A stretch of DNA of 64,000 nt from an uncultured delta proteobacterium (GCA_963792965.1 CAWBYW010000030.1:32001-96000); one strand, 5' to 3'. Shown: positions 1 to 64,000, numbered from the stretch's first letter. The notes: generated by a model not told the origin, from the letters alone. Numbers and translations are program-made.

Positions 1-2570
1 ATGAATCCCTTGAGCGGGAAGCGGAAAATACGCTGGAAAATATGGAGCGTCCCCCTGCCCAATCCTTCCAGGGTCATGGCCGCCACCTTCGGATCCTTGA
101 GGCTCCCCGTGACCCGAAAGTAGGTGGTAAAAAGGTTGCCGTCGTCTCCCGTTAGAATATATCCGACGACCGGGATCTTGTTGACGATCAGGTCGATCGT
201 CTGCAGCAGCTGAAAACCCACGACCATATCCAGGTTATCGCTCACCATGTCGTAGCTCCCCACCATGGTGACCTTCATGACCCTGCCGTTGAAAAAGAGG
301 TCCTCGGTGGTCGCCTTCCCGTCCACGAGGACAAAGGTGCCCGTGATCGAGTCAAAGGGGATTCCATTCGTATCCAGCTTCGGAAGTTTCAGCCGCAGGT
401 AGTTTGAGATCTTCATAAGCGACATGATCTTCGACAAGACCGACATCCGTTTGATGGCCCCGTCCTTTATCGATATCTCGATCGTCCCGTCCAGCGTGTT
501 CTTGATAAGCTCGGGATTGCCCGGATCGGATTTGAGTGAAAGGGAGAAATCGGCCTTCCCCGTGATGTCTCTTGTCAGCCCCGCGTCCGAGGCCAGCGCG
601 CCGAAGTCCGTCCCCCGGCCCGAAAGGTTGAGATAGAGAAGATCCTCCTTCTCCGATCCCGAGTAAACGTATCCGAAGGCGCCCGTACATTTCCCTCCAT
701 ACAGGGCGCAGCTCACGTCTTCCAGCAGCAGATACCCCTCCTCGAAGATGAGCCGTGATGAGAGATCGGTGATCCGTATCGTCTTGTCGCCGGTCCCGAA
801 GAGCTCCACGAGGTCCAGCGTCGGGGACCTCAGCGACATCACGAGCCGCGGCTTGCTGAAGTTTGTCAGCTCCCCCTCTCCCGTGAGTACGGACTCGGCG
901 AAGGTCACCGTAAAGGGGGGGATCTTCATCCGATCCTTTTCGAACACGAGAACGGCCGATCCGGGTTTTGGCGTCTTCGTGAAGAAGGGGACCGAGAGCG
1001 CCCAGTTAGAAAACTCGACCCTTCCGGTCACTTTTGCGACGCCGGTGGTCGTGCCTATCGGCGCGTCAACCCCAATGACGCCCCTGACCCTCCCCACACC
1101 CTCGGTCGGCTTCAAGAACGGCAGGGCGGAGATGACGTTGGAGGCAAGGATGTCCTTAACGTCCTCGAAGGCCATGTCGTCCACCGTCGCGCGCAGGTCG
1201 TGTAGGTAGGGAGCCGTCCGGGTCTTCTCGATGCGCCACCGCAGTTCCCTGACGTGGCCGGGCGGATCGGCGAACGCGACGTCTTTGGCGACCACTTCGT
1301 CCCCCGAGATCGATACGTCCGCGGACACCCCGCGGACCACGGCCCCGCCGAGGTCGAGGTCGGCGTCCGCGATCGTGCCGGCTATCTCGAGCCGCGCCGC
1401 CTTGGTCCCAAGCAGGGCGGGATTGCCCGAGATGTCGATGTGGGCAGACAGCCTTCCGTTCGCCAACAGCTTTCGTGCGTATGCCTTGACACCGTCGCCT
1501 AACAGGTTCAGGGGGATCAGCGAAAGATCGCGCGTCAACTCGAAGTCGGCAATATCGGCCGTTACCGTAAGATTGTTTGAGGTGCCGGTTCTATGGACGA
1601 CCTTCATGAGCGTAAGGTCTCCCGTCACCTTGAGAGAATCTCGTCGAATCACCGCCTCCCGAATCGATAACCCGTTCGGGGTCATCGAGACCGCCCCGGA
1701 AAGATCGATCTCGTCGATTCTAACCCCGCCCGGGTAATACGAGGAATCCTTGGCTCGCACGTCGGCCGCCGTGATCCGGCCGTGAATGTCCCACGTACGC
1801 TCGTTACCGTACGTGACGGTAAAGTCGCCGCCGACCGTCCCTGAAATCGAGAGAGACCTGTAGTCCCCGAGCACGAGATTGGCGGCCGCCAGATCAACCC
1901 GCTTGACCCAGACCCGGGCCGTGACCCTTCCGTCCGGCAGGCCCTCGCCCTCCGACTTGATGATCCCTCTCGGGTCGCCCGGGGGCGCAAGTGAAAGGGT
2001 ATACTCAACAGGGCCGCTCTTGAGATTTCCGGAAAACGAGCCGTAGAAAAGAGTGGCCGCGTACTCCCTTTGGCCCCCGAACCTCTTGTCGATGATCTTC
2101 AGGGTGGCGTTGGTGATCACCATCCCCTTAAGCCGCATTTCCGGCCCCCCTCCGGAGGCGGCTCTCCGAACAATCTTGAAGATCTTATCAATCAGCTTCT
2201 CGTTTTTCTCGACGGAAAAGGAGAGTGTAGGTGAAATGATACGAAGCTTTTTCGGGATTACGCTGCCGGAAGCGAGCGGAACGAGGTATACGCCGATGAT
2301 AACCTCGTCTGCGGAGAACGTGGGGGTATTCTCGTCTCCGGGAAGGTAGAAATTATGGCCTCGAACGCCAAAGTAGGGAAACAGAGAGAACTCGATTCTT
2401 CCCAGCTGCACGTCCCGGCCGAGGGAGTCGTCCAGTATCCTGATGATCTCGGGGCGGTACTTCTCAAGATCGATGGAGGATACCGTAATGATGAAGACCT
2501 CAGTGAGGATCAGAGAAACAAGGACGATCGTCTCAATGAAGATCCATCTTCTCTTTTGGGTCTTGGGCAT
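1..2570 (-). CDS. AsmA/YhdP-like envelope protein (3' end runs off the window)
   Basis: Manual translation from ATG 2570 gives MPKTQKRRWIFIETIVLVSLIL (TM anchor)...DLEKYRPEIIRILDDSLGRDVQLG. The same frame near position 120 reads YFRVTGSLKDPKV, typical of an AsmA-like C-terminus. Not in the ORF track because no stop lies in the window. Confidence 0.75.
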   Translation of the reverse strand, partial: MPKTQKRRWIFIETIVLVSLILTEVFIITVSSIDLEKYRPEIIRILDDSLGRDVQLGRIEFSLFPYFGVRGHNFYLPGDENTPTFSADEVIIGVYLVPLASGSVIPKKLRIISPTLSFSVEKNEKLIDKIFKIVRRAASGGGPEMRLKGMVITNATLKIIDKRFGGQREYAATLFYGSFSGNLKSGPVEYTLSLAPPGDPRGIIKSEGEGLPDGRVTARVWVKRVDLAAANLVLGDYRSLSISGTVGGDFTVTYGNERTWDIHGRITAADVRAKDSSYYPGGVRIDEIDLSGAVSMTPNGLSIREAVIRRDSLKVTGDLTLMKVVHRTGTSNNLTVTADIADFELTRDLSLIPLNLLGDGVKAYARKLLANGRLSAHIDISGNPALLGTKAARLEIAGTIADADLDLGGAVVRGVSADVSISGDEVVAKDVAFADPPGHVRELRWRIEKTRTAPYLHDLRATVDDMAFEDVKDILASNVISALPFLKPTEGVGRVRGVIGVDAPIGTTTGVAKVTGRVEFSNWALSVPFFTKTPKPGSAVLVFEKDRMKIPPFTVTFAESVLTGEGELTNFSKPRLVMSLRSPTLDLVELFGTGDKTIRITDLSSRLIFEEGYLLLEDVSCALYGGKCTGAFGYVYSGSEKEDLLYLNLSGRGTDFGALASDAGLTRDITGKADFSLSLKSDPGNPELIKNTLDGTIEISIKDGAIKRMSVLSKIMSLMKISNYLRLKLPKLDTNGIPFDSITGTFVLVDGKATTEDLFFNGRVMKVTMVGSYDMVSDNLDMVVGFQLLQTIDLIVNKIPVVGYILTGDDGNLFTTYFRVTGSLKDPKVAAMTLEGLGRGTLHIFQRIFRFPLKGF

Positions 2571-2662
2571 GAATATCAACTCGTGTCGAAAAATCTATCT
2601 GGTGCCGAAGATGCTCACCGGCCCCTCGCGTAACGCGGCAACGCGGCCGGACCACGCTGTCA

Positions 2663-3553
2663 TCACCCATCGCTTGGGTCGGCAAGGATCGTCCTGATCT
2701 CATCCAAGAGCTCTTCGGGGACATTTCCGTTGTGCCGGGCCGCCTCCACCGTGAGCCTTCCCATCACCCGGTAGAAGTCGAGAAGCTCCGGCATTTTCTT
2801 CTCAAGTGCGGCGACGTGGTCGGATATCGTCGGCCCGTCTCCCCGGGCGATCGGTCCGGTCAGGGCGGTCGGCACGCCGAGCGCCTTCACGTTATTGAGC
2901 GTTCCCTCCACCAGTGGCAGCAGCGCCCGCAGCGCGGTCTTTTCCTTCATCCCGATTTCTTTGAGGATCAAGACGGCGGCCCAGAGAAGGGTGACCAGGT
3001 AGTTGGAGGCGACCACCGCCCCGGTGTGGTAGAGGACCTTGTCTTGTTTCGGAATCGATAGTTGTTCTCCGCCGAATATCTCGACCATCTTCTTCAACTC
3101 GGAAAGCGCGGGCTCGTCCCCCTCAAGGCAGAAGACCGAGCCGGGGATATTCTTCTTTGCCTGATCAAAATCCGCGAAGCTCTGCAGGGGGTGCAACGAT
3201 GCGGCATAGGCGCCGTGTGCCCTGACGGGAGCTAAGACATCGGAGGTGAGGGAGCCGCTCATGTGAACAACAACCTGCCCCGCGCGGATACCGCCCCTCC
3301 GTGATAGCTCGGCGGCCACCTTACCGATGATACGGTCGGGGGTGGTGATAAAGAGGATATCGACCTCCCCGCTCAGGCCCGCCCCGTCTTTTTGCCCCGC
3401 AGCGCCGCGCATCTCATGATATGCGGCCTTCACACGCTCCGGATCGATATCACTGATGAAACCAATCTCGTATCCCGCCTGTTTCAGAAGCACGCCGACG
3501 GCCGTCCCGACCTTCCCCGCGCCGATGATCCCGATCTTCTTGTTGCCGGACAT
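2663..3553 (-). CDS. Rossmann-like + DUF2520 oxidoreductase (PanG-type ketopantoate reductase family)
   Basis: IGIIGAGKVG, VVHMSGS, SLHPLQSF, YHTGAVVASNY and ALTGPIARGD motifs; start taken at MSGNKK. Confidence 0.8.
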   Translation of the reverse strand: MSGNKKIGIIGAGKVGTAVGVLLKQAGYEIGFISDIDPERVKAAYHEMRGAAGQKDGAGLSGEVDILFITTPDRIIGKVAAELSRRGGIRAGQVVVHMSGSLTSDVLAPVRAHGAYAASLHPLQSFADFDQAKKNIPGSVFCLEGDEPALSELKKMVEIFGGEQLSIPKQDKVLYHTGAVVASNYLVTLLWAAVLILKEIGMKEKTALRALLPLVEGTLNNVKALGVPTALTGPIARGDGPTISDHVAALEKKMPELLDFYRVMGRLTVEAARHNGNVPEELLDEIRTILADPSDG

Positions 3554-3663
3554 CTTTCTCCCTGCCTCCGGCACGTCGCGGGAGGCCACCCGACGGACGT
3601 TCCCGAGAACTGCGCCGTACCCATAATCCATGCTCCGAGCCGACGGCCATCGTACCTCGGTTC

Positions 3664-3692
3664 ATGATAAGTCGTAATGCTCGCCGTGTCAA
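3664..3692 (-). promoter_or_regulatory. sigma70-type promoter of the DUF2520 gene
   Basis: TTGACA-N17-TATCAT on the minus strand. Confidence 0.55.
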
Positions 3693-3719
3693 GTCAAAGG
3701 GGGAGCAACGTCCAGGCAA

Positions 3720-3747
3720 AAAAAAGAGGCCGTAGAGCCTCTTTTTT
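3720..3747. terminator. Intrinsic terminator downstream of the roadblock gene
   Basis: AAAAAAGAGGC-cgtaga-GCCTCTTTTTT hairpin with A/T tracts on both sides. Confidence 0.75.
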
Positions 3748-3967
3748 CTTTTCTTAAACCGGACGGGAGGGTTATCTTGCCGACTCCCCCCCTCTCTCGG
3801 TAGATGGTATGCGGCCACCAATCGCGCCGCGCCCACGCCGTCGTGGAAGTCAGACGATTACGACGAGACGCGACTTCCTCGCCGGCCGAGCCATTTTCAG
3901 ATACGCCGACACCCGCTTCCCTCCCACGGGGCGTGCGAGACGTGCGGCTTGCTATCAGCGGGCTGGG

Positions 3968-4336
3968 TTAGACGAGCTTTTCGAGCTCATCCACGGCGCG
4001 CTTCATGTCCAGAAAGACGAGTCCTAACTTGGCATCTTTGGTGACGAGGGCGGTCAGAACGGCGTCTTCGCCCGCGTTCATGAGCAACACGTATCCTTCC
4101 ACGCCCCTGATGAAGACCTGATCGAGTTTGCCGCGGTTCAACTCCTGGGCCGTCCGCTCGCCGAGGGAAAGCATCGCCGCGCTCATCGCCGCAACCCTGT
4201 CTTCTTCAACGTCCTGGGGGAGGGCCGACGCCATGATCAAACCGTCGACGCTCACGATCGCCGAGGCCTCGACGTCCGGTGTCCCTTTCTGCAATTCCTT
4301 CAGTATCTTGGTCATTGATTCGGTCCTGCTGGCCAT
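3968..4336 (-). CDS. Roadblock/LC7 (MglB-like) protein
   Basis: 122 aa; ASAIVSVDGLIMAS, RVAAMSAAMLSLGER, ELNRGKLDQV and AKLGLVFLDMKR are typical of Roadblock/LC7 proteins. Confidence 0.9.
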   Translation of the reverse strand: MASRTESMTKILKELQKGTPDVEASAIVSVDGLIMASALPQDVEEDRVAAMSAAMLSLGERTAQELNRGKLDQVFIRGVEGYVLLMNAGEDAVLTALVTKDAKLGLVFLDMKRAVDELEKLV

Positions 4337-4411
4337 ATCTACCTCCTCTATGTTCGGCCTGTTTATCCTGATTTTGAGACGCGGTCCGTATCGGTCCGCG
4401 TCTGATTGCCT

Positions 4412-5323
4412 CTATTTCTGCTTTGCCTTTTCCTCTCGCTCCGACAGCTTCCTGAGATTGAATTTCACCATCTCGTTGTCGGGTTGAATCTCAAGAGCCC
4501 TTTCCCACTCCTTACGCGCCTTGTTGTATTTGTTTTCGCGGAGAAATCGAAAACCCTGATCGAAGTGCTCGAAAAAATCCTTCTTGATCTCTTCGCTGAT
4601 CTCTTCGGGGGGGCCCGCTTTCTCAAGAGACGACCGGGACGCCTCATCGGCGATCCGGAGACCCTCCATGATCAGAAACTGCCAATCGCTCTTGATCGTC
4701 CGTTCTTTGGGAGATTCATTCCTCTTGGAGAGAAAGGTCCCCTCCGGCCAGGTAAGAATCTGAAAGAAGGCATCTTCTCCCACGACGTTACCGGTCTCCG
4801 CATGAATAATGTTGCCGTCTTTGAAGAAGATCTTGCCCTCCTTGGAGCCGCTGCGGATGATCAGGGAAGAGTGGGCCTTACCGAGGCAGTTCATCTGAAT
4901 GACGTCGGTGAGGAGGAGATCCTGAAGCTGGCCCTCGAAGCCTTTTCGCTCGTCCTTAAGGGAATCGAGGATCATCTCTCTGATCTCCTTAATTTCAAAA
5001 GGTTTTTCGATATAGTAGAGCGAGCCCCTCATGTTGGCGTCTTTTTGGACATCGGGTGAACCATAGGCGGTCATGATGATGACTTTGACATCGGGGTAAT
5101 CCCTCCGAATCCTGGAAAGGAGGTCCAGCCCCGAGATCCCGGGCATGCGGATATCGGTGATCACAAGCCTGATGCTCTCCTTTTCCAGCACCTTGAGAGC
5201 GTCTTCGCCGCTGTTGGCGATAAGGACTTCGAATTTATCCTTGTCCTTCGACAGGCTCTTGGACATGCTCCAGGTGAGATTTTCCTCATCATCAACGATC
5301 AGGATTTTATCGGCGGCCGCCAT
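4412..5323 (-). CDS. Response regulator, REC + DUF4388 (PATAN-like) + C-terminal TPR
   Basis: REC (ILIVDDE, ITDIRMPG, IMTAYG, IEKPF), then FEGQLQDLLLTDVIQM..GKIFFKDGNIIHA..GEDAFFQILTWPEGTF (DUF4388), then a TPR (ARKEWERALEIQPDN). Confidence 0.85.
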   Translation of the reverse strand: MAAADKILIVDDEENLTWSMSKSLSKDKDKFEVLIANSGEDALKVLEKESIRLVITDIRMPGISGLDLLSRIRRDYPDVKVIIMTAYGSPDVQKDANMRGSLYYIEKPFEIKEIREMILDSLKDERKGFEGQLQDLLLTDVIQMNCLGKAHSSLIIRSGSKEGKIFFKDGNIIHAETGNVVGEDAFFQILTWPEGTFLSKRNESPKERTIKSDWQFLIMEGLRIADEASRSSLEKAGPPEEISEEIKKDFFEHFDQGFRFLRENKYNKARKEWERALEIQPDNEMVKFNLRKLSEREEKAKQK

Positions 5324-5349
5324 GGGTGACTCCTTTGTTGAGGTAATAG

Positions 5350-5366
5350 TGCAATATAGATGCCAG
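5350..5366 (-). promoter_or_regulatory. sigma54 (-24/-12) promoter
   Basis: Minus strand CTGGCATCTATATTGCA = TGGCA...TTGC with exact GG-N10-GC spacing, about 27 nt upstream of the ATG at 5323. Confidence 0.8.
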
Positions 5367-5479
5367 ATTGCTCACTTATTTCTTCGATTGTGAGGATCCG
5401 TAAAAAGCCCTATAGTTTCGATATGATACGCATGGCCGAGAATCGGTGCCGAGCTGCCGTCCGCCATAGCGCGCAAAAG

Positions 5480-5520
5480 TGACCGGAAATCGTACAGATA
5501 CCCTGTCCGATAATCAAACA
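5480..5520. promoter_or_regulatory. Two candidate enhancer (UAS) boxes for a sigma54 activator
   Basis: TGACCGGAAATCGTACA (5480-5496) and TGTCCGATAATCAAACA (5504-5520) are similar imperfect 17-bp TG..CA palindromes, 115-155 bp upstream of the -24 element. Confidence 0.5.
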
Positions 5521-6863
5521 GCATCCTCGATTCCGTATCGCTTGATCTTTTCTATGAGGGTAGAGCGGGATATGCCCAGAAGGCGCGCCGCCTCCGATCG
5601 GTTCCCTCCGACGGACACGAGCACCCGAATGATATAGTCCCTCTCCATCTGAACAAGCGGCTTCACCTCACGGGGCGCCCCGGACGGGCCGCCGACGAGC
5701 TCCATCGGCAACACGGCGGTCGTCACCTTATCAGTATCGGTCAGGATGACCGCCCGCTCGATGACGTTCTTGAGCTCGCGGACGTTGCCGGGCCAGTGGT
5801 ATCCCATGAGGATATCCATTGCGCCCTCGGATATCCCCCTCACATTCTTTCTCAGCTCTCCGTTAGCCCGCTCCAGGAAGACCTCCATGAGGGGGGGGAT
5901 ATCCTCCGTTCGATCCCTCAGCGGAGGGACCTCGATCACCATGACCTTGAGCCGATAGTAGAGGTCGTCCCGGAACTTCCCTTCGGAGACGAGGCGGGCA
6001 AGGTCCTTGTTGGTGGCGGCGATGACCCGGGCGTCGACCGTGATCTCCTTGACTCCGCCGACAGGATTGAACGTCTGGGTCTCGAGGAACCGGAGCACCT
6101 TGGGCTGAAGCGAGAGCTTCATCTCCCCGATCTCATCCAGGAAGAGCGTCCCCCCGGCGGCCAGCTCGAAGAGTCCCTTCTTATTCTCCTTGGCATCGGT
6201 AAAGGCCCCTTTCTTGTAGCCGAAGAATTCCGATTCGAGCAGCTGCTCGGGGACGGCGCTCACGTTGATCTTGATGAGGGGAAAGTCGGCCCGTTCCGAC
6301 ACACGGTGGATCGCATTGGCCACCAGCTCCTTGCCCGTCCCGCTCTCTCCCGTCACGAGGACCGGCGTCCGCGGAGTCCTGGCCACGATGGAGATGAGCT
6401 CCCTGACCGCCTGAATGGCGGGACTTCTTCCGACGATCTCATGCGGCTCCCCCTGACGCTCCCGCTTGAGCGTGGAGAGCTGCGCCAGAAGACGCGAGTT
6501 CTGGAGCGCCCGGGAGACGATCACCTTCAGCTCCTCCAGCTCGAAGGGTTTCTGGAGATAATCGGTGGCGCCCGCCTTCATCGCTGAGACCGCCACTTTC
6601 ACGTCGGAATAGGCCGTCATGACGATCACCGGGATGTCGGGCTCGATCTCGCGAACCGTCGCCAGCAGGTCCAGGCCGTTCATGTCCGGCAACCTGATAT
6701 CAAGGAGGATGAGGTCGACCGCGCTGTCTTCGAGCACTTCCCGCGCGCGCCCCCCTTGTGTTACCACGACGGCGTCACACCCCTGCTTGGACAGAACGCG
6801 CTTGATGGAATCCCCCATCAGCGAATCGTCCTCGACCACAAGGATTTTTGGTTTTACCTCCAT
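5514..6863 (-). CDS. sigma54-dependent response regulator (NtrC family; REC-AAA+-Fis HTH)
   Basis: LLDIRLPD, GESGTGKE, GAFTDA, LFLDEIGE, WPGNVREL and GNRSEAARLLGISRSTL. Confidence 0.95.
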   Translation of the reverse strand: MEVKPKILVVEDDSLMGDSIKRVLSKQGCDAVVVTQGGRAREVLEDSAVDLILLDIRLPDMNGLDLLATVREIEPDIPVIVMTAYSDVKVAVSAMKAGATDYLQKPFELEELKVIVSRALQNSRLLAQLSTLKRERQGEPHEIVGRSPAIQAVRELISIVARTPRTPVLVTGESGTGKELVANAIHRVSERADFPLIKINVSAVPEQLLESEFFGYKKGAFTDAKENKKGLFELAAGGTLFLDEIGEMKLSLQPKVLRFLETQTFNPVGGVKEITVDARVIAATNKDLARLVSEGKFRDDLYYRLKVMVIEVPPLRDRTEDIPPLMEVFLERANGELRKNVRGISEGAMDILMGYHWPGNVRELKNVIERAVILTDTDKVTTAVLPMELVGGPSGAPREVKPLVQMERDYIIRVLVSVGGNRSEAARLLGISRSTLIEKIKRYGIEDAV

Positions 6864-6864
6864 A

Positions 6865-7991
6865 TCAGGAGATCGTCGGAAGGTTAATGATAAAGGTGGT
6901 GCCCTGGCCCTTCTTGCTGTTTACCGCGATGGACCCGCCGTGCTTCTGGATGATCCGGTAGGTGATCGAAAGGCCGAGTCCCGTTCCCTTGGCGTTGGTG
7001 GTAAAGAAGGGGTCGAATATCTTGTTGATATGCTCGTCGTCGATGCCGGCTCCCGTGTCGGAGACGGATACCTCCAGGACATGTTTTCGCGCGCTGTTCT
7101 TCTTGCCCCAGGCGGTGATGAAGATCTTTTTTCGCGCTCCGGATCCATGAACTCGATGGAGTTGAGGAAGAGATTCAGGAAGACCTGCTGCAGCTGCAGG
7201 AAATCGCCGTGGACGACCGGGAGGTTGGCCGCATATTTTTCGACAATCTCGATCTTATTGTTCTTGATATCCTTGGTGAGCAGAAGGAGCACCTCCCTGA
7301 CGACGTCCCTGATGTCGCAATGGACGAACATCGGTTTCTTGGGCTTGGCAAAGGAGAAAAAGGTCCTGAGCATCGTGTCCAGGCGGTCGATTTCTTTGAC
7401 GATGCGCGACAGGAACTCACGCTTGGGGTCGTCGGCCTCCATCTCTTCTTCCATCGCCTGGGCGGTCGTCTTGATGGCGGCAAGGGGGTTCCTGATCTCG
7501 TGGGCGATGCCGGAGGATATCTCTCCGAGCGAGGCCAGCCTATCCATCCTGAGGATTTCCTCCTGCATCCGATGGATCTCGGTGAGGTCCTTAAAGGTGA
7601 TGATATGTCCCTGGATGTTGCCGGCGTTGTCGGTATAGACGGTGGCGCTTGTCCCGATCGAGACCTTCTCGCCGTTGAGCCTCTTTACCTCGGTCTCCTT
7701 CCCCACCCGGGCCTCACCGGCCCTGAATCCCCCCGCGAGCACCCGGTCGATATCGCCGGGGCTGAAGATGTCTTCGATATTGTGGCCGATCACCTTCTTC
7801 CGGTCGTAGCCGAGAATGTCCTGGGCCGCCTTGTTGAAGTAGAGGACTTTCCCCTTCTGGTCTATGGTGATGAGGCCGTCCTGAACGATCTCGACGATAC
7901 TCTCGGTAAATTGCTCAAGGTCGGCCGGAGTCCTGGCGTACCGCTCCGTCTCCCCAGGGGCCTTCTTTTCAGTCCCCGCCTTTGCCTTCAT
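6865..7991 (-). CDS. PAS-domain sensor histidine kinase (one frameshift near 7130)
   Basis: PAS domain, H-box IAHEIRNPL and N-box LQQVFLNLFLNS; the shifted frame continues SDTGAGID..FDPFFTT..GTGLGL..GTTFIINLPTIS* ending at 6865. Confidence 0.9.
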
Positions 7992-8055
7992 GAAGCCTCC
8001 GTGCGCTCGGAAAAGTTGTTCACTAACACCCGATTAACGAAAGGAAACGGCCCTT

Positions 8056-8084
8056 ACTTTATCAAACGAGACAGGTGATGTCAA
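8056..8084 (-). promoter_or_regulatory. sigma70-type promoter of the kinase-regulator operon
   Basis: TTGACA-N17-TAAAGT. Confidence 0.55.
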
Positions 8085-8168
8085 ACAACAAAAAGCATTG
8101 ATTTTTTGCCGATGCCATGTTATCAAAGAGGAGGAGCCCTCCACCACCCACACATGAGGATGACGCCT

Positions 8169-9224
8169 GTGAAAAATACCGGAATAGTCAAAGACCCCAT
8201 CTACCTTGAGCACAAGCCCGGCTATCTCCACTGGGAGAGTCCCCAGCGGCTGGAGGTGCTCTACGAGATGCTGGGTGAGGCCGATATGGCGGATCTGTTC
8301 GAGACGATAGCGCCACGTCGTGCCACGAGGGAGGAAATCGAGCTGATCCACGGGCACTCCTATTACGACTATGTGGCCTCGACGGCGGGCAAGGAGCGCG
8401 TGTCCCTCGATTCGGACACGCAGACCTCCGAGCGCTCGTTTGAGGCGGCGCTCTTTGCCGCCGGCGGCCTCCTGGTGGGTCTGGATAAGATCATGAAGGA
8501 TGAGGTCGCCAACGTCTTTGCCCTCGTGCGCCCCCCCGGCCATCATGCCGAGGCGAACCAGGGCATGGGCTTTTGCCTCTTCAATAACGTGGCGATCGCC
8601 GCGGCCTACGCGATGAAAAACTACTCGCTCTCGCGGATCCTTATCGTGGACTGGGACCTCCACCACGGCAACGGCACTCAGCACTCGTTTGCCCGCGACC
8701 GGCGCGTCCTCTATTTTTCCACCCACCAGTTTCCCTACTACCCGGGAAGCGGCTCCTTCGGCGAGGTCGGGGAGGGCGAGGGGAAGGGGTTTACCGTCAA
8801 CGTTCCCCTCTCGACAGGAAACGGCGACGCCGAATATTATAAGATATTCAAGAAAATACTGGTTCCCATCGCCACCGAGTATAATCCCCAGCTCGTGTTG
8901 GTCTCGGCGGGATTTGACACCTACTTCAAAGACCCGCTCGGCGGCATGGAGGTGACCTCCGGGGGATACGCGGCCCTTGCCCAGGTCGTCCTGGACATCG
9001 CGAAAGCGTGCTCGGGAAACAAGCTCCTGGTCACCCTTGAGGGCGGCTACAATCTCGGGGGCCTGAGGGACGGGGTAAAGAGCGTGATCCAGCAGCTTTC
9101 GGGCGAAAACGTTGCTGACCCCGACCTGACCGATCGGAATCTCGGACAGCTCGGCATGACCGCCGACCATACCATCGCCCGTGTGATCGGGATCCAGAAA
9201 GAATACTGGAAGTGCTTTTCTTAA
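8169..9224 (+). CDS. Zn-dependent deacetylase (HDAC class II/AcuC/APAH family)
   Basis: HWESPQRL, RPPGHHAE, GFCLFNN, DWDLHHGNGTQ, SAGFD and LEGGY; GTG start after a GAGGA RBS. Confidence 0.93.
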   Translation: MKNTGIVKDPIYLEHKPGYLHWESPQRLEVLYEMLGEADMADLFETIAPRRATREEIELIHGHSYYDYVASTAGKERVSLDSDTQTSERSFEAALFAAGGLLVGLDKIMKDEVANVFALVRPPGHHAEANQGMGFCLFNNVAIAAAYAMKNYSLSRILIVDWDLHHGNGTQHSFARDRRVLYFSTHQFPYYPGSGSFGEVGEGEGKGFTVNVPLSTGNGDAEYYKIFKKILVPIATEYNPQLVLVSAGFDTYFKDPLGGMEVTSGGYAALAQVVLDIAKACSGNKLLVTLEGGYNLGGLRDGVKSVIQQLSGENVADPDLTDRNLGQLGMTADHTIARVIGIQKEYWKCFS

Positions 9225-9288
9225 CCGAGCCCCAACCACCGACGCCGCCCAAGGATAGAGGCACTGCCCTCATTATCCTACAGGAGCC

Positions 9289-11089
9289 ATGGCATGACAG
9301 CACAAGACCCTCAACGGTGTCTTCTGCGACAACGCGAAGAAATTCGCGGATGACGTCATCATCAAGTACAAGCCCCGGAAGGGAGGGCCCTATACCGACC
9401 TGACCTGGAGGGAGCTCTCCGACCGGGCGACGGCCTTTGCCACGGGGATGGTCGCCATAGGGCTCAAACCGGGTGACCGGCTCGGTATCCTGTCGGCCAA
9501 CCGCATCGAATGGATTGTTGCCGACCTCGGCACCCTCCTTTCGGGCGGCATAGATGTGCCGATCTACCACACCAACACCGCCGAGCAGTGCGCCTACATC
9601 GTCAAGGATTCCGGATCCCGCTTCATCGTCGTGGAGGACGCGCAGCAGCTCTCTAAAGTGCTCGAGAAACGGCGTGACCTGAAAGGGCTTGCCCGGATCA
9701 TCCTCATCGAGGGAGTCACCGCCCCAGGATAGTAGGGACGTCATGACGTTTGCCGAGCTCCTGGAGAAAGGTGCGTCGGGCGGCGCGAAGCTCCGGGCCG
9801 AGGTGGATCGGCGCACGGGCGCGGTCAAATCCGACGATCCGGCCACCATCGTCTACACCTCCGGCACGACCGGCCCCCCCAAGGGGTGCACCCTGTCTCA
9901 CAGTAACGCCGTCTTCGTGCTGGACTCCATCAAAGAGATTATCCATATCGACGGCCGGTCAAACCTCTCGCTCATGATCCTTCCGATATCCCACTTCTAC
10001 CCGCGCGTTTCGGGCTATTACTACAATATCTACAGCAATATCCCCTTTGCCATCGCGGAGTCTATCGACACGCTCGCAATGAACATGATGGAGACGAGTC
10101 CCACGTACTTCACGAGCGTCCCCCGTATCTTCGAAAAGGTCTACGCGCGGATCACCGCCGCGGCGTCCGGGGGCTCGGCCGTAAAAAGGCTCCTATTTCG
10201 GTGGGCGGTATCGGTGGGAAGGAGGCGGAGCAGGCTCCTCAACGGGCATGAGCGTGTGCCGGCGCTCCTCAGGTTCAGGTTCGCCGTCGCCGACGCCCTC
10301 GTCTTCAAGAAGATCCGCGCGCTCCTCGGGGGCCGGCTCACCTTCGCGCTTTCGGCGGGCGCCCCACTCTCCGCCGAGGTCGGTGAGTTCATCCACAGCA
10401 TCGGCGTCCAGGTCCTGGAGTTCTACGGGCTGACCGAGACCGTCGGCGGCACCATGACGACCTTTGAGGCGTGCAGATACGGCACGGTCGGCCGTCCGAT
10501 GCCGGGATTCGAGGTAAAGATCGCCGAGGACGGCGAAATCCTCATCCGTGGCAACAATTTCCTGGGCTATCACAACAAGGCCGAGCTGACCGCCGATACG
10601 ATCAGGGGCGGCTGGTGCTATACGGGTGATATCGGCACGTGGGACGTGGACGGTTACCTTGTCATCACCGACCGAAAGAAGGACCTCATCATTACCTCAG
10701 GTGGCAAAAACATCTCTCCGGCAAACATCGAAAATCTTCTCAAGCAGATTCGCCTCGTATCGCTGCCGATGGTCTACGGCAACAACAAAAATTACCTGAC
10801 GGCACTCATCACGCTGGACAAAAACGAAACGGAGTTTTTTGCCCAGCAACACGGTATCCCCTATGCCTCCTTTGAAGAGCTGACAGGGCGCCCCGAAATC
10901 ATGGAGGTGATCCAAAAAGGTGTTGACGCGACGAACCGGGAGCTGGCGAAGTTTGAGACGATAAAGAAATTCATCGTGCTGCCCCGCGAATTTTCCCAGG
11001 AGGAAGGTGAGATCACTCCGACCCTCAAGGTCAAGCGGAAGGTCATCACCGAAAAATATCGGGACCTCCTGGCATCGCTCTACGAATAG
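9289..11089 (+). CDS. fadD: Long-chain acyl-CoA synthetase (AMP-forming); disrupted near the start and at ~9730
   Basis: YTSGTTGPPKG, FYGLTET, YTGDIG, DRKKDLIITSGGKNISP and TPTLKVKR; N-terminal part (LTWRELSDR..GLKPGDRLGILS) is in another frame. Confidence 0.85.
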
Positions 11090-11095
11090 TCGACG

Positions 11096-14000
11096 ATGGC
11101 GCGCCTCTTTTCAGGACCCTTCTTCCCCTCCCTCGAGGAGCGGCTCGCAGCGCGAGCTTTCCTCGATCAGACAAAGGGACCCGTTTTCCCCCGTCGCCGT
11201 GCTCGCGCCCACACGGCCCGCCGTACGGAGGCTCCAGTCACTTCTCGCCGCCCAAGGCCCGTGGGTCAACATCCATTTTCACACCTTCTTTACCCTGGCC
11301 GTTTCCGTCCTCAAGGGGGCCGGGAAGGAGGTCCGGCCGAGCCCGCCGCCGTCCGCCCTTTCGCTCCTCCTGAAAGAAGTTATCGAGGCCCAATCGCCGC
11401 AAAACGAGCATACCCGCTTTTTCCTCAGGTACGAGAGCTGCCTGGAGCGGCTCCTTTTTCTCTTTTCCCGCTTCACCTCCTATCGGATCGACCCGCCCGC
11501 GCACCCGGTCGGGATTGAAATGACCCTCTTTGAGATCTATCGCTCGTTTGAGGACGAGAAGCTGGCGCGCGCGATCCGTGACGCGGAAGATCTTATAGGT
11601 GACGCCGCACGCCTCTTGCCATCCGGCATCCCCGAAGGCGTGCCACGAACCGTTCTGCTCTACGGTTTCTATGACCTCAACCCGGCGCAACGGGAGATTG
11701 TCAGGCACCTCGACGAGCAGGGCGACCTCACGATATGCGCCCCGGGCGGCTTTTCGGAGGAAGCCGAGGAATTTTTCGTCGAGACCCGCACCTTCTACCG
11801 GGAGCTCGCCGAGCGATCAGGGGGACACGGCGCAAACATCAGCCGCCGATCATGAGCCGGCGATCCTCCCCGTCGCACGGGACCTCTTTTCGACCGGGCC
11901 TGTAGCCCCGCACGAGGCCGGGGGCGCGATCGGGATGATCACCGCCTCGGGGATTTTCGGTGAGGCGCGCGCGGTGGCGCTTGAGATCGTCCGACTGAGG
12001 GAGGCACAACCCCTCGATCTCCTGGCACGAGATTGCGGTGACCATGAGGGAGCTTTCCGACTTTGCCGAAGCCCTATGCGGCGCGCTTGCCGACTTCTCG
12101 ATTCCCGCCGTTTTCAACGGAGGGCTTCCCCCTCTCGTCGATGCCCGAGGTCAGATATTTCCTCATACTGCTGTCCGCCCTCGAGAAGAGGCTTCCTCGT
12201 GACGACATCGTCTTTCTCCTCTCATCGGCACTTTTCGCCTGGCCGGATCTCGCTCTAACAGATCAAGCCTGGGTGCGCGACAACGCCCACCTCCTGTCGG
12301 CGATCGCCAGGAAATATCGGATCATCTCGGGCAAGAACGAGTGGGAAAACGCCTTCATCGAGCACGAGCGGTATCCCCTCCTCTTTGACCCCCTCGACGA
12401 TGAGACGGACGGCGCGGCCTTGTACGACCGGGAGCGATCGATGGCGCGCTATATCACCGCGGCGCGGCCGGTCATCACCGGATTTCTCCGAACCCTTGCC
12501 GACATCCCGGCCGAGGCGCCCCTTTCCGACTACCACGAGCGCTTCAATTCCCTCATCGATACCTACATGCGGCCCCTTGATGGAGGATCACAGGCCGGGG
12601 GCTGTCTCAAAGAATTGCTTACCGCCGTCCGCGGCGTCTCCGAGATCCAGGCGCATAGTCACGCGTGCGGAGTACCTCGTACTCCTCAGAAAAGAGATCG
12701 GGCAGCGTACCGTGCCCGCGCGCGAAGACGGTGACGCTGTCTTTGTCTCCGACGTCATGGGCATGCGCGGCCTCTCCTTTGATGCCGTCTTCCTCATGGG
12801 GATGAACGAGAAGGTCTTCCCGCGCATCTCAAGCCGCGATCCCTTCCTCTCCGACGAGACCCGGCACGGCCTCGGCCTGCCCACGACGGCCTCCCGATCC
12901 CTTGAAGATCGTATCCTCTTCGTATTGGCCGTTGCGTCGGCACAAGACCGGCTCGTCGTCTCCCGGCAGCGCAGCGACGATGCGGGCCGGACCAGTCTCT
13001 CCCTCCCCGTTTCTCATGGAGCTTGCCTCGCGGATAACGATCGACGGCGCGCCCGTGGACCTCGCGTCCCCTCTCGCGGTGAGGGCGGGGCGCGACTATC
13101 CCCGGCTGCTGGCGGCGGACCCCGAGATCTCCCAATACCGGCACCAGGACGCGCGCGCCTTTCTCTGTCTCGGATGGCCGGCGCCCGATGACCTGAGGGC
13201 GGTACGGGCCGTCGTCTCCGAGACTCCTTTCCTGGGGGCGGGACTGGCTGCCCTCGACGATCGGGCGTCCGACAACGCCTTTTCGGTATATGACGGCCTC
13301 ATCGGCAACGTCGACGGTATTCTCGATATGATCGTGCCCCTCTCGTCCAGGAAGCTTGAGACCTACGCCTCGTGTCCGTTTGACTTTTTCATGCGCGATA
13401 TCCTTTCGGCCCAGCTCCAAGACGATGTCGAGGAGGAGCTGGACGTAGAGCCGAAGGAGCTGGGCCAGTTGTATCATCGAGTCCTCGCCAGGCTCTTCCC
13501 CACCCTCGTCGAAAAGGGTCTCTTCACAGCAAAGGATGCCGATGCGAAGATCATCGAGGGCCTCGTGAGCGGATACGTCAAGAAAGAGGTGTCGGGAAAG
13601 CTCCTCGGGCGCATCCCCGCACTGATCCTCCGGGCGCGGGAGGAGCACGCCGCCTTGATCATCGGGCGCCTGATCGGACGAGAGCGGTCGATCTCCCCGT
13701 GGGGATTTGTCCCGGCACGCTACGAGGTCGCTTTCGGAGGGCGCACGGACACGTTGCCGGAACACCCCGCCCTCATCCTTACCATCGGGTCCCAACCCCT
13801 CCCCTTTGTCGGCAGAATCGACCGGATCGACATCAACGAATCGGAAGGCGCGTTTTCCGTTATCGACTACAAACGGAAAAAGCCGTCCACCAGGCGTAAG
13901 CTTAAGACCGAGATCGAGCGCGGCCGCCATTTCCAGCTCCCCATCTACCTCATGGCCGCAGAGGACCTCCTCCTTGCCGGAAAGCGGACACCCGCAGGGG

Positions 14001-14284
14001 GCGCCCTCGTCTATCTGGAGACCGACGACGGGCCCGACCACCGGGAGACGCTTTCGCGCGAAGAATACGAACAGACCCGCGATGCCGTCGTGGAAGAGAT
14101 CGGGGAAGTCATCACGGAGATGCAGTCGGGGAACTTTACCCCGTTCAGGGGAGACTCGTGCCGCTTCTGCGGCTATCGGGACCTCTGCCGCAGCGACATC
14201 AAGGCTATCGGCAAGATCAGAAGGGAAAAGACGACCACGGAGCCCGCCGAGGGCAAACAGGGTACTAACAACGATGAAGAATGA
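11096..14284 (+). CDS. addB: AddB/RexB-like inactivated helicase-nuclease subunit (about six frameshifts)
   Basis: Stitched from ORFs 11096/11007/11599/12063/12385/12902. Motifs: LLYGFYDLNPAQ, RGLSFDAVFLMGMNEKVFP, YASCPFDFF, GRIDRID, VIDYK, QLPIY and CRFCGYRDLC (Fe-S staple nuclease). Confidence 0.75.
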
Positions 14285-17200
14285 AACCGTCACGGAATCG
14301 TTCGCACTTGCCGGCGGCGTGAGCGCCGCGGTCATCGCCGGCGCAGGGACGGGGAAGACCACCCGCCTGATCGGGGAGATCGTCGCCCTGATCGAGCGTC
14401 GGGGTGTGCCCATCGAGCGAATCCTGGCGGTCACCTTCTCGGACGGGGCCGCCGCCGACATGAAACATAAGCTGAGGACGCGGCTTTCCGCGCCGCTCGG
14501 CGACACACATGGTGACCGCTTCCAGACGGCCCTGCTCTCTCTGCCGCGGGCACAGATCAGCACTATTCACTCACTTGCCCAGAAAATCCTCCGGGAAAAC
14601 CCATTCCAGGCCGGGATCGACCCCGGATTTGTTATCGAGGAGGAGTCATCCGATATCCTCCTGTCCGACGAGTTGTGGCGGTTATGGGCGCAGAAGGCCT
14701 TCCGGGGGGGGACGGAGTTCGACGAAGATCTTGTGATGCTGCTGGGGTATATGAGCGCGGAAAGTCTCAAGGGAATCGCGTTGACGCTGGCCGCGCGTCC
14801 TGATCGGCTCCCGGGCTATTTCCCCCACCGGGTGGATCCCGAGCAGGAAAAGAATCGCATTAAGAAAAAACTGCACGATCTCGGACAGTCCCTCTCGCGC
14901 GTCACCCCGTCGGTATCCGGCCCCGATCCCCTCTATGAAAGGTTTCGGACAGTCACTGAAATCCTTGCGCATGATGACCTTGCCGAGATCGCCGGCCTCG
15001 TACAGACGGCCCCCCTCAAGAAGCAGGGAGGCAGCAAAACCCGCTGGGCCGACCAGTCCGTCTTTCAGGCGGTAAAGGAGCTCATCGACGGGCCCGACGG
15101 TGCAATCGATACGCTCAAGGGAGTGGGGACCTTTCTGCGCCGCCTTGAGGAAGACGCCGTCACCCATACCGCGATCCGCGTCCTATCGGACTTCGTCGCT
15201 TTCTCGCGGGCCGAAAAGCGGCGGCGCGGGCTCCTCTCGTTCTTCGACCTGATATGGGAGACCAGGAGTCTCCTGGTGCGTGAGCCGAAGGTCAGAGAGC
15301 AATACCAGCACGAGTTTGACTACATCCTCGTCGACGAATTTCAGGACATCGATCCGATCCTCGGGGACATCATCCTGCTCCTGGCTGAGGACGGCCCCGC
15401 AGCAAAGCGCCCCGAGGACGTACGGCTGAAACCCGGAAAGCTTTTCATTGTGGGCGACCCAAAGCAGTCGATCTACCGCTTTCGGGAGGCGGAAGTCGGC
15501 GTCTTCTTCTCGGTGATGCGCAAGATCGAGGAATCGGGCGGCCGCTCCGATAAGCTCGATACCAACTACCGGAGCCAGCACCATCTCATCGACTTTCAAA
15601 ACGCGTTCTTTGACCGCTATATTCGCCACGAGGATGACCGGTTTGTCATCGAATACGTCCCCCTAAAACCCCACTTGCCCGACATAGCCGCGGCCGACCG
15701 GAAGCCCGTCGTCCGAATCGTCGATTCCGACCCAGGCTCAACGCTGTCGGCCGAGGAGATCAGGCGCGCGGAGGCGGACTTTATCGCCGCCCAGATAAAC
15801 GCGCTGGTCGAAAAGAAGGTCGAGGGGAGGATCATCAGGGATAGTGTGACCGGCACTGTACGCGATATCGAGTATCGGGATATCGCGATCCTTTTCCGCA
15901 GCCTGTCGGGTGTCTCTTCGCTCTATGAGGAGTCGCTCAAGAAGATAGGGATCCCCTATTTTATCGTGGGGGGGCGGGGCTATTTCCAGCGGCAGGAAGT
16001 GTACGATGTCACCAATATCATCAGGGCGATCGTTGATCCCGACGACCGGCGCGCGCTGGTCGGCGCCCTCAGGAGCCCGGCCTTCGGTATCGATGACCTG
16101 ACCCTCTATACGGCGGCGCGCCACCGCACGCTCTCCTATTTAACGAGCGATCCGGAGGGGCCGATGGGGGATGCGTTGGGCGCGATGAGGACCCTTCACG
16201 GCTCGGCGTTTCGGCTCACCCTCTCGGGGCTCCTTTCGGAGATCTACCGGACAATCCCGATTGTCGAGGTCAACGCATTCGGCCCCGGCGGCGTTCAGCG
16301 CGTCGGCAACCTCATGAAAATCAGGGAGACCGTGCTCGCCCTCGAATCGAAGGGCCCCTTTACCCTCTCGGCTTTCCTGAAGCTCCTCACGATGCTCTCG
16401 CTGGAGAGGGAGGACGAGGGTGAGGCGGCGGTGACCGAGGAGGGACGGGACGCCGTGCGGATCATGACGATCCACGCGGCCAAGGGGCTCGAATTCCCCA
16501 TCGTGATGGTCCCCGACCTCGGCAGGAAAAAGAGGCCGTGGGATCGTGAGGGGATCTTTATCAATCGTTCCGACACCGCCGTCTCCGGAGCGCGGCTTGG
16601 GCCCGTCGCCGATTTCGGGTATCGTGGCGCGATCAGAGAGCACGAGGAACTGCGCGCGGCGGCCGAGGAGAGGCGGCTCCTTTACGTCGCCGCCACCCGT
16701 GCGCGGGACCGGCTCATCCTGATTGGCTCGCCCAAAGAGATCACGAGCCACCAGCGCGCCCTGATGGAGTTTGCCGAGTCGATAGAGGGCGCTACGCCGA
16801 CCGTGGCCGCGCGGGAAAAGATCGACCGGGACCTCACTGAGAAGTTCTTCTTCGAAAAAAGGGGCGCGCGCATTGCCGACCTCTTCTCAGGACCCGCCGA
16901 CGCGACCCCGCTTGAGGAGGCACGGAAACGGGAAGAGGAGCGCCGCGCAGACTGTGAGCTCGCGATGGGCCGGCGTTTCTTCTCGTTTGTCACCGAGGGA
17001 AAACAGGAAGAACCATACGAGCCGCCCCGCGCCCCGGTCGTGGGTCCGGACGATACGGGGAGACTTGTGGGCACCCTCGTCCACGAGGTCCTGGGCCTGT
17101 CCGACCTCACGGGCGACGGACCGACGGACTCGCTGATTGCCACGGCGGTTGAGGGCATGGGTCTGGCGCCCGATGTCAGGGACCGGGTCATAGAGGAGGC

Positions 17201-17531
17201 GCGCGGACTCATCACACGCTTCCTGAGCTCCGACATCCGGCGCCTCATCGCGTCCTCTCAAATCATCGGGAGGGAGATCCCGATCCTCTCATCGCGCGAA
17301 GGGGTAACCGTTACCGGACGGATAGACGTCGCGTTCCGGACGCATGACGGCATTGTCGTGCTCGACTATAAGACCGATGCCGTCACGAAAGAGGGCGCGC
17401 CGGGTGCCGCCGAGCGGTACCGGGCCCAGATCGTGGCCTATGTCGACGCCTTGACAATGTCGGCCAAGCTCGATACAATTGTGAAGGGTGCTGTCTATTT
17501 CTTGCGGCCGGATGTCGTCGTCTATTTCTGA
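14274..17531 (+). CDS. addA: AddA-like UvrD-family helicase with C-terminal PD-(D/E)xK nuclease
   Basis: AGAGTGKT, ISTIHS, VDEFQD, VGDPKQSIYRFR, TNYRS, MTIHAAKGLEF, LYVAATRARD and GRID..LDYKTD; ATG at 14274 overlaps the end of addB. Confidence 0.88.
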   Translation: MKNETVTESFALAGGVSAAVIAGAGTGKTTRLIGEIVALIERRGVPIERILAVTFSDGAAADMKHKLRTRLSAPLGDTHGDRFQTALLSLPRAQISTIHSLAQKILRENPFQAGIDPGFVIEEESSDILLSDELWRLWAQKAFRGGTEFDEDLVMLLGYMSAESLKGIALTLAARPDRLPGYFPHRVDPEQEKNRIKKKLHDLGQSLSRVTPSVSGPDPLYERFRTVTEILAHDDLAEIAGLVQTAPLKKQGGSKTRWADQSVFQAVKELIDGPDGAIDTLKGVGTFLRRLEEDAVTHTAIRVLSDFVAFSRAEKRRRGLLSFFDLIWETRSLLVREPKVREQYQHEFDYILVDEFQDIDPILGDIILLLAEDGPAAKRPEDVRLKPGKLFIVGDPKQSIYRFREAEVGVFFSVMRKIEESGGRSDKLDTNYRSQHHLIDFQNAFFDRYIRHEDDRFVIEYVPLKPHLPDIAAADRKPVVRIVDSDPGSTLSAEEIRRAEADFIAAQINALVEKKVEGRIIRDSVTGTVRDIEYRDIAILFRSLSGVSSLYEESLKKIGIPYFIVGGRGYFQRQEVYDVTNIIRAIVDPDDRRALVGALRSPAFGIDDLTLYTAARHRTLSYLTSDPEGPMGDALGAMRTLHGSAFRLTLSGLLSEIYRTIPIVEVNAFGPGGVQRVGNLMKIRETVLALESKGPFTLSAFLKLLTMLSLEREDEGEAAVTEEGRDAVRIMTIHAAKGLEFPIVMVPDLGRKKRPWDREGIFINRSDTAVSGARLGPVADFGYRGAIREHEELRAAAEERRLLYVAATRARDRLILIGSPKEITSHQRALMEFAESIEGATPTVAAREKIDRDLTEKFFFEKRGARIADLFSGPADATPLEEARKREEERRADCELAMGRRFFSFVTEGKQEEPYEPPRAPVVGPDDTGRLVGTLVHEVLGLSDLTGDGPTDSLIATAVEGMGLAPDVRDRVIEEARGLITRFLSSDIRRLIASSQIIGREIPILSSREGVTVTGRIDVAFRTHDGIVVLDYKTDAVTKEGAPGAAERYRAQIVAYVDALTMSAKLDTIVKGAVYFLRPDVVVYF

Positions 17532-17607
17532 TTGCCCACCCACCCGCCCGATACGGCGCGACGCCGGCGGTTTCGTCCGGATATCTTTAATAAGAAGGAG
17601 GTTTCCC

Positions 17608-18738
17608 ATGAAAAGAGGGGTGCTGCTTCTTCTTGCGGCAGCGATCATCTGTGCCGCCGTCCCGGCGTTTGCCGGGGAATCGAAGTATTTTTCCGGAGAA
17701 TCGTATGTCCTCAAACAGAACGAGACCGTCGATGGCGACCTCTTTGTCTTCTCCAATTCCATCAGGATCGAGGGAAAGGTCATCGGCGAGGCCTTCCTGC
17801 TGGGAAGAGACGTGATCGTGAGCGGCGACGTTACCGGTGACGCGTTTGTCATCGGCGATTCGGTCAAGCTTTCCGGTCATCTCAGTGCCGACACGCGGGT
17901 GCTGGGCAACACGCTCGAGCTACCCGGGACGTTCGACGGAGAGGTCAGCGCCGCCGGCAGGAATGTCGACCTGGCAGGAACGATAGCGGGGGTCGTTAAC
18001 GCGAAAGGTAAGACCGTCAATGCCTCGGGGGTATTCGGCGACAGGGTCCGGCTGCGCGGCCGAAGCGTTGTGCTTCTCCCGAGCGCCCGCTTCGACAAGG
18101 ACGTCGACGTCACCGCCGAGGAATTTAATAAGGCCGATTCCGTCGTGATCAAAGGCTCGCTCAATCAGATCATCGGCAAAGAGCTTGCCCACGAGAAGAA
18201 GAAGGAGGGAGCCCGCGGGTGGTGGGTTCTGCTGGCTTTCTGGTTCGTCACGCTGTGTGGGATCATCATCGTGGGGCTGATCCTCAGGGCTCTTTTTCCC
18301 GGCTTCGTCGGGAAGGCCACTGAAATGGTCTATCACCATCCCCTGCATGACCTCGGCTGGGGCGTGTTGACCATCGTCCTGATGCCGATCATCCTTCTCA
18401 TCCTCATCGTGACGCTGATCGGTATACCTCTGGCTTTACTGCTGCTCCTGGCCTTTATCGTAGGTCTCTATCTCGGAAAGCTCTTCGTCGCCGTGGCGGT
18501 GGGTGGATTTCTGATCTCCCGCTTTTCCGCGAAAGAGACGCATTTCTGGACGCGGCTCGTCCTCGGGGCGGTGATCGTCTACCTGGTCCTGGCCATTCCG
18601 CTTATCGGCTTCTTCATCGCGATACTCGTCCTGTGCCTCGGCATCGGGGCCATCGTGAACTTATGGGTCGTATCGCGAAAAAGACCGCAAGCGGCGAGGG
18701 CCTCAAAGGCTCCGGCGGCCCGAAGAGCAAAGAAATGA
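17608..18738 (+). CDS. Exported beta-helix (bactofilin-like repeats) fused to a multi-TM C-terminal domain
   Basis: AGGAGG RBS, signal peptide (..AVPAFA), ~15-aa repeats such as [16 protein letters not shown] / [16 protein letters not shown], then about 6 hydrophobic helices. Confidence 0.7.
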
Positions 18739-18898
18739 AGCCGACGCGCGGCACGGCCGGTTAAGCTCCGCCGGTAGGTCAAGGTGGGAATGTGAGAACG
18801 GGCAACCTTTGGTTGCCCGTTACGTTTAGCGGGGGGTTTGGATGTCTTTTTTGCGGTCCCGGCGGAGCACCCGCGAAGACGCTCTTCGGCGGGGCCGC

Positions 18899-20201
18899 TT
18901 ACGGGTATATCCTTCCCATCACGCGCGGAAACGGGATCGCCTCCCTGCAGGTGCTCAAGCCCGCAGATCCAGGCCAGCGTCCTCTCCAGCCCCAGCCCGA
19001 AGCCCGAATGGACCACCGAGCCGTACTTCCTCAGCTCGAGATACCACTCGTAGGAATCCTCGGGCAGGCCGTCCTCGCGGATGCGGGCAAGGAGCTTGCC
19101 GTAGTCGTCCTCCCTCTGGGAGCCGCCGATGATCTCTCCGTAGCCTTCCGGCGCCAACAGATCGGCGCAGAGGACCTGGTCCGGTCGCGCGGGGTCCGCC
19201 TTCATGTAAAAGGCCTTCGCCTTTCTCGGGTAGTTGACGACAAAGACCGGCTTTTTAAAGAGCCCGGTAATAACCGTCTCGTCCTCGCCGGTCAGGTCGT
19301 CCCCCCATACGGTCGGCCTCCCCTTTTCTTTCAGGATCTTTATCGCCTCGTCGTACGAGATCCGCTCAAACGGCGGCGTCACAAGCGCGAGGGGTTTGGT
19401 GTCGCGGCCAAGCTGCGCCAGATCCTCCCCCCTCCGCTCGAGGATCCGTCCCACGACGTAGGAGACGAACTGCTCCTGCAGCGCGATGTTATCGTCGTTA
19501 TCAAAAAAGGCCATCTCCGCTTCCACCATCCAGAACTCGGTGAGGTGGCGGCGGGTCTTCGACTTCTCGGCCCGGAAGGTGGGGCCGAAGCAGTAGACCT
19601 TCTCGAAGGCGTAGATCGCCGCCTCCAGATAGAGCTGCCCCGTCTGGGCGAGGTAGGCCTTGCCGAGGTCGAAGTAATCGGTGGAAAAGAGCGTCCCGGC
19701 GCTCTCGCCGATGGCCCCCGTGAGGATGGGGCTATCGACGAGGAGAAAATCCCGCTCGGAAAAGAAGTCCCGGATGGCGCGGATCGCCTCATCCCTGATC
19801 CTCAGGATCGACAGCTGCCGCCGGGAGCGCAGCCAGAGGTGCCGGTTGGAGAGCAGGAAGTCGATGCCGTGGGACTTGGGGGTGATGGGGAATTCGTGCG
19901 GACTCGGCCGACGACGGAGAGCTCATCGACGGCAAGCTCATACCCCCCCGGGGAGCGCGGCTCCGCGCGGACCACCCCGGATATGATGAGGGCCGATTCC
20001 TGCCCGAGGGCATCGGCGCGAGTGAAAAGTCTCATCGTTCACATGTTCGTGCTCGACAACGCACTGGCAGATGCCGCTTCCGTCCCGAACGACCAGAAAC
20101 AGGACACCCGCCGTCCCCCGCTTGTTCATGAGCCAGCCGTGGATCGTGATCCGTTTCCCGACGTTGTCGGCAAATTTCCTGATCGGCGTATGGGCGTGCA
20201 T
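18899..20201 (-). CDS. asnS: Asparagine--tRNA ligase (frameshifted)
   Basis: [52 protein letters not shown] and [10 protein letters not shown]; the corrected C-terminus is [15 protein letters not shown]. Confidence 0.9.
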
Positions 20202-20224
20202 TGTGCTCCCCTCCCGTATAAAAG

Positions 20225-20254
20225 ATTATAGGAGAGGCGCGGCGATAAAGTCAA
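20225..20254 (-). promoter_or_regulatory. sigma70 promoter of asnS
   Basis: TTGACT-N18-TATAAT. Confidence 0.6.
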
Positions 20255-20361
20255 GGGACAAATCCCGTGGATGGGACGCGCCCGCGAACTCATGCCCCTC
20301 TCCGAATCGTTTTCCGCTTCTGCACAGCGCGCCCTCCCTGTAGTCGTCGCCGACTAATCCC

Positions 20362-20390
20362 TTGACATCACCCCTTTTGCCGGATACACT
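20362..20390 (+). promoter_or_regulatory. sigma70 promoter of the PPIase gene
   Basis: TTGACA-N17-TACACT. Confidence 0.65.
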
Positions 20391-20415
20391 GAACCAAAAC
20401 GATGGAGCACCTGAG

Positions 20416-21209
20416 ATGATTAAGAAAGTCGCTCTGTTTTGTCACGATCTGCCTCCTGGTCTTCTCGCTGTCCTGCACAAAGAAGGTAGCCGAGGGTGAC
20501 GGATGGTCGATCACCGCAAAGGAATTCCGTGAGAAATATGAGTCCCTTCCTCCCGAGGCGACGCCGTTTGTCGGCTCGGAAAAGGGTAAGAAGCTCTATC
20601 TCGATACGTTGATCCTGCGCGAGATCATCTACCGCGAGGCAAAAAAGGAAGGGATCACCGACGAGCCGGCCATGATAAGCCGGATGGAAGACGCCAAGAA
20701 GAAGGTGGTGTTGGAAGAGTATCTCAAGAGGAAACTCGAGGGGGGGCTATCTCCGGCCAAGGAAGAGACGGAAAAGTATTATCTCGAAAATAAGGACGCC
20801 TTCGATAATGCCGAAACGATCAGGGTGGAGCACATCCTCGTGAAGACAAGGGATGAGGCCGAGAAGATCCAGAAGTTGGTCGCCTCAGGAGAGAACTTCG
20901 AGAAGCTCGCGCGGGAAAATTCTATCTGTCCCAGCGCCTCGGGGGGCGGCGATCTCGGCTATTTCAAGCGGGGCGACATGGTGCCTGAGTTCGACAAGGC
21001 CGCCTTCGAGCTGGTAAAACCCGGGGACATCAGCCCCATCGTGGAGACGAAGTTCGGATTTCATATCATCAAGCTGGTCGACAAGGACCATCTGATGGAG
21101 AAATTCAGCCACCGATAAACGGGATGAGCTCATCGGGCGCTACCTCGAGGATCTGAAAAAGAAGGCGAACTATAAGATTCACGAAGAGAATCTTACCTTC
21201 GAAAAGTAG
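20416..21209 (+). CDS. Parvulin-type peptidyl-prolyl isomerase, PrsA-like lipoprotein (frameshifts near 20440 and 21110)
   Basis: Lipobox-like SLSC, HILVKT, FEKLARENS.CPS..GGDLGYF..MVPEF and TKFGFHII; the tail YLEDLKKKANYKIHEENL is in another frame. Confidence 0.85.
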
Positions 21210-21292
21210 GCCGTGGGCCGTGCGTCCGGTCGCGCCGGAGAAACGGGCGGCTTATCGTTGGCGATTTATCAACGACGGAGCAAGAGAAGGAT

Positions 21293-21685
21293 ATGAAAAA
21301 GACACTCCCGATTCTTTTACTTTTCTGCATCATCGCGATCTCGTGCGCACACTCCCGGCCCGATACGCGTGCAGGACGGGATATGTATTATTCGTACCCC
21401 TTCAAGGATGTATTCGCCGCCACTCAGACGGTGCTCAAAGAGCAGGGGTACGACACTATCGAGATCAACCCGTCAGAAAAAATGATCAAGGCCTTGAGGG
21501 GCTCGGATATACCCGGATTATCCAGCTCGGTTACCTTCAGCTTTCGCGAGGAGGGGACCGGCACCTGGGTCAATATCATCAGGAAGGTCCCGCCGCAGTT
21601 CGTGCCCGGATCGACCGATCACTACCGAATGGATATCGACGAGCTCTACCATTACGTGGAAATGGAGCTTGACCGTAACTACTGA
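21293..21685 (+). CDS. Hypothetical lipoprotein
   Basis: AAGGA RBS and signal peptide with AISC lipobox. Confidence 0.7.
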   Translation: MKKTLPILLLFCIIAISCAHSRPDTRAGRDMYYSYPFKDVFAATQTVLKEQGYDTIEINPSEKMIKALRGSDIPGLSSSVTFSFREEGTGTWVNIIRKVPPQFVPGSTDHYRMDIDELYHYVEMELDRNY

Positions 21686-21688
21686 GCG

Positions 21689-22243
21689 TCACCGGTAAAA
21701 GCTGTCTTTCCATTTAGGATCAAGCTTCACCGCCTTGTCGTAGTCCTCTTTGGCCTTCAGGTAGTCACGCCTGGCCCAATACTCTCTCCCCCGCGCGTAA
21801 TAGGCATAGCTGTTGTTCGGATCCACCTCGATGACGTGGGTGAAATCGGCCACGGCGGCATTCGACAGCCCCATCTGCCCGTACGACATCCCCCGCATGA
21901 CATATGCCTGAAGGAGGTCCGGCCTGAGCTCCACAACCGAGGAGAAGTCCGCGGCGGAGCTTTCAAACTCGTCCTTGATGGCTTTGGTGCGCTCCTGCGT
22001 GTAGCCCGGGCCGTACATGACGATATAGAGCTGACCGAGGTGAAAATGGGCGGCTCCCCGCGAGTAGAGGGCGCCTGCGTCTTTCTTGTCCTTCTCGATC
22101 TTCGCGGTTGATTCGACGATTACCTTTTTATCGGCCTCGATCTGCTCCATGAAGGTCTTCTCCTCGGCCCCCCATGCGGGCGCGAGAAGACCGGGCAGAA
22201 GAAGCATGAGGCACACCGTAAGAATAGTCTCTCTGCGTTTCAT
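21689..22243 (-). CDS. Exported TPR protein
   Basis: Signal peptide (..APAWG) and TPRs AYVMRGMSYGQMG..AVADFT and AYYARG..AKEDYDKAVKLDP. Confidence 0.8.
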   Translation of the reverse strand: MKRRETILTVCLMLLLPGLLAPAWGAEEKTFMEQIEADKKVIVESTAKIEKDKKDAGALYSRGAAHFHLGQLYIVMYGPGYTQERTKAIKDEFESSAADFSSVVELRPDLLQAYVMRGMSYGQMGLSNAAVADFTHVIEVDPNNSYAYYARGREYWARRDYLKAKEDYDKAVKLDPKWKDSFYR

Positions 22244-22282
22244 TGAAGTCCCAGTCAAGAAACCGTATGACACGAAAAATAG

Positions 22283-22312
22283 AAAGCCCCGTTCAGAGAA
22301 CGGGGCTTTTTT
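22283..22312. terminator. Intrinsic terminator after groEL
   Basis: AAAGCCCCGTTC-aga-GAACGGGGCTTT perfect 12-bp stem. Confidence 0.8.
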
Positions 22313-22318
22313 AGCCGC

Positions 22319-24264
<1,946 letters not shown>

Positions 24265-24394
24265 AGCTATCAACTCCTTTCTCTTTTATTGAAACAAACC
24301 CTCACGCCGCGCGTGCGGCGAACCGTTTCGTGAAACAACTGTAGGGACACGTTTGATCATGTCCGTCCGGTGCGTTTCATCGAACCGAGAAGTA

Positions 24395-24421
24395 TTAGCA
24401 CTCAACTCAAGTGAGTGCTAA
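24395..24421. promoter_or_regulatory. CIRCE element (HrcA operator)
   Basis: Perfect TTAGCACTC-N9-GAGTGCTAA upstream of groES. Confidence 0.97.
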
Positions 24422-24424
24422 ATC

Positions 24425-24453
24425 ATATTACTGCATGACCGGGGATATGGCAA
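24425..24453 (-). promoter_or_regulatory. groESL promoter
   Basis: TTGCCA-N17-TAATAT immediately upstream of CIRCE. Confidence 0.65.
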
Positions 24454-24707
24454 GGGCGATGGGAGGCGGTATCAGGCTATTAGCTAGGTAAATCTACGAA
24501 TAACTCTTAAATACACTCAATAGTTCACATTATCTCAAAATATCTTAGTTTCTAATCGGCGATATCGACGGCGATGCAATGGCCTCCGGTACGGGCCGCC
24601 AAGCTTCCCGGCTCCGACTATCTGTGGATTTCGCCGGGAAGAATGGGGGCAAACATCATCACCTGACTCTCATATGAACGGTTCATCATTCTTACATTAC
24701 CGGCCGC

Positions 24708-26216
24708 CTACCCCCACCCGATCTCGTACTCCTCCAGGTGAAAGTGAACCACCGTGCGCACGGCGATGCGGATGCCCAGCCGCTCTTCGAGGTCCTCAAG
24801 CCACCCCCGCTCCTCGTCAAGTAGCAGCCCCGCCACCTCCGGGTTGACCTGCACGGTCGCCTTCTCGTCCGTCCCGGGCCTTTTCTTCATCAGCTCCCGG
24901 AAGATCTCGTAGCAGACGGTGCGGCGCGACTTCAAATAGCCGTGTCCCTCGCAGTAGGGGCAGGGATCCGTCAGCGCCTGGGTGAGGCTTTCGCGGCTTC
25001 TCTTCCTGGTCATCTCCACGATGCCGAGCTCGGAGATCTTGAGGATATTGGTCTTTTTCGTGTCGGACTTGAGCGCCTCGTCCAGCGAGTTGAAGACCTT
25101 CTCGCGGTTTTCGAGGCGCTCCATGTCGATGAAGTCGATGATAACCAGCCCCCCGACGTTCCTGAGCCTCAGCTGGTAGGCGATCTCTTTGGTCGCCTCG
25201 AGGTTGGTGCGCAGGATCGTGTCCTCGAGGTCGCGCCTGCCGACGTACTTGCCCGTGTTGACGTCGATGACCGTGAGCGCCTCGGTGGGCTCGATGACGA
25301 TGGAGCCGCCCGACTTGAGCCAGACCTTCTTTCCGAGCGCCCGCCTGATTTCCATCTCCAGCCCGTAGCTGTCGAAAATCGGCTCGTCCCGATCGTAGCT
25401 GCCGATCTTTGCGCTGACCTGCGGCAGGAACGACTCCGCAAACTCGACGAGCCGTCGATACTCGGCCTCATCGTCGATCACAAGGCGGTCGACGTCGTGC
25501 GTCAACAGGTCGCGCACCATTCGAAGCGAGAGGTCAAGCTCACGGTGGATGAGGGCGGGGGCGCCCGTCCGCTCCTTTTTGGCCACGATGGAGCGGTGGA
25601 GCTTCAACAGAAACTCCATGTCCTTTTTGATCTCTTCGTCACTCATGCCCTGGCCCGCGGTCCTGACGATGAAGCCGGTCCCCTGGGGACGGATCTCTTC
25701 CACCATCGACTTGAGCCGCTTCCGCTGGGCCTCGTCCTCGATGCGGCGGGAGACCCCCACCCTATCCATCGTCGGCAAGAGCACGAGGTATTTTCCCGGC
25801 AGAGAGATATGGGAGGTGATGCGCGCCCCCTTGCCGCCGATCGGCTCGCGGGCCACCTGTACCATCACCTCCTGTCCGCGCTTGAGCATCGTCTCCACGC
25901 CCTCTCCGGACGGCGGCGCGACCTCCCGCGCCGCCCCGTTGAAGATGTCGGGGCGATCTTTGTCGGAAAATCCCTCGTAGTCCTCGAACTCGTCGTAAAA
26001 GTCGGTGGCGTAGAGAAAGGCGGCCTTATCCAGCCCGATGTCTACGAAGGCCGCCTCCATCCCGGGCATCACCCGGATCACCTTTCCCTTATAGATATTG
26101 CCCGACACGCCGAGGTCCTTGGGACGCTCGACGAAGAGCTCACAGAGGGTGTTGTTTTCGATCAGCGCCGCCCGCGTCTCCCACGGGTGGGCGTTGATGA
26201 CGATCTCTTTTGACAT
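24708..26216 (-). CDS. rng: Ribonuclease G (Rne/Rng family)
   Basis: GNIYKGKV, AAFVDIG, IDVNTGK, QLRLRNVGGLVIIDFIDM and CPYCEG. Confidence 0.93.
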   Translation of the reverse strand: MSKEIVINAHPWETRAALIENNTLCELFVERPKDLGVSGNIYKGKVIRVMPGMEAAFVDIGLDKAAFLYATDFYDEFEDYEGFSDKDRPDIFNGAAREVAPPSGEGVETMLKRGQEVMVQVAREPIGGKGARITSHISLPGKYLVLLPTMDRVGVSRRIEDEAQRKRLKSMVEEIRPQGTGFIVRTAGQGMSDEEIKKDMEFLLKLHRSIVAKKERTGAPALIHRELDLSLRMVRDLLTHDVDRLVIDDEAEYRRLVEFAESFLPQVSAKIGSYDRDEPIFDSYGLEMEIRRALGKKVWLKSGGSIVIEPTEALTVIDVNTGKYVGRRDLEDTILRTNLEATKEIAYQLRLRNVGGLVIIDFIDMERLENREKVFNSLDEALKSDTKKTNILKISELGIVEMTRKRSRESLTQALTDPCPYCEGHGYLKSRRTVCYEIFRELMKKRPGTDEKATVQVNPEVAGLLLDEERGWLEDLEERLGIRIAVRTVVHFHLEEYEIGWG

Positions 26217-26240
26217 ATATTTCACGCATATAATTGAATA

Positions 26241-28802
26241 TCATTTCATGGGCCCGGCGGTCGATTCCTTGACGACGCGAAACGACTTGGCCTCCTGCTC
26301 GGACACGCCCAACACCGCCGAGACGACCCGGTAGGGGCTGGGCGAGGAGCCGCCGATCTTTTTCATAACGAGCCGTATCGTCTTATCCTCCGGCCGGTAC
26401 TCCAGCGCCTCCACGAATGGGCGCACGTTGATCTTTTTGGCTCGGCCGTTGACGCTCCCCAAAAACCAGCGCTCCGAGCTCTCCATGAAGGACGAGATGG
26501 ACGACGCCGGATCGAGTGCGGCATATCCGTTTTCGGCAACGACGATCTCGTATACGGGGCAAAGCGCCCTGTCCGATATCTTTCCCGGGCAGTCACCGGG
26601 AGCAAGGATCGACCGGATCTCCATGCCCTGGGGCAGCGTGGCGTTGAGGGCCTCCGCAAGTGCCGTCGTGTCCACCTCGCGCGAGAGCTCGGCGACAAAG
26701 GGCTCGCCGTCGGCCTCCACGCCCACCGCCAACGCCTCCGCAAAGCTGATGCGCGGCTTGGGGTGAAACCCCTCCGTGAAGTTGACCGGTGCGCCCACCC
26801 GCGTCAGCGCCCGGCTCACCAGCGACGCGATCTCGAGGTGGGATATGAAACAGGCCGGCCCGGTCCGGCGGTAGAAAAAGACATACGCGAGCCGGGGATT
26901 CGGCTCGGCCGGAGTATCGTCATCAGGCGCCGGCCGGCCGCCTTGTCCCATCACGGTCGGATCGACCTTTGCCCGGACGTTACGGACTGCCCCCGCACAG
27001 ACCCCGCAGTTGGTGCATGCGTCCGTCATGCAGTTTTCCGTGGGGACGGCCCCGTACGCCCGGGCGCGCTCGCCGGTAAGGTACGACTTCTTCACCCCCG
27101 TCTCGATATGGTCCCAGGGCAGCGCGTCGTCTTCGGAATACGCGCGCTCGGCGCAGTCTCTCATCGAGAGGCCCGCCTCGGCGAACGCGCGCTCCCAGAG
27201 GTCAAACCGAAAATATTCCGTCCACCCGTCGAACGCACAGCCGAGCTCGCAGGCGCGCGTTATCACGCCCAACAACCTGCGGTCCCCGCGGGAAAAGACG
27301 GCCTCAAGCAGGCTCGTCCGCGGGTCGTGAAACCTGACGCTGACGCGCCCCGAGCGCACCCCCCGCTTGATTCGATCCTGGCGCCTCTTCATCTCGGCGG
27401 TGGAGATGGTCGCCTCCCATTGAAAGGGCGTATGCGGCTTTGGGGTAAAGGTCGAGACGCTCACGTTTATGCCGCCCTTTCCCGTTTTCGGAAGGCTTCT
27501 CTCCACCTTCTGGATCAGCGAAATGATTCCGTCCAGGTCTTCATCGGTTTCGGTGGGCAGGCCGATCATGAAGTAGAGCTTAATGAGCCGCCACCCCGCA
27601 CGAAATACCCGCCCCACCGTCGCCTCGATTTCCGCCTCGGTGATGTTCTTGTTGATCACCGCGCGCAGGCGCGCGCTTCCGGCCTCGGGGGCGACGGTGA
27701 AGCCCGTCTTTCTGACCTTCTGAATCTCGGCGATCATCGAGTCCGACAGGGTATCTACCCTGAGCGACGGCACCGAGAGCGCGACCCGCTTTTGCTCGAG
27801 GCTCTCCATCAGGCGCGCTGTGAGGGAAGAAATCGCCGAGTAGTCCCCCGAAGAAAGGGAGAGCAGCGACACCTCCTCCATCCCCGTTGTGCTCAGCTGC
27901 TCCTCGACGAGCCGGCAGATCGTTTCCTGATCGCGCTCCCGGACGGGCCGGTAGACGAACCCCGCCTGACAGAAGCGGCACCCCCGGGCGCATCCCCGGG
28001 CGATCTCGACGCTGACCCGATCGTGGACCGCCTTCGTGTGGGGGACCGGGGGGGCCGTGGGATACGGGGCCCGGTTCAGGTCGGAAACGATGCGCTTTTT
28101 CACCGTCACCGGACCACCCTTCGGGCGCTCCACCCCCGAAAAAGAGCCCCCCACGTAGCGCGCCTCATAGAGACGAGGCACATAGACCCCGGGGATGACG
28201 GCCAGCCGGTCCAGCAGCTTCTCTCGCGGAGCCCCCCGGAGATCTCTATATGCCTCGATGATATCGACGACGGCCTCTTCCCCGTCCCCGACGACGATCG
28301 CGTCGAATATCTCGGCGACGGGCTCGGGGTTGAAGGCGCACGACCCGCCGGCGATGACGAGCGGATGGCCCTCGTTGCGCTGGGCCGACAAAAGGGGGAT
28401 ACGGGCCAGCCCGAGCATATTGACGACGTTGGTGTAGGTAAGCTCGTACATCAGCGAGAAGCCGATGATGTCAAACCCCGCGAGCGGGCTTTTGGTCTCC
28501 AGCGAAAAAAGCGGCAGGCCGGCCTTCCTCATCTCGGCTTCCATGTCGGGCCAAACCGCAAACGCCCGCTCCGCGAAGACCCCGTCCATGGAGTTGAGGA
28601 TCCACAGCAGGATCGCCATCCCCTGGTGGCTCATCCCGATCTCGTAGACCTCGGGGAACGCCAAGCAGACGCGGATATCCGCAGGCGCAGGCTCCCCCCT
28701 GGGCGCGTTGACCTCCCCGCCGATGTAGCGGCCCGGCTTGGACACCCTCGGCAGGGCCTTGGTCAGGAATGTCTTTATATCTGGGTCTTTTTTATGTGTC
28801 AT
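26241..28802 (-). CDS. TIGR03960-type radical SAM protein fused to a TIGR03936/DUF2344 domain
   Basis: KPGRYIGGE, FPEVYEIGMSH, RGCARGCRFCQAG, FTPKPHTPFQW, CTNCGVC and C-terminal FISHLE..FTEGFHPKPRISF. Confidence 0.88.
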   Translation of the reverse strand: MTHKKDPDIKTFLTKALPRVSKPGRYIGGEVNAPRGEPAPADIRVCLAFPEVYEIGMSHQGMAILLWILNSMDGVFAERAFAVWPDMEAEMRKAGLPLFSLETKSPLAGFDIIGFSLMYELTYTNVVNMLGLARIPLLSAQRNEGHPLVIAGGSCAFNPEPVAEIFDAIVVGDGEEAVVDIIEAYRDLRGAPREKLLDRLAVIPGVYVPRLYEARYVGGSFSGVERPKGGPVTVKKRIVSDLNRAPYPTAPPVPHTKAVHDRVSVEIARGCARGCRFCQAGFVYRPVRERDQETICRLVEEQLSTTGMEEVSLLSLSSGDYSAISSLTARLMESLEQKRVALSVPSLRVDTLSDSMIAEIQKVRKTGFTVAPEAGSARLRAVINKNITEAEIEATVGRVFRAGWRLIKLYFMIGLPTETDEDLDGIISLIQKVERSLPKTGKGGINVSVSTFTPKPHTPFQWEATISTAEMKRRQDRIKRGVRSGRVSVRFHDPRTSLLEAVFSRGDRRLLGVITRACELGCAFDGWTEYFRFDLWERAFAEAGLSMRDCAERAYSEDDALPWDHIETGVKKSYLTGERARAYGAVPTENCMTDACTNCGVCAGAVRNVRAKVDPTVMGQGGRPAPDDDTPAEPNPRLAYVFFYRRTGPACFISHLEIASLVSRALTRVGAPVNFTEGFHPKPRISFAEALAVGVEADGEPFVAELSREVDTTALAEALNATLPQGMEIRSILAPGDCPGKISDRALCPVYEIVVAENGYAALDPASSISSFMESSERWFLGSVNGRAKKINVRPFVEALEYRPEDKTIRLVMKKIGGSSPSPYRVVSAVLGVSEQEAKSFRVVKESTAGPMK

Positions 28803-29067
28803 CGCAATTCAGGACCTAGCCCCCGGCTGCCCCCTCGTTGATTATGGATGAATGATACGGGATGCTCCATAGTGTGCTTACCTAAGCGAAGCGCAACGCG
28901 CCCATGCCGTGTACGGCGTTCTCTCATCCAGTACTCCCGATCCCATAAGAAGAAGCGGCAATTGTCGGGAAAACAGCGGCAGTCGGCGGGCGGGGTCGTC
29001 TTCTTTTCTCCTGCCCGAGAGAAGTGACCTCGGTGAATCTAAGGAAACCCATTATTCACCGATAAGG

Positions 29068-29096
29068 AATTTACCACAGACGGGCAATAAAGTCAA
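29068..29096 (-). promoter_or_regulatory. Candidate sigma70 promoter of the radical SAM-rng operon
   Basis: TTGACT-N17-TAAATT with an extended TG motif. Confidence 0.45.
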
Positions 29097-29173
29097 CGAG
29101 CCGCGCCGCATAATCGAATTGCCCTCAGGATATCGAGATGATATACTGCGCCTTATTTTACCGGGTGTTAGCC

Positions 29174-29760
29174 ATGAAACACGGCAGCCGGACCACGAGG
29201 TCGCGCGTATTTCTATTTTCATTCGCTTCTCTCCTCATTGCGCTCTCCATCATCTCAGTCCTTCTTATCCAGCCCGCGAGAGGGGCCGAAGGGACCGACG
29301 CCGGAGAACGGGTCACCGATAGACTCGCGGTTGCCTCATTCGCTCCACCGAAAGGGTGGGTCGCGTGGGATTTCTGGGGACGGCGGCCTTCTCCCCGACG
29401 ACCGATCACGAGCCCCGTCTCACGTTAGTCGTTTCCCCCCGCACGGGTGGAGACGCACGGGATATCGAATCGCTCATGAAGAGCCTCTCGGCTACCTTCT
29501 CAACGGAAAACTACACGCTCATCACCAAGGAGTACCTCTTAACAGGCGGGTATCCGGGGGTCAGGGTGTTGGCCCAGGGCACCGACAAGAACAAGCTCTT
29601 CGACCACGATTACATCTGGATCCAGGAATATTGGACGAGCGCCCACAGGATCACCCTCACGCTTATCGCCGATAAGGATTCCTTTAAGACCTACGAGAAG
29701 GTGGTGCTCGAGTCTTTCAGATCTCTCATCATTACCGAGCGCGCGCCGGATGAGCGGTAG
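29174..29760 (+). CDS. Hypothetical exported protein (frameshift near 29385)
   Basis: Hydrophobic N-terminus (ORF 29138) and SFAPPKGW, continuing in ORF 29356; PsbP-like pattern. Confidence 0.5.
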
Positions 29761-29764
29761 CCGC

Positions 29765-30250
29765 ATGGAGACCCGGCGATTGATATACACGATCGGCCAC
29801 GGCAACCACCCGCTGGACCGTTTCCTGGGCCTCTTATCGGATGCAGGGATCGAGCTGGTGGTCGACGTGCGGAGCTTCCCCGCTTCCCGGTACCTCCCGC
29901 ACTTCAACAGGAAGGCCCTCCAAGAGACTCTTATAGCCTCGGGGATAGACTATCATTACCTCGGCGACCTCCTCGGGGGCAGGCCCCCGGGCTTCGGAAA
30001 GGAGCGTCCGCTCACCTACGAGGACGCCGTAAAGAGGGAGGGATTCCGGGAAGGATTAGCGCAGCTTATCGAGCTTTCGAGCCGGAAGCGCTGCGCCGTC
30101 ATGTGCGCGGAGCAAGATCCGAACCGCTGCCACCGGCGGCACATCATCACCCGGGCATTGGTCCGACCGGGCATCAGTGTGATGCATATCCTCGGAGACG
30201 GGACGCTCGTACAGGAACGTGAATTCGGACTCCCGTTTGAAGATCGATGA
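29765..30250 (+). CDS. DUF488 family protein
   Basis: IYTIGHG, VVDVRSFP.SR..PHFN, LGGRP and MCAEQDPNRCHR. Confidence 0.9.
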   Translation: METRRLIYTIGHGNHPLDRFLGLLSDAGIELVVDVRSFPASRYLPHFNRKALQETLIASGIDYHYLGDLLGGRPPGFGKERPLTYEDAVKREGFREGLAQLIELSSRKRCAVMCAEQDPNRCHRRHIITRALVRPGISVMHILGDGTLVQEREFGLPFEDR

Positions 30251-30255
30251 TTCTT

Positions 30256-31212
30256 CTACTCTTCCTGATCTAAGATGTCCGTGTTCTCTTTCCGGGCAAG
30301 CGTCGCCTTATTATAGAAGCGGTAGAGGGCGGGGTTCATCGTCCGCATCAGCTTTCTGAGCTCCAGCATGTCGGCTCCCTTCAGGGATCTGAAGAGCGTC
30401 TCGTTTTCCACCATGATAAGGGCATAGTAAAAAACCCTCCCGGCTGTTTCTTCCGATTGTTCCTTCTGCAGCTCCGATCTCAAGCGGTTAAACTCCTTAA
30501 AGAAATTCATCAGCTCATCGGAATCGGGAAATGTCCTCGGGGGGAAGACCATGAGAACATGGCCGACACAAGCCGCCCACGCCCCGCCCATGCCTTCGGG
30601 AATATACGTACCAAGGATAAGCGCCTTTACGTCTTCGTCAAGGATTGCCTTCGTGTCGATCCCCGACCAGTCGGCCAGGATAGCCTGGGCGTAATACCGC
30701 CGTGCTTCCTCGAGCTCGCCCCGCGTCTCAAAGAGATCACCGAGGTAGCCCAGCAGGTGCGCCTTCTTCTTCGGGGGAACGGAGACTTGTGAGACCTCAC
30801 CGAGAAGTGATTCCTTGGCCTGGTCAAGGCGCCCCGCTTTGAAAAGCAGATACCCCGGGGGATAGCCGTATATCGGCTCGAGCTGCGTGTCTCCGAAGGC
30901 GTCAACAACCCGCCCATAGTAGGCCCGCTCAAGGTCCGGAAGATAGTCGGGCGTATACGAGAGCTCCTTCAACAGCTTCCTGAAGGCGGAGAATCGCCCG
31001 AAGAGGTGGGGCGGTTTCGCCTCCGGGGTAAGCGTTTCCTGGAGGAACTGCACGATCCGGGCCTCCCGGCGCACGAAGTCGTGATCGGGATAGTTCGCAA
31101 GGAGGATGTCGATCTTCGCCCGTGCGGTATCGAGATCAAGGACTGAGAGCACCCTCTGAACTTCCTTCAGCTTTCTGGTGGGGACGTCGAAAATGGTCAC
31201 GCTCTCGTCCAT
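30256..31212 (-). CDS. Hypothetical helical/TPR-like protein
   Basis: 318-aa ORF with the TPR-like segment LGYLGDLFETRGELEEARRYYAQAI. Confidence 0.65.
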   Translation of the reverse strand: MDESVTIFDVPTRKLKEVQRVLSVLDLDTARAKIDILLANYPDHDFVRREARIVQFLQETLTPEAKPPHLFGRFSAFRKLLKELSYTPDYLPDLERAYYGRVVDAFGDTQLEPIYGYPPGYLLFKAGRLDQAKESLLGEVSQVSVPPKKKAHLLGYLGDLFETRGELEEARRYYAQAILADWSGIDTKAILDEDVKALILGTYIPEGMGGAWAACVGHVLMVFPPRTFPDSDELMNFFKEFNRLRSELQKEQSEETAGRVFYYALIMVENETLFRSLKGADMLELRKLMRTMNPALYRFYNKATLARKENTDILDQEE

Positions 31213-31214
31213 TC

Positions 31215-31764
31215 CTATCCCTTTCCAACCGGGAGACCCAATCTCTCCCGCGCTGAGCCGAATATAAGAATCGCGAGCGCCGCCTTGACGATATCGCCGG
31301 GAAGGGTCACAAGAAAGCCGAGCTTGACGGCCGTCAAGAAGGAAATCTCCTTCTTAAGCAGGAGGTGGGTCGCCGCAAAGAGATACGGCACGCCGAAGAG
31401 GTAAACGACAAGGAGAGAGAAGAGAGACCCCTATGATGGGGAACAAATAGCCGCCCTTTCCGGAAAACCAACCCGAGACGGCCGCCGCGGGGATAAATCC
31501 GACGAGGTAACCAAAGGAGGGCGACAGTACATAGATAATTCCGCCGCCGCCCGCAAAAACGGGAAGCCCGATCAGCCCGAGCGTTACATAGAGGAGCTGC
31601 GAGAGCGCCCCCCCCGCGGGGCCGAGAAAAAGCCCCGACGAATAGACCAGGAGCGTCTGAAGCGTTACGGGGACAAGCGGGGTCTGGACCTGGATGAAGG
31701 CCCCCGCGGCCGTCAGGGCGGCAAAGAGAGGCACGAGGGTGAACATCGAGGGGCGTTGTTTCAT
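31215..31764 (-). CDS. bioY: Biotin ECF S-component BioY (frameshift near 31415)
   Basis: LFAALTAAGAFI, PLVPVTLQT, GLIGLPVFAGG and PSFGYLVGF; the shifted tail is LPGDIVKAALA. Confidence 0.88.
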
Positions 31765-32501
31765 GAGTAGTGCACCTTAACCAGATAGAGCCCGTGGGGC
31801 GGCGCCGTCATCCCCGCCCGATTTCGGTCACACGCCGTCAAGATATCGGAGAATTCAATCTCGGTTGTTCTCCCTCGTCCCACCCGGACGATCGTGCCGA
31901 TGATGGCGCGCACCATATGTCTCAGGAACGCGTTGGCGCCGATCTCGAACCGGATTATGTCGCCCGGGAGCCTGTCTACGCAAAAAGACGTTACCTCCCG
32001 CATAGTGCTCGTGTTTTCTTCGTCATGCCCCGCGAAAGAGGCGAAATCATGGAGACCCACAAGAACCGAGCCCGCCCGCCGCATGGCATCGACATCGAGG
32101 ACCGCGTGAAGGTGCCAGACATACCGGCGCATAAAGGGGGACACTACGGGGCCGGTATAGACGAGGTATCGATAGACCCTACGGATCGCGGATCTTCGTG
32201 AGTCAAACGAATCGGGGACCTCACCGACGTCAAGGATCCGAACGTCCGGCGGGAGCAGTGCATTGAGGGCCCTTTTGACCGCCGCGCATTCGATGCGGGC
32301 CTCGGTCCTGAAGTTCGCCGTCTGCTCCAGCGCGTGTACTCCCGCGTCGGTTCTTCCTGACCCGGTGACCCTCACGTCATGGGCCAGGATTGTCGAGAGG
32401 GCGGCCTCGATGGCCCCCTGGACCGTCCTGTCGTGCGGCTGATACTGCCACCCCGAAAAGTGAGTTCCCTCGTAGGAAAGGGTCAGCCGTATGTTCCTCA
32501 T
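31761..32501 (-). CDS. truA: tRNA pseudouridine(38-40) synthase
   Basis: YEGTHFSGWQ, GSGRTDAGVHA, AFLRHMVR and APPHGLYL. Confidence 0.96.
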   Translation of the reverse strand: MRNIRLTLSYEGTHFSGWQYQPHDRTVQGAIEAALSTILAHDVRVTGSGRTDAGVHALEQTANFRTEARIECAAVKRALNALLPPDVRILDVGEVPDSFDSRRSAIRRVYRYLVYTGPVVSPFMRRYVWHLHAVLDVDAMRRAGSVLVGLHDFASFAGHDEENTSTMREVTSFCVDRLPGDIIRFEIGANAFLRHMVRAIIGTIVRVGRGRTTEIEFSDILTACDRNRAGMTAPPHGLYLVKVHYS

Positions 32502-32502
32502 A

Positions 32503-33300
32503 TCAGATGAAGAAAAAGGGAACCATAAGCGCTATGACGATGATCGAGATGAGGTCCCACCTGGTAAACGTGATCTCACGGTAGCTCGTGCGCTCTTTCC
32601 CCGTGGCGTATCCCCGCGAGATCATCGCCACCGCAAGGTCGTCGGCCCGCATGAACGAGAGATGAAACAGCGGTATCAGGATCGGCACGAGCTTCCTCGC
32701 ACGTGAGATGAGCCCCCCCTTCTCGAAGTCGATACCCCGGGACTTCTGTGCGTTGATGATCCTTTGCGATTCAAGCAGGAGTATGGGCACAAACCTGATA
32801 GTCAGCATCATCATCATGACGAAGTCATCGACCGGCGCCCGAAAGGCCTTCAGGGGAGACAGCACTCGCTTGAGGGCGGTGGTCAGTTCAAGCGGCGTGG
32901 TGGTGAGGGTCAACAGAGATGAAAGGACGATAATCAACAGGATCCTGGTCGATACGATCAGCCCGTTGATCAACCCCTGCCAGGTGACGTTAATGAAGCC
33001 GATGGGAAAAGGAGGTATCGAGCGCCCCGGTGTAAAGAAAAGGTGTGCCGCCGCGGCGAAGAGGAAGAGCCATACGAAAGGGAGGACACCCTTCAGGACG
33101 AAGTAAGCGGGGACACGAGACATCCTGATGACCAGCAGAATGAAAAGTCCCATGAGGACAAACGGGAGCGCCGTGGAAATGAAAAAGACCGAAATCATCA
33201 ACAGCATCAACGAAACAAATTTCGTGCGCGGATCCAGCCGATGGATAAAGGAATCGATCGGCATATACTGTCCGAGGGTTATGTCCTGGAGAAATTTCAT
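32503..33300 (-). CDS. ecfT: ECF transporter transmembrane component T
   Basis: LGQY..DSFIHRLDPRTK, LTLTTTP, IRFVP, AQKSRG and LAVAMISRGY (two xRG motifs). Confidence 0.92.
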   Translation of the reverse strand: MKFLQDITLGQYMPIDSFIHRLDPRTKFVSLMLLMISVFFISTALPFVLMGLFILLVIRMSRVPAYFVLKGVLPFVWLFLFAAAAHLFFTPGRSIPPFPIGFINVTWQGLINGLIVSTRILLIIVLSSLLTLTTTPLELTTALKRVLSPLKAFRAPVDDFVMMMMLTIRFVPILLLESQRIINAQKSRGIDFEKGGLISRARKLVPILIPLFHLSFMRADDLAVAMISRGYATGKERTSYREITFTRWDLISIIVIALMVPFFFI

Positions 33301-33309
33301 ACGTCCGGA

Positions 33310-35589
33310 TCACTTCTTTGCGGCACTGATCGATGTGAGAACCCAGGTTGTGGAATTCTTGTTCCATGCATAGACGAAAATGGATTTTTCGGTCTCGAGT
33401 CTCATGAAGACGACGTTATATCTTTTTGCCTGTTCTTGCCCGTCTCCCGACAGAGTCAGGTCGACGCGGGAGACGGTCTTGTAGATATGATAGCGCATAA
33501 ACGACGAGATATCGTCGACATCGGCGACTTTTCTTTCCTCGATATAGTGTGAAAGCAGCAGGAACATGATTAGGTTGTCACCCGTCAGGGTGGGCCGATT
33601 CTTCCGCTCACCCTCGAGGACCCTGAAGTTTTCCTTTTCTGCCTTGATTTCCTTTTCGGCGATCTTGTTTTCCGTGACGAGCCGTATTCTCTCCTGTTCA
33701 AGCTCCTTGATATTCTCATCGACCGTGTCGAGCCAGACGGCATCATTGAGCATGTTTTGGTATTGCTGCCGAATATTCCTCAGCTTTGTGTCATAGGTTG
33801 ACTTTCTCTTATCGTACTGTGGCTTGAGCTTGGAGTACTCCTTCGACAGGTCCTCAAGCTCCATCTTGTTGGCCATATACCCGGGGTCATTGCCCCCGGT
33901 CCCGTAGATCGTCTCGTATTCGGTTATTCGCTTCTTGGCGTCCGCCATGTCCTGCTCAAGCTGTGTGACTTTGTCCTCAAGGTTCTTGAAGTCGTCCTTG
34001 AAAGCTTTCACTTCCTTCTGATACTCCTGCTCGATCGAGGCGGGGTCAAGCCGGTTTTTTTGCTGCAGATCGATATATTTCTTCTTATCCGCGTTGAGCG
34101 TTACCATGGTTTCGTCGATTTCGGAGATCCGCTCCTGGTTCGTCTTGAACGTTATCTCCTGGTCACCGAGCGAATTCTTTGCCTCTTCATAGGCAATCTC
34201 TTCGGAAAAGCTGCTCTTGAACGTTTCGAGCATCTTCTTGAGATTCCCCGAGCTCACCTCGGACTCTTTTGACGAGTCGACAAAATCCCAAGCCGAGAGG
34301 GAAAAACCCGGAGCAAAGGGAGAGGCGATTTTCGAATTCAGTCCGTCTTTCTTAATACCGTAAAAGACCCTGTTGACGCCGCTGTCCATATCCTCGACCG
34401 AGGGACGCGTCTGTGGGAGCGCGAGCCATGAGACCAGGAGGATAATGATGACTGCAACGATTGGAACGGCGATTTTGATCAGCTTTGCGAAGATTTCGAA
34501 GGGAGAGACCTTGTAGAAATATCTCCCCATGGGAAGCCGTGCAACGAACTTTCCGGTGGAAACGGCGACTTCCTTTCGGCTGTCGTTCATCACCACTTTC
34601 GCCGGGGCGGGCCCACCTTTCAGCCCCGCGGAGAAATCCGGTCCGACCGGCGCGCCGCCCCGATCCCCCCACGCCCCTGCCCGGGGAGGCATCCCCGCAC
34701 CGCCGGAGGAAGCCGCCCGTCCTCCTATCTCCAGCTCGTCCCCGAGGCTGGTGATAAAGGACTCCCGATCGGCGGTCTCTCCTCCCTTCGTGTCGACGGA
34801 AAAAACGTCCGCCACCGTTCCCTCGATGGCTTCCACCGCCGAAGAGAATTCCCCTTCCTTGGCCGAGCCCGCGTCTTCGGCGCCGATTCGGGACTCATCG
34901 ATAGTGATCGTGAGATCCTCGGCGAGCGCAGTGACTTTTTCTTCAGGGTGTGATCCGTCGGCGATGTTGCGCTTGAGCAGGTGATCCTCGAGTACCTCTT
35001 CTTCTCCCTCTTGTACCCCGATCACGACCTCCATATCGTCATCGGAATATCGCTCCCGCTCAAGGAAGGTGCCTTTCTTGTCTTCCCGATCATCGAGCTC
35101 AACGGTAACTTCAACATCATCGGCGGAATCCTGTGCGCGGTCGCCGCCCATGATGTCATCGACCTCGAATTCGACCTCTTCCCCGGATCCCACCCCGCTG
35201 GATTCGCGAGTGACATCCTCCTCCGACTCGTCGATCTCGCCCTGGAGGTAATAGAGGACCTTCTCGGTGGTGTTCCTGTTTCCGATGATGGCGGTCCCGA
35301 TTCCGGGAGAGTCGTGGAAGTGCTTTGCGAGAAAGAGCAACACATCCGACTGGGTCGAGTCGTCGGAGGCGATTTCCATGAGGGACGGCTCATCGAGGTG
35401 TAGGATCGATTTCTTCGCCTCGACCCGGACCATCAGATCGGGATCGACGACGAGCCGTGCGAGTGTTCTTGGGGGGGTCGACGTGTCCTCGAAGGTCAGC
35501 CCCTTGGCAAGCTTGAGGCGCTCCTCTTTCGAGAACGTCCCCTTCTCGAGCGACGCAAGGTATTTCGTATCCCGATCGTTTTGAGCCAT
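33310..35589 (-). CDS. Hypothetical bitopic membrane protein (helical N-domain, acidic linker, TM, coiled coil)
   Basis: 759-aa uninterrupted ORF; TM IAVPIVAVIIILLVSWLAL followed by a long heptad-rich region. Confidence 0.8.
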   Translation of the reverse strand: MAQNDRDTKYLASLEKGTFSKEERLKLAKGLTFEDTSTPPRTLARLVVDPDLMVRVEAKKSILHLDEPSLMEIASDDSTQSDVLLFLAKHFHDSPGIGTAIIGNRNTTEKVLYYLQGEIDESEEDVTRESSGVGSGEEVEFEVDDIMGGDRAQDSADDVEVTVELDDREDKKGTFLERERYSDDDMEVVIGVQEGEEEVLEDHLLKRNIADGSHPEEKVTALAEDLTITIDESRIGAEDAGSAKEGEFSSAVEAIEGTVADVFSVDTKGGETADRESFITSLGDELEIGGRAASSGGAGMPPRAGAWGDRGGAPVGPDFSAGLKGGPAPAKVVMNDSRKEVAVSTGKFVARLPMGRYFYKVSPFEIFAKLIKIAVPIVAVIIILLVSWLALPQTRPSVEDMDSGVNRVFYGIKKDGLNSKIASPFAPGFSLSAWDFVDSSKESEVSSGNLKKMLETFKSSFSEEIAYEEAKNSLGDQEITFKTNQERISEIDETMVTLNADKKKYIDLQQKNRLDPASIEQEYQKEVKAFKDDFKNLEDKVTQLEQDMADAKKRITEYETIYGTGGNDPGYMANKMELEDLSKEYSKLKPQYDKRKSTYDTKLRNIRQQYQNMLNDAVWLDTVDENIKELEQERIRLVTENKIAEKEIKAEKENFRVLEGERKNRPTLTGDNLIMFLLLSHYIEERKVADVDDISSFMRYHIYKTVSRVDLTLSGDGQEQAKRYNVVFMRLETEKSIFVYAWNKNSTTWVLTSISAAKK

Positions 35590-35595
35590 TACCCC

Positions 35596-36622
35596 TTACA
35601 TGTAATGGGTTATATAATACTCGGCGATCTGCACGGCGTTAAGCGCGGCCCCCTTGCGTATGTTGTCGGAAACGATCCACATATTGAGTCCGGATTCGAT
35701 CGTGAAATCCTCGCGTGATCCTCCCGACGAAGGTCTCGTCCTTCCCCGCCGCGTCGATGGCCAGGGGATAGACGTTGTGTGCCGGATCGTCGGCCACCAC
35801 GACGCCCGGCGCCTTCCTCAGGATCGCACGGGCCTCGTCGGGGGTCAGTTTTCTCTCCGTCTGGATATTCACCGACTCGCTGTGACTGTAGAAGACGGGG
35901 ACACGAACGGTGGTCGCGGTCACGGCAATGGTGTCGTCCCCGATGATCTTCTTGGTCTCGTTGACCATCTTTATCTCTTCCTTGGTGTATCCGTTATCAA
36001 GAAAGGAGTCGATATGGGGCAGACAGTTGAAGGCGATGGGATGGGGATAGACCTTCATCTCAAGAGGCTTGCCCGCCAGTGCCGCGCGCGACTGCCCATC
36101 GAGCTCGTCGATCGCCTTCTGGCCGGTTCCCGAGACCGACTGGTACGTTGAGACCACCACCCGAATGATCCGCGCCGCGTCGTGCAGCGGCTTGAGGACC
36201 AGCACCATCTGTATCGTGGAGCAATTCGGGTTGGCGATGATGCGGCGCTTCTTGTAGTCCGCGATGTCGTGGGGATTGACCTCCGGGACGACCAGCGGGA
36301 TATCCGGCTCCATCCGAAAGGCGCTCGAGTTGTCGATCACGACGGCTCCTGCCGCCGCGGCGGCCGGCGCAAACTCGAGGCTCCGGGAGGCCCCCGCCGA
36401 GAAAAGGGCGACGTCCACGCCGGAAAACGATTCCTTCGTCATCGTGCGGACCGTGACCTCTTTGCCGCGAAACGGGAGCTTCTTGCCGTCGGACCTTTCC
36501 GAAGCCAACAAGCGAATCTCGCGCACGGGGAAATTCCTGCGCTCCAGTGTCTTGATCATCTCATTACCGACGGCGCCGGTGGCTCCGGCTACCGCCACAC
36601 AATATTCCTTTTTCGCTGCCAT
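35596..36622 (-). CDS. asd: Aspartate-semialdehyde dehydrogenase (frameshift near 35717)
   Basis: [23 protein letters not shown] and YQSVSGTG; the corrected tail is [16 protein letters not shown]. Confidence 0.95.
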
Positions 36623-36630
36623 AGTCGTGT

Positions 36631-37725
36631 CTACTTCCCCTTTCTGCTCATCAGGATTTCTACGATATGATTTCCCATCTCACGGGTCGATACCTCCTTA
36701 CCCACTCCCCGGTAGATGTCTTTGGTTCTGAGTCCGCCTGCGATCGCCCCCCGTACCGAATCTCCCACCGCTGAGGCCGCCGCCGCCTCGCCGCACGAGA
36801 GCTCCAGCATCATCGCCGCCGAGAGGATACAGGCGACGGGGTTGGCGCACCCCGTGCCCGCGATATCCGGGGCACTCCCGTGCACCGGCTCGTAGAGTCC
36901 CGGCGAACCTTTATCCCCGAGGCTCGCCGAGGGAAGCATCCCGATAGAGCCGGTCAGCATCGCCGCTTCGTCGCTCACTATATCACCAAAAAGGTTCGTT
37001 GTCAAAATAGTATCGAATACCTGTGGATTTCGGATGAGCTGCATGGCGCAGTTGTCGACGTACATATGATTCAGAGTCACGTCGGGATACTCTCTTGCCA
37101 CATCCGTGACCACCTCCCGCCAGAGCACCATAGATTCCAGCACGTTGGCTTTATCGACGGAAGTGACCTTTCTCCTGCGTTTTTGGGCGAGCGAAAAAGC
37201 TACGTGGGCGATGCGGCGTATCTCCGTTTCGGTGTAGACCAGGGTATTGATGCCGACGCGCTGGCCGTCTCTGGTCACGATCCCCCGGGGCTCGCCGAAA
37301 TAGACGTCCCCGGTGAGCTCCCGCACTACAATCAGGTCGATCCCCCGGATCACCTCCTCCTTGATGGAGGACTCACCGGCGAGCTCGTCAAACAGGAGCG
37401 CGGGCCGGAGGTTCGCAAACAGGCCGAGCCCCTTTCTGATGCCGAGGAGCCCCGCCTCGGGTCGCCGCGCGGTGGGAAGCCCATCCCACTTCGGCCCCCC
37501 CACGGCGCCGAGGATGACTGCCGAAGAGTCCCGTGCCTCCTTGAGCGTCGGACCCGGGAGCGGCGTGTCATATCGATCGATGGCCGTTCCCCCCACGGGA
37601 CATTCAGTGAAATCGAAGGCGAGATCAAAGAGGGATCCCACTGCCTCGAGGACTTTCCGTGCCTCGGCGACCACCTCCGGGCCGATCCCATCGCCGGGAA
37701 GCAGTGCTATTCGATATCTCTTCAT
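36631..37725 (-). CDS. leuB: 3-isopropylmalate dehydrogenase
   Basis: [33 protein letters not shown] and [12 protein letters not shown]. Confidence 0.96.
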
Positions 37726-37729
37726 CTCC

Positions 37730-38224
37730 TCACCGCCCGGCCTTCTTCTTCAGGTGCCCGATGAGGCCGCCGTCGGCCAAGAGCTCCGCCATGAACGGAG
37801 GGATCGGGCGTGCACGATAGGTCTTGCCGCTCGTCAGGTTCTTAATGATCCCCTCCTTTGCGTCCACCTCGATCCTGTCGCCCGGCTGTATCTCGCGGGA
37901 GGCCTCGGCCGATTCGAGAATCGGGAGCCCCGTATTGAAGGCATTACGGAAGAAGATCCGGGCGAAGCTCTCGGCGATGACGATTTTCGTCCCGGCGGTC
38001 TTCATCGCAACCGGGGCGTGTTCGCGGGAGGAGCCGCATCCGAAGTTCCTGCCCGCAACCACGATGCCCCCCTCCCGGACGGACGTGCGGAAGTCCGGCG
38101 CGAAGTCCTCGAAGGCATGGCTGCCCAGCTCTTCGGGGTCCGTGGTATTCAGGTAACGGGCGGGGATGATGGCGTCGGTATCGACGTCGTCCCCGAGCTT
38201 GTACGCGGTGCCTTTATATTTCAT
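37730..38224 (-). CDS. leuD: 3-isopropylmalate dehydratase small subunit
   Basis: [13 protein letters not shown] and [11 protein letters not shown]. Confidence 0.93.
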
Positions 38225-38341
38225 ATCAGACCCGGATTCCTCTCGATTATATATACGCCCGGAAGACCAACGTCTCTCTATGAGGAGACGGACTATCCTC
38301 GGACGACCCCGCCGAAGGGAACAGGGCTCAAAAGCCGCCGG

Positions 38342-39608
38342 CTACAGTCCCAGACTGCCGGGACCCGCGACTTTGCCGAGCACCGCAGACGCCGCCGCGA
38401 CGGCCGGACCGGCAAGGTAGACCTCGCTCTTGGGGTCGCCCATCCGGCCCATAAAGTTGCGGTTGGTCGTGGATACCGCGCGCTCCCCCTCGCCCAAGAT
38501 GCCCATGTGGCCGCCGAGGCACGGCCCGCACGTGGGCGGCCCGATCACCGCGCCGGCGTCGAGGAATATCGTAAAGAGCCCCTCTTCCATCGCCTGCCGG
38601 TAGACCCGAGGCGTGGCGGGGATGACGATGAGCCGCACGTCGCTGTGCGCTTTCCTGCCGGCCAGAATCTCGGCCGCGAGCCTGAGGTCCTCGATGCGCC
38701 CGTTGGTGCAGGAGCCGATGATCACCTGGTCGATCGGGATGTCTCCCACATCGCTCACCGGGACGGCGTTGGACGGCAAGTGAGGGAGGGCCACCTGCAG
38801 CTCCATCGCGCCCACGTCGTACGTGCGCACCTCCACGTACTCCGCGTCGGGATCGCTCATGACCGGGCGGTAGTCTCGTTTCGTCTTCGACGTGAGGTAT
38901 TCCCTGGTCCTCTCGTCGGCGGCGAATATCCCGTTTTTCGCCCCCGCTTCGATGGCCATGTTGGCCATCGTCAGCCTCCCCTCGACGGAGAGGGCACTCG
39001 CGGCGGGGCCGACAAACTCCATCGCGCGGTAGAGTGCCCCGTCCACCCCGATGTCGCCGATGATCGCCAGGATATAGTCCTTGCCCGTCACCCACTTTCG
39101 GGGCGTTCCCTTGAGAACGAATTTCATCGACTCGGGGATCCTGAGCCACGCCTCGCCGGTCATCATCACGGCGGCAAGATCGGTGCTCCCCACCCCGGTG
39201 GCAAAGGCCGAAAGCGCGCCGTAGGTGCAGGTGTGGCTGTCGGCCCCGATAATGAGGTCCCCCGGGGCCACCAGGCCCAGCTCCGGCAGCAGCGCGTGCT
39301 CCACCCCCGAGCACCCCCCGTCGTATACGTGCACAACGCCGAAGGTCTTCCCGAACTCGCGGATGCGCTTGCACTGGTTGGCGCTCTTGATATCCTTATT
39401 CGGGGTAAAGTGGTCGCAGATCAGAACCACCTTCTCGGTATCGAAGACGTGATCCCCCCCCGCTTCCTCGAAGACGTCTATGGCCAGCGGCGCCGTAATG
39501 TCGTTGCCCAGGCACAGGTCAACCTTAGCCGTCACAAGGTCGCCGGGCGACCACCGTCTTCTTTCCGGCATGCGAAGCGAGGATCTTTTCACTTATCGTC
39601 ATCGGCAT
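38342..39608 (-). CDS. leuC: 3-isopropylmalate dehydratase large subunit (frameshift near 39550)
   Basis: MPMTISEKILA (other frame), GADSHTCTYG, IGSCTNGR, PTCGPCLGG and TNRNF.GRMG. Confidence 0.93.
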
Positions 39609-39702
39609 GGCTATACCATTCAGTTATCGAGAGCGGACCGCCCAGACTCACGCCTCAGGGCCGCGCCATCCGAGTGCTCCGCTCATTGTGCGCGTGGAGT
39701 CG

Positions 39703-41243
39703 TTACACCGTCTGGGATGCCCGGAGGTCCTTCTTCTTGACCGCCTCCAGTTTGTTGAGGGCATTGATGAAGGCCATCGCCGAAGCGACCAGGATATCGG
39801 TGTGGGAGCCTGCCCCCGCCGAGCGGTCGGGGCCGTCCTGAAGACGGACCGTCACCTCGCCGAGGGCGTCGGTCCCGCCGGTGATCGCCTTGACCTCGTA
39901 GCTGGCCAGCTTGCATCGGGTCTTGATCATCTTGGATATCGTCCGGTACACCGCGTCGACCGGGCCGTCGCCGAAAGCGGCGTCTTTGACCCTGTTGCCG
40001 TCGATAGAGAGGATAACGGTGGCCGTCGGCACCGCCTCGGTCCCCGAGCTGACGGAAAGCGATATCAGACGGTAGCGGTCGGGGATCCTCAGGATCTCCT
40101 CGGCGATGATGGCGGCGATATCCTCGTCGTAGACCTCTTTCTTCTTGTCGGCCAGCTTTTTGAACGCCTTGAAGGCGAGCTCGATCTGGGTATCCGTCAG
40201 GTCATAACCGATTTTCTTGACCCGCTCGACTAAGCGCGTGTCGTCCCGAGTGCTTGCCGAGCACGAGGCTCGTCTGGGCATAGCCGATGCTCTCCGGCGT
40301 GATGATCTCGTAGGTGGTCCTCTTCTTCAACAGACCGTCCTGATGAATGCCGGACTCATGGGAGAAGGCGTTGGCGCCGACGATCGCCTTGTTGGGCTGC
40401 ACCACGATGCCCGTGATCGCCGAGACCATGCGGCTCGTGGGGTAGATCAACTCCGTCTTGATGCCGGTGACAAGCCCGATGCGGTCTTTTCTGACCGAAA
40501 GCGCCATGACCAGCTCTTCCAGCGAAGTGTTTCCCGCCCGCTCGCCGATCCCGTTGATGGTGCACTCCACCTGGCCCGCCCCGGCGCGCACCGCGGAAAG
40601 GGAGTTGGCCACCGCAAGGCCGAGGTCGTTATGGCAGTGGACGGAGACGACCACGTCCCCGATCCCGGGCACATGGCCGGCGAGATACTCGATGAGCTGG
40701 GCATACTCGTCGGGGACGGTATAGCCCGACGGTGTCGGGGATGTTGACGGTGGTCGCACCCGCGTCGATCGCCGCCGCGATGACCTCGGCAAGATAGGCA
40801 TGGTCGCTGCGCGTGGCGTCCATCGCCGAGAATTCCACGTCGCTGCACAGCGACTTTGCCCGCTTGACACAGGCCGCCGCGATCTTGAGCACCTCGGCCC
40901 TCGTTTTCTTCAGCTGGTATTCGAGATGGATATCGGAGGTGGAGATGAAGGTATGAATCCGCGGCTTTTTGGCGTCCTTAATGGCGTCGAAGGCCACGTC
41001 GATATCCTTGATCTTGGCGCGAGCCAGCGCCGCCACTGTCGCCTCTTCGAGGGTCCCGGCAATCCTCTTGACCGCGTCGAAATCGCCGGGGCTTGACACC
41101 GGGAACCCGGCCTCGATGACGTCGACGCCAAGGCGCTCAAGCTGGCGGGCCACCGTGATCTTTTCCTCAGCGTTCATGCTGGCGCCGGGAGACTGCTCGC
41201 CGTCACGGAGCGTCGTGTCGAATATGATAACCCTATCGCTCAT
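39703..41243 (-). CDS. leuA: 2-isopropylmalate synthase (two frameshifts)
   Basis: [46 protein letters not shown] and the regulatory domain GDGPVDA. Confidence 0.95.
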
Positions 41244-41381
41244 GGATCAAAACCATTTCTCGTCTTTATCGGCAACATGCGCGCACTTTCCACCCGGAGG
41301 GGAGGTCATACCGGGTCCTCCCAACCGATGCACCGACTCTTTGTCGGAGGGCCCACGCGCGCACGCCTATCAACGCCCCAT

Positions 41382-42185
41382 CTATGGGGTCTGTTCGAGA
41401 TCCTTTTCTTCGCACACATCGGCTGTCTTCGGCCTGAAGACGGCGCAATAGAGGATGGAGAGGGGACCGGACAGGACATAGAACGAAATCAGGCTGAAGA
41501 TCATCATCTCGGGCCGGGTGGCGATCAGGATCGCTATGAGGATGACAAGCACCAGCACGTGAAAGGGCTTCCTCTTGACCACATCCGGCTCTTTGAAGCT
41601 CGAGTACTTTACGTTAGAGACCATGAGGAGCCCCACACAGTATACCATCACCAAGAGGAAGGCCCGCCAGTCTTCGGGGTCGATACCCATGTCGTCAAAG
41701 TAGAGCACCGTGGCCGTGAGCATCAGCGCCGCCATGGGCGAGGGGAGACCGTTGAAGATCCTTTTTTCGACCGTGTTGATTTGCACGTTGAAACGGGCAA
41801 GCCTCAGCGCCGCGCATATCGCAAACAGGGCGGCGCCCAAGAACCCGAAGCGCTCGAAGGGAAAAAGCGCCCACTGATACATGAGGACCGCCGGGGCGAT
41901 GCCGAAGGAGACGCAGTCGGCCAGCGAATCATACTCGACACCGAACGCGCTCTCCGTATGGGTGAGCCGCGCCACCCTGCCGTCTATACCGTCGAATGCC
42001 GCGGCAATAAAGATCGCCCATACGGCATGATCGATTTTCCCAGACATCGATGCGACGATCGAGTAAAATCCCATGAAGAGGGATCCCGTCGTCAGGAGGT
42101 TGGGGAGAATATATATCCCTTTTTTGAGATCCTCTCTCTGGATTCTCGACATTACCCTCGGAGCTCTGGCTCTCTTCTCTCTCAT
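41382..42185 (-). CDS. pssA: CDP-diacylglycerol--serine O-phosphatidyltransferase
   Basis: ILPNLLT, DGIDGRVAR..FGVEYDSLAD.VSFG.AP and ALRLARFN. Confidence 0.93.
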   Translation of the reverse strand: MREKRARAPRVMSRIQREDLKKGIYILPNLLTTGSLFMGFYSIVASMSGKIDHAVWAIFIAAAFDGIDGRVARLTHTESAFGVEYDSLADCVSFGIAPAVLMYQWALFPFERFGFLGAALFAICAALRLARFNVQINTVEKRIFNGLPSPMAALMLTATVLYFDDMGIDPEDWRAFLLVMVYCVGLLMVSNVKYSSFKEPDVVKRKPFHVLVLVILIAILIATRPEMMIFSLISFYVLSGPLSILYCAVFRPKTADVCEEKDLEQTP

Positions 42186-42826
42186 GGTAAAACTCCCATA
42201 ATGGTCTGGCCCCCCTTGACCTTATCCCCCACCGTCACTCTGACGCTGACGTTCGTTGGGAGATAGAGGTCGAGGCGGGAGCCGAAACGGATCAGGCCGA
42301 ACCGATCGCCCGTCTTGACCGTGTCTCCTTCCTTGAGGTAGCTGACGATCCGCCTGGCGACCAGCCCCGCGATCTGGATCACGAGTATCTTGACGCCGCC
42401 CGTCCGCTCGATGAGGACGGCGTTACGCTCATTTTCTTCCGAGGCTTTGTCGAGGCTGGCCACGAGGAACTTGCCGGGGAAGTATCGGACTTTTTTCACC
42501 TTTCCCCCGAGGGGGATGCGGTTGATGTGCACGTTGAAGACGTTCATGAAGATGGAGATGCGAATCGCGCGGCCGCCCAGGAGCTCCTTCTCCTGAATCT
42601 CCTTGACCTCGACGACCTTTCCGTCCGCCGGCGAGACGACCACCTTAGGGTCCGCCGGAACCTTTCTCTGCGGGTTACGGAAGAAGGCGGTCACAAAAAG
42701 GAAGACGGCGGCAAAGATTGTCGTGGCCCAGATTGGAAAGACAATCGCGCTGACGATCACAAGCAGCAGCGCCGGTACGATAAACGGCAGCCCCTCGACC
42801 GCGACAATGCTCTTTTCATTCTTCAT
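42182..42826 (-). CDS. psd: Phosphatidylserine decarboxylase (PSD-A type)
   Basis: FFRNP, SPADGKV, FMNVFNVH, QIAGLVARRI and IRFGSR. Confidence 0.93.
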   Translation of the reverse strand: MKNEKSIVAVEGLPFIVPALLLVIVSAIVFPIWATTIFAAVFLFVTAFFRNPQRKVPADPKVVVSPADGKVVEVKEIQEKELLGGRAIRISIFMNVFNVHINRIPLGGKVKKVRYFPGKFLVASLDKASEENERNAVLIERTGGVKILVIQIAGLVARRIVSYLKEGDTVKTGDRFGLIRFGSRLDLYLPTNVSVRVTVGDKVKGGQTIMGVLP

Positions 42827-42827
42827 C

Positions 42828-43850
<1,023 letters not shown>

Positions 43851-43895
43851 TCACCTCTAAAAGCGTATCTTCAAAGTTAAATCCTTATTATTTTA

Positions 43896-45593
43896 TCATA
43901 CCAACAGCATCCTGTCCAGCGGCGAGCCGACCGGCACCATCGGGTAGACGTTCTCCTCCCGGCTCACCACAAAATCCATGACGACCAGCTTCTTCACGCG
44001 CACCGCCTCCTGGATCGCCGGCACCACGTCCGAGGGTTTCTCGATGCGCATCCCCACGGCGCCGTAGGCCTCGGCCAGCTTCACAAAGTCCGGAGAAAAG
44101 TCCATCTCCGTGTGAGAATAACGCTCGTCGTAAAAGAGCTGCTGCCACTGTCGGACCATGCCGAGGAATCGGTTGTTGAGGATGGCGATCTTCACCGGGA
44201 GGTTGTGCTGACCGCGGTGGCCATCTCCTGGATGTTCATCTGGATGCTCCCGTCTCCGGCGATATCGATGACAAGGCTGTTCCGGAAAGGCGGCCTGGGC
44301 GCCGATCGCCGCCGGGAACCCGTAGCCCATCGTGCCGAGGCCGCCGGAGGTGAACAGCGTGCGCGGGCTGGTCGAAGGTGAAGAACTGGGCGGTCCACAT
44401 CTGGTTCTGCCCCACTTCGGTGGCGATGATGGCGTCGCCCTTGGTCACTCGATAAGATCTATCTCGATGACGAACTGGGGCTTGATCGCATGGTCACTCT
44501 GCGTATACCCAAGGGGATGGCTTTTCTCCCACTCGGCGATCTGCCTGAGCCACTCCTGTCGCGCACGTCGCGCCAATCCGTGAGCCGGTCTGCCTCGATA
44601 AGCACAAGCAGCTTCTTCAGGACGTCTTTGACGTCGCCCACGATCGGGATATCCACGATGGATATTTTTGCATGATGGACGTCGGGTCGATGTCGATGTG
44701 GATGATCTGTGGCGCCGGGGGCAAACTCATCGATCTTGCCGGTAACCCGGTCGTCGAAGCGGGCGCCGACGGCGATCAGAAGGTCGGAGTTCGTGACGGC
44801 CATGTTGGCCCGATAGGTCCCGTGCATCCCGAGCATGCCCAGGAAGAGGGGGTGCGAGCCCGGGGAACCCGCCCAGTCCCATGAGAGATGCGGTCACCGG
44901 GATGGAAAGCCTCTCGGCAAGTCGGATGAGCTCATCGGAGGCCGATGAGCTGATGACGCCGCCGCCGATATAGAGGACCGGCCGTTGGGCCTTGAGGATG
45001 GCCGCACAGGCCTTCTCGATGCTCGGTCCGTCGGCCTCGCTCTTGACCTGGTAGCTCCTGATGAAGACGTTTTTGATCTGCCCGTATTTCGCGCGGCCCG
45101 TGACGACGTCCCGGGGGAGGTCGACAAGGACCGGACCGGGCCTGCCGGTCGAGGCGATAAGAAAGGCCTCTTTGATCACCTCTTCAAGGTCGGCGGTTCT
45201 CTTGACGAGGTAGTTGTGCTTCGTACAGGGGCGGGTAATCCCCACGATGTCGGCTTCCTGGAATGCGTCGTTGCCGATGAGCATGGTGGGTACCTGCCCC
45301 GTGAAAACAACGATGGGGATGGAATCCATATTGGCCGTGGCGATACCGGTGACGGTATTGGTGGCGCCGGGACCCGAGGTAACCAGGGCCACACCAACCC
45401 TGCCCGTCGCCCGGGCATAACCGTCGGCCGCGTGTACCGCCGCCTGCTCGTGGCGGACCAGGATGTGGCGGATCGGATAGGCGGGCATCCGGTGATAGAG
45501 GTTCAACACGGCCCCGCCCGGATATCCGAAGATGGTGTCCACCCCCTCGTCGAGGAGGCTCTTAAAAAAGATATCGGTTCCTTCCTGAGTCAT
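43896..45593 (-). CDS. ilvB: Acetolactate synthase large subunit (several frameshifts)
   Basis: [65 protein letters not shown] and LGMVRQWQ, spread across frames. Confidence 0.93.
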
Positions 45594-45734
45594 AGCCAAA
45601 AATTCCCGCTTTCCGTCTCCCCCCAACCGCACGCCGCGCCCGAGTGCGACACCGTACCCCTCTATCGTGGCATCGCCTGGGCCGTGCCGCACCAAGCGGG
45701 CAGAGGGCGCACGGTCGGCGCCTGACGGGAGAAA

Positions 45735-45959
45735 CTACTTTCCCCGGTACTTTGCGAGGATCATCTCCATCTTGTCTTTGCCCACGAGCTTGAGCTTCTG
45801 GATTCTCTTTCGCTCCATCTCCTCGGCCGGGGTGAGGTGAGTGCGCGCGTTGAAATCATCGAGCGCCTTCTCGAACTGGGCATGCTCTTCCATGAGCTTT
45901 TTGAATTCAGGGTCTTCTTCCATGAGCCGCTTTTTCAGCAGCCCCTCCTTGTCTTCCAT
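45735..45959 (-). CDS. DUF465/YdcH family small protein
   Basis: EFKKLMEEH..LTPAEEMERKRIQKLKLVGKDKM. Confidence 0.8.
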   Translation of the reverse strand: MEDKEGLLKKRLMEEDPEFKKLMEEHAQFEKALDDFNARTHLTPAEEMERKRIQKLKLVGKDKMEMILAKYRGK

Positions 45960-45989
45960 GTCCGGCCCCCCTCAAAATATAATTTGTTG

Positions 45990-46018
45990 ATTTTATTAGA
46001 TAAAATAAGGAGTGTCAA
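45990..46018 (-). promoter_or_regulatory. sigma70 promoter of the DUF465-ilv-leu operon
   Basis: TTGACA-N17-TAAAAT. Confidence 0.65.
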
Positions 46019-46027
46019 CAGATATTC

Positions 46028-46717
46028 TCAAATGCCTTTCTCTTTTTTCTCCAAGTTCGTCTCGGCGTCCGACTTCCTCACGTAAATCGGCACGATACTC
46101 GCCGGTTCGTCCCCCCCCTGTTTGCCAAAACGTGCGGCGCCGAGCCGGCACACCGCCGATGCGTCCACGTCCCCGTACTCCTGGGGCAACACGCGCCTTT
46201 CGCGGAGGATCTCTTCGGGGAGAAGCGCGGTCCCTCCTCCTACAAGCGAGCAATCGCCCCCGACGAAGCTCCCGATGTTTTCCGGAGACGCGAGAAAGAT
46301 ACTCCCCCGGCTCCTTACAACGCCTGCGCCGTCGACCTCAAAGATCGCGCCGTATACCTCCCCGCGCCGGGCATCGATGACTACGGCAAGCCGCCCCTTC
46401 TCGTGGGCCGCCCCCGCGGCGATCGCCTCGAGGCTCGAAACCCCCACGATCGGGATCGTAAGGGCGTAGGCCAGGCTCTTTGCCGTCGTCGCCCCCATCC
46501 TGAGCCCCGTCCATGCCCCCGGCCCAATCCCCACGGCGATGAGCCCGACATCCCCGATCGATATCCCCGCCTCGGTGAGCGCGTCGCGTATCATGACAAG
46601 GAGGGTTTCGGAGTGGGTCTTGGATCCCTCGCTCGCGCGCAAGGCCAGTGTCTTTCCGTTAGCCGTCAGCGCGACCGCGGCCCGTTTCTGAGAGGTATCG
46701 ATCCCGAGACAGATCAT
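46028..46717 (-). CDS. tsaB: tRNA threonylcarbamoyladenosine biosynthesis protein TsaB
   Basis: LGIDTS, HSETL, GIGPGAWTGLR, IDARRGEVY and PIYVRKSDAE. Confidence 0.92.
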   Translation of the reverse strand: MICLGIDTSQKRAAVALTANGKTLALRASEGSKTHSETLLVMIRDALTEAGISIGDVGLIAVGIGPGAWTGLRMGATTAKSLAYALTIPIVGVSSLEAIAAGAAHEKGRLAVVIDARRGEVYGAIFEVDGAGVVRSRGSIFLASPENIGSFVGGDCSLVGGGTALLPEEILRERRVLPQEYGDVDASAVCRLGAARFGKQGGDEPASIVPIYVRKSDAETNLEKKEKGI

Positions 46718-46720
46718 CGA

Positions 46721-47782
46721 CTATCCCGAAAAGATGAGCCGCTCGATGTCGAAATAGAAGGCGAGGATCATCAACAGCACGAGAAGGCCCAGCCCGATCT
46801 GGAGGGCGATCTCCTTTACTTTCAGGCTGATGGGCCTGCGTATGATCCCCTCGATGGCGAAGAAGAGGAGATGCCCCCCGTCGAGGACGGGCACCGGCAG
46901 GATGTTGAGGACCGCCAGGTTTATCGAAATGAGCGCCATAAAGTTAAGGTACGGCATGATCCCGAGCCGTGCCGCCTCGCCGGCGACCTTGGCGATGAGG
47001 ATCGGGCCACCCAGGTTGTTGAGGGCCACCTCGCCGGTAAACATCTTGCCGATCACCAGAAACGTGAGGTAGATGAGGTTGCCCGTCTGTTTTACCCCCT
47101 CGACGACGGCCAAAATGGGGCCGCGCTTCACGACGTGGTAGTCCCCTGACGGCGTGATGCCGATCATGAATTTCTTCTGCGGGGTCATTATGTCGCTCAG
47201 GCCCTCCTCGAAGATCGGCTTCACGCCGAAGACGAGCTCCTTGCCGCGGCGCAATACCCGAAAGCTGAGCTCTTTGCCTTTGGACCCCGAGATGACCTTC
47301 GCCATGGACTCCCAGTCGTGGACGGTGACACCGTTTATCGTGACCACCCTGTCCCCCGGCAAAAGACCGGCCTCGGCGGCGGGATATCCCTTCTTGAGCT
47401 CTCCGAGCACCGGATCGGTCACCGGCACCCCTGCCATGAAGACCACCCAGAGCACGAGGACCGCAAAGACGAGATTGAAAAAGGGCCCCGCCCCCACGAT
47501 CAGGATCTTCTTCCAGTTCTTCTGCGTCAGAAACGAGCGGTCCTTCTGTTCCTCCGGCGTCGTTTCCGACGGATCGTCACCCATCATCCGGACATAGCCG
47601 CCCAGCGGGAATGCCGAGATCCGATAGTCGGTATCGCCGATCTTCTTGCCGACGACCCTCGGCCCGAAGCCGAGGGAGAACTTGAGAACCCCGACCCCCA
47701 TTGCCTTGGCCGCAATGAAGTGGCCCAGCTCATGGACGAAGATCAATACACCGAGAAGGATAATAAAATAGACGACCGTCAT
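46721..47782 (-). CDS. rseP: RIP metalloprotease RseP
   Basis: HELGH, PLGGYVRM, a PDZ domain and NILPVPVLDGGH. Confidence 0.95.
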   Translation of the reverse strand: MTVVYFIILLGVLIFVHELGHFIAAKAMGVGVLKFSLGFGPRVVGKKIGDTDYRISAFPLGGYVRMMGDDPSETTPEEQKDRSFLTQKNWKKILIVGAGPFFNLVFAVLVLWVVFMAGVPVTDPVLGELKKGYPAAEAGLLPGDRVVTINGVTVHDWESMAKVISGSKGKELSFRVLRRGKELVFGVKPIFEEGLSDIMTPQKKFMIGITPSGDYHVVKRGPILAVVEGVKQTGNLIYLTFLVIGKMFTGEVALNNLGGPILIAKVAGEAARLGIMPYLNFMALISINLAVLNILPVPVLDGGHLLFFAIEGIIRRPISLKVKEIALQIGLGLLVLLMILAFYFDIERLIFSG

Positions 47783-48933
47783 GCCTCTTCTCCGATTTTG
47801 TTTGTCTTGTCGCGAGCCCAGCGATCGATCTCGATGAGCTCGCCGAGCGACGGGTTATTGCTGGCCCGATGCCGGCCCATCACCTTCTCCACCAGCCGCA
47901 CGATTTCGGGAAACGCGATCTTCCCTGCGAGGAAAAGCTCCACCGCCGCCTCGTTTGCCGCCGACATGACCGCCGGCATCGTCCCCCCTGCGTCGAGCGC
48001 CTCCCGGGCCAGCGCAAGCGGCCGGAAACGGGCCTCGTCGGCCCTGAAGAAGGTCAGCCCACCGATCGTGGAAAGATCGAGCGGCGCAACCATGCTCTCG
48101 ATCCTCTCCGGATAGGTGAGCGCGTAGGCGATCGGGATTCTCATGTCCGTCGGCCCGAGCTGTGCGACGATGGAACCGTCGATATACTCCACCATCGAGT
48201 GGACGATACTCTCCGGGTGGATGAGAACCGCGATTTTCTGATGCGGAACATCAAAGAGCCATCTGGCCTCGATGAGCTCGAGGGCCTTATTCATGAGGGT
48301 GGCCGAATCGACGCTGATCTTCCTGCCCATGTTCCAGCGCGGATGTTTTACGGCCTCCTCAGGGGTCACGGACTCAAGCTCCTTTTCGGGCCTCTTCCAG
48401 AATGGCCCGCCGGAGGCCGTGATGATGAGCCGTCCGACACACGCCCTGTCGTGGCCCAACAACGACTGGAAAAGCGCACTGTGCTCGCTGTCGACCGGTA
48501 TGAGCCCAACCCCCTTTTCCCGTGCCCGCCCGGTCACGAGTTCCCCGGCGCACACGAGCGTTTCCTTATTGGCGAGCGCCACGTCGATACCCGCGTCGAT
48601 GGCCGCCATCGTCGGAACGAGCCCCGCGCTTCCCACCATTGCCGCAAGGACGATATCGGCGCCGGACTCGACGGCGGCGCTCCTTACGCCGTCCTCACCG
48701 GAAAGGACGGTTATGCCCGCGGGGACGAGCTTTCTTAATTCACCCGCGGCCGACTCGTCGGCCAGCGCCACGACGGCCGGCCGGAGCCTGCGCGCCTGCT
48801 CACTGATGAGCGCGACATTCTTATGGGCGGCAAGCGCCGAGACGATAAACCGCTCGGGGTTGTCTTCAATGATGCTTACCGCCTGGGTCCCGATGGAGCC
48901 GGTCGACCCAAGGATCGCCACCTTCTTCATCAT
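47779..48933 (-). CDS. dxr: 1-deoxy-D-xylulose-5-phosphate reductoisomerase
   Basis: ILGSTGSIG, LANKE, PVDSEHSA and HPRWNMGRKISVDSAT. Confidence 0.96.
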   Translation of the reverse strand: MMKKVAILGSTGSIGTQAVSIIEDNPERFIVSALAAHKNVALISEQARRLRPAVVALADESAAGELRKLVPAGITVLSGEDGVRSAAVESGADIVLAAMVGSAGLVPTMAAIDAGIDVALANKETLVCAGELVTGRAREKGVGLIPVDSEHSALFQSLLGHDRACVGRLIITASGGPFWKRPEKELESVTPEEAVKHPRWNMGRKISVDSATLMNKALELIEARWLFDVPHQKIAVLIHPESIVHSMVEYIDGSIVAQLGPTDMRIPIAYALTYPERIESMVAPLDLSTIGGLTFFRADEARFRPLALAREALDAGGTMPAVMSAANEAAVELFLAGKIAFPEIVRLVEKVMGRHRASNNPSLGELIEIDRWARDKTNKIGEEA

Positions 48934-49730
48934 CGGAGACAGTATACCGCATAGTAGTAGATAAAGGGCGCCGAAAAGACGAACGAGTCGATCCGGTCCA
49001 GAAAGCCTCCGTGCCCGGGCAGCAACCCGCCCGCGTCCTTGACCTTGAAACCGCGCTTGATAAGCGATTCGGCCATGTCGCCGAGTATCGCAAGGAGCGA
49101 GCCGACAAAACCGAGGATAAGGATGTCTTGCCACCTCAGCTCGCCGAGGATGACATACTTGGCCGCTATCACCAGCAGTATACACAACACGATCCCGCCG
49201 ATCGCTCCCTCGACGGTCTTCTTGGGGCTGATGACCTGATAGAGGGGGTGTTTGCCGAAGAGCCTCCCGGCAAAATAGGCCCCGGCGTCGGTCCCGAAGT
49301 TCATTGCCAGCGCCAGCACGACCCATGCGGCCCCGTGGGGGAGCATCCTCAACACGATCAGGTACGAGAGGAGAAAGCCGACATAGAAGATACCGAACAG
49401 GCGTATGAAGAGGTTCTCGGCCTTTCGCTGCGGATCGGTGACCCGGAAGAGAGCAAACGCCGTAGTGAAGATGATAATGAAGGCGACAGTCGGCGCTATG
49501 TAGTCCGGGTAGCCGAGGTAGAAGGAGGCCGGAAGGAGGAGGCCAAGGATCGTATGCGCGATGATCTGGATATTGATCTTCTGGGGATAGATGAAGGAAA
49601 AGTACTCGTACAAAGCCAGGCCGACCACGGCGAAGACGAGTAGAAATACGCCGATAACGCCCCCGTATATGATGATCGCCAATACGAGGGGAATGGCCAC
49701 AACGGCCGTGAGAAGACGGGCCGCAAGCAT
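48930..49730 (-). CDS. cdsA: Phosphatidate cytidylyltransferase
   Basis: DAGAYFAG, ISPKKTVEG and GDMAESLIKR..KD.G.LLPGHGGFLDRIDS. Confidence 0.95.
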   Translation of the reverse strand: MLAARLLTAVVAIPLVLAIIIYGGVIGVFLLVFAVVGLALYEYFSFIYPQKINIQIIAHTILGLLLPASFYLGYPDYIAPTVAFIIIFTTAFALFRVTDPQRKAENLFIRLFGIFYVGFLLSYLIVLRMLPHGAAWVVLALAMNFGTDAGAYFAGRLFGKHPLYQVISPKKTVEGAIGGIVLCILLVIAAKYVILGELRWQDILILGFVGSLLAILGDMAESLIKRGFKVKDAGGLLPGHGGFLDRIDSFVFSAPFIYYYAVYCLR

Positions 49731-49951
49731 AAGCAGTACTCCATGGTTACTCTGAAAATCGGCCCCGAAGGGCCCCCTTTATCGGCCGACCGACGCTGCG
49801 GGAGGTCGGGCCGACTCTCACCCACGGGCCGACCGCACCGGCGAGACGTCGCTTACTCAGCTTCGGGCCGGCCGTGAGCCGGCGGACGGGGAGCCAACCC
49901 CTGTCATGCTGCGTGGCATGCCGCGGCGTTCGCCTCCGATCTGCGGCCGCC

Positions 49952-50725
49952 CTATGGCTTGCCCTTCAATTGCTCGCTGGTGAGCCCGAACCGTCGCTCC
50001 CTCGTGGAGTAGTTCTCGAGGATGGACAGGAACTCCTTGTCGGTGAAATCAGGCCAGAGGGTGCGGGTGAAGAAGAACTCCGTATAGGCCGACTGGAACA
50101 GAAGAAAGTTCGAGATCCGCATCTCCCCGCTCGTGCGGATGAGAAGGTCGGGATCGGGGAGCCCACGGGTGTAGAGATGTTGCGCAATGAGCCTCTCGTC
50201 GATTTCGCCGGGAGTGATCTTTTTTTCCGCGACGAGCGCCGCGATCTCCTTTACGGCATCGACGATCTCGCCCCGCGCGCTGTAGGCCAGGGCAAGGACC
50301 AGCGTCATACCCGTGTTGTTCCTGGTGATGTCAATCGTTTCCAGGAGGATCTTCCGAACGACGGCCGGCAGTGACGAAAATCTTCCGAGGGCGGCCAGCC
50401 GGATACCCTCTTTCATCATCTCGGGGAGCTCCGACTGGAGAAACTCCGCCAGCAGGCCCATGAGGAAATTCACTTCGTCCTTCGGGCGGTTCAGATTCTC
50501 CTCGGAGAGGGCGTAGAGGGTCAGCACCTCGATGCCGATCTTACGGCTCGTCTCCAGGACCTTTCTAACGTTGTCGCTCCCGCGCCTATGCCCCTCGATG
50601 CGGGGGAGGTTGCGCTCCTTGGCCCAGCGCCCGTTACCGTCCATAATGACGGCCACGTGTCGCGGGAGATTCTTTATATCGGTCATACTGAGTCGGGTAT
50701 CGCCCTCATCAAAGCTATGGGTCAC
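49952..50725 (-). CDS. uppS: Undecaprenyl diphosphate synthase (start may be 50686)
   Basis: PRHVAVIMDGNGRWA and DPDLLIRTSGEMRISNFLL. Confidence 0.96.
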   Translation of the reverse strand: MTHSFDEGDTRLSMTDIKNLPRHVAVIMDGNGRWAKERNLPRIEGHRRGSDNVRKVLETSRKIGIEVLTLYALSEENLNRPKDEVNFLMGLLAEFLQSELPEMMKEGIRLAALGRFSSLPAVVRKILLETIDITRNNTGMTLVLALAYSARGEIVDAVKEIAALVAEKKITPGEIDERLIAQHLYTRGLPDPDLLIRTSGEMRISNFLLFQSAYTEFFFTRTLWPDFTDKEFLSILENYSTRERRFGLTSEQLKGKP

Positions 50726-50738
50726 GATGGATCATGGA

Positions 50739-51293
50739 CTATATTTCCATGATCTCCTTTTCTTTCTCCACGAGTATCGAATCGGTATCCTTGATATACT
50801 CGTCGGTGACTTCCTGGATTTTCTCGTGGAGCTTGAAATATTCATCCTCCGAGATCTCTTTCTCCTTTTTCAGCTCTTTGAGAAACTCGATCGAATCACG
50901 GCGATGATTCCTCATGGCTACCTTATATTCTTCGCACATCTTCCTGACCATCTTGACCAGCTCTTTTCTCCGCTCCTCGGTCAGGGCCGGGATGGAGATC
51001 CGAATGATCTTGCCGTCGTTGGCGGGGGTGAGCCCGAGGTCGGACTTCATGATCGCCTTTTCGACCTCACCGATGGAGCTGGCGTCCCAGGGCTGAATGA
51101 TGATGAGCCGCGACTCCGGCGCCGAAACGGTGGCCATTTGAGTGAGCGGTGTGGGGTTTCCGTAATAATCCACCCTGATCCCATCGAGAATCGCCGTGGA
51201 GGCCCTTCCCGTTCTCACCCGCTTGAGCTCGTTGGTGAAGCCCTTAACGGTCTTTTCCATCTCTTTTTTTAAATCAGCGAGCACCTCTTCCAT
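50739..51293 (-). CDS. frr: Ribosome recycling factor
   Basis: RVRTGRAS, VDYYG and PALTEERRKELVK. Confidence 0.97.
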   Translation of the reverse strand: MEEVLADLKKEMEKTVKGFTNELKRVRTGRASTAILDGIRVDYYGNPTPLTQMATVSAPESRLIIIQPWDASSIGEVEKAIMKSDLGLTPANDGKIIRISIPALTEERRKELVKMVRKMCEEYKVAMRNHRRDSIEFLKELKKEKEISEDEYFKLHEKIQEVTDEYIKDTDSILVEKEKEIMEI

Positions 51294-52009
51294 CACTCTT
51301 TTCCCTTTACAATGGTTCCTATCGTTTGTCCCGACACGACCTTTTTGAGATTGCCCGGGGCAAGGAGGTTGAACACGATGATGGGCAGCTCGTTGTCCAT
51401 ACACAGAGACAGCGCGGTGGAGTCCATCACCCCGAGGCCGAGGTTGAGGGCCTCGATATAGGTGATTGTGCTGAACTTCTTGGCATCGGGAAACCGCACC
51501 GGGTCCTTGTCGTAGACGCCGTCCACCTTTGTCGCCTTAATAATAACATCGGCCCCGATCTCCATGGCCCTGAGCGCTGCGGCGGTGTCGGTGGTGAAAT
51601 ACGGGTTTCCGGTCCCTCCGGCAAAGATCACCAACCGCTTCTTTTCAAGATGACGGACGGCCCTGCGGCGTATATAGGGCTCGGCGACGGCCCGCATCTC
51701 GAGGGCCGTCTGAACACGCGTGACCAGCCCCGCCTTCTCGAGCGAATTCTGAAGCGCAAGGGCGTTGATCACCGTGGCCAGCATCCCCATGTAGTCGGCG
51801 TTGGCTCGATCCATCCCCTTTTCGCTTGCGGATATGCCGCGGAAGATATTCCCGCCGCCGACCACCAGCGCCATTTCGGTGCCAAGGGTGGCGGTCTCCT
51901 TTATTTCTTCCGTGATGAATTTGATGGCGTCGGGGAAGATACCGAACTTCTGTGGGCCCGCCAGGGCCTCGCCGGAAAGTTTTACCAACACCCTTTTATA
52001 GAGCATCAC
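51293..52009 (-). CDS. pyrH: UMP kinase
   Basis: [15 protein letters not shown] and GNPYFTTD. Confidence 0.97.
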
Positions 52010-52102
52010 GGGCCGCCTCTGTTACGCATCCCGGGCAGACGTTCTTCCCCCGGGGGTTGGCCTGGTGCCGGTGAACGGCGCACAAAGCGCCGCCTGGCTC
52101 AT

Positions 52103-52705
52103 CTATTCGAGACCCTCACCCAGCTGAAAACGGACAAACCTCCTGATAATCATATTCTCGCCGAGCTTGGCGATCATATTGGTGAGGTGTTCGGAGACCG
52201 ATACGTTCGTATCCTTGACGAAGGGCTGATCGAGGAGGCATACCTCCGTATAATACTTCTTGAGCTTGCCCTCGACGATCTTTTCGATAACGTTCTCGGG
52301 CTTCTTTGAGTCCTGAACCTGGGCCCGATAGATCTCCTTTTCCTTTTCGAGGACGTCGGCGGGGACATCCGAGCTTGACAGATAGAGGGGGCTTGAGGCC
52401 GCCACGTGCATGGCGATGTCCTTTACAAACGCCACAAAGCCGTCGGTCCGAGCCACGAAGTCGGACTCGCAATTCACCTCCACCAGGACGCCGATCTTTC
52501 CCCCCATATGGATGTACGAACCGATCATTCCCTCTTTAGCGGCTCTGCCGAGGCGCTTGGCCGCTTTCGAGAGTCCCTTCTTCCTCAATATTTCAACGGC
52601 CTTCTCGGCATCGCCTTTGGCCTCGGTCAGCGCCGTCTTGCAGTCCATCATCCCGGCTCCGGTCTTCTCCCGCAAATCCTTTACCATTTGAGCACTGATT
52701 TCCAT
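52103..52705 (-). CDS. tsf: Elongation factor Ts (short ~200-aa type)
   Basis: [13 protein letters not shown] and [10 protein letters not shown]. Confidence 0.97.
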
Positions 52706-52741
52706 GATCCACTCCTTGTAACCCTTCGGACTTTCTCTTAT

Positions 52742-53584
52742 CTATTGTTCATCCAGCGTCTTTTCTTCTTTGGCGTCCTGCTCGTCCTCGGCGACGGAGG
52801 CCCTCTTGGCCTTCCTCACCTCGACCTTTACCTCTCTCTCTTCGGCCGGCTCCACGCTCGTCGGCTCGGCCTTTTTCGCCTCAACGGCGGCCTCCACCCC
52901 GGTCTCCTGCTTACCCTCGAGGATGGCGTCTGCGATTCGAGAGGAAAAGAGGCGAATGGCCCGTATGGCGTCGTCGTTTCCGGGCACAACATAATCTATC
53001 TTGTCCGGATTACAGTTGGTGTCGACGATGGCGACAATAGGTATATGGAGCTTATTGGCCTCGCTGACGGCGATCCGCTCTTTTTTCGGATCCACCATAA
53101 AGATACAGTCGGGGAGGTCCACCATCTCCTTGATCCCCCCGATATTCCGGGTGAGCTTTTCTTTCTGCGAGTTAAGACCGGCGACCTCTTTCTTCGGGAG
53201 GGAATCGACGGTTTCCGCGGAGAGAAGGGCCTCGAGCCTTTTTAGTCGATCGATCGTCTTTCGGATGGTGACGAAGTTCGTGAGCGTCCCGCCCAGCCAC
53301 CGCTCGTTGACGTAAAACATGCCGCAGCGCTCGGCCTCGGCGCCGATAGATTCCTGCGCCTGTTTCTTCGTCCCGACGAAGAGGATCGCGCCTCCTCCGG
53401 CGGATACCTTCCTGATGAACTCGAAGGCTTTGTCGAAGAGCTCGATCGTCTTCTGGAGATCGATGATGTAGATACCGTTTCGCGCTCCGAAGATATACGG
53501 CTTCATCTTCGGGTTCCACCGTTTCGTTTGATGGCCGAAGTGAACGCCGGCCTCCAGCAGCTCCTTCATGTTGATGTAACTCAT
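52742..53584 (-). CDS. rpsB: 30S ribosomal protein S2
   Basis: [19 protein letters not shown] and PGNDDAIRA. Confidence 0.98.
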
Positions 53585-53599
53585 ACCACACTCCTTCTG

Positions 53600-53676
53600 T
53601 TGGTTTTTCTTCCGCCCATCGGGACCCGGGAACCCACCTTCGGGTCACCACCCTGTCCCCCTGTATAGGGCGTGTC
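53600..53676 (-). ncRNA. rpsB (S2) autoregulatory leader RNA
   Basis: ACACGCCC...GGGAC.GGGTG...GTCCC..GGGCG-GAAGAAAAACC: nested stems with the usual S2-leader flanks, just upstream of the RBS. Confidence 0.65.
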
Positions 53677-53928
53677 AATTGAGAGACACACGAACCGTCC
53701 GCGCGTGCGGGCGGACTCTTACGTTCAGATTTTCGGCCGTCACTCCCGCGGGCGAAGGTAAGGCCCGGGAGGCTTCACAAAAAGTGGCCTCCGACCAGAG
53801 CCCCTTTCCCTTGGGACCGGTCATCCCCTCATAAATTATGGCACCGAAGAAACCGAATCTGCATACACAAAATTATTTATGTAACACATACTTTTTTATT
53901 ATGCAATATAAAAAATCTCAAAATCTCG

Positions 53929-54837
53929 TCATCCGACAAGAGCGCTTGCTCCAATGCCGAGCGCCAGCAAGAGCCCCGTGACCAGATGGATCACCACCGT
54001 CATCCCGCAGACCGCGACGACCCCCCGCGGGTCGTCGTAGACCTCAAAGAGCTTCTTCACGGCGACAACGGAAATGGGGATCGTCAACAGAGACAAAAGC
54101 GACAGGGCCGGTATGATCCCGATCACGACCCCAACGACAACCGACAGGTAGGTGGCTATGAGGATCAGCGCGTACGCATAGCGCGCCGCCGATCTCCCGA
54201 GCGTGACCACGCCCGTGCGCTTGCGCGTCGCCAGGTCCGCATCAAAGTCCGGATACCCGTTGACGAAGAGGATAAGCGCGATCAGGAGCGCGGGAACGAT
54301 AGACAGAAACCAGGCCGAACGCGAGAGCGTCCCCGTCAGGACGTAGTAGGTGCCGAGCACCATCAGCGGCCCGAACCCCAACGCTACCGCCAGCTCGCCG
54401 AGGCCGTGGCCGATATAGGCAAGCCCCCAGCGGGGAACCGAATAGATAAGGACGAGGATCGTTCCCATCAACCCGAAGAACAGGACGACGATCCCGGCCC
54501 GGTATACGAGGTAAAGGCCGACAGCGACCCCGAGCGCAAGCAGGCCGGCCCCGAGCGCGAAGGTCTGCCCCGGCGTCATGAGGCCGTCCTGGATCATGCG
54601 GCTCCCGCCGGAGAAGATATTGTGGTATCGATTTATGTTGTCCGTTCCGCCCCGGTAATCGTAGTAGTCATTCAACACATTTGCCGAACCGTGAAACGAG
54701 AGGGCACCGATAAGACACAGGACAAAAAGGATCAGGTCAAAACGGCCGACACGGGCAGCGTCGACCGCGCCGATGACGACGGGGACGACGGTCCCCGTAA
54801 AGAAGGGTGCGCGAACGGCCTTGAAAAAGAGCTTCAT
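53929..54837 (-). CDS. menA: UbiA-family prenyltransferase, MenA-like
   Basis: AVRAPFF, ANVLNDYYD..GTD, FSGGSR, GLGEL and NGYPD..AD....KRT. Confidence 0.8.
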   Translation of the reverse strand: MKLFFKAVRAPFFTGTVVPVVIGAVDAARVGRFDLILFVLCLIGALSFHGSANVLNDYYDYRGGTDNINRYHNIFSGGSRMIQDGLMTPGQTFALGAGLLALGVAVGLYLVYRAGIVVLFFGLMGTILVLIYSVPRWGLAYIGHGLGELAVALGFGPLMVLGTYYVLTGTLSRSAWFLSIVPALLIALILFVNGYPDFDADLATRKRTGVVTLGRSAARYAYALILIATYLSVVVGVVIGIIPALSLLSLLTIPISVVAVKKLFEVYDDPRGVVAVCGMTVVIHLVTGLLLALGIGASALVG

Positions 54838-54841
54838 CGGT

Positions 54842-56035
54842 TCAACTCCTGTAGTCGGCATTGATCTTCACATAGCCGATGGAAAGGTCCGAGGTATAGG
54901 CCGTAAACGAAGAGACCCCGGCATTGAGGTCGACGACGACGGCAAACTCACGGCCGCGCATAATCTCTTTGGCCTTTTCCTCGTAGCGCACGCCGCGCCC
55001 GATTCCGCCCGTGACCACCTCGACGTCCCCGAATGAGATGTCGGCCCGCGCAGGGTCAAAGTCTCCCGGGACGGAGCCTATCGCCCCCATGATCCGGCCC
55101 CAGTTGGGGTCCTCGCCGAAGAACGTGGTCTTGACCAGCGGTGAATTGGCGACCTGAAAGGCGACACGCCGGGCGACCTCTTCGGTGGGCGCCCCCTTTA
55201 TCGTGATCGTCACGAACTTTGTGGCCCCCTCGGCGTCTCTCACCAGGCCCGTGGCCAGCTCCACGAGTAGCTCCGTCAACTGCTGCCCGAACAGACGCGC
55301 AGAGCCGGCGTCGACTTTATGCGTTTTGTCGCCCCCCGACATGAGCAGGATCATGTCGTTCGTGCTCATGTCCCCGTCCACGGTAATCGCATTGAAGGAC
55401 GGCTGGGCCGCTTGGCGCAACGCTCCATCCAGCCCCCCGCTTTCCATGGGAAGATCGGTGACGACCACACAGAGCATAGTCGCCAGGTGCGGGAAGATCA
55501 TCCCGGCCCCCTTAGCGATCCCGAGGATCGTATAGGTACGGCCGTCGGCCGAAAAACATCGTTTCGCGCATTTGGGACGCGTGTCCGTCGTCATGATGGC
55601 GTGGGCGGCGCCGAGAAAACCCGTGGGGGAAAGTCCGGACACGAGCGCCTCGAGCGAACGGGTGATCCGATCCGCAGGGAGCCGCTGCCCGATTACGCCG
55701 GTGGAGGCGGCGATGACCGACTCCTCCGGGATCGAAAGCCGCCCCGCGCAGAGACCCGTGAGGTCCCGTGTATCCCGATCGCCCTCGGGCCCCGTACAGG
55801 CGTTGGCATTGCCGCTGTTGAGCAGAATCGCCCGCGGCGTCGTCTTCCCCATCCGCTCGATACTCAAGAGGACCGGGGCCGCCTTGACACGGTTTTCGGT
55901 GAAGAGCGCCGCGGCGCCGACGGGGGCGTCATTTATAATCAGCGCGAGGTCCGCCTCCGGCGTCTTTTTGATCCCCGCGGCGACCGCCGCGGCCCGAAAA
56001 CCCGGGCAGATGAGATTTGATTCAGGAGTATCCAC
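54842..56035 (-). CDS. argJ: Ornithine acetyltransferase/N-acetylglutamate synthase
   Basis: NSGNANACTG, STGVIG, IMTTDT, KGAGMI.P.LATML, DGDMSTND and SPLVKT. Confidence 0.95.
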   Translation of the reverse strand: MDTPESNLICPGFRAAAVAAGIKKTPEADLALIINDAPVGAAALFTENRVKAAPVLLSIERMGKTTPRAILLNSGNANACTGPEGDRDTRDLTGLCAGRLSIPEESVIAASTGVIGQRLPADRITRSLEALVSGLSPTGFLGAAHAIMTTDTRPKCAKRCFSADGRTYTILGIAKGAGMIFPHLATMLCVVVTDLPMESGGLDGALRQAAQPSFNAITVDGDMSTNDMILLMSGGDKTHKVDAGSARLFGQQLTELLVELATGLVRDAEGATKFVTITIKGAPTEEVARRVAFQVANSPLVKTTFFGEDPNWGRIMGAIGSVPGDFDPARADISFGDVEVVTGGIGRGVRYEEKAKEIMRGREFAVVVDLNAGVSSFTAYTSDLSIGYVKINADYRS

Positions 56036-56247
56036 AGTATCCTTATCGTCGCCGTCTCTCTTGCGCCTTGGAGAAATTTATGAGTCGTTATGTTAAGAGC
56101 GCGACCTTCATGGAAATCGTCAGAGAGAGAACCGGCCTGTCGCTGTGGTATCGGACTATTTCAATGCGGCCCTTTGTCCGCAGGCGATTCAGGCCCTCAT
56201 TTTTCTCGTCGGGCCCCATGGAAAATACGGTCTCCCGTGGCCGTCGC

Positions 56248-59172
56248 CTATCCGTAGGCCTCTTCCTTTCCGTGGCACTTCTTATATTTCTTGCCGCTTC
56301 CGCAGGGACAGGGGTCGTTCCGACCGACCTTTGGCGTCTCCCGCACGACCGGCTTCTGCTTCTCTCCGGGGGGACGGGAGGCCGCCGGTGGATAGCCGCG
56401 GGGGGCCTCCCCTTCGGGGGTCTGTTCGGCGGCAGGTCCCGTAAATTCCCGGTGGACCAGCGTGAGCCGATCCTGCGCCGCCCGCGCGGCCGCCGTATCG
56501 TCTCGGGCGATCTGGACCCGGAAGAGCTTGGCAAGCACCTCCCCCTTCACGTTCTCGCCCATTTCCACGAAGAGGTCGTATCCCTCCTTCTGGTACTCGA
56601 TAAGGGGGTTACGCTGTCCGTAGGCGCGCAGCCCGATCCCCTCTTTCAATTGATCCATCGCCTCCAGGTGATCCTGCCACGCCTCGTCGAGAACCCGGAG
56701 CATGAGGATCCTCTCCAGCCGCCGCATGAGGGGCTCTCCGATGTGCTCCTCCTTGGCCTTGTATATAGAAACGACCTTGTCCAGCAGCCACTCGGAAAAT
56801 TCGAGCTGGCCCATCTCGGCAAGGCCGGGCTCGGAGAAATTGAGCGGGATTGAAAAGTAACGCATGACCGTCTCGGCGATCCCGATGGTATCCCAGTCCT
56901 CGAGGAAGCCCTTCTCGGAGGTGTAGGTATAGACGATCTCGTCGACCTTCTCCTCGATCATCTCCATGATATCTTCTTTGATATCTTCGTCGGAGAGTAT
57001 CTCCCGTCGGCGGGCGTAGATGACCTCCCGCTGCTTGTTCATCACGTCGTCGTACTCGAGCAGGGTCTTCCGGATGGAAAAGTTGTTGCTCTCCACCTTC
57101 TTCTGGGCGTTTTCTATGGCCCGCGTGAGCAGGGAGTGCTCGATGGCTTCGCCCTCCTCCATGCCGAGCCGATCCATCACCGACATGATCCGGTCGGCCC
57201 CGAAGATCCTCAAGAGGTCGTCCTCGAGTGACAGATAGAACTGGGACGACCCGGGGTCTCCCTGGCGGCCCGAGCGGCCGCGCAGCTGGTTGTCGATGCG
57301 GCGGCTCTCGTGCCGCTCGGTTCCGATGATGTGGAGCCCGCCGAGGGTCGGCACGCTCTCGCCGAGGACGATATCGGTGCCGCGTCCGGCCATATTGGTC
57401 GCGATCGTGACGTTCTTGGCCTGCCCCGCCAGGGCCACGATCTCGGCCTCCCGCTCGTGGTGCTTGGCGTTGAGGACCTGGTGGTTGATCTTCCTCATCT
57501 TAAGGAGCCGGGAGAGCTTCTCGGACTTATCGATGGAGGTAGTGCCGACCAGCACCGGACGTCCCTCCTCAAAGAGCTCGGTGACCTTGTTTGCGACCGC
57601 CAGGAACTTGGCGTTCTCGGTCTTGTAGATCAGGTCGGGATACTCCGACCTCCTGAGGGGCCGGTTGGCCGGGATGACCATGACGGGGAGTTTATAGACC
57701 TTATAGAACTCCTCCGCCTCGGTTTCGGCGGTGCCGGTCATGCCCGCCAGCTTCTCGTACATCCTGAAGTAGTTCTGAAGCGTGATCGTCGCCACGGTCT
57801 TCGTGGCCTTGGCGATGGTCACTTCCTCCTTGGCCTCCAGCGCCTGGTGCAGGCCGTCGCTGTAGCGCCGCCCCGGCATCATCCTCCCCGTAAACTGGTC
57901 GACAATGATCACCTCGCCGTTATTGACGACGTAATCGACGTCGGCTTCGAAAAGCGTATAGGCCTTCAACAGCTGGCCGAGGTTGTGGATCTTCTCCGTC
58001 TTGTCCTCATGCAGGGCCCCTTCTTCCCGCTTCTTCTCTTCCTTCTGCGACGGTGAGAGACTCTCGTCCTGCTCGATCTTGATATATTCTTCGTTAATGT
58101 CTCCGAGGTCGAACAGGTCCCCGACCGCCGATCGGATGATGGCCTGTCCCTCCTCGGTAAAGGAGACGTTGTGCTCTTTATCCGAGAAGATATAGAGGAG
58201 GCCCTCCTCGAACTCGGGCGTCCGTTTGTCCCGCATATAGATGCTCTCCCACTGGGTCATCGCCCGCTTGACCTCCTTGTGGTCGGCAATGTACTTGAGG
58301 AGCCGCTTGTTCTTCGGATCACCCCTCTCGACCCGGAGGAGGTTGGTCATCATCGTCTCCTCGTTGTCGTTCTTATCGGCCTCCATCGCCTTGGAAAAGA
58401 GGGTAGCCATGAGGTCTTTCTGCCGGGAGACGAGCCGCTTGATGAGGGGCTTGAGCTGATCGTACTGGTGCAGGTCCACGTCCACCTGGCTGGAGATGAT
58501 GAGGGGGGTCCTCGCCTCATCGATAAGGATGGAGTCCACCTCGTCGACGATGGCAAAGTGGAGCTCGCGCTGGACATAATCCGCGAGCTCGTACTTCATG
58601 TTATCCCGGAGGTAGTCAAAGCCGAACTCATTGTTTGTCCCGTAGACGACGTCGGAGGCGTACGCGATCTTACGTTCGGCGTCGTCCATGTCGTGGAGGA
58701 TGACGCCGACCGAGAGTCCGAGGAACTCGAAGATCCGTCCCATCCAGAGCCGGTCGCGCCTGGCCAGATAGTCGTTGACGGTGACGATATGGACGCCCTT
58801 TCCGGTCAGCGCGTTGAGGTAGGCCGCCAGCGTCGCAACGAGGGTCTTGCCCTCGCCGGTCTTCATCTCGGCGATCTTGCCTTCGTGCAAAACGACCCCG
58901 CCGATGAGCTGGACATCGAAGTGTCTGAGCCCGATCGTCCTGCGGGAGGCTTCCCGAACCGCCGCAAACGCCTCGGGGAGGAGATCGTCGGGCTCCTCAC
59001 CTTCCGCGAGCCTTTTCTTGAACTCGTCCGTCTTATTCCTGAGCTCATCGTCGGACAGCGCCATCATGCGTCCCTCGAGCTCATTGATCTCGTCGACGAT
59101 CGGGATGATCCGCTCGATCTCCCGCTCATTCTTCGAACCGAAAACCTTTTGCAAAAGGTCAATTATCGGCAT
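56248..59172 (-). CDS. secA: Preprotein translocase ATPase SecA
   Basis: [50 protein letters not shown] and SEC-C motif [13 protein letters not shown]. Confidence 0.98.
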
Positions 59173-59342
59173 ACTCTGTTCCTTATCATGTCATTTATTT
59201 CTCGTCGCAGGGCGCACGCCCTACAACTAAAACCCCGAAGGAGGTATACTCCATCGGGGTTGTTTATTCTCTCCTTATGAATCTCCCTTTCCCCGCCTTT
59301 TTATCCGTGCCCGGCGCCGTTGCTCCCCCGAAAGATATCCCG

Positions 59343-60260
59343 TCAGTTGAGGATATAGGTGCGCGGGTTGACCGTTACGCCATTGATCCTCACCTCATAG
59401 TGGAGGTGGGGACCGGTGGTGCGGCCCGTCATACCGATCGTTGCGATCTTATCTCCCCGCTTGACCTTGTCTCCCTCCTTGACGAGGATCGTATCAAGGT
59501 GGCCGTATCGGGTCGTGAGCCCGTACCCGTGATCGATGGAGAGAATCTTCCCGTAGCTCCCTTCGATCCCGGTGAAGTTGACGACGCCGTCGGCCGTCGC
59601 GTAGATAGGCGTCCCGACTTTATTGGCGATATCGAGTCCCTCGTGCATCCTCAACGTCTTGGTGTAGGGAGACCTTCGGTACCCGAAGGTTGAGGTGACG
59701 AACCCGCGAGTCGGCCAGATGGAAGGAGTGCGCGCCAACAGGTTCTTCTGATCCTCGAGGAAGCTGAGGAGCTCCTGGAGGTTTTCCTCCTGCTTCTTGG
59801 ATTCCTCCTGGAGGTTTTCGAGGTCTACCTTGATCTCTTTGATCATCGAGTCGTGGCGTTTGTCAAGCTCGGTGACGCTGTTACCCTCCTCAGGTGTCGG
59901 ACCGCCGACCCCGAACACATCGGTACCACCCGTCGGGGTCTCGCCGATGTTGGTAATGATGCGCAGTTTCTCGTCGAACTGCCGTATCTTTTCCATCTCG
60001 GCGTTGAGATCCTCCAGCTTAGAGGCAAATTCCCTGATCTGGTCCTTCTGAACGCGGTTCTCTTCCCTGAGCGAGTTGAGTTCCATGACTTTGAGGCGGA
60101 CGTCAAGGTAATTATAAAGCATGAAGACCGACGCAAGGGCAACTATGCCGGCCACGCCGGCGACGATATAGAGCGCGATGTCCGAGATCTTGAATCTGAG
60201 GACGTTCTGTGCTTTCTGGGGCACGATCATGATCGTGTAATATTTTTTGGGTCTCTTCAT
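59343..60260 (-). CDS. M23 family peptidase (TM, coiled coil, LytM domain)
   Basis: PSIWPTRG, HEGLDIA, YGHL and TGPHLHYEV. Confidence 0.93.
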   Translation of the reverse strand: MKRPKKYYTIMIVPQKAQNVLRFKISDIALYIVAGVAGIVALASVFMLYNYLDVRLKVMELNSLREENRVQKDQIREFASKLEDLNAEMEKIRQFDEKLRIITNIGETPTGGTDVFGVGGPTPEEGNSVTELDKRHDSMIKEIKVDLENLQEESKKQEENLQELLSFLEDQKNLLARTPSIWPTRGFVTSTFGYRRSPYTKTLRMHEGLDIANKVGTPIYATADGVVNFTGIEGSYGKILSIDHGYGLTTRYGHLDTILVKEGDKVKRGDKIATIGMTGRTTGPHLHYEVRINGVTVNPRTYILN

Positions 60261-60366
60261 GGGTTTACCTTATTGGACGTCTGTTAATCTGTCCGCGCGG
60301 CGCATATGTGCTCGATGAAAAGCGGCGCACGCGACAGAAAAGGGGCATATACTACCCCGACTTGTT

Positions 60367-60395
60367 TTTTTATCACGAAAAGGGGCCGATGTCAA
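60367..60395 (-). promoter_or_regulatory. Candidate sigma70 promoter of M23-secA
   Basis: TTGACA-N17-TAAAAA. Confidence 0.45.
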
Positions 60396-60471
60396 GAATA
60401 TTTCATCTCCATCACGCACAGCCGGCCGTTCGCCGACGGACGGGGAATGAGAATGGTCCGGCGATGAGGTC

Positions 60472-61839
60472 TCATGTCCTGTTCAGAATTTCTCCTTTCA
60501 TCTCCCCGACGGTGATCCCCTTCTTCCTGAGCGCATTTCTCATCGCGAGATAGTAAACGATCCCCCCGATCACCAGCACGAAGAAGAACCAGAACATGAT
60601 CGGGTCCGTCTTCCACAGCTCGCCGAAGAGCGCGACGATCGCGACGATAAAAAAGAGGATCCCGATGACGATGCAACCGACCAAAACCGGAGTCGGCACT
60701 TTGAATTTCGAGGCCGCGTACGCCTTCGGCATTTTTTTCTTGAGCATTACCGAGGAGATCAGCACAGGAATAAAGATCACCAGCCCCCCTATTGTCGAAA
60801 AGATCGCAAACGACTTCACCGGGACCCCGCTCAACACCGCGATGACGGAGAGCACCCAGATGACCGTCAGCATATTGATCGGCGTCCCGAACCGTTTGTT
60901 GACCCGCGTGAGGGCCTCGGGCAACAGCCCGTCCCTCCCCACGATCATGAGGGACTTTGTCCCCCACATGAAGGTGGCGTTAAGGGTCGTCGCGATGGCC
61001 AGCACCGCCCCGCCGACGACGAAGAAATTGAGCATGATCGGCGAAAGAAAGGCCTCGGCGGACACGGTCAGCGGCTTGTCCGCGCATGCCTCCCAACCCG
61101 TTACCCCCACGGCAACGAAGCTCATGGCGATGTAGATGACGGCTACCATCGGGATGGAGATGAGAAAGGAGATCGGGATCGTCCTCTCGGGCCGCTTGAT
61201 CTCCCCGCCGAGCTCGATGATGGCGTTTGCCCCCATATAGGGGAACGTTAGGAGCGCCGCCGCCGAGATGACCGAGACCGTCCCCTTAGGCATCATGACC
61301 TGGAAGTTCCCGAAATCGATATGGAAGAACCCAAGCACGATGTAGACCACGAGCGCCACGACCATTACCAGCACCATCACTCCCTGAAACTGTGCCGCGA
61401 AGCGGATTCCGAAGAGGTTTACAGCGTAAAAGAGTGTCAGGACAAGCGCCGAGGCGATCGGCACGTTTATGCCCGGAAGAAAATGCTTGAGGTATTCTAC
61501 CATTGTCATGGCGTAGAGCGGAAAAAAGCCAAGGAAAGCCCCGACGGCGTAGATCCACAGGCCCATGAAGGCCGCCATCGGTGAAAAGAGGCGGGAGGGA
61601 TAGGTGTAGTTGCCGCCCACCGTCGGGACGGCCGCTCCGAGGACCGCCAGTGGAAGCATGAAAAAGGCCACCGGGATCACGGCAAGCGTATAGGCGATGG
61701 GGAGGCCTGCGCCGCACATGCCGATCGCTATCCCCGTCATCGCAAAGACGCCCGCCCCAATCGTCTGTCCTACCTCGATGGCCACCACCTCTCCGAGCCC
61801 GAGCACCCTTTTGAGGCCGAGAACTCCCTCGTCTTTCAT
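60472..61839 (-). CDS. APC-family amino acid permease
   Basis: LKRVLG, GQTIGAGVF, GGEIKRPERTIP and about 12 TM helices. Confidence 0.9.
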   Translation of the reverse strand: MKDEGVLGLKRVLGLGEVVAIEVGQTIGAGVFAMTGIAIGMCGAGLPIAYTLAVIPVAFFMLPLAVLGAAVPTVGGNYTYPSRLFSPMAAFMGLWIYAVGAFLGFFPLYAMTMVEYLKHFLPGINVPIASALVLTLFYAVNLFGIRFAAQFQGVMVLVMVVALVVYIVLGFFHIDFGNFQVMMPKGTVSVISAAALLTFPYMGANAIIELGGEIKRPERTIPISFLISIPMVAVIYIAMSFVAVGVTGWEACADKPLTVSAEAFLSPIMLNFFVVGGAVLAIATTLNATFMWGTKSLMIVGRDGLLPEALTRVNKRFGTPINMLTVIWVLSVIAVLSGVPVKSFAIFSTIGGLVIFIPVLISSVMLKKKMPKAYAASKFKVPTPVLVGCIVIGILFFIVAIVALFGELWKTDPIMFWFFFVLVIGGIVYYLAMRNALRKKGITVGEMKGEILNRT

Positions 61840-61962
61840 AGCAACCTCCCTCGTGGGTAATGGTACTATTTTCGCCCATTTGACGTTCAAAGGTCAAGGA
61901 TAAACCACGGGCGGGCGGGATTTCACGTAACGCCGCCGGATAGTGTGGCCTTCTTTAAAAGC

Positions 61963-61991
61963 TTGACTTATCCGCTCTATTCATATAGCAT
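61963..61991 (+). promoter_or_regulatory. sigma70 promoter of the ftsB operon
   Basis: TTGACT-N17-TAGCAT. Confidence 0.55.
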
Positions 61992-62018
61992 TAATTCAGT
62001 ATCAATATTTCAGTCATT

Positions 62019-62297
62019 ATGAATACCAGACGCATCGTTATCATCACCGCCCTTATCGTGACGCTTGCCGTGTTAATTGTTGCCGCGTTCGGCAAGCGGG
62101 GTATCTTCGCGCTCGCGAGCCTGAGCGACCGGAAGGAAAAGCTCACTACGGAAATCCAGCGGCTGAAATCGCAAAATGAAGGGCTCAGGCAACAGCTCAA
62201 CAGACTGGAGCGACCCGACTACCAGGAGCAAACCATCAGGGCTCAAATGGGAATGGCGCGCGAGGGTGAGGTCATTTATATCTTCACCACAGAGTAG
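62019..62297 (+). CDS. ftsB: Septum formation initiator, FtsB/DivIC family
   Basis: N-terminal TM, FGKRG, leucine zipper and EQTIRAQMGMAREGEVIY. Confidence 0.85.
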   Translation: MNTRRIVIITALIVTLAVLIVAAFGKRGIFALASLSDRKEKLTTEIQRLKSQNEGLRQQLNRLERPDYQEQTIRAQMGMAREGEVIYIFTTE

Positions 62298-62300
62298 ACG

Positions 62301-64000
62301 ATGTTTTGTAACCTGTGCGGGGCCAACATCCCTGACGGCTCCCCCCAGTGCTCCAAATGCAAGAATTTCTTCCCCAGGAACCTCGGCAGCTATTCCTATA
62401 AAGCCGTTCTTACCTCGTTTGCCGACTACAACGCAAAGAAAGAGACCGCAAAATACCTCGCCGCCCACACCCCGAGCGCGAGCCTATCGGAGATCATCAA
62501 GAAGCTCGATTCCGTCCCGCTGATCGTCGCCAAGGAAGTGGACGCCGCAAAGGCGCGAGAGCTTGAACAGACGTTCGCCCGCCTCAGGGCGCGCCTCAGG
62601 TTCGTCCCGGTCTTCAGGAGCGAAGAAGAAAAGCAGCGTCTCATCGCGGACCTCAGAAAGCCGCTCAAGCATTCGTATGTCGAAAATAGGGAGCTCCCGA
62701 TACCGAAATCGGTCGAGCGCCTGGAGACGGAGCCGAAGAAATCCGTCGTCAGCGCGAGGTTTATCCTTATCGCGGTATCGATTCTCCTGTTGGCCGTGAT
62801 CTTCGGTGTGCTGCCCCAGTACTATAAGAGGTTCTACGAAGAGCAAAAGCGAGAGCGGCTCGCACCTTTGAACCCGACGCCCGAATCAGTCGTCCCATCC
62901 CCGAAGAAAACCGGCGACGTCGAAGCGCCGCCCGAGGCCGCAAAGCGAAAGATCCCCGTCATCGTGCCGGAGATCATCCCGAAGCCTCAGGACCCGACGG
63001 CCCAGGAGGGAATCTCCCTCTATCAGAGGGGCCTCTACGCCGAGGCGTTGAAAAAGTTCCTTTCGGCCTTGACGAAGGACCCCCAGGACGAAACCCTCAA
63101 AAAGAATGTTGCCGCCTCCTATCTCGCCCTCGGGCTGGAACAGATCAATAAAGAGAACTTCGAGGACGCCCAGAGCTATATCACTGCGTCTCTCAAATAC
63201 TCGGAGGAATACGAGGCCTATGAGGGCCTCGGATACATCGCCGAAAAGAAAAGCGACTACGCGTCGGCGGAGAAGTACTACAAGAAGGTCCTTCAGCTCA
63301 ACCCCGGCGCGGATGAGGCCATGCTTTCTCTCGGGGTCGTTTACTATTACCAGGAGAGGCTCGACGAATCGCTGACCCTCCTTTCGAAATTTTCTGCAAA
63401 GTATCCGACGAATGAAACCGCGAAATACTATATCGGCAAGATCCAGCGCGAAAATCCGGTCGAGAGCGATCTGGTCACCCGCGAGACGGGACATTTTATC
63501 GTCAAATATGCCGGATCCTCCAAGAACCTCGTCGCCGACTTCATCCTGCCCATGCTCGAGGACGCTTACGCCACCGTCGGCGCAAAACTCGGGTACTACC
63601 CGGACCACAAGATCACCGTGATCCTCTACACGGATCGAAGAATTTACGGCCGCAACCGACCTGCCCGGCTGGGCGGGGGCGGTCTTCGACGGAAAGATCA
63701 GGATACCGATCAAGGGGATCTCCCAGTCGACCGACGATCTCAGGAAAATGATCCTCCATGAATACACCCACGCGGTGGTCTTCGACATCGCCGGCGAGAA
63801 CTGCCCCACCTGGCTCAACGAAGGGCTGGCCCAGATGATGGAGGGAGCGCCGACGGACCAGGCCGACCATCTCGTCATCGATTACATGAACCTCAAGGGG
63901 AAGAACCTTCCGCTCGAGTCCCTGGACGGCAGCTTTACCGACATGCCGGCCGACAGCGCCTATACCGCATATATGATGAGCCTTTCGGCCACGAACTTCC
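62301..64000 (+). CDS. Zn-ribbon/TM/TPR protein with C-terminal peptidase MA-like domain (frameshift ~63635; runs off the window)
   Basis: CNLC..CSKC, a TM helix and TPRs; the shifted frame reads WAGAVFDGKIRIP..ILHEYTHAVV..CPTWLNEGLAQ. Confidence 0.8.

Follow-up and report, generated by a model that had tools for sequence, protein, structure and literature searches.

A predicted sigma54 feed-forward circuit linking a PAS kinase to a REC-PATAN regulator and an orphan roadblock protein in an uncultured delta proteobacterium

Here, I describe a four-gene locus in a 64,000-nucleotide stretch of DNA from an uncultured delta proteobacterium (the window; positions are counted from its first letter), which is conserved among uncultured anaerobic bacteria and best read as a sigma54 feed-forward circuit in which one kinase would serve both an activator and a REC-PATAN regulator, with a pilus or polarity output in which a roadblock protein takes part. 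The probability of this whole reading is put at roughly 0.5. The genes, motifs, conservation, co-loss and fusion patterns of the circuit are drawn from sequence and comparison, and the single steps built on them differ in strength.

Results

Layout of the locus

Kinase, activator, two boxes, a -24/-12 promoter, a REC-DUF4388(PATAN)-TPR gene, a roadblock gene and a terminator all lie on the minus strand (Table 1), and each item of this list had been placed correctly by the original prediction. Gene order, for which a synteny check had been proposed, is conserved in 8/8 family loci examined, the gene being present in 8 of 9 family genomes. A TTGACA with a -10-like hexamer precedes the kinase gene in all eight aligned family sequences, and the terminator hairpin 3' of the roadblock gene recurs in G005, G007 and G009. 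A terminator scan of the locus found none between the activator and REC-PATAN genes and the stop codon of the activator sits within box 1, so that sigma70 read-through is possible. Rfam returned only two sub-threshold matches on the locus.

Table 1. Features of the locus, in window coordinates
Feature	Position	Strand	Details
Sigma70-type promoter of the kinase-activator genes	8056..8084	-	TTGACA-17-TAAAGT, TG before -10; 10/12
PAS-HisKA-HATPase histidine kinase, soluble	6865..7991	-	Pfam PAS_9 E 8e-16, HisKA E 2e-14
NtrC-type sigma54 activator, REC-AAA+-Fis HTH	5514..6863	-	PF00072, PF00158 (Sigma54_activat) E 3e-66, PF02954 (HTH_8)
Enhancer box 1 (predicted)	5504..5520	-	TGTTTGATTATCGGACA; mean pairwise identity 0.74 vs 0.36 in spacer
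Enhancer box 2 (predicted)	5480..5496	-	TGTACGATTTCCGGTCA; mean pairwise identity 0.76 vs 0.36 in spacer
Sigma54 -24/-12 promoter	5350..5365	-	TGGCATCTATATTGCA; TGGCA + TTGC invariant in 10/10; predicted start near 5339
REC-DUF4388(PATAN)-TPR response regulator, 303 aa	4412..5323	-	intact D11/D12, D57, T85, K107
Orphan roadblock/LC7 protein, 122 aa	3968..4336	-	PF03259 E 3e-19
Intrinsic terminator	3718..3747	-	GAGGC stem, 8-T tail; + strand also reads as terminator

Kinase, activator and enhancer

The kinase had been described as lacking transmembrane segments, and indeed no membrane helix is found over residues 1-287 (maximum 19-residue Kyte-Doolittle mean 1.07). A one-base frameshift in the T-run at 7127-7132 of the assembled gene throws the ATPase domain into the next frame; it is an assembly slip, because 7 of 8 family relatives have this domain intact and an extra T is present at this site in contigs from two public runs (the four public runs, which hold small shares of this genome, were used for the frameshift question only). 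The same two observations rule out a real pseudogene. Once the frameshift is allowed for, H-box and HATPase stand in one frame, as in class I (HisKA) kinases, and the helix signature HEIRNPLAAIKTTAQA is common to the kinases of orthologous loci; the deep join of the kinase tree is left open. Neither the frameshift nor the missing terminator had been remarked upon in the original prediction.

The adjacent activator, which this soluble kinase very probably phosphorylates, has the NtrC-type domain set of receiver, sigma54 AAA+ and Fis-type HTH; its loop reads GAFTDA instead of GAFTGA, as in most orthologs listed, and it clusters with 17 other PATAN-linked activators (support 84/93) in a tree with few outgroups.

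The two similar 17-bp boxes reported upstream of the promoter are present, having been found by alignment and missed by a repeat finder. Both are of the TGT-N11-ACA type, box 2 lying 24 bp past box 1 and 114 bp ahead of the promoter. The latter, TGGCATCTATATTGCA, is the sole match in 64 kb to TGGCAY-N5-TTGCW, a consensus of sigma54 -24/-12 promoters (0.05 matches expected by chance); the promoter had been called exact, which is slightly generous, its sixth letter being T and not the textbook C. Conservation of the motif in relatives, named in advance as a test, was borne out (Table 1), the footprint of identity within the family being 0.74 and 0.76 at the boxes, 1.0 at -24 and 0.92 at -12, against 0.36 in the spacer. 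The genome encodes rpoN. In its 3.36 Mb the box pair occurs once (42.4 bits, with a matrix from 8 relatives only), and one weaker single box lies at a contig end (C1:9502, 16.2 bits); a wide regulon for the activator is ruled out by the single genomic pair. In family f24 the pair is found in 4/4 genomes with the activator and in 0/3 without it.

Conserved footprint, single genomic occurrence and co-loss with the activator thus uphold the proposal that the adjacent activator exerts sigma54 control by way of two boxes, which are likely its enhancer; that the activator would bind them and turn on the REC-PATAN-TPR and roadblock genes from the sigma54 promoter is the step held with most confidence. 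A palindromic enhancer upstream of a -24/-12 promoter is what NtrC-type targets have, and TGT-N11-ACA is a known class of Desulfovibrio activator motif in the accessible part of PMC4641369. IHF-like sites in the spacer deviate by 2 mismatches each from the consensus and no IHF site is claimed.

The second receiver and its kinase

The product of the first target gene carries REC at residues 7-118, PATAN at 130-228 (PF14332 E 3e-20; Atlas 0.92) and TPR at 252-283, the TPR_2 match (E 2e-5) being sub-threshold by the Pfam cut-off. Its predicted structure has a pLDDT of 85, and a single-sequence model of PATAN only is too poor for use (44.8). Fold searches with the full model gave only receiver domains among the matches listed, and a PDB sequence search with PATAN gave no match; both are silent on the PATAN fold. 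The clade occurs in 38 of 401 genomes of the phylum and in other phyla. Fusions of REC-PATAN with a roadblock domain were recognised by Pfam in 9 of 44 aligned homologs and in 10 of 120 listed homologs, and a profile of the fused roadblock domain matches the roadblock protein of this locus (E 6e-8), not the MglB of the genome; REC-PATAN and roadblock would likely be one working unit.

Whether the kinase serves this receiver too is where two readings part. In a plain two-step cascade it would serve the activator only, REC-PATAN being unphosphorylated or phosphorylated by another kinase, such as the CheA of the chemosensory operon at C30:111-118 kb, and the output would still be pilus or polarity control. 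Among 61 distinct loci, in which related loci are not independent counts, 25 have kinase and activator, 13 the kinase only, none the activator only and 23 neither. Contig ends truncate some of the last group, though not the loci of f43 and G162, so a neighbouring kinase of this type is dispensable for REC-PATAN; in addition, orphan PatA-type regulators are described as mostly phosphorylation-independent (bioRxiv 2021.06.11.447907). Residue rules do not decide the matter. L or M at position 14 together with S or T at 17 occurs only in the two locus receivers among the 67 of the genome, a rule chosen post hoc and not upheld as proof by an unbiased BLOSUM ranking, in which the receivers come 9th and 21st of 66 when four canonical positions are used and 2nd-3rd when nine are, no better than by whole-domain likeness; the specificity-residue tests are only suggestive for the pairing.

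Against the two-step cascade stands the fate of the kinase where the activator is lost. In G072 and G107 (99-100% complete, of the genus of G032) the kinase keeps 83-85% identity and its ATPase motifs, and the best activator match is 46%; G227 (80% complete) has the same pattern, and in all three, the f24 genomes devoid of activator and boxes, the intact kinase lies directly upstream of REC-PATAN. Likewise, in 11 loci labelled Bacteroidota or 'bacterium' a hybrid kinase with the same signature directly precedes REC-PATAN without an activator; 5 of these were searched genome-wide, with best activator matches of 41-45% as against 48-58% among orthologs. Moreover, the docking-helix motif of the kinase and the helix-1 motif of the receiver are both nearly invariant across phyla. 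Because the kinase adjoins REC-PATAN in these activator-less genomes, it probably phosphorylates REC-PATAN as well, which would close a coherent feed-forward loop, and the two-step cascade is judged unlikely. The suggestion that the kinase might phosphorylate its second receiver thereby gains comparative support.

A kinase feeding two receivers, one of them a sink, is known from PixH (PMC11181946, in its accessible part), and REC-PATAN might be induced to drain phosphate from its own kinase or to inhibit it, the roadblock protein acting as scaffold, so that the circuit would shape its own pulse and have no motility output in the family. The two-gene operon is the sole predicted target of the activator, as such a brake would have it, and the MglA of the wider operon described below is not found in the family. 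Yet a circuit with its own brake as sole output would be purposeless, PATAN is well conserved among homologs and is an output domain where tested (bioRxiv 2021.06.11.447907, accessible part), and REC-PATAN persists where the activator does not; a feedback brake is the least probable of the readings weighed.

Gene neighbourhood, GTPases and pili

In other families the same genes form one operon with mglB-mglA, mglA being present in 13 and pilM directly after the operon in 8 of 20 mapped loci. The operon of the wider Desulfobacterota runs from a sigma54 promoter through REC-PATAN(-roadblock), mglB, mglA, a CheW-like gene, kinase and activator to pilM. In f12, f13 and f104 the sigma54 operon itself includes kinase and activator, and a scan with the family box matrix gives no strong pair upstream of the sigma54 promoters of these operons. 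Beside the wider Desulfobacterota operon, the present locus looks reduced. Orthologs of kinase, activator and REC-PATAN stand in operons with mglBA and abutting pilM in three other families, and the link to polarity drawn in the original prediction is supported in this comparative sense.

That prediction had also called the cascade self-contained, which holds at the level of transcription and fails at that of the GTPase: no MglA-type GTPase is encoded in the locus, the nearest MglA-like gene lies about 81 kb off on C30, hence no mglA stands within four genes of the roadblock gene, as it does of mglB in coupled MglA/MglB modules, and operon-type MglA was not found in 10/10 family genomes. Nor is the roadblock protein an MglB of the Myxococcus type. 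It shares 22% identity with the genome's own MglB and falls outside the MglB clade and its Group 1 lineage; in the PDB it matches 7f8m (E 3e-29) and MglB chains (E 2e-4). It belongs to a slow-evolving clade, being about 75% identical to Chloroflexota and Methanofastidiosum proteins. The operon's own mglB-mglA were not found in the family, so that the roadblock protein would need a GTPase from elsewhere. The Group 1 MglA of the genome has its own MglB, which rules out the roadblock protein as its GAP. Among the five MglA-like GTPases of the genome, the best candidate is a 176-aa one that heads a chemosensory operon (C30:117.5 kb), has a roadblock gene beside it and whose type is encoded in all 10 family genomes.

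In a further reading, rewiring would have given the module an output other than pili, perhaps one independent of GTPases (signalling of redox state or stress, positioning of the division site or of the ParA type), for which a newly recruited roadblock clade is used. The same clade occurs in MglA-less ODP - HD - PAS kinase - REC-PATAN operons of G197, G048 and G199, and in the first two a ParA-like gene comes next; an MglA-type GTPase lies near its closest relatives in only 8 of 80 loci, the Chloroflexota-type ones mostly adjoining other conserved genes and receivers; and the PatA of Anabaena is found at division planes and at the poles of heterocysts, with no obvious pilus role (bioRxiv 2021.06.11.447907). 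Set against this are the three families with orthologs in mglBA operons abutting pilM, and the fact that in loci where a GTPase accompanies the clade, this GTPase matches the C30:117.5 kb one in type. Rewiring is thus regarded as rather doubtful.

The genome has pilB, pilT, pilC and pilM, and no flagellin was found in 10/10 family genomes. Because many members of this phylum have type IV pili, pilus genes are weak evidence. In the feed-forward reading, PATAN together with the roadblock protein would act on either the motor of type IV pili or an MglA-type GTPase, and pilus or polarity control is somewhat favoured as the output.

Discussion

Every part of this circuit is already known, and the PATAN-mglBA neighbourhood is published; the machine is not new in kind. 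The comparisons below cover the accessible parts of the cited texts. With NtrB/NtrC-type systems and the EBP regulons of Desulfovibrio vulgaris (PMC4641369) the locus shares a PAS kinase with a REC-AAA+-HTH activator, a pair of TGT-N11-ACA boxes placed 110-130 bp before a -24/-12 promoter, and a single adjacent target operon. It differs in its target, a second response regulator with a roadblock protein (the word 'roadblock' is absent from the main text of PMC4641369) and in that the kinase stays with this regulator after loss of the activator.

The cyanobacterial PatA-type regulators PixG and PixE (bioRxiv 2021.06.11.447907, PMC11181946) likewise join PATAN/DUF4388 to a phosphorylatable receiver. 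Around PixG one kinase serves two receivers, and the phosphorylated PATAN-REC protein binds PilB1, the pilus motor being contacted through PATAN, and moves to the leading pole (PMC11181946); such binding is only predicted here. Whereas PatA-type proteins have PATAN N-terminal and REC C-terminal, here REC leads and the tail is TPR or roadblock; the kinase belongs to the classic HisKA type and is not a CheA, and expression is tied to sigma54.

REC-PATAN orthologs in mglB-mglA operons are shared with the MglA/MglB modules of PMC4316618, whose Table S2 gives PATAN>MglB>MglA in Syntrophobacter fumaroxidans; the roadblock-PATAN neighbourhood was therefore already published. The present locus, by contrast, is without MglA and has an orphan roadblock of another clade, and the accessible text of PMC4316618 makes no mention of a sigma54 activator for PATAN-mglBA operons. 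RomR/MglC/MglB of Myxococcus xanthus (PMC10329633), compared by description only, also combine a receiver protein with an orphan roadblock in positioning GAP activity, but here DUF4388 and TPR follow the receiver (Pfam), and the accessible description includes no dedicated kinase-activator pair. The actinobacterial conservon CvnA-D (PMC4316618) encodes a histidine kinase with a roadblock protein, yet that kinase is membrane-bound and accompanied by CvnC and a GTPase without a response regulator, whereas here there are no membrane helix, two receivers and no GTPase. The wiring of kinase, activator, REC-PATAN and roadblock is not described in the literature searched, whose scope excludes the original PATAN paper (Makarova et al. 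2006), which may cover related neighbourhoods; a search for DUF4388 together with roadblock found none.

The two-component signal route to MglA-type GTPases and pili is an open field outside Myxococcus and cyanobacteria, and a function has been assigned to only a minority of orphan roadblock proteins and of PATAN proteins from outside the cyanobacteria. The locus is a minimal soluble set of four proteins with a predicted enhancer, a promoter and two phospho-acceptors; its natural deletion and fusion variants show which parts of the circuit depend on which, and its key steps are all amenable to purified proteins.

A broader reading is put forward tentatively: a kinase clade found across phyla would phosphorylate REC-PATAN with its fused or bound roadblock, making it a regulator that phosphorylation gates and that acts on Ras-like GTPases of bacteria; the sigma54 activator would be an optional addition to this pathway. 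If so, the activator would create feed-forward in this family and in f24 and positive feedback in f12, f13 and f104, and PATAN would be a general roadblock-binding adaptor, acting here through a swapped-in roadblock of another clade.

Locus architecture

The original prediction placed a kinase, an activator, two boxes (a putative enhancer pair), a sigma54 promoter, a REC-DUF4388(PATAN)-TPR response regulator (REC-PATAN), a roadblock gene and a terminator in one unit, and all were located in the window, in that order and headed by a further promoter. The unit excludes its flanks, a divergent histone-deacetylase-family gene and a DUF2520 oxidoreductase gene with a sigma70 site of its own (3692-3664). 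No terminator was found in the window between the activator and REC-PATAN genes, hence basal read-through into REC-PATAN is possible. The region 3' of the roadblock gene (3748-3967, about 220 nt) is twice as long as in three relatives and carries GC-rich inverted repeats at 3837-3886; Rfam returned no family above its threshold over it.

Features of the unit, in window positions
Feature	Position	Strand
sigma70-type promoter upstream of kinase gene	8084-8056	minus
PAS-HisKA kinase gene	7991-6865	minus
REC-AAA+-HTH sigma54 activator gene	6863-5514	minus
two 17-bp boxes	5520-5504 and 5496-5480	minus
-24/-12 sigma54 site	5365-5350	minus
REC-DUF4388-TPR gene	5323-4412	minus
roadblock gene	4336-3968	minus
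terminator	3747-3718	minus

Six consecutive T (7127-7132) mark the point where the kinase reading frame breaks. Since the ATPase domain is intact in seven of eight relatives within the home family (Zymogenaceae, to which Candidatus Zymogenus belongs), and a seventh T is present in contigs of two public sequencing runs (X1 and X4), the break is an assembly slip; the X1 contig differs from the assembly in one further letter in 164. The kinase of one of the eight relatives, G005, has a separate break at another place. An AMP-binding gene (9448-11089) and an AddB-like gene (11096-14284) of the window, as well as pilT (contig C13, 23000-24600), are each split across frames, pointing to further single-base slips.

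Sigma54 promoter and boxes

The sigma54 site is the sole match within 64 kb (0.05 expected), and its TGGCA and TTGC are invariant in all ten aligned spacers. Among nine home-family sequences, identity is 0.74 and 0.76 in the boxes versus 0.36 in the spacer; the pair has a period of 24 bp and lies 108-129 bp from the promoter. A box matrix built without the window sequence yields one pair in the whole genome, that of the REC-PATAN locus, which also holds the best box among the 96 sigma54-like sites of the genome (21.3 bits, followed by 16.2 and 5.7). RpoN is encoded in the genome, along with about a dozen activators. In family f24, whose gene order is that of the home family, a similar pair with an 18-bp period is present in four genomes with the activator (G032, G198, G169, G139) and absent from three without it (G072, G107, G227). 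The predicted promoter and boxes are real, supported by invariance, single occurrence of the pair in the genome, box identity above that of the spacer and co-loss with the activator. The matrix found no strong pair in the spacers of f12, f13 and f104. A motif class described for Desulfovibrio activators has TGT and ACA half-sites spaced by 9, 11 or 12 bp (PMC4641369). In G072 and G107 (loci L188, L191) the sigma54 site is kept before REC-PATAN though activator and boxes are lost, being either a relic or in use by another activator.

Distribution and operon layouts

The REC-PATAN clade occurs in 38 of 401 genomes of the home phylum, Desulfobacterota. Outside it, the clade turns up under the labels Bacteroidota, Calditrichota, Gemmatimonadota, KSB1, Zixibacteria and Deferribacteres. 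All three orthologs (REC-PATAN, roadblock, activator) were not found in G002 (89% complete), the only such home-family genome.

Layouts of REC-PATAN loci
Layout	Where	Order
(a)	f12, f13, f104	sigma54 site, REC-PATAN(-roadblock), mglB, mglA, weakly CheW-like gene, kinase, activator, pilM
(b)	f24	kinase, activator, boxes, promoter, REC-PATAN-roadblock, mglB, mglA
(c)	eleven loci	REC-GAF-PAS hybrid kinase immediately 5' of REC-PATAN-roadblock; no activator
(d)	f43 and others	neither kinase nor activator
(e)	home family	kinase, activator, boxes, promoter, REC-PATAN-TPR, separate roadblock

Among 20 mapped loci, 13 contain mglA, and in 8 the operon leads into pilM. The 18 PATAN-linked activators cluster together (84/93 support) against ten other activators of the source genome; the PATAN-linked kinases share a docking helix, HE[IL]RNPLA[AG]I[KR], their deep join being left without resolution by a quick tree. 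In layout (a) the kinase and activator genes lie within the operon itself. The sigma54 operons of L183-L187 and L192-L194 contain both genes directly upstream of pilM, likely a positive-feedback layout, which could also drive pilus assembly genes. Three loci labelled Gemmatimonadota/Zixibacteria (L083, L089, L094) have a sigma54-preceded operon of REC-PATAN, six roadblock genes and mglA.

Kinase and second receiver

The REC-PATAN receiver has the full set of catalytic residues. The best evidence that the kinase probably serves it is a natural deletion of the activator with the kinase kept. Both G072 and G107 are 99-100% complete and share a genus with G032; they retain the kinase (83-85% identity, ATPase motifs intact) immediately 5' of REC-PATAN, while their best activator match is 46%, versus 59-65% for orthologs within the family. 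G227 (80% complete) has the same pattern. Five layout-(c) genomes encode rpoN, their activator matches being paralog-level only (41-45% versus 48-58%). Of 61 distinct loci, 25 have kinase and activator, none the activator only, and 13 the kinase only, these 13 including one cut by a contig end and reflecting a few events rather than 13 independent ones. Against this reading, many loci (the remaining 23) have neither gene; a comparison of specificity residues is only suggestive.

Roadblock, PATAN and MglA-like GTPases

A roadblock domain forms the C-terminal end of 9 of 44 REC-PATAN orthologs by Pfam, and of 23 of 56 by a dedicated model, eight of these 23 having been its seeds. In the home family the tail is predicted to form a TPR hairpin capped by a further helix (pLDDT 85, pTM 0.44), and the separate roadblock gene comes next. 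The locus roadblock shares 28% identity (E 2e-18) with the fused domain of G032, 30% with the roadblock beside the GTPase at 117.5 kb of contig C30 and 22% with the genome's MglB; among solved structures its best match is PDB 7f8m, and its nearest relatives (~75%) are from Chloroflexota and Methanofastidiosum. Its clade is rare in the phylum (13/201 genomes), and in three of the 13 it again shares its operon with REC-PATAN. The co-occurrence of PATAN and roadblock across roadblock lineages suggests a direct pair.

In L131, L132 and L133 (G197, G048, G199), a same-clade roadblock heads an operon that lacks MglA and also encodes ODP, HD-domain and PAS kinase proteins together with REC-PATAN; a ParA-like gene follows in G197 and G048. 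Chloroflexota-type relatives of the locus roadblock (L222-L298) adjoin a conserved, putatively V4R-like gene of ~210 aa in 26 of 80 loci and a receiver gene in 20.

The 3.4-Mb genome has eight DUF4388 matches and five MglA-like GTPases (C7:267716, C7:461017, C6:7058, C9:86432, C30:117488); three of the five had no adjacent roadblock match, and none of the five groups with the MglA encoded in REC-PATAN operons of other families. Best matches to this operon-type MglA are 58-60% in all ten home-family genomes, versus 68-74% among operon-type proteins. A GTPase lies near relatives of the locus roadblock in 8 of 80 loci, and is of the C30 type. The C30 GTPase (176 aa) and its roadblock (L049, C30:111000-118000), 15 kb past the window end, head a CheR-MCP-CheW-CheY-CheB-CheA-CheC operon, and the pair is present in all ten home-family genomes.

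Proposed mechanism and relation to known systems

Coherent feed-forward loops answer only a sustained signal. In the proposed loop, a cytoplasmic cue at the PAS domain would activate the kinase. Once phosphorylated, the activator would occupy the boxes and open the sigma54 promoter, so that levels of REC-PATAN-TPR and roadblock rise; with the kinase still active, REC-PATAN would in turn be phosphorylated and its PATAN domain released, a step already proposed for PixG. The whole chain is given about even odds (roughly 0.5). Phosphorylated PixG binds PilB1 at the leading pole (PMC11181946; bioRxiv 2021.06.11.447907). Type IV pilus genes are present in the genome, and no flagellin was found in the ten home-family genomes (completeness 88-99%). 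bioRxiv 2021.03.22.436540 describes Zymogenia as fermentative anaerobic rods.

PATAN genes near mglBA are already published (PMC4316618), Syntrophobacter being among the entries of its Table S2. In Myxococcus, a receiver protein is known to act together with an orphan roadblock (PMC10329633); PMC11580455 mentions two Myxococcus PATAN proteins and does not study them, and PMC10933270 and PMC12448109 offer further background only. The original prediction did not recognise the wiring as a described system, and the open-access papers searched gave no account of a kinase-activator-sigma54 circuit with PATAN-roadblock.

To sum up, the locus is real, conserved and made of known parts in an undescribed wiring, for which the activator-loss and fusion loci are good natural controls.
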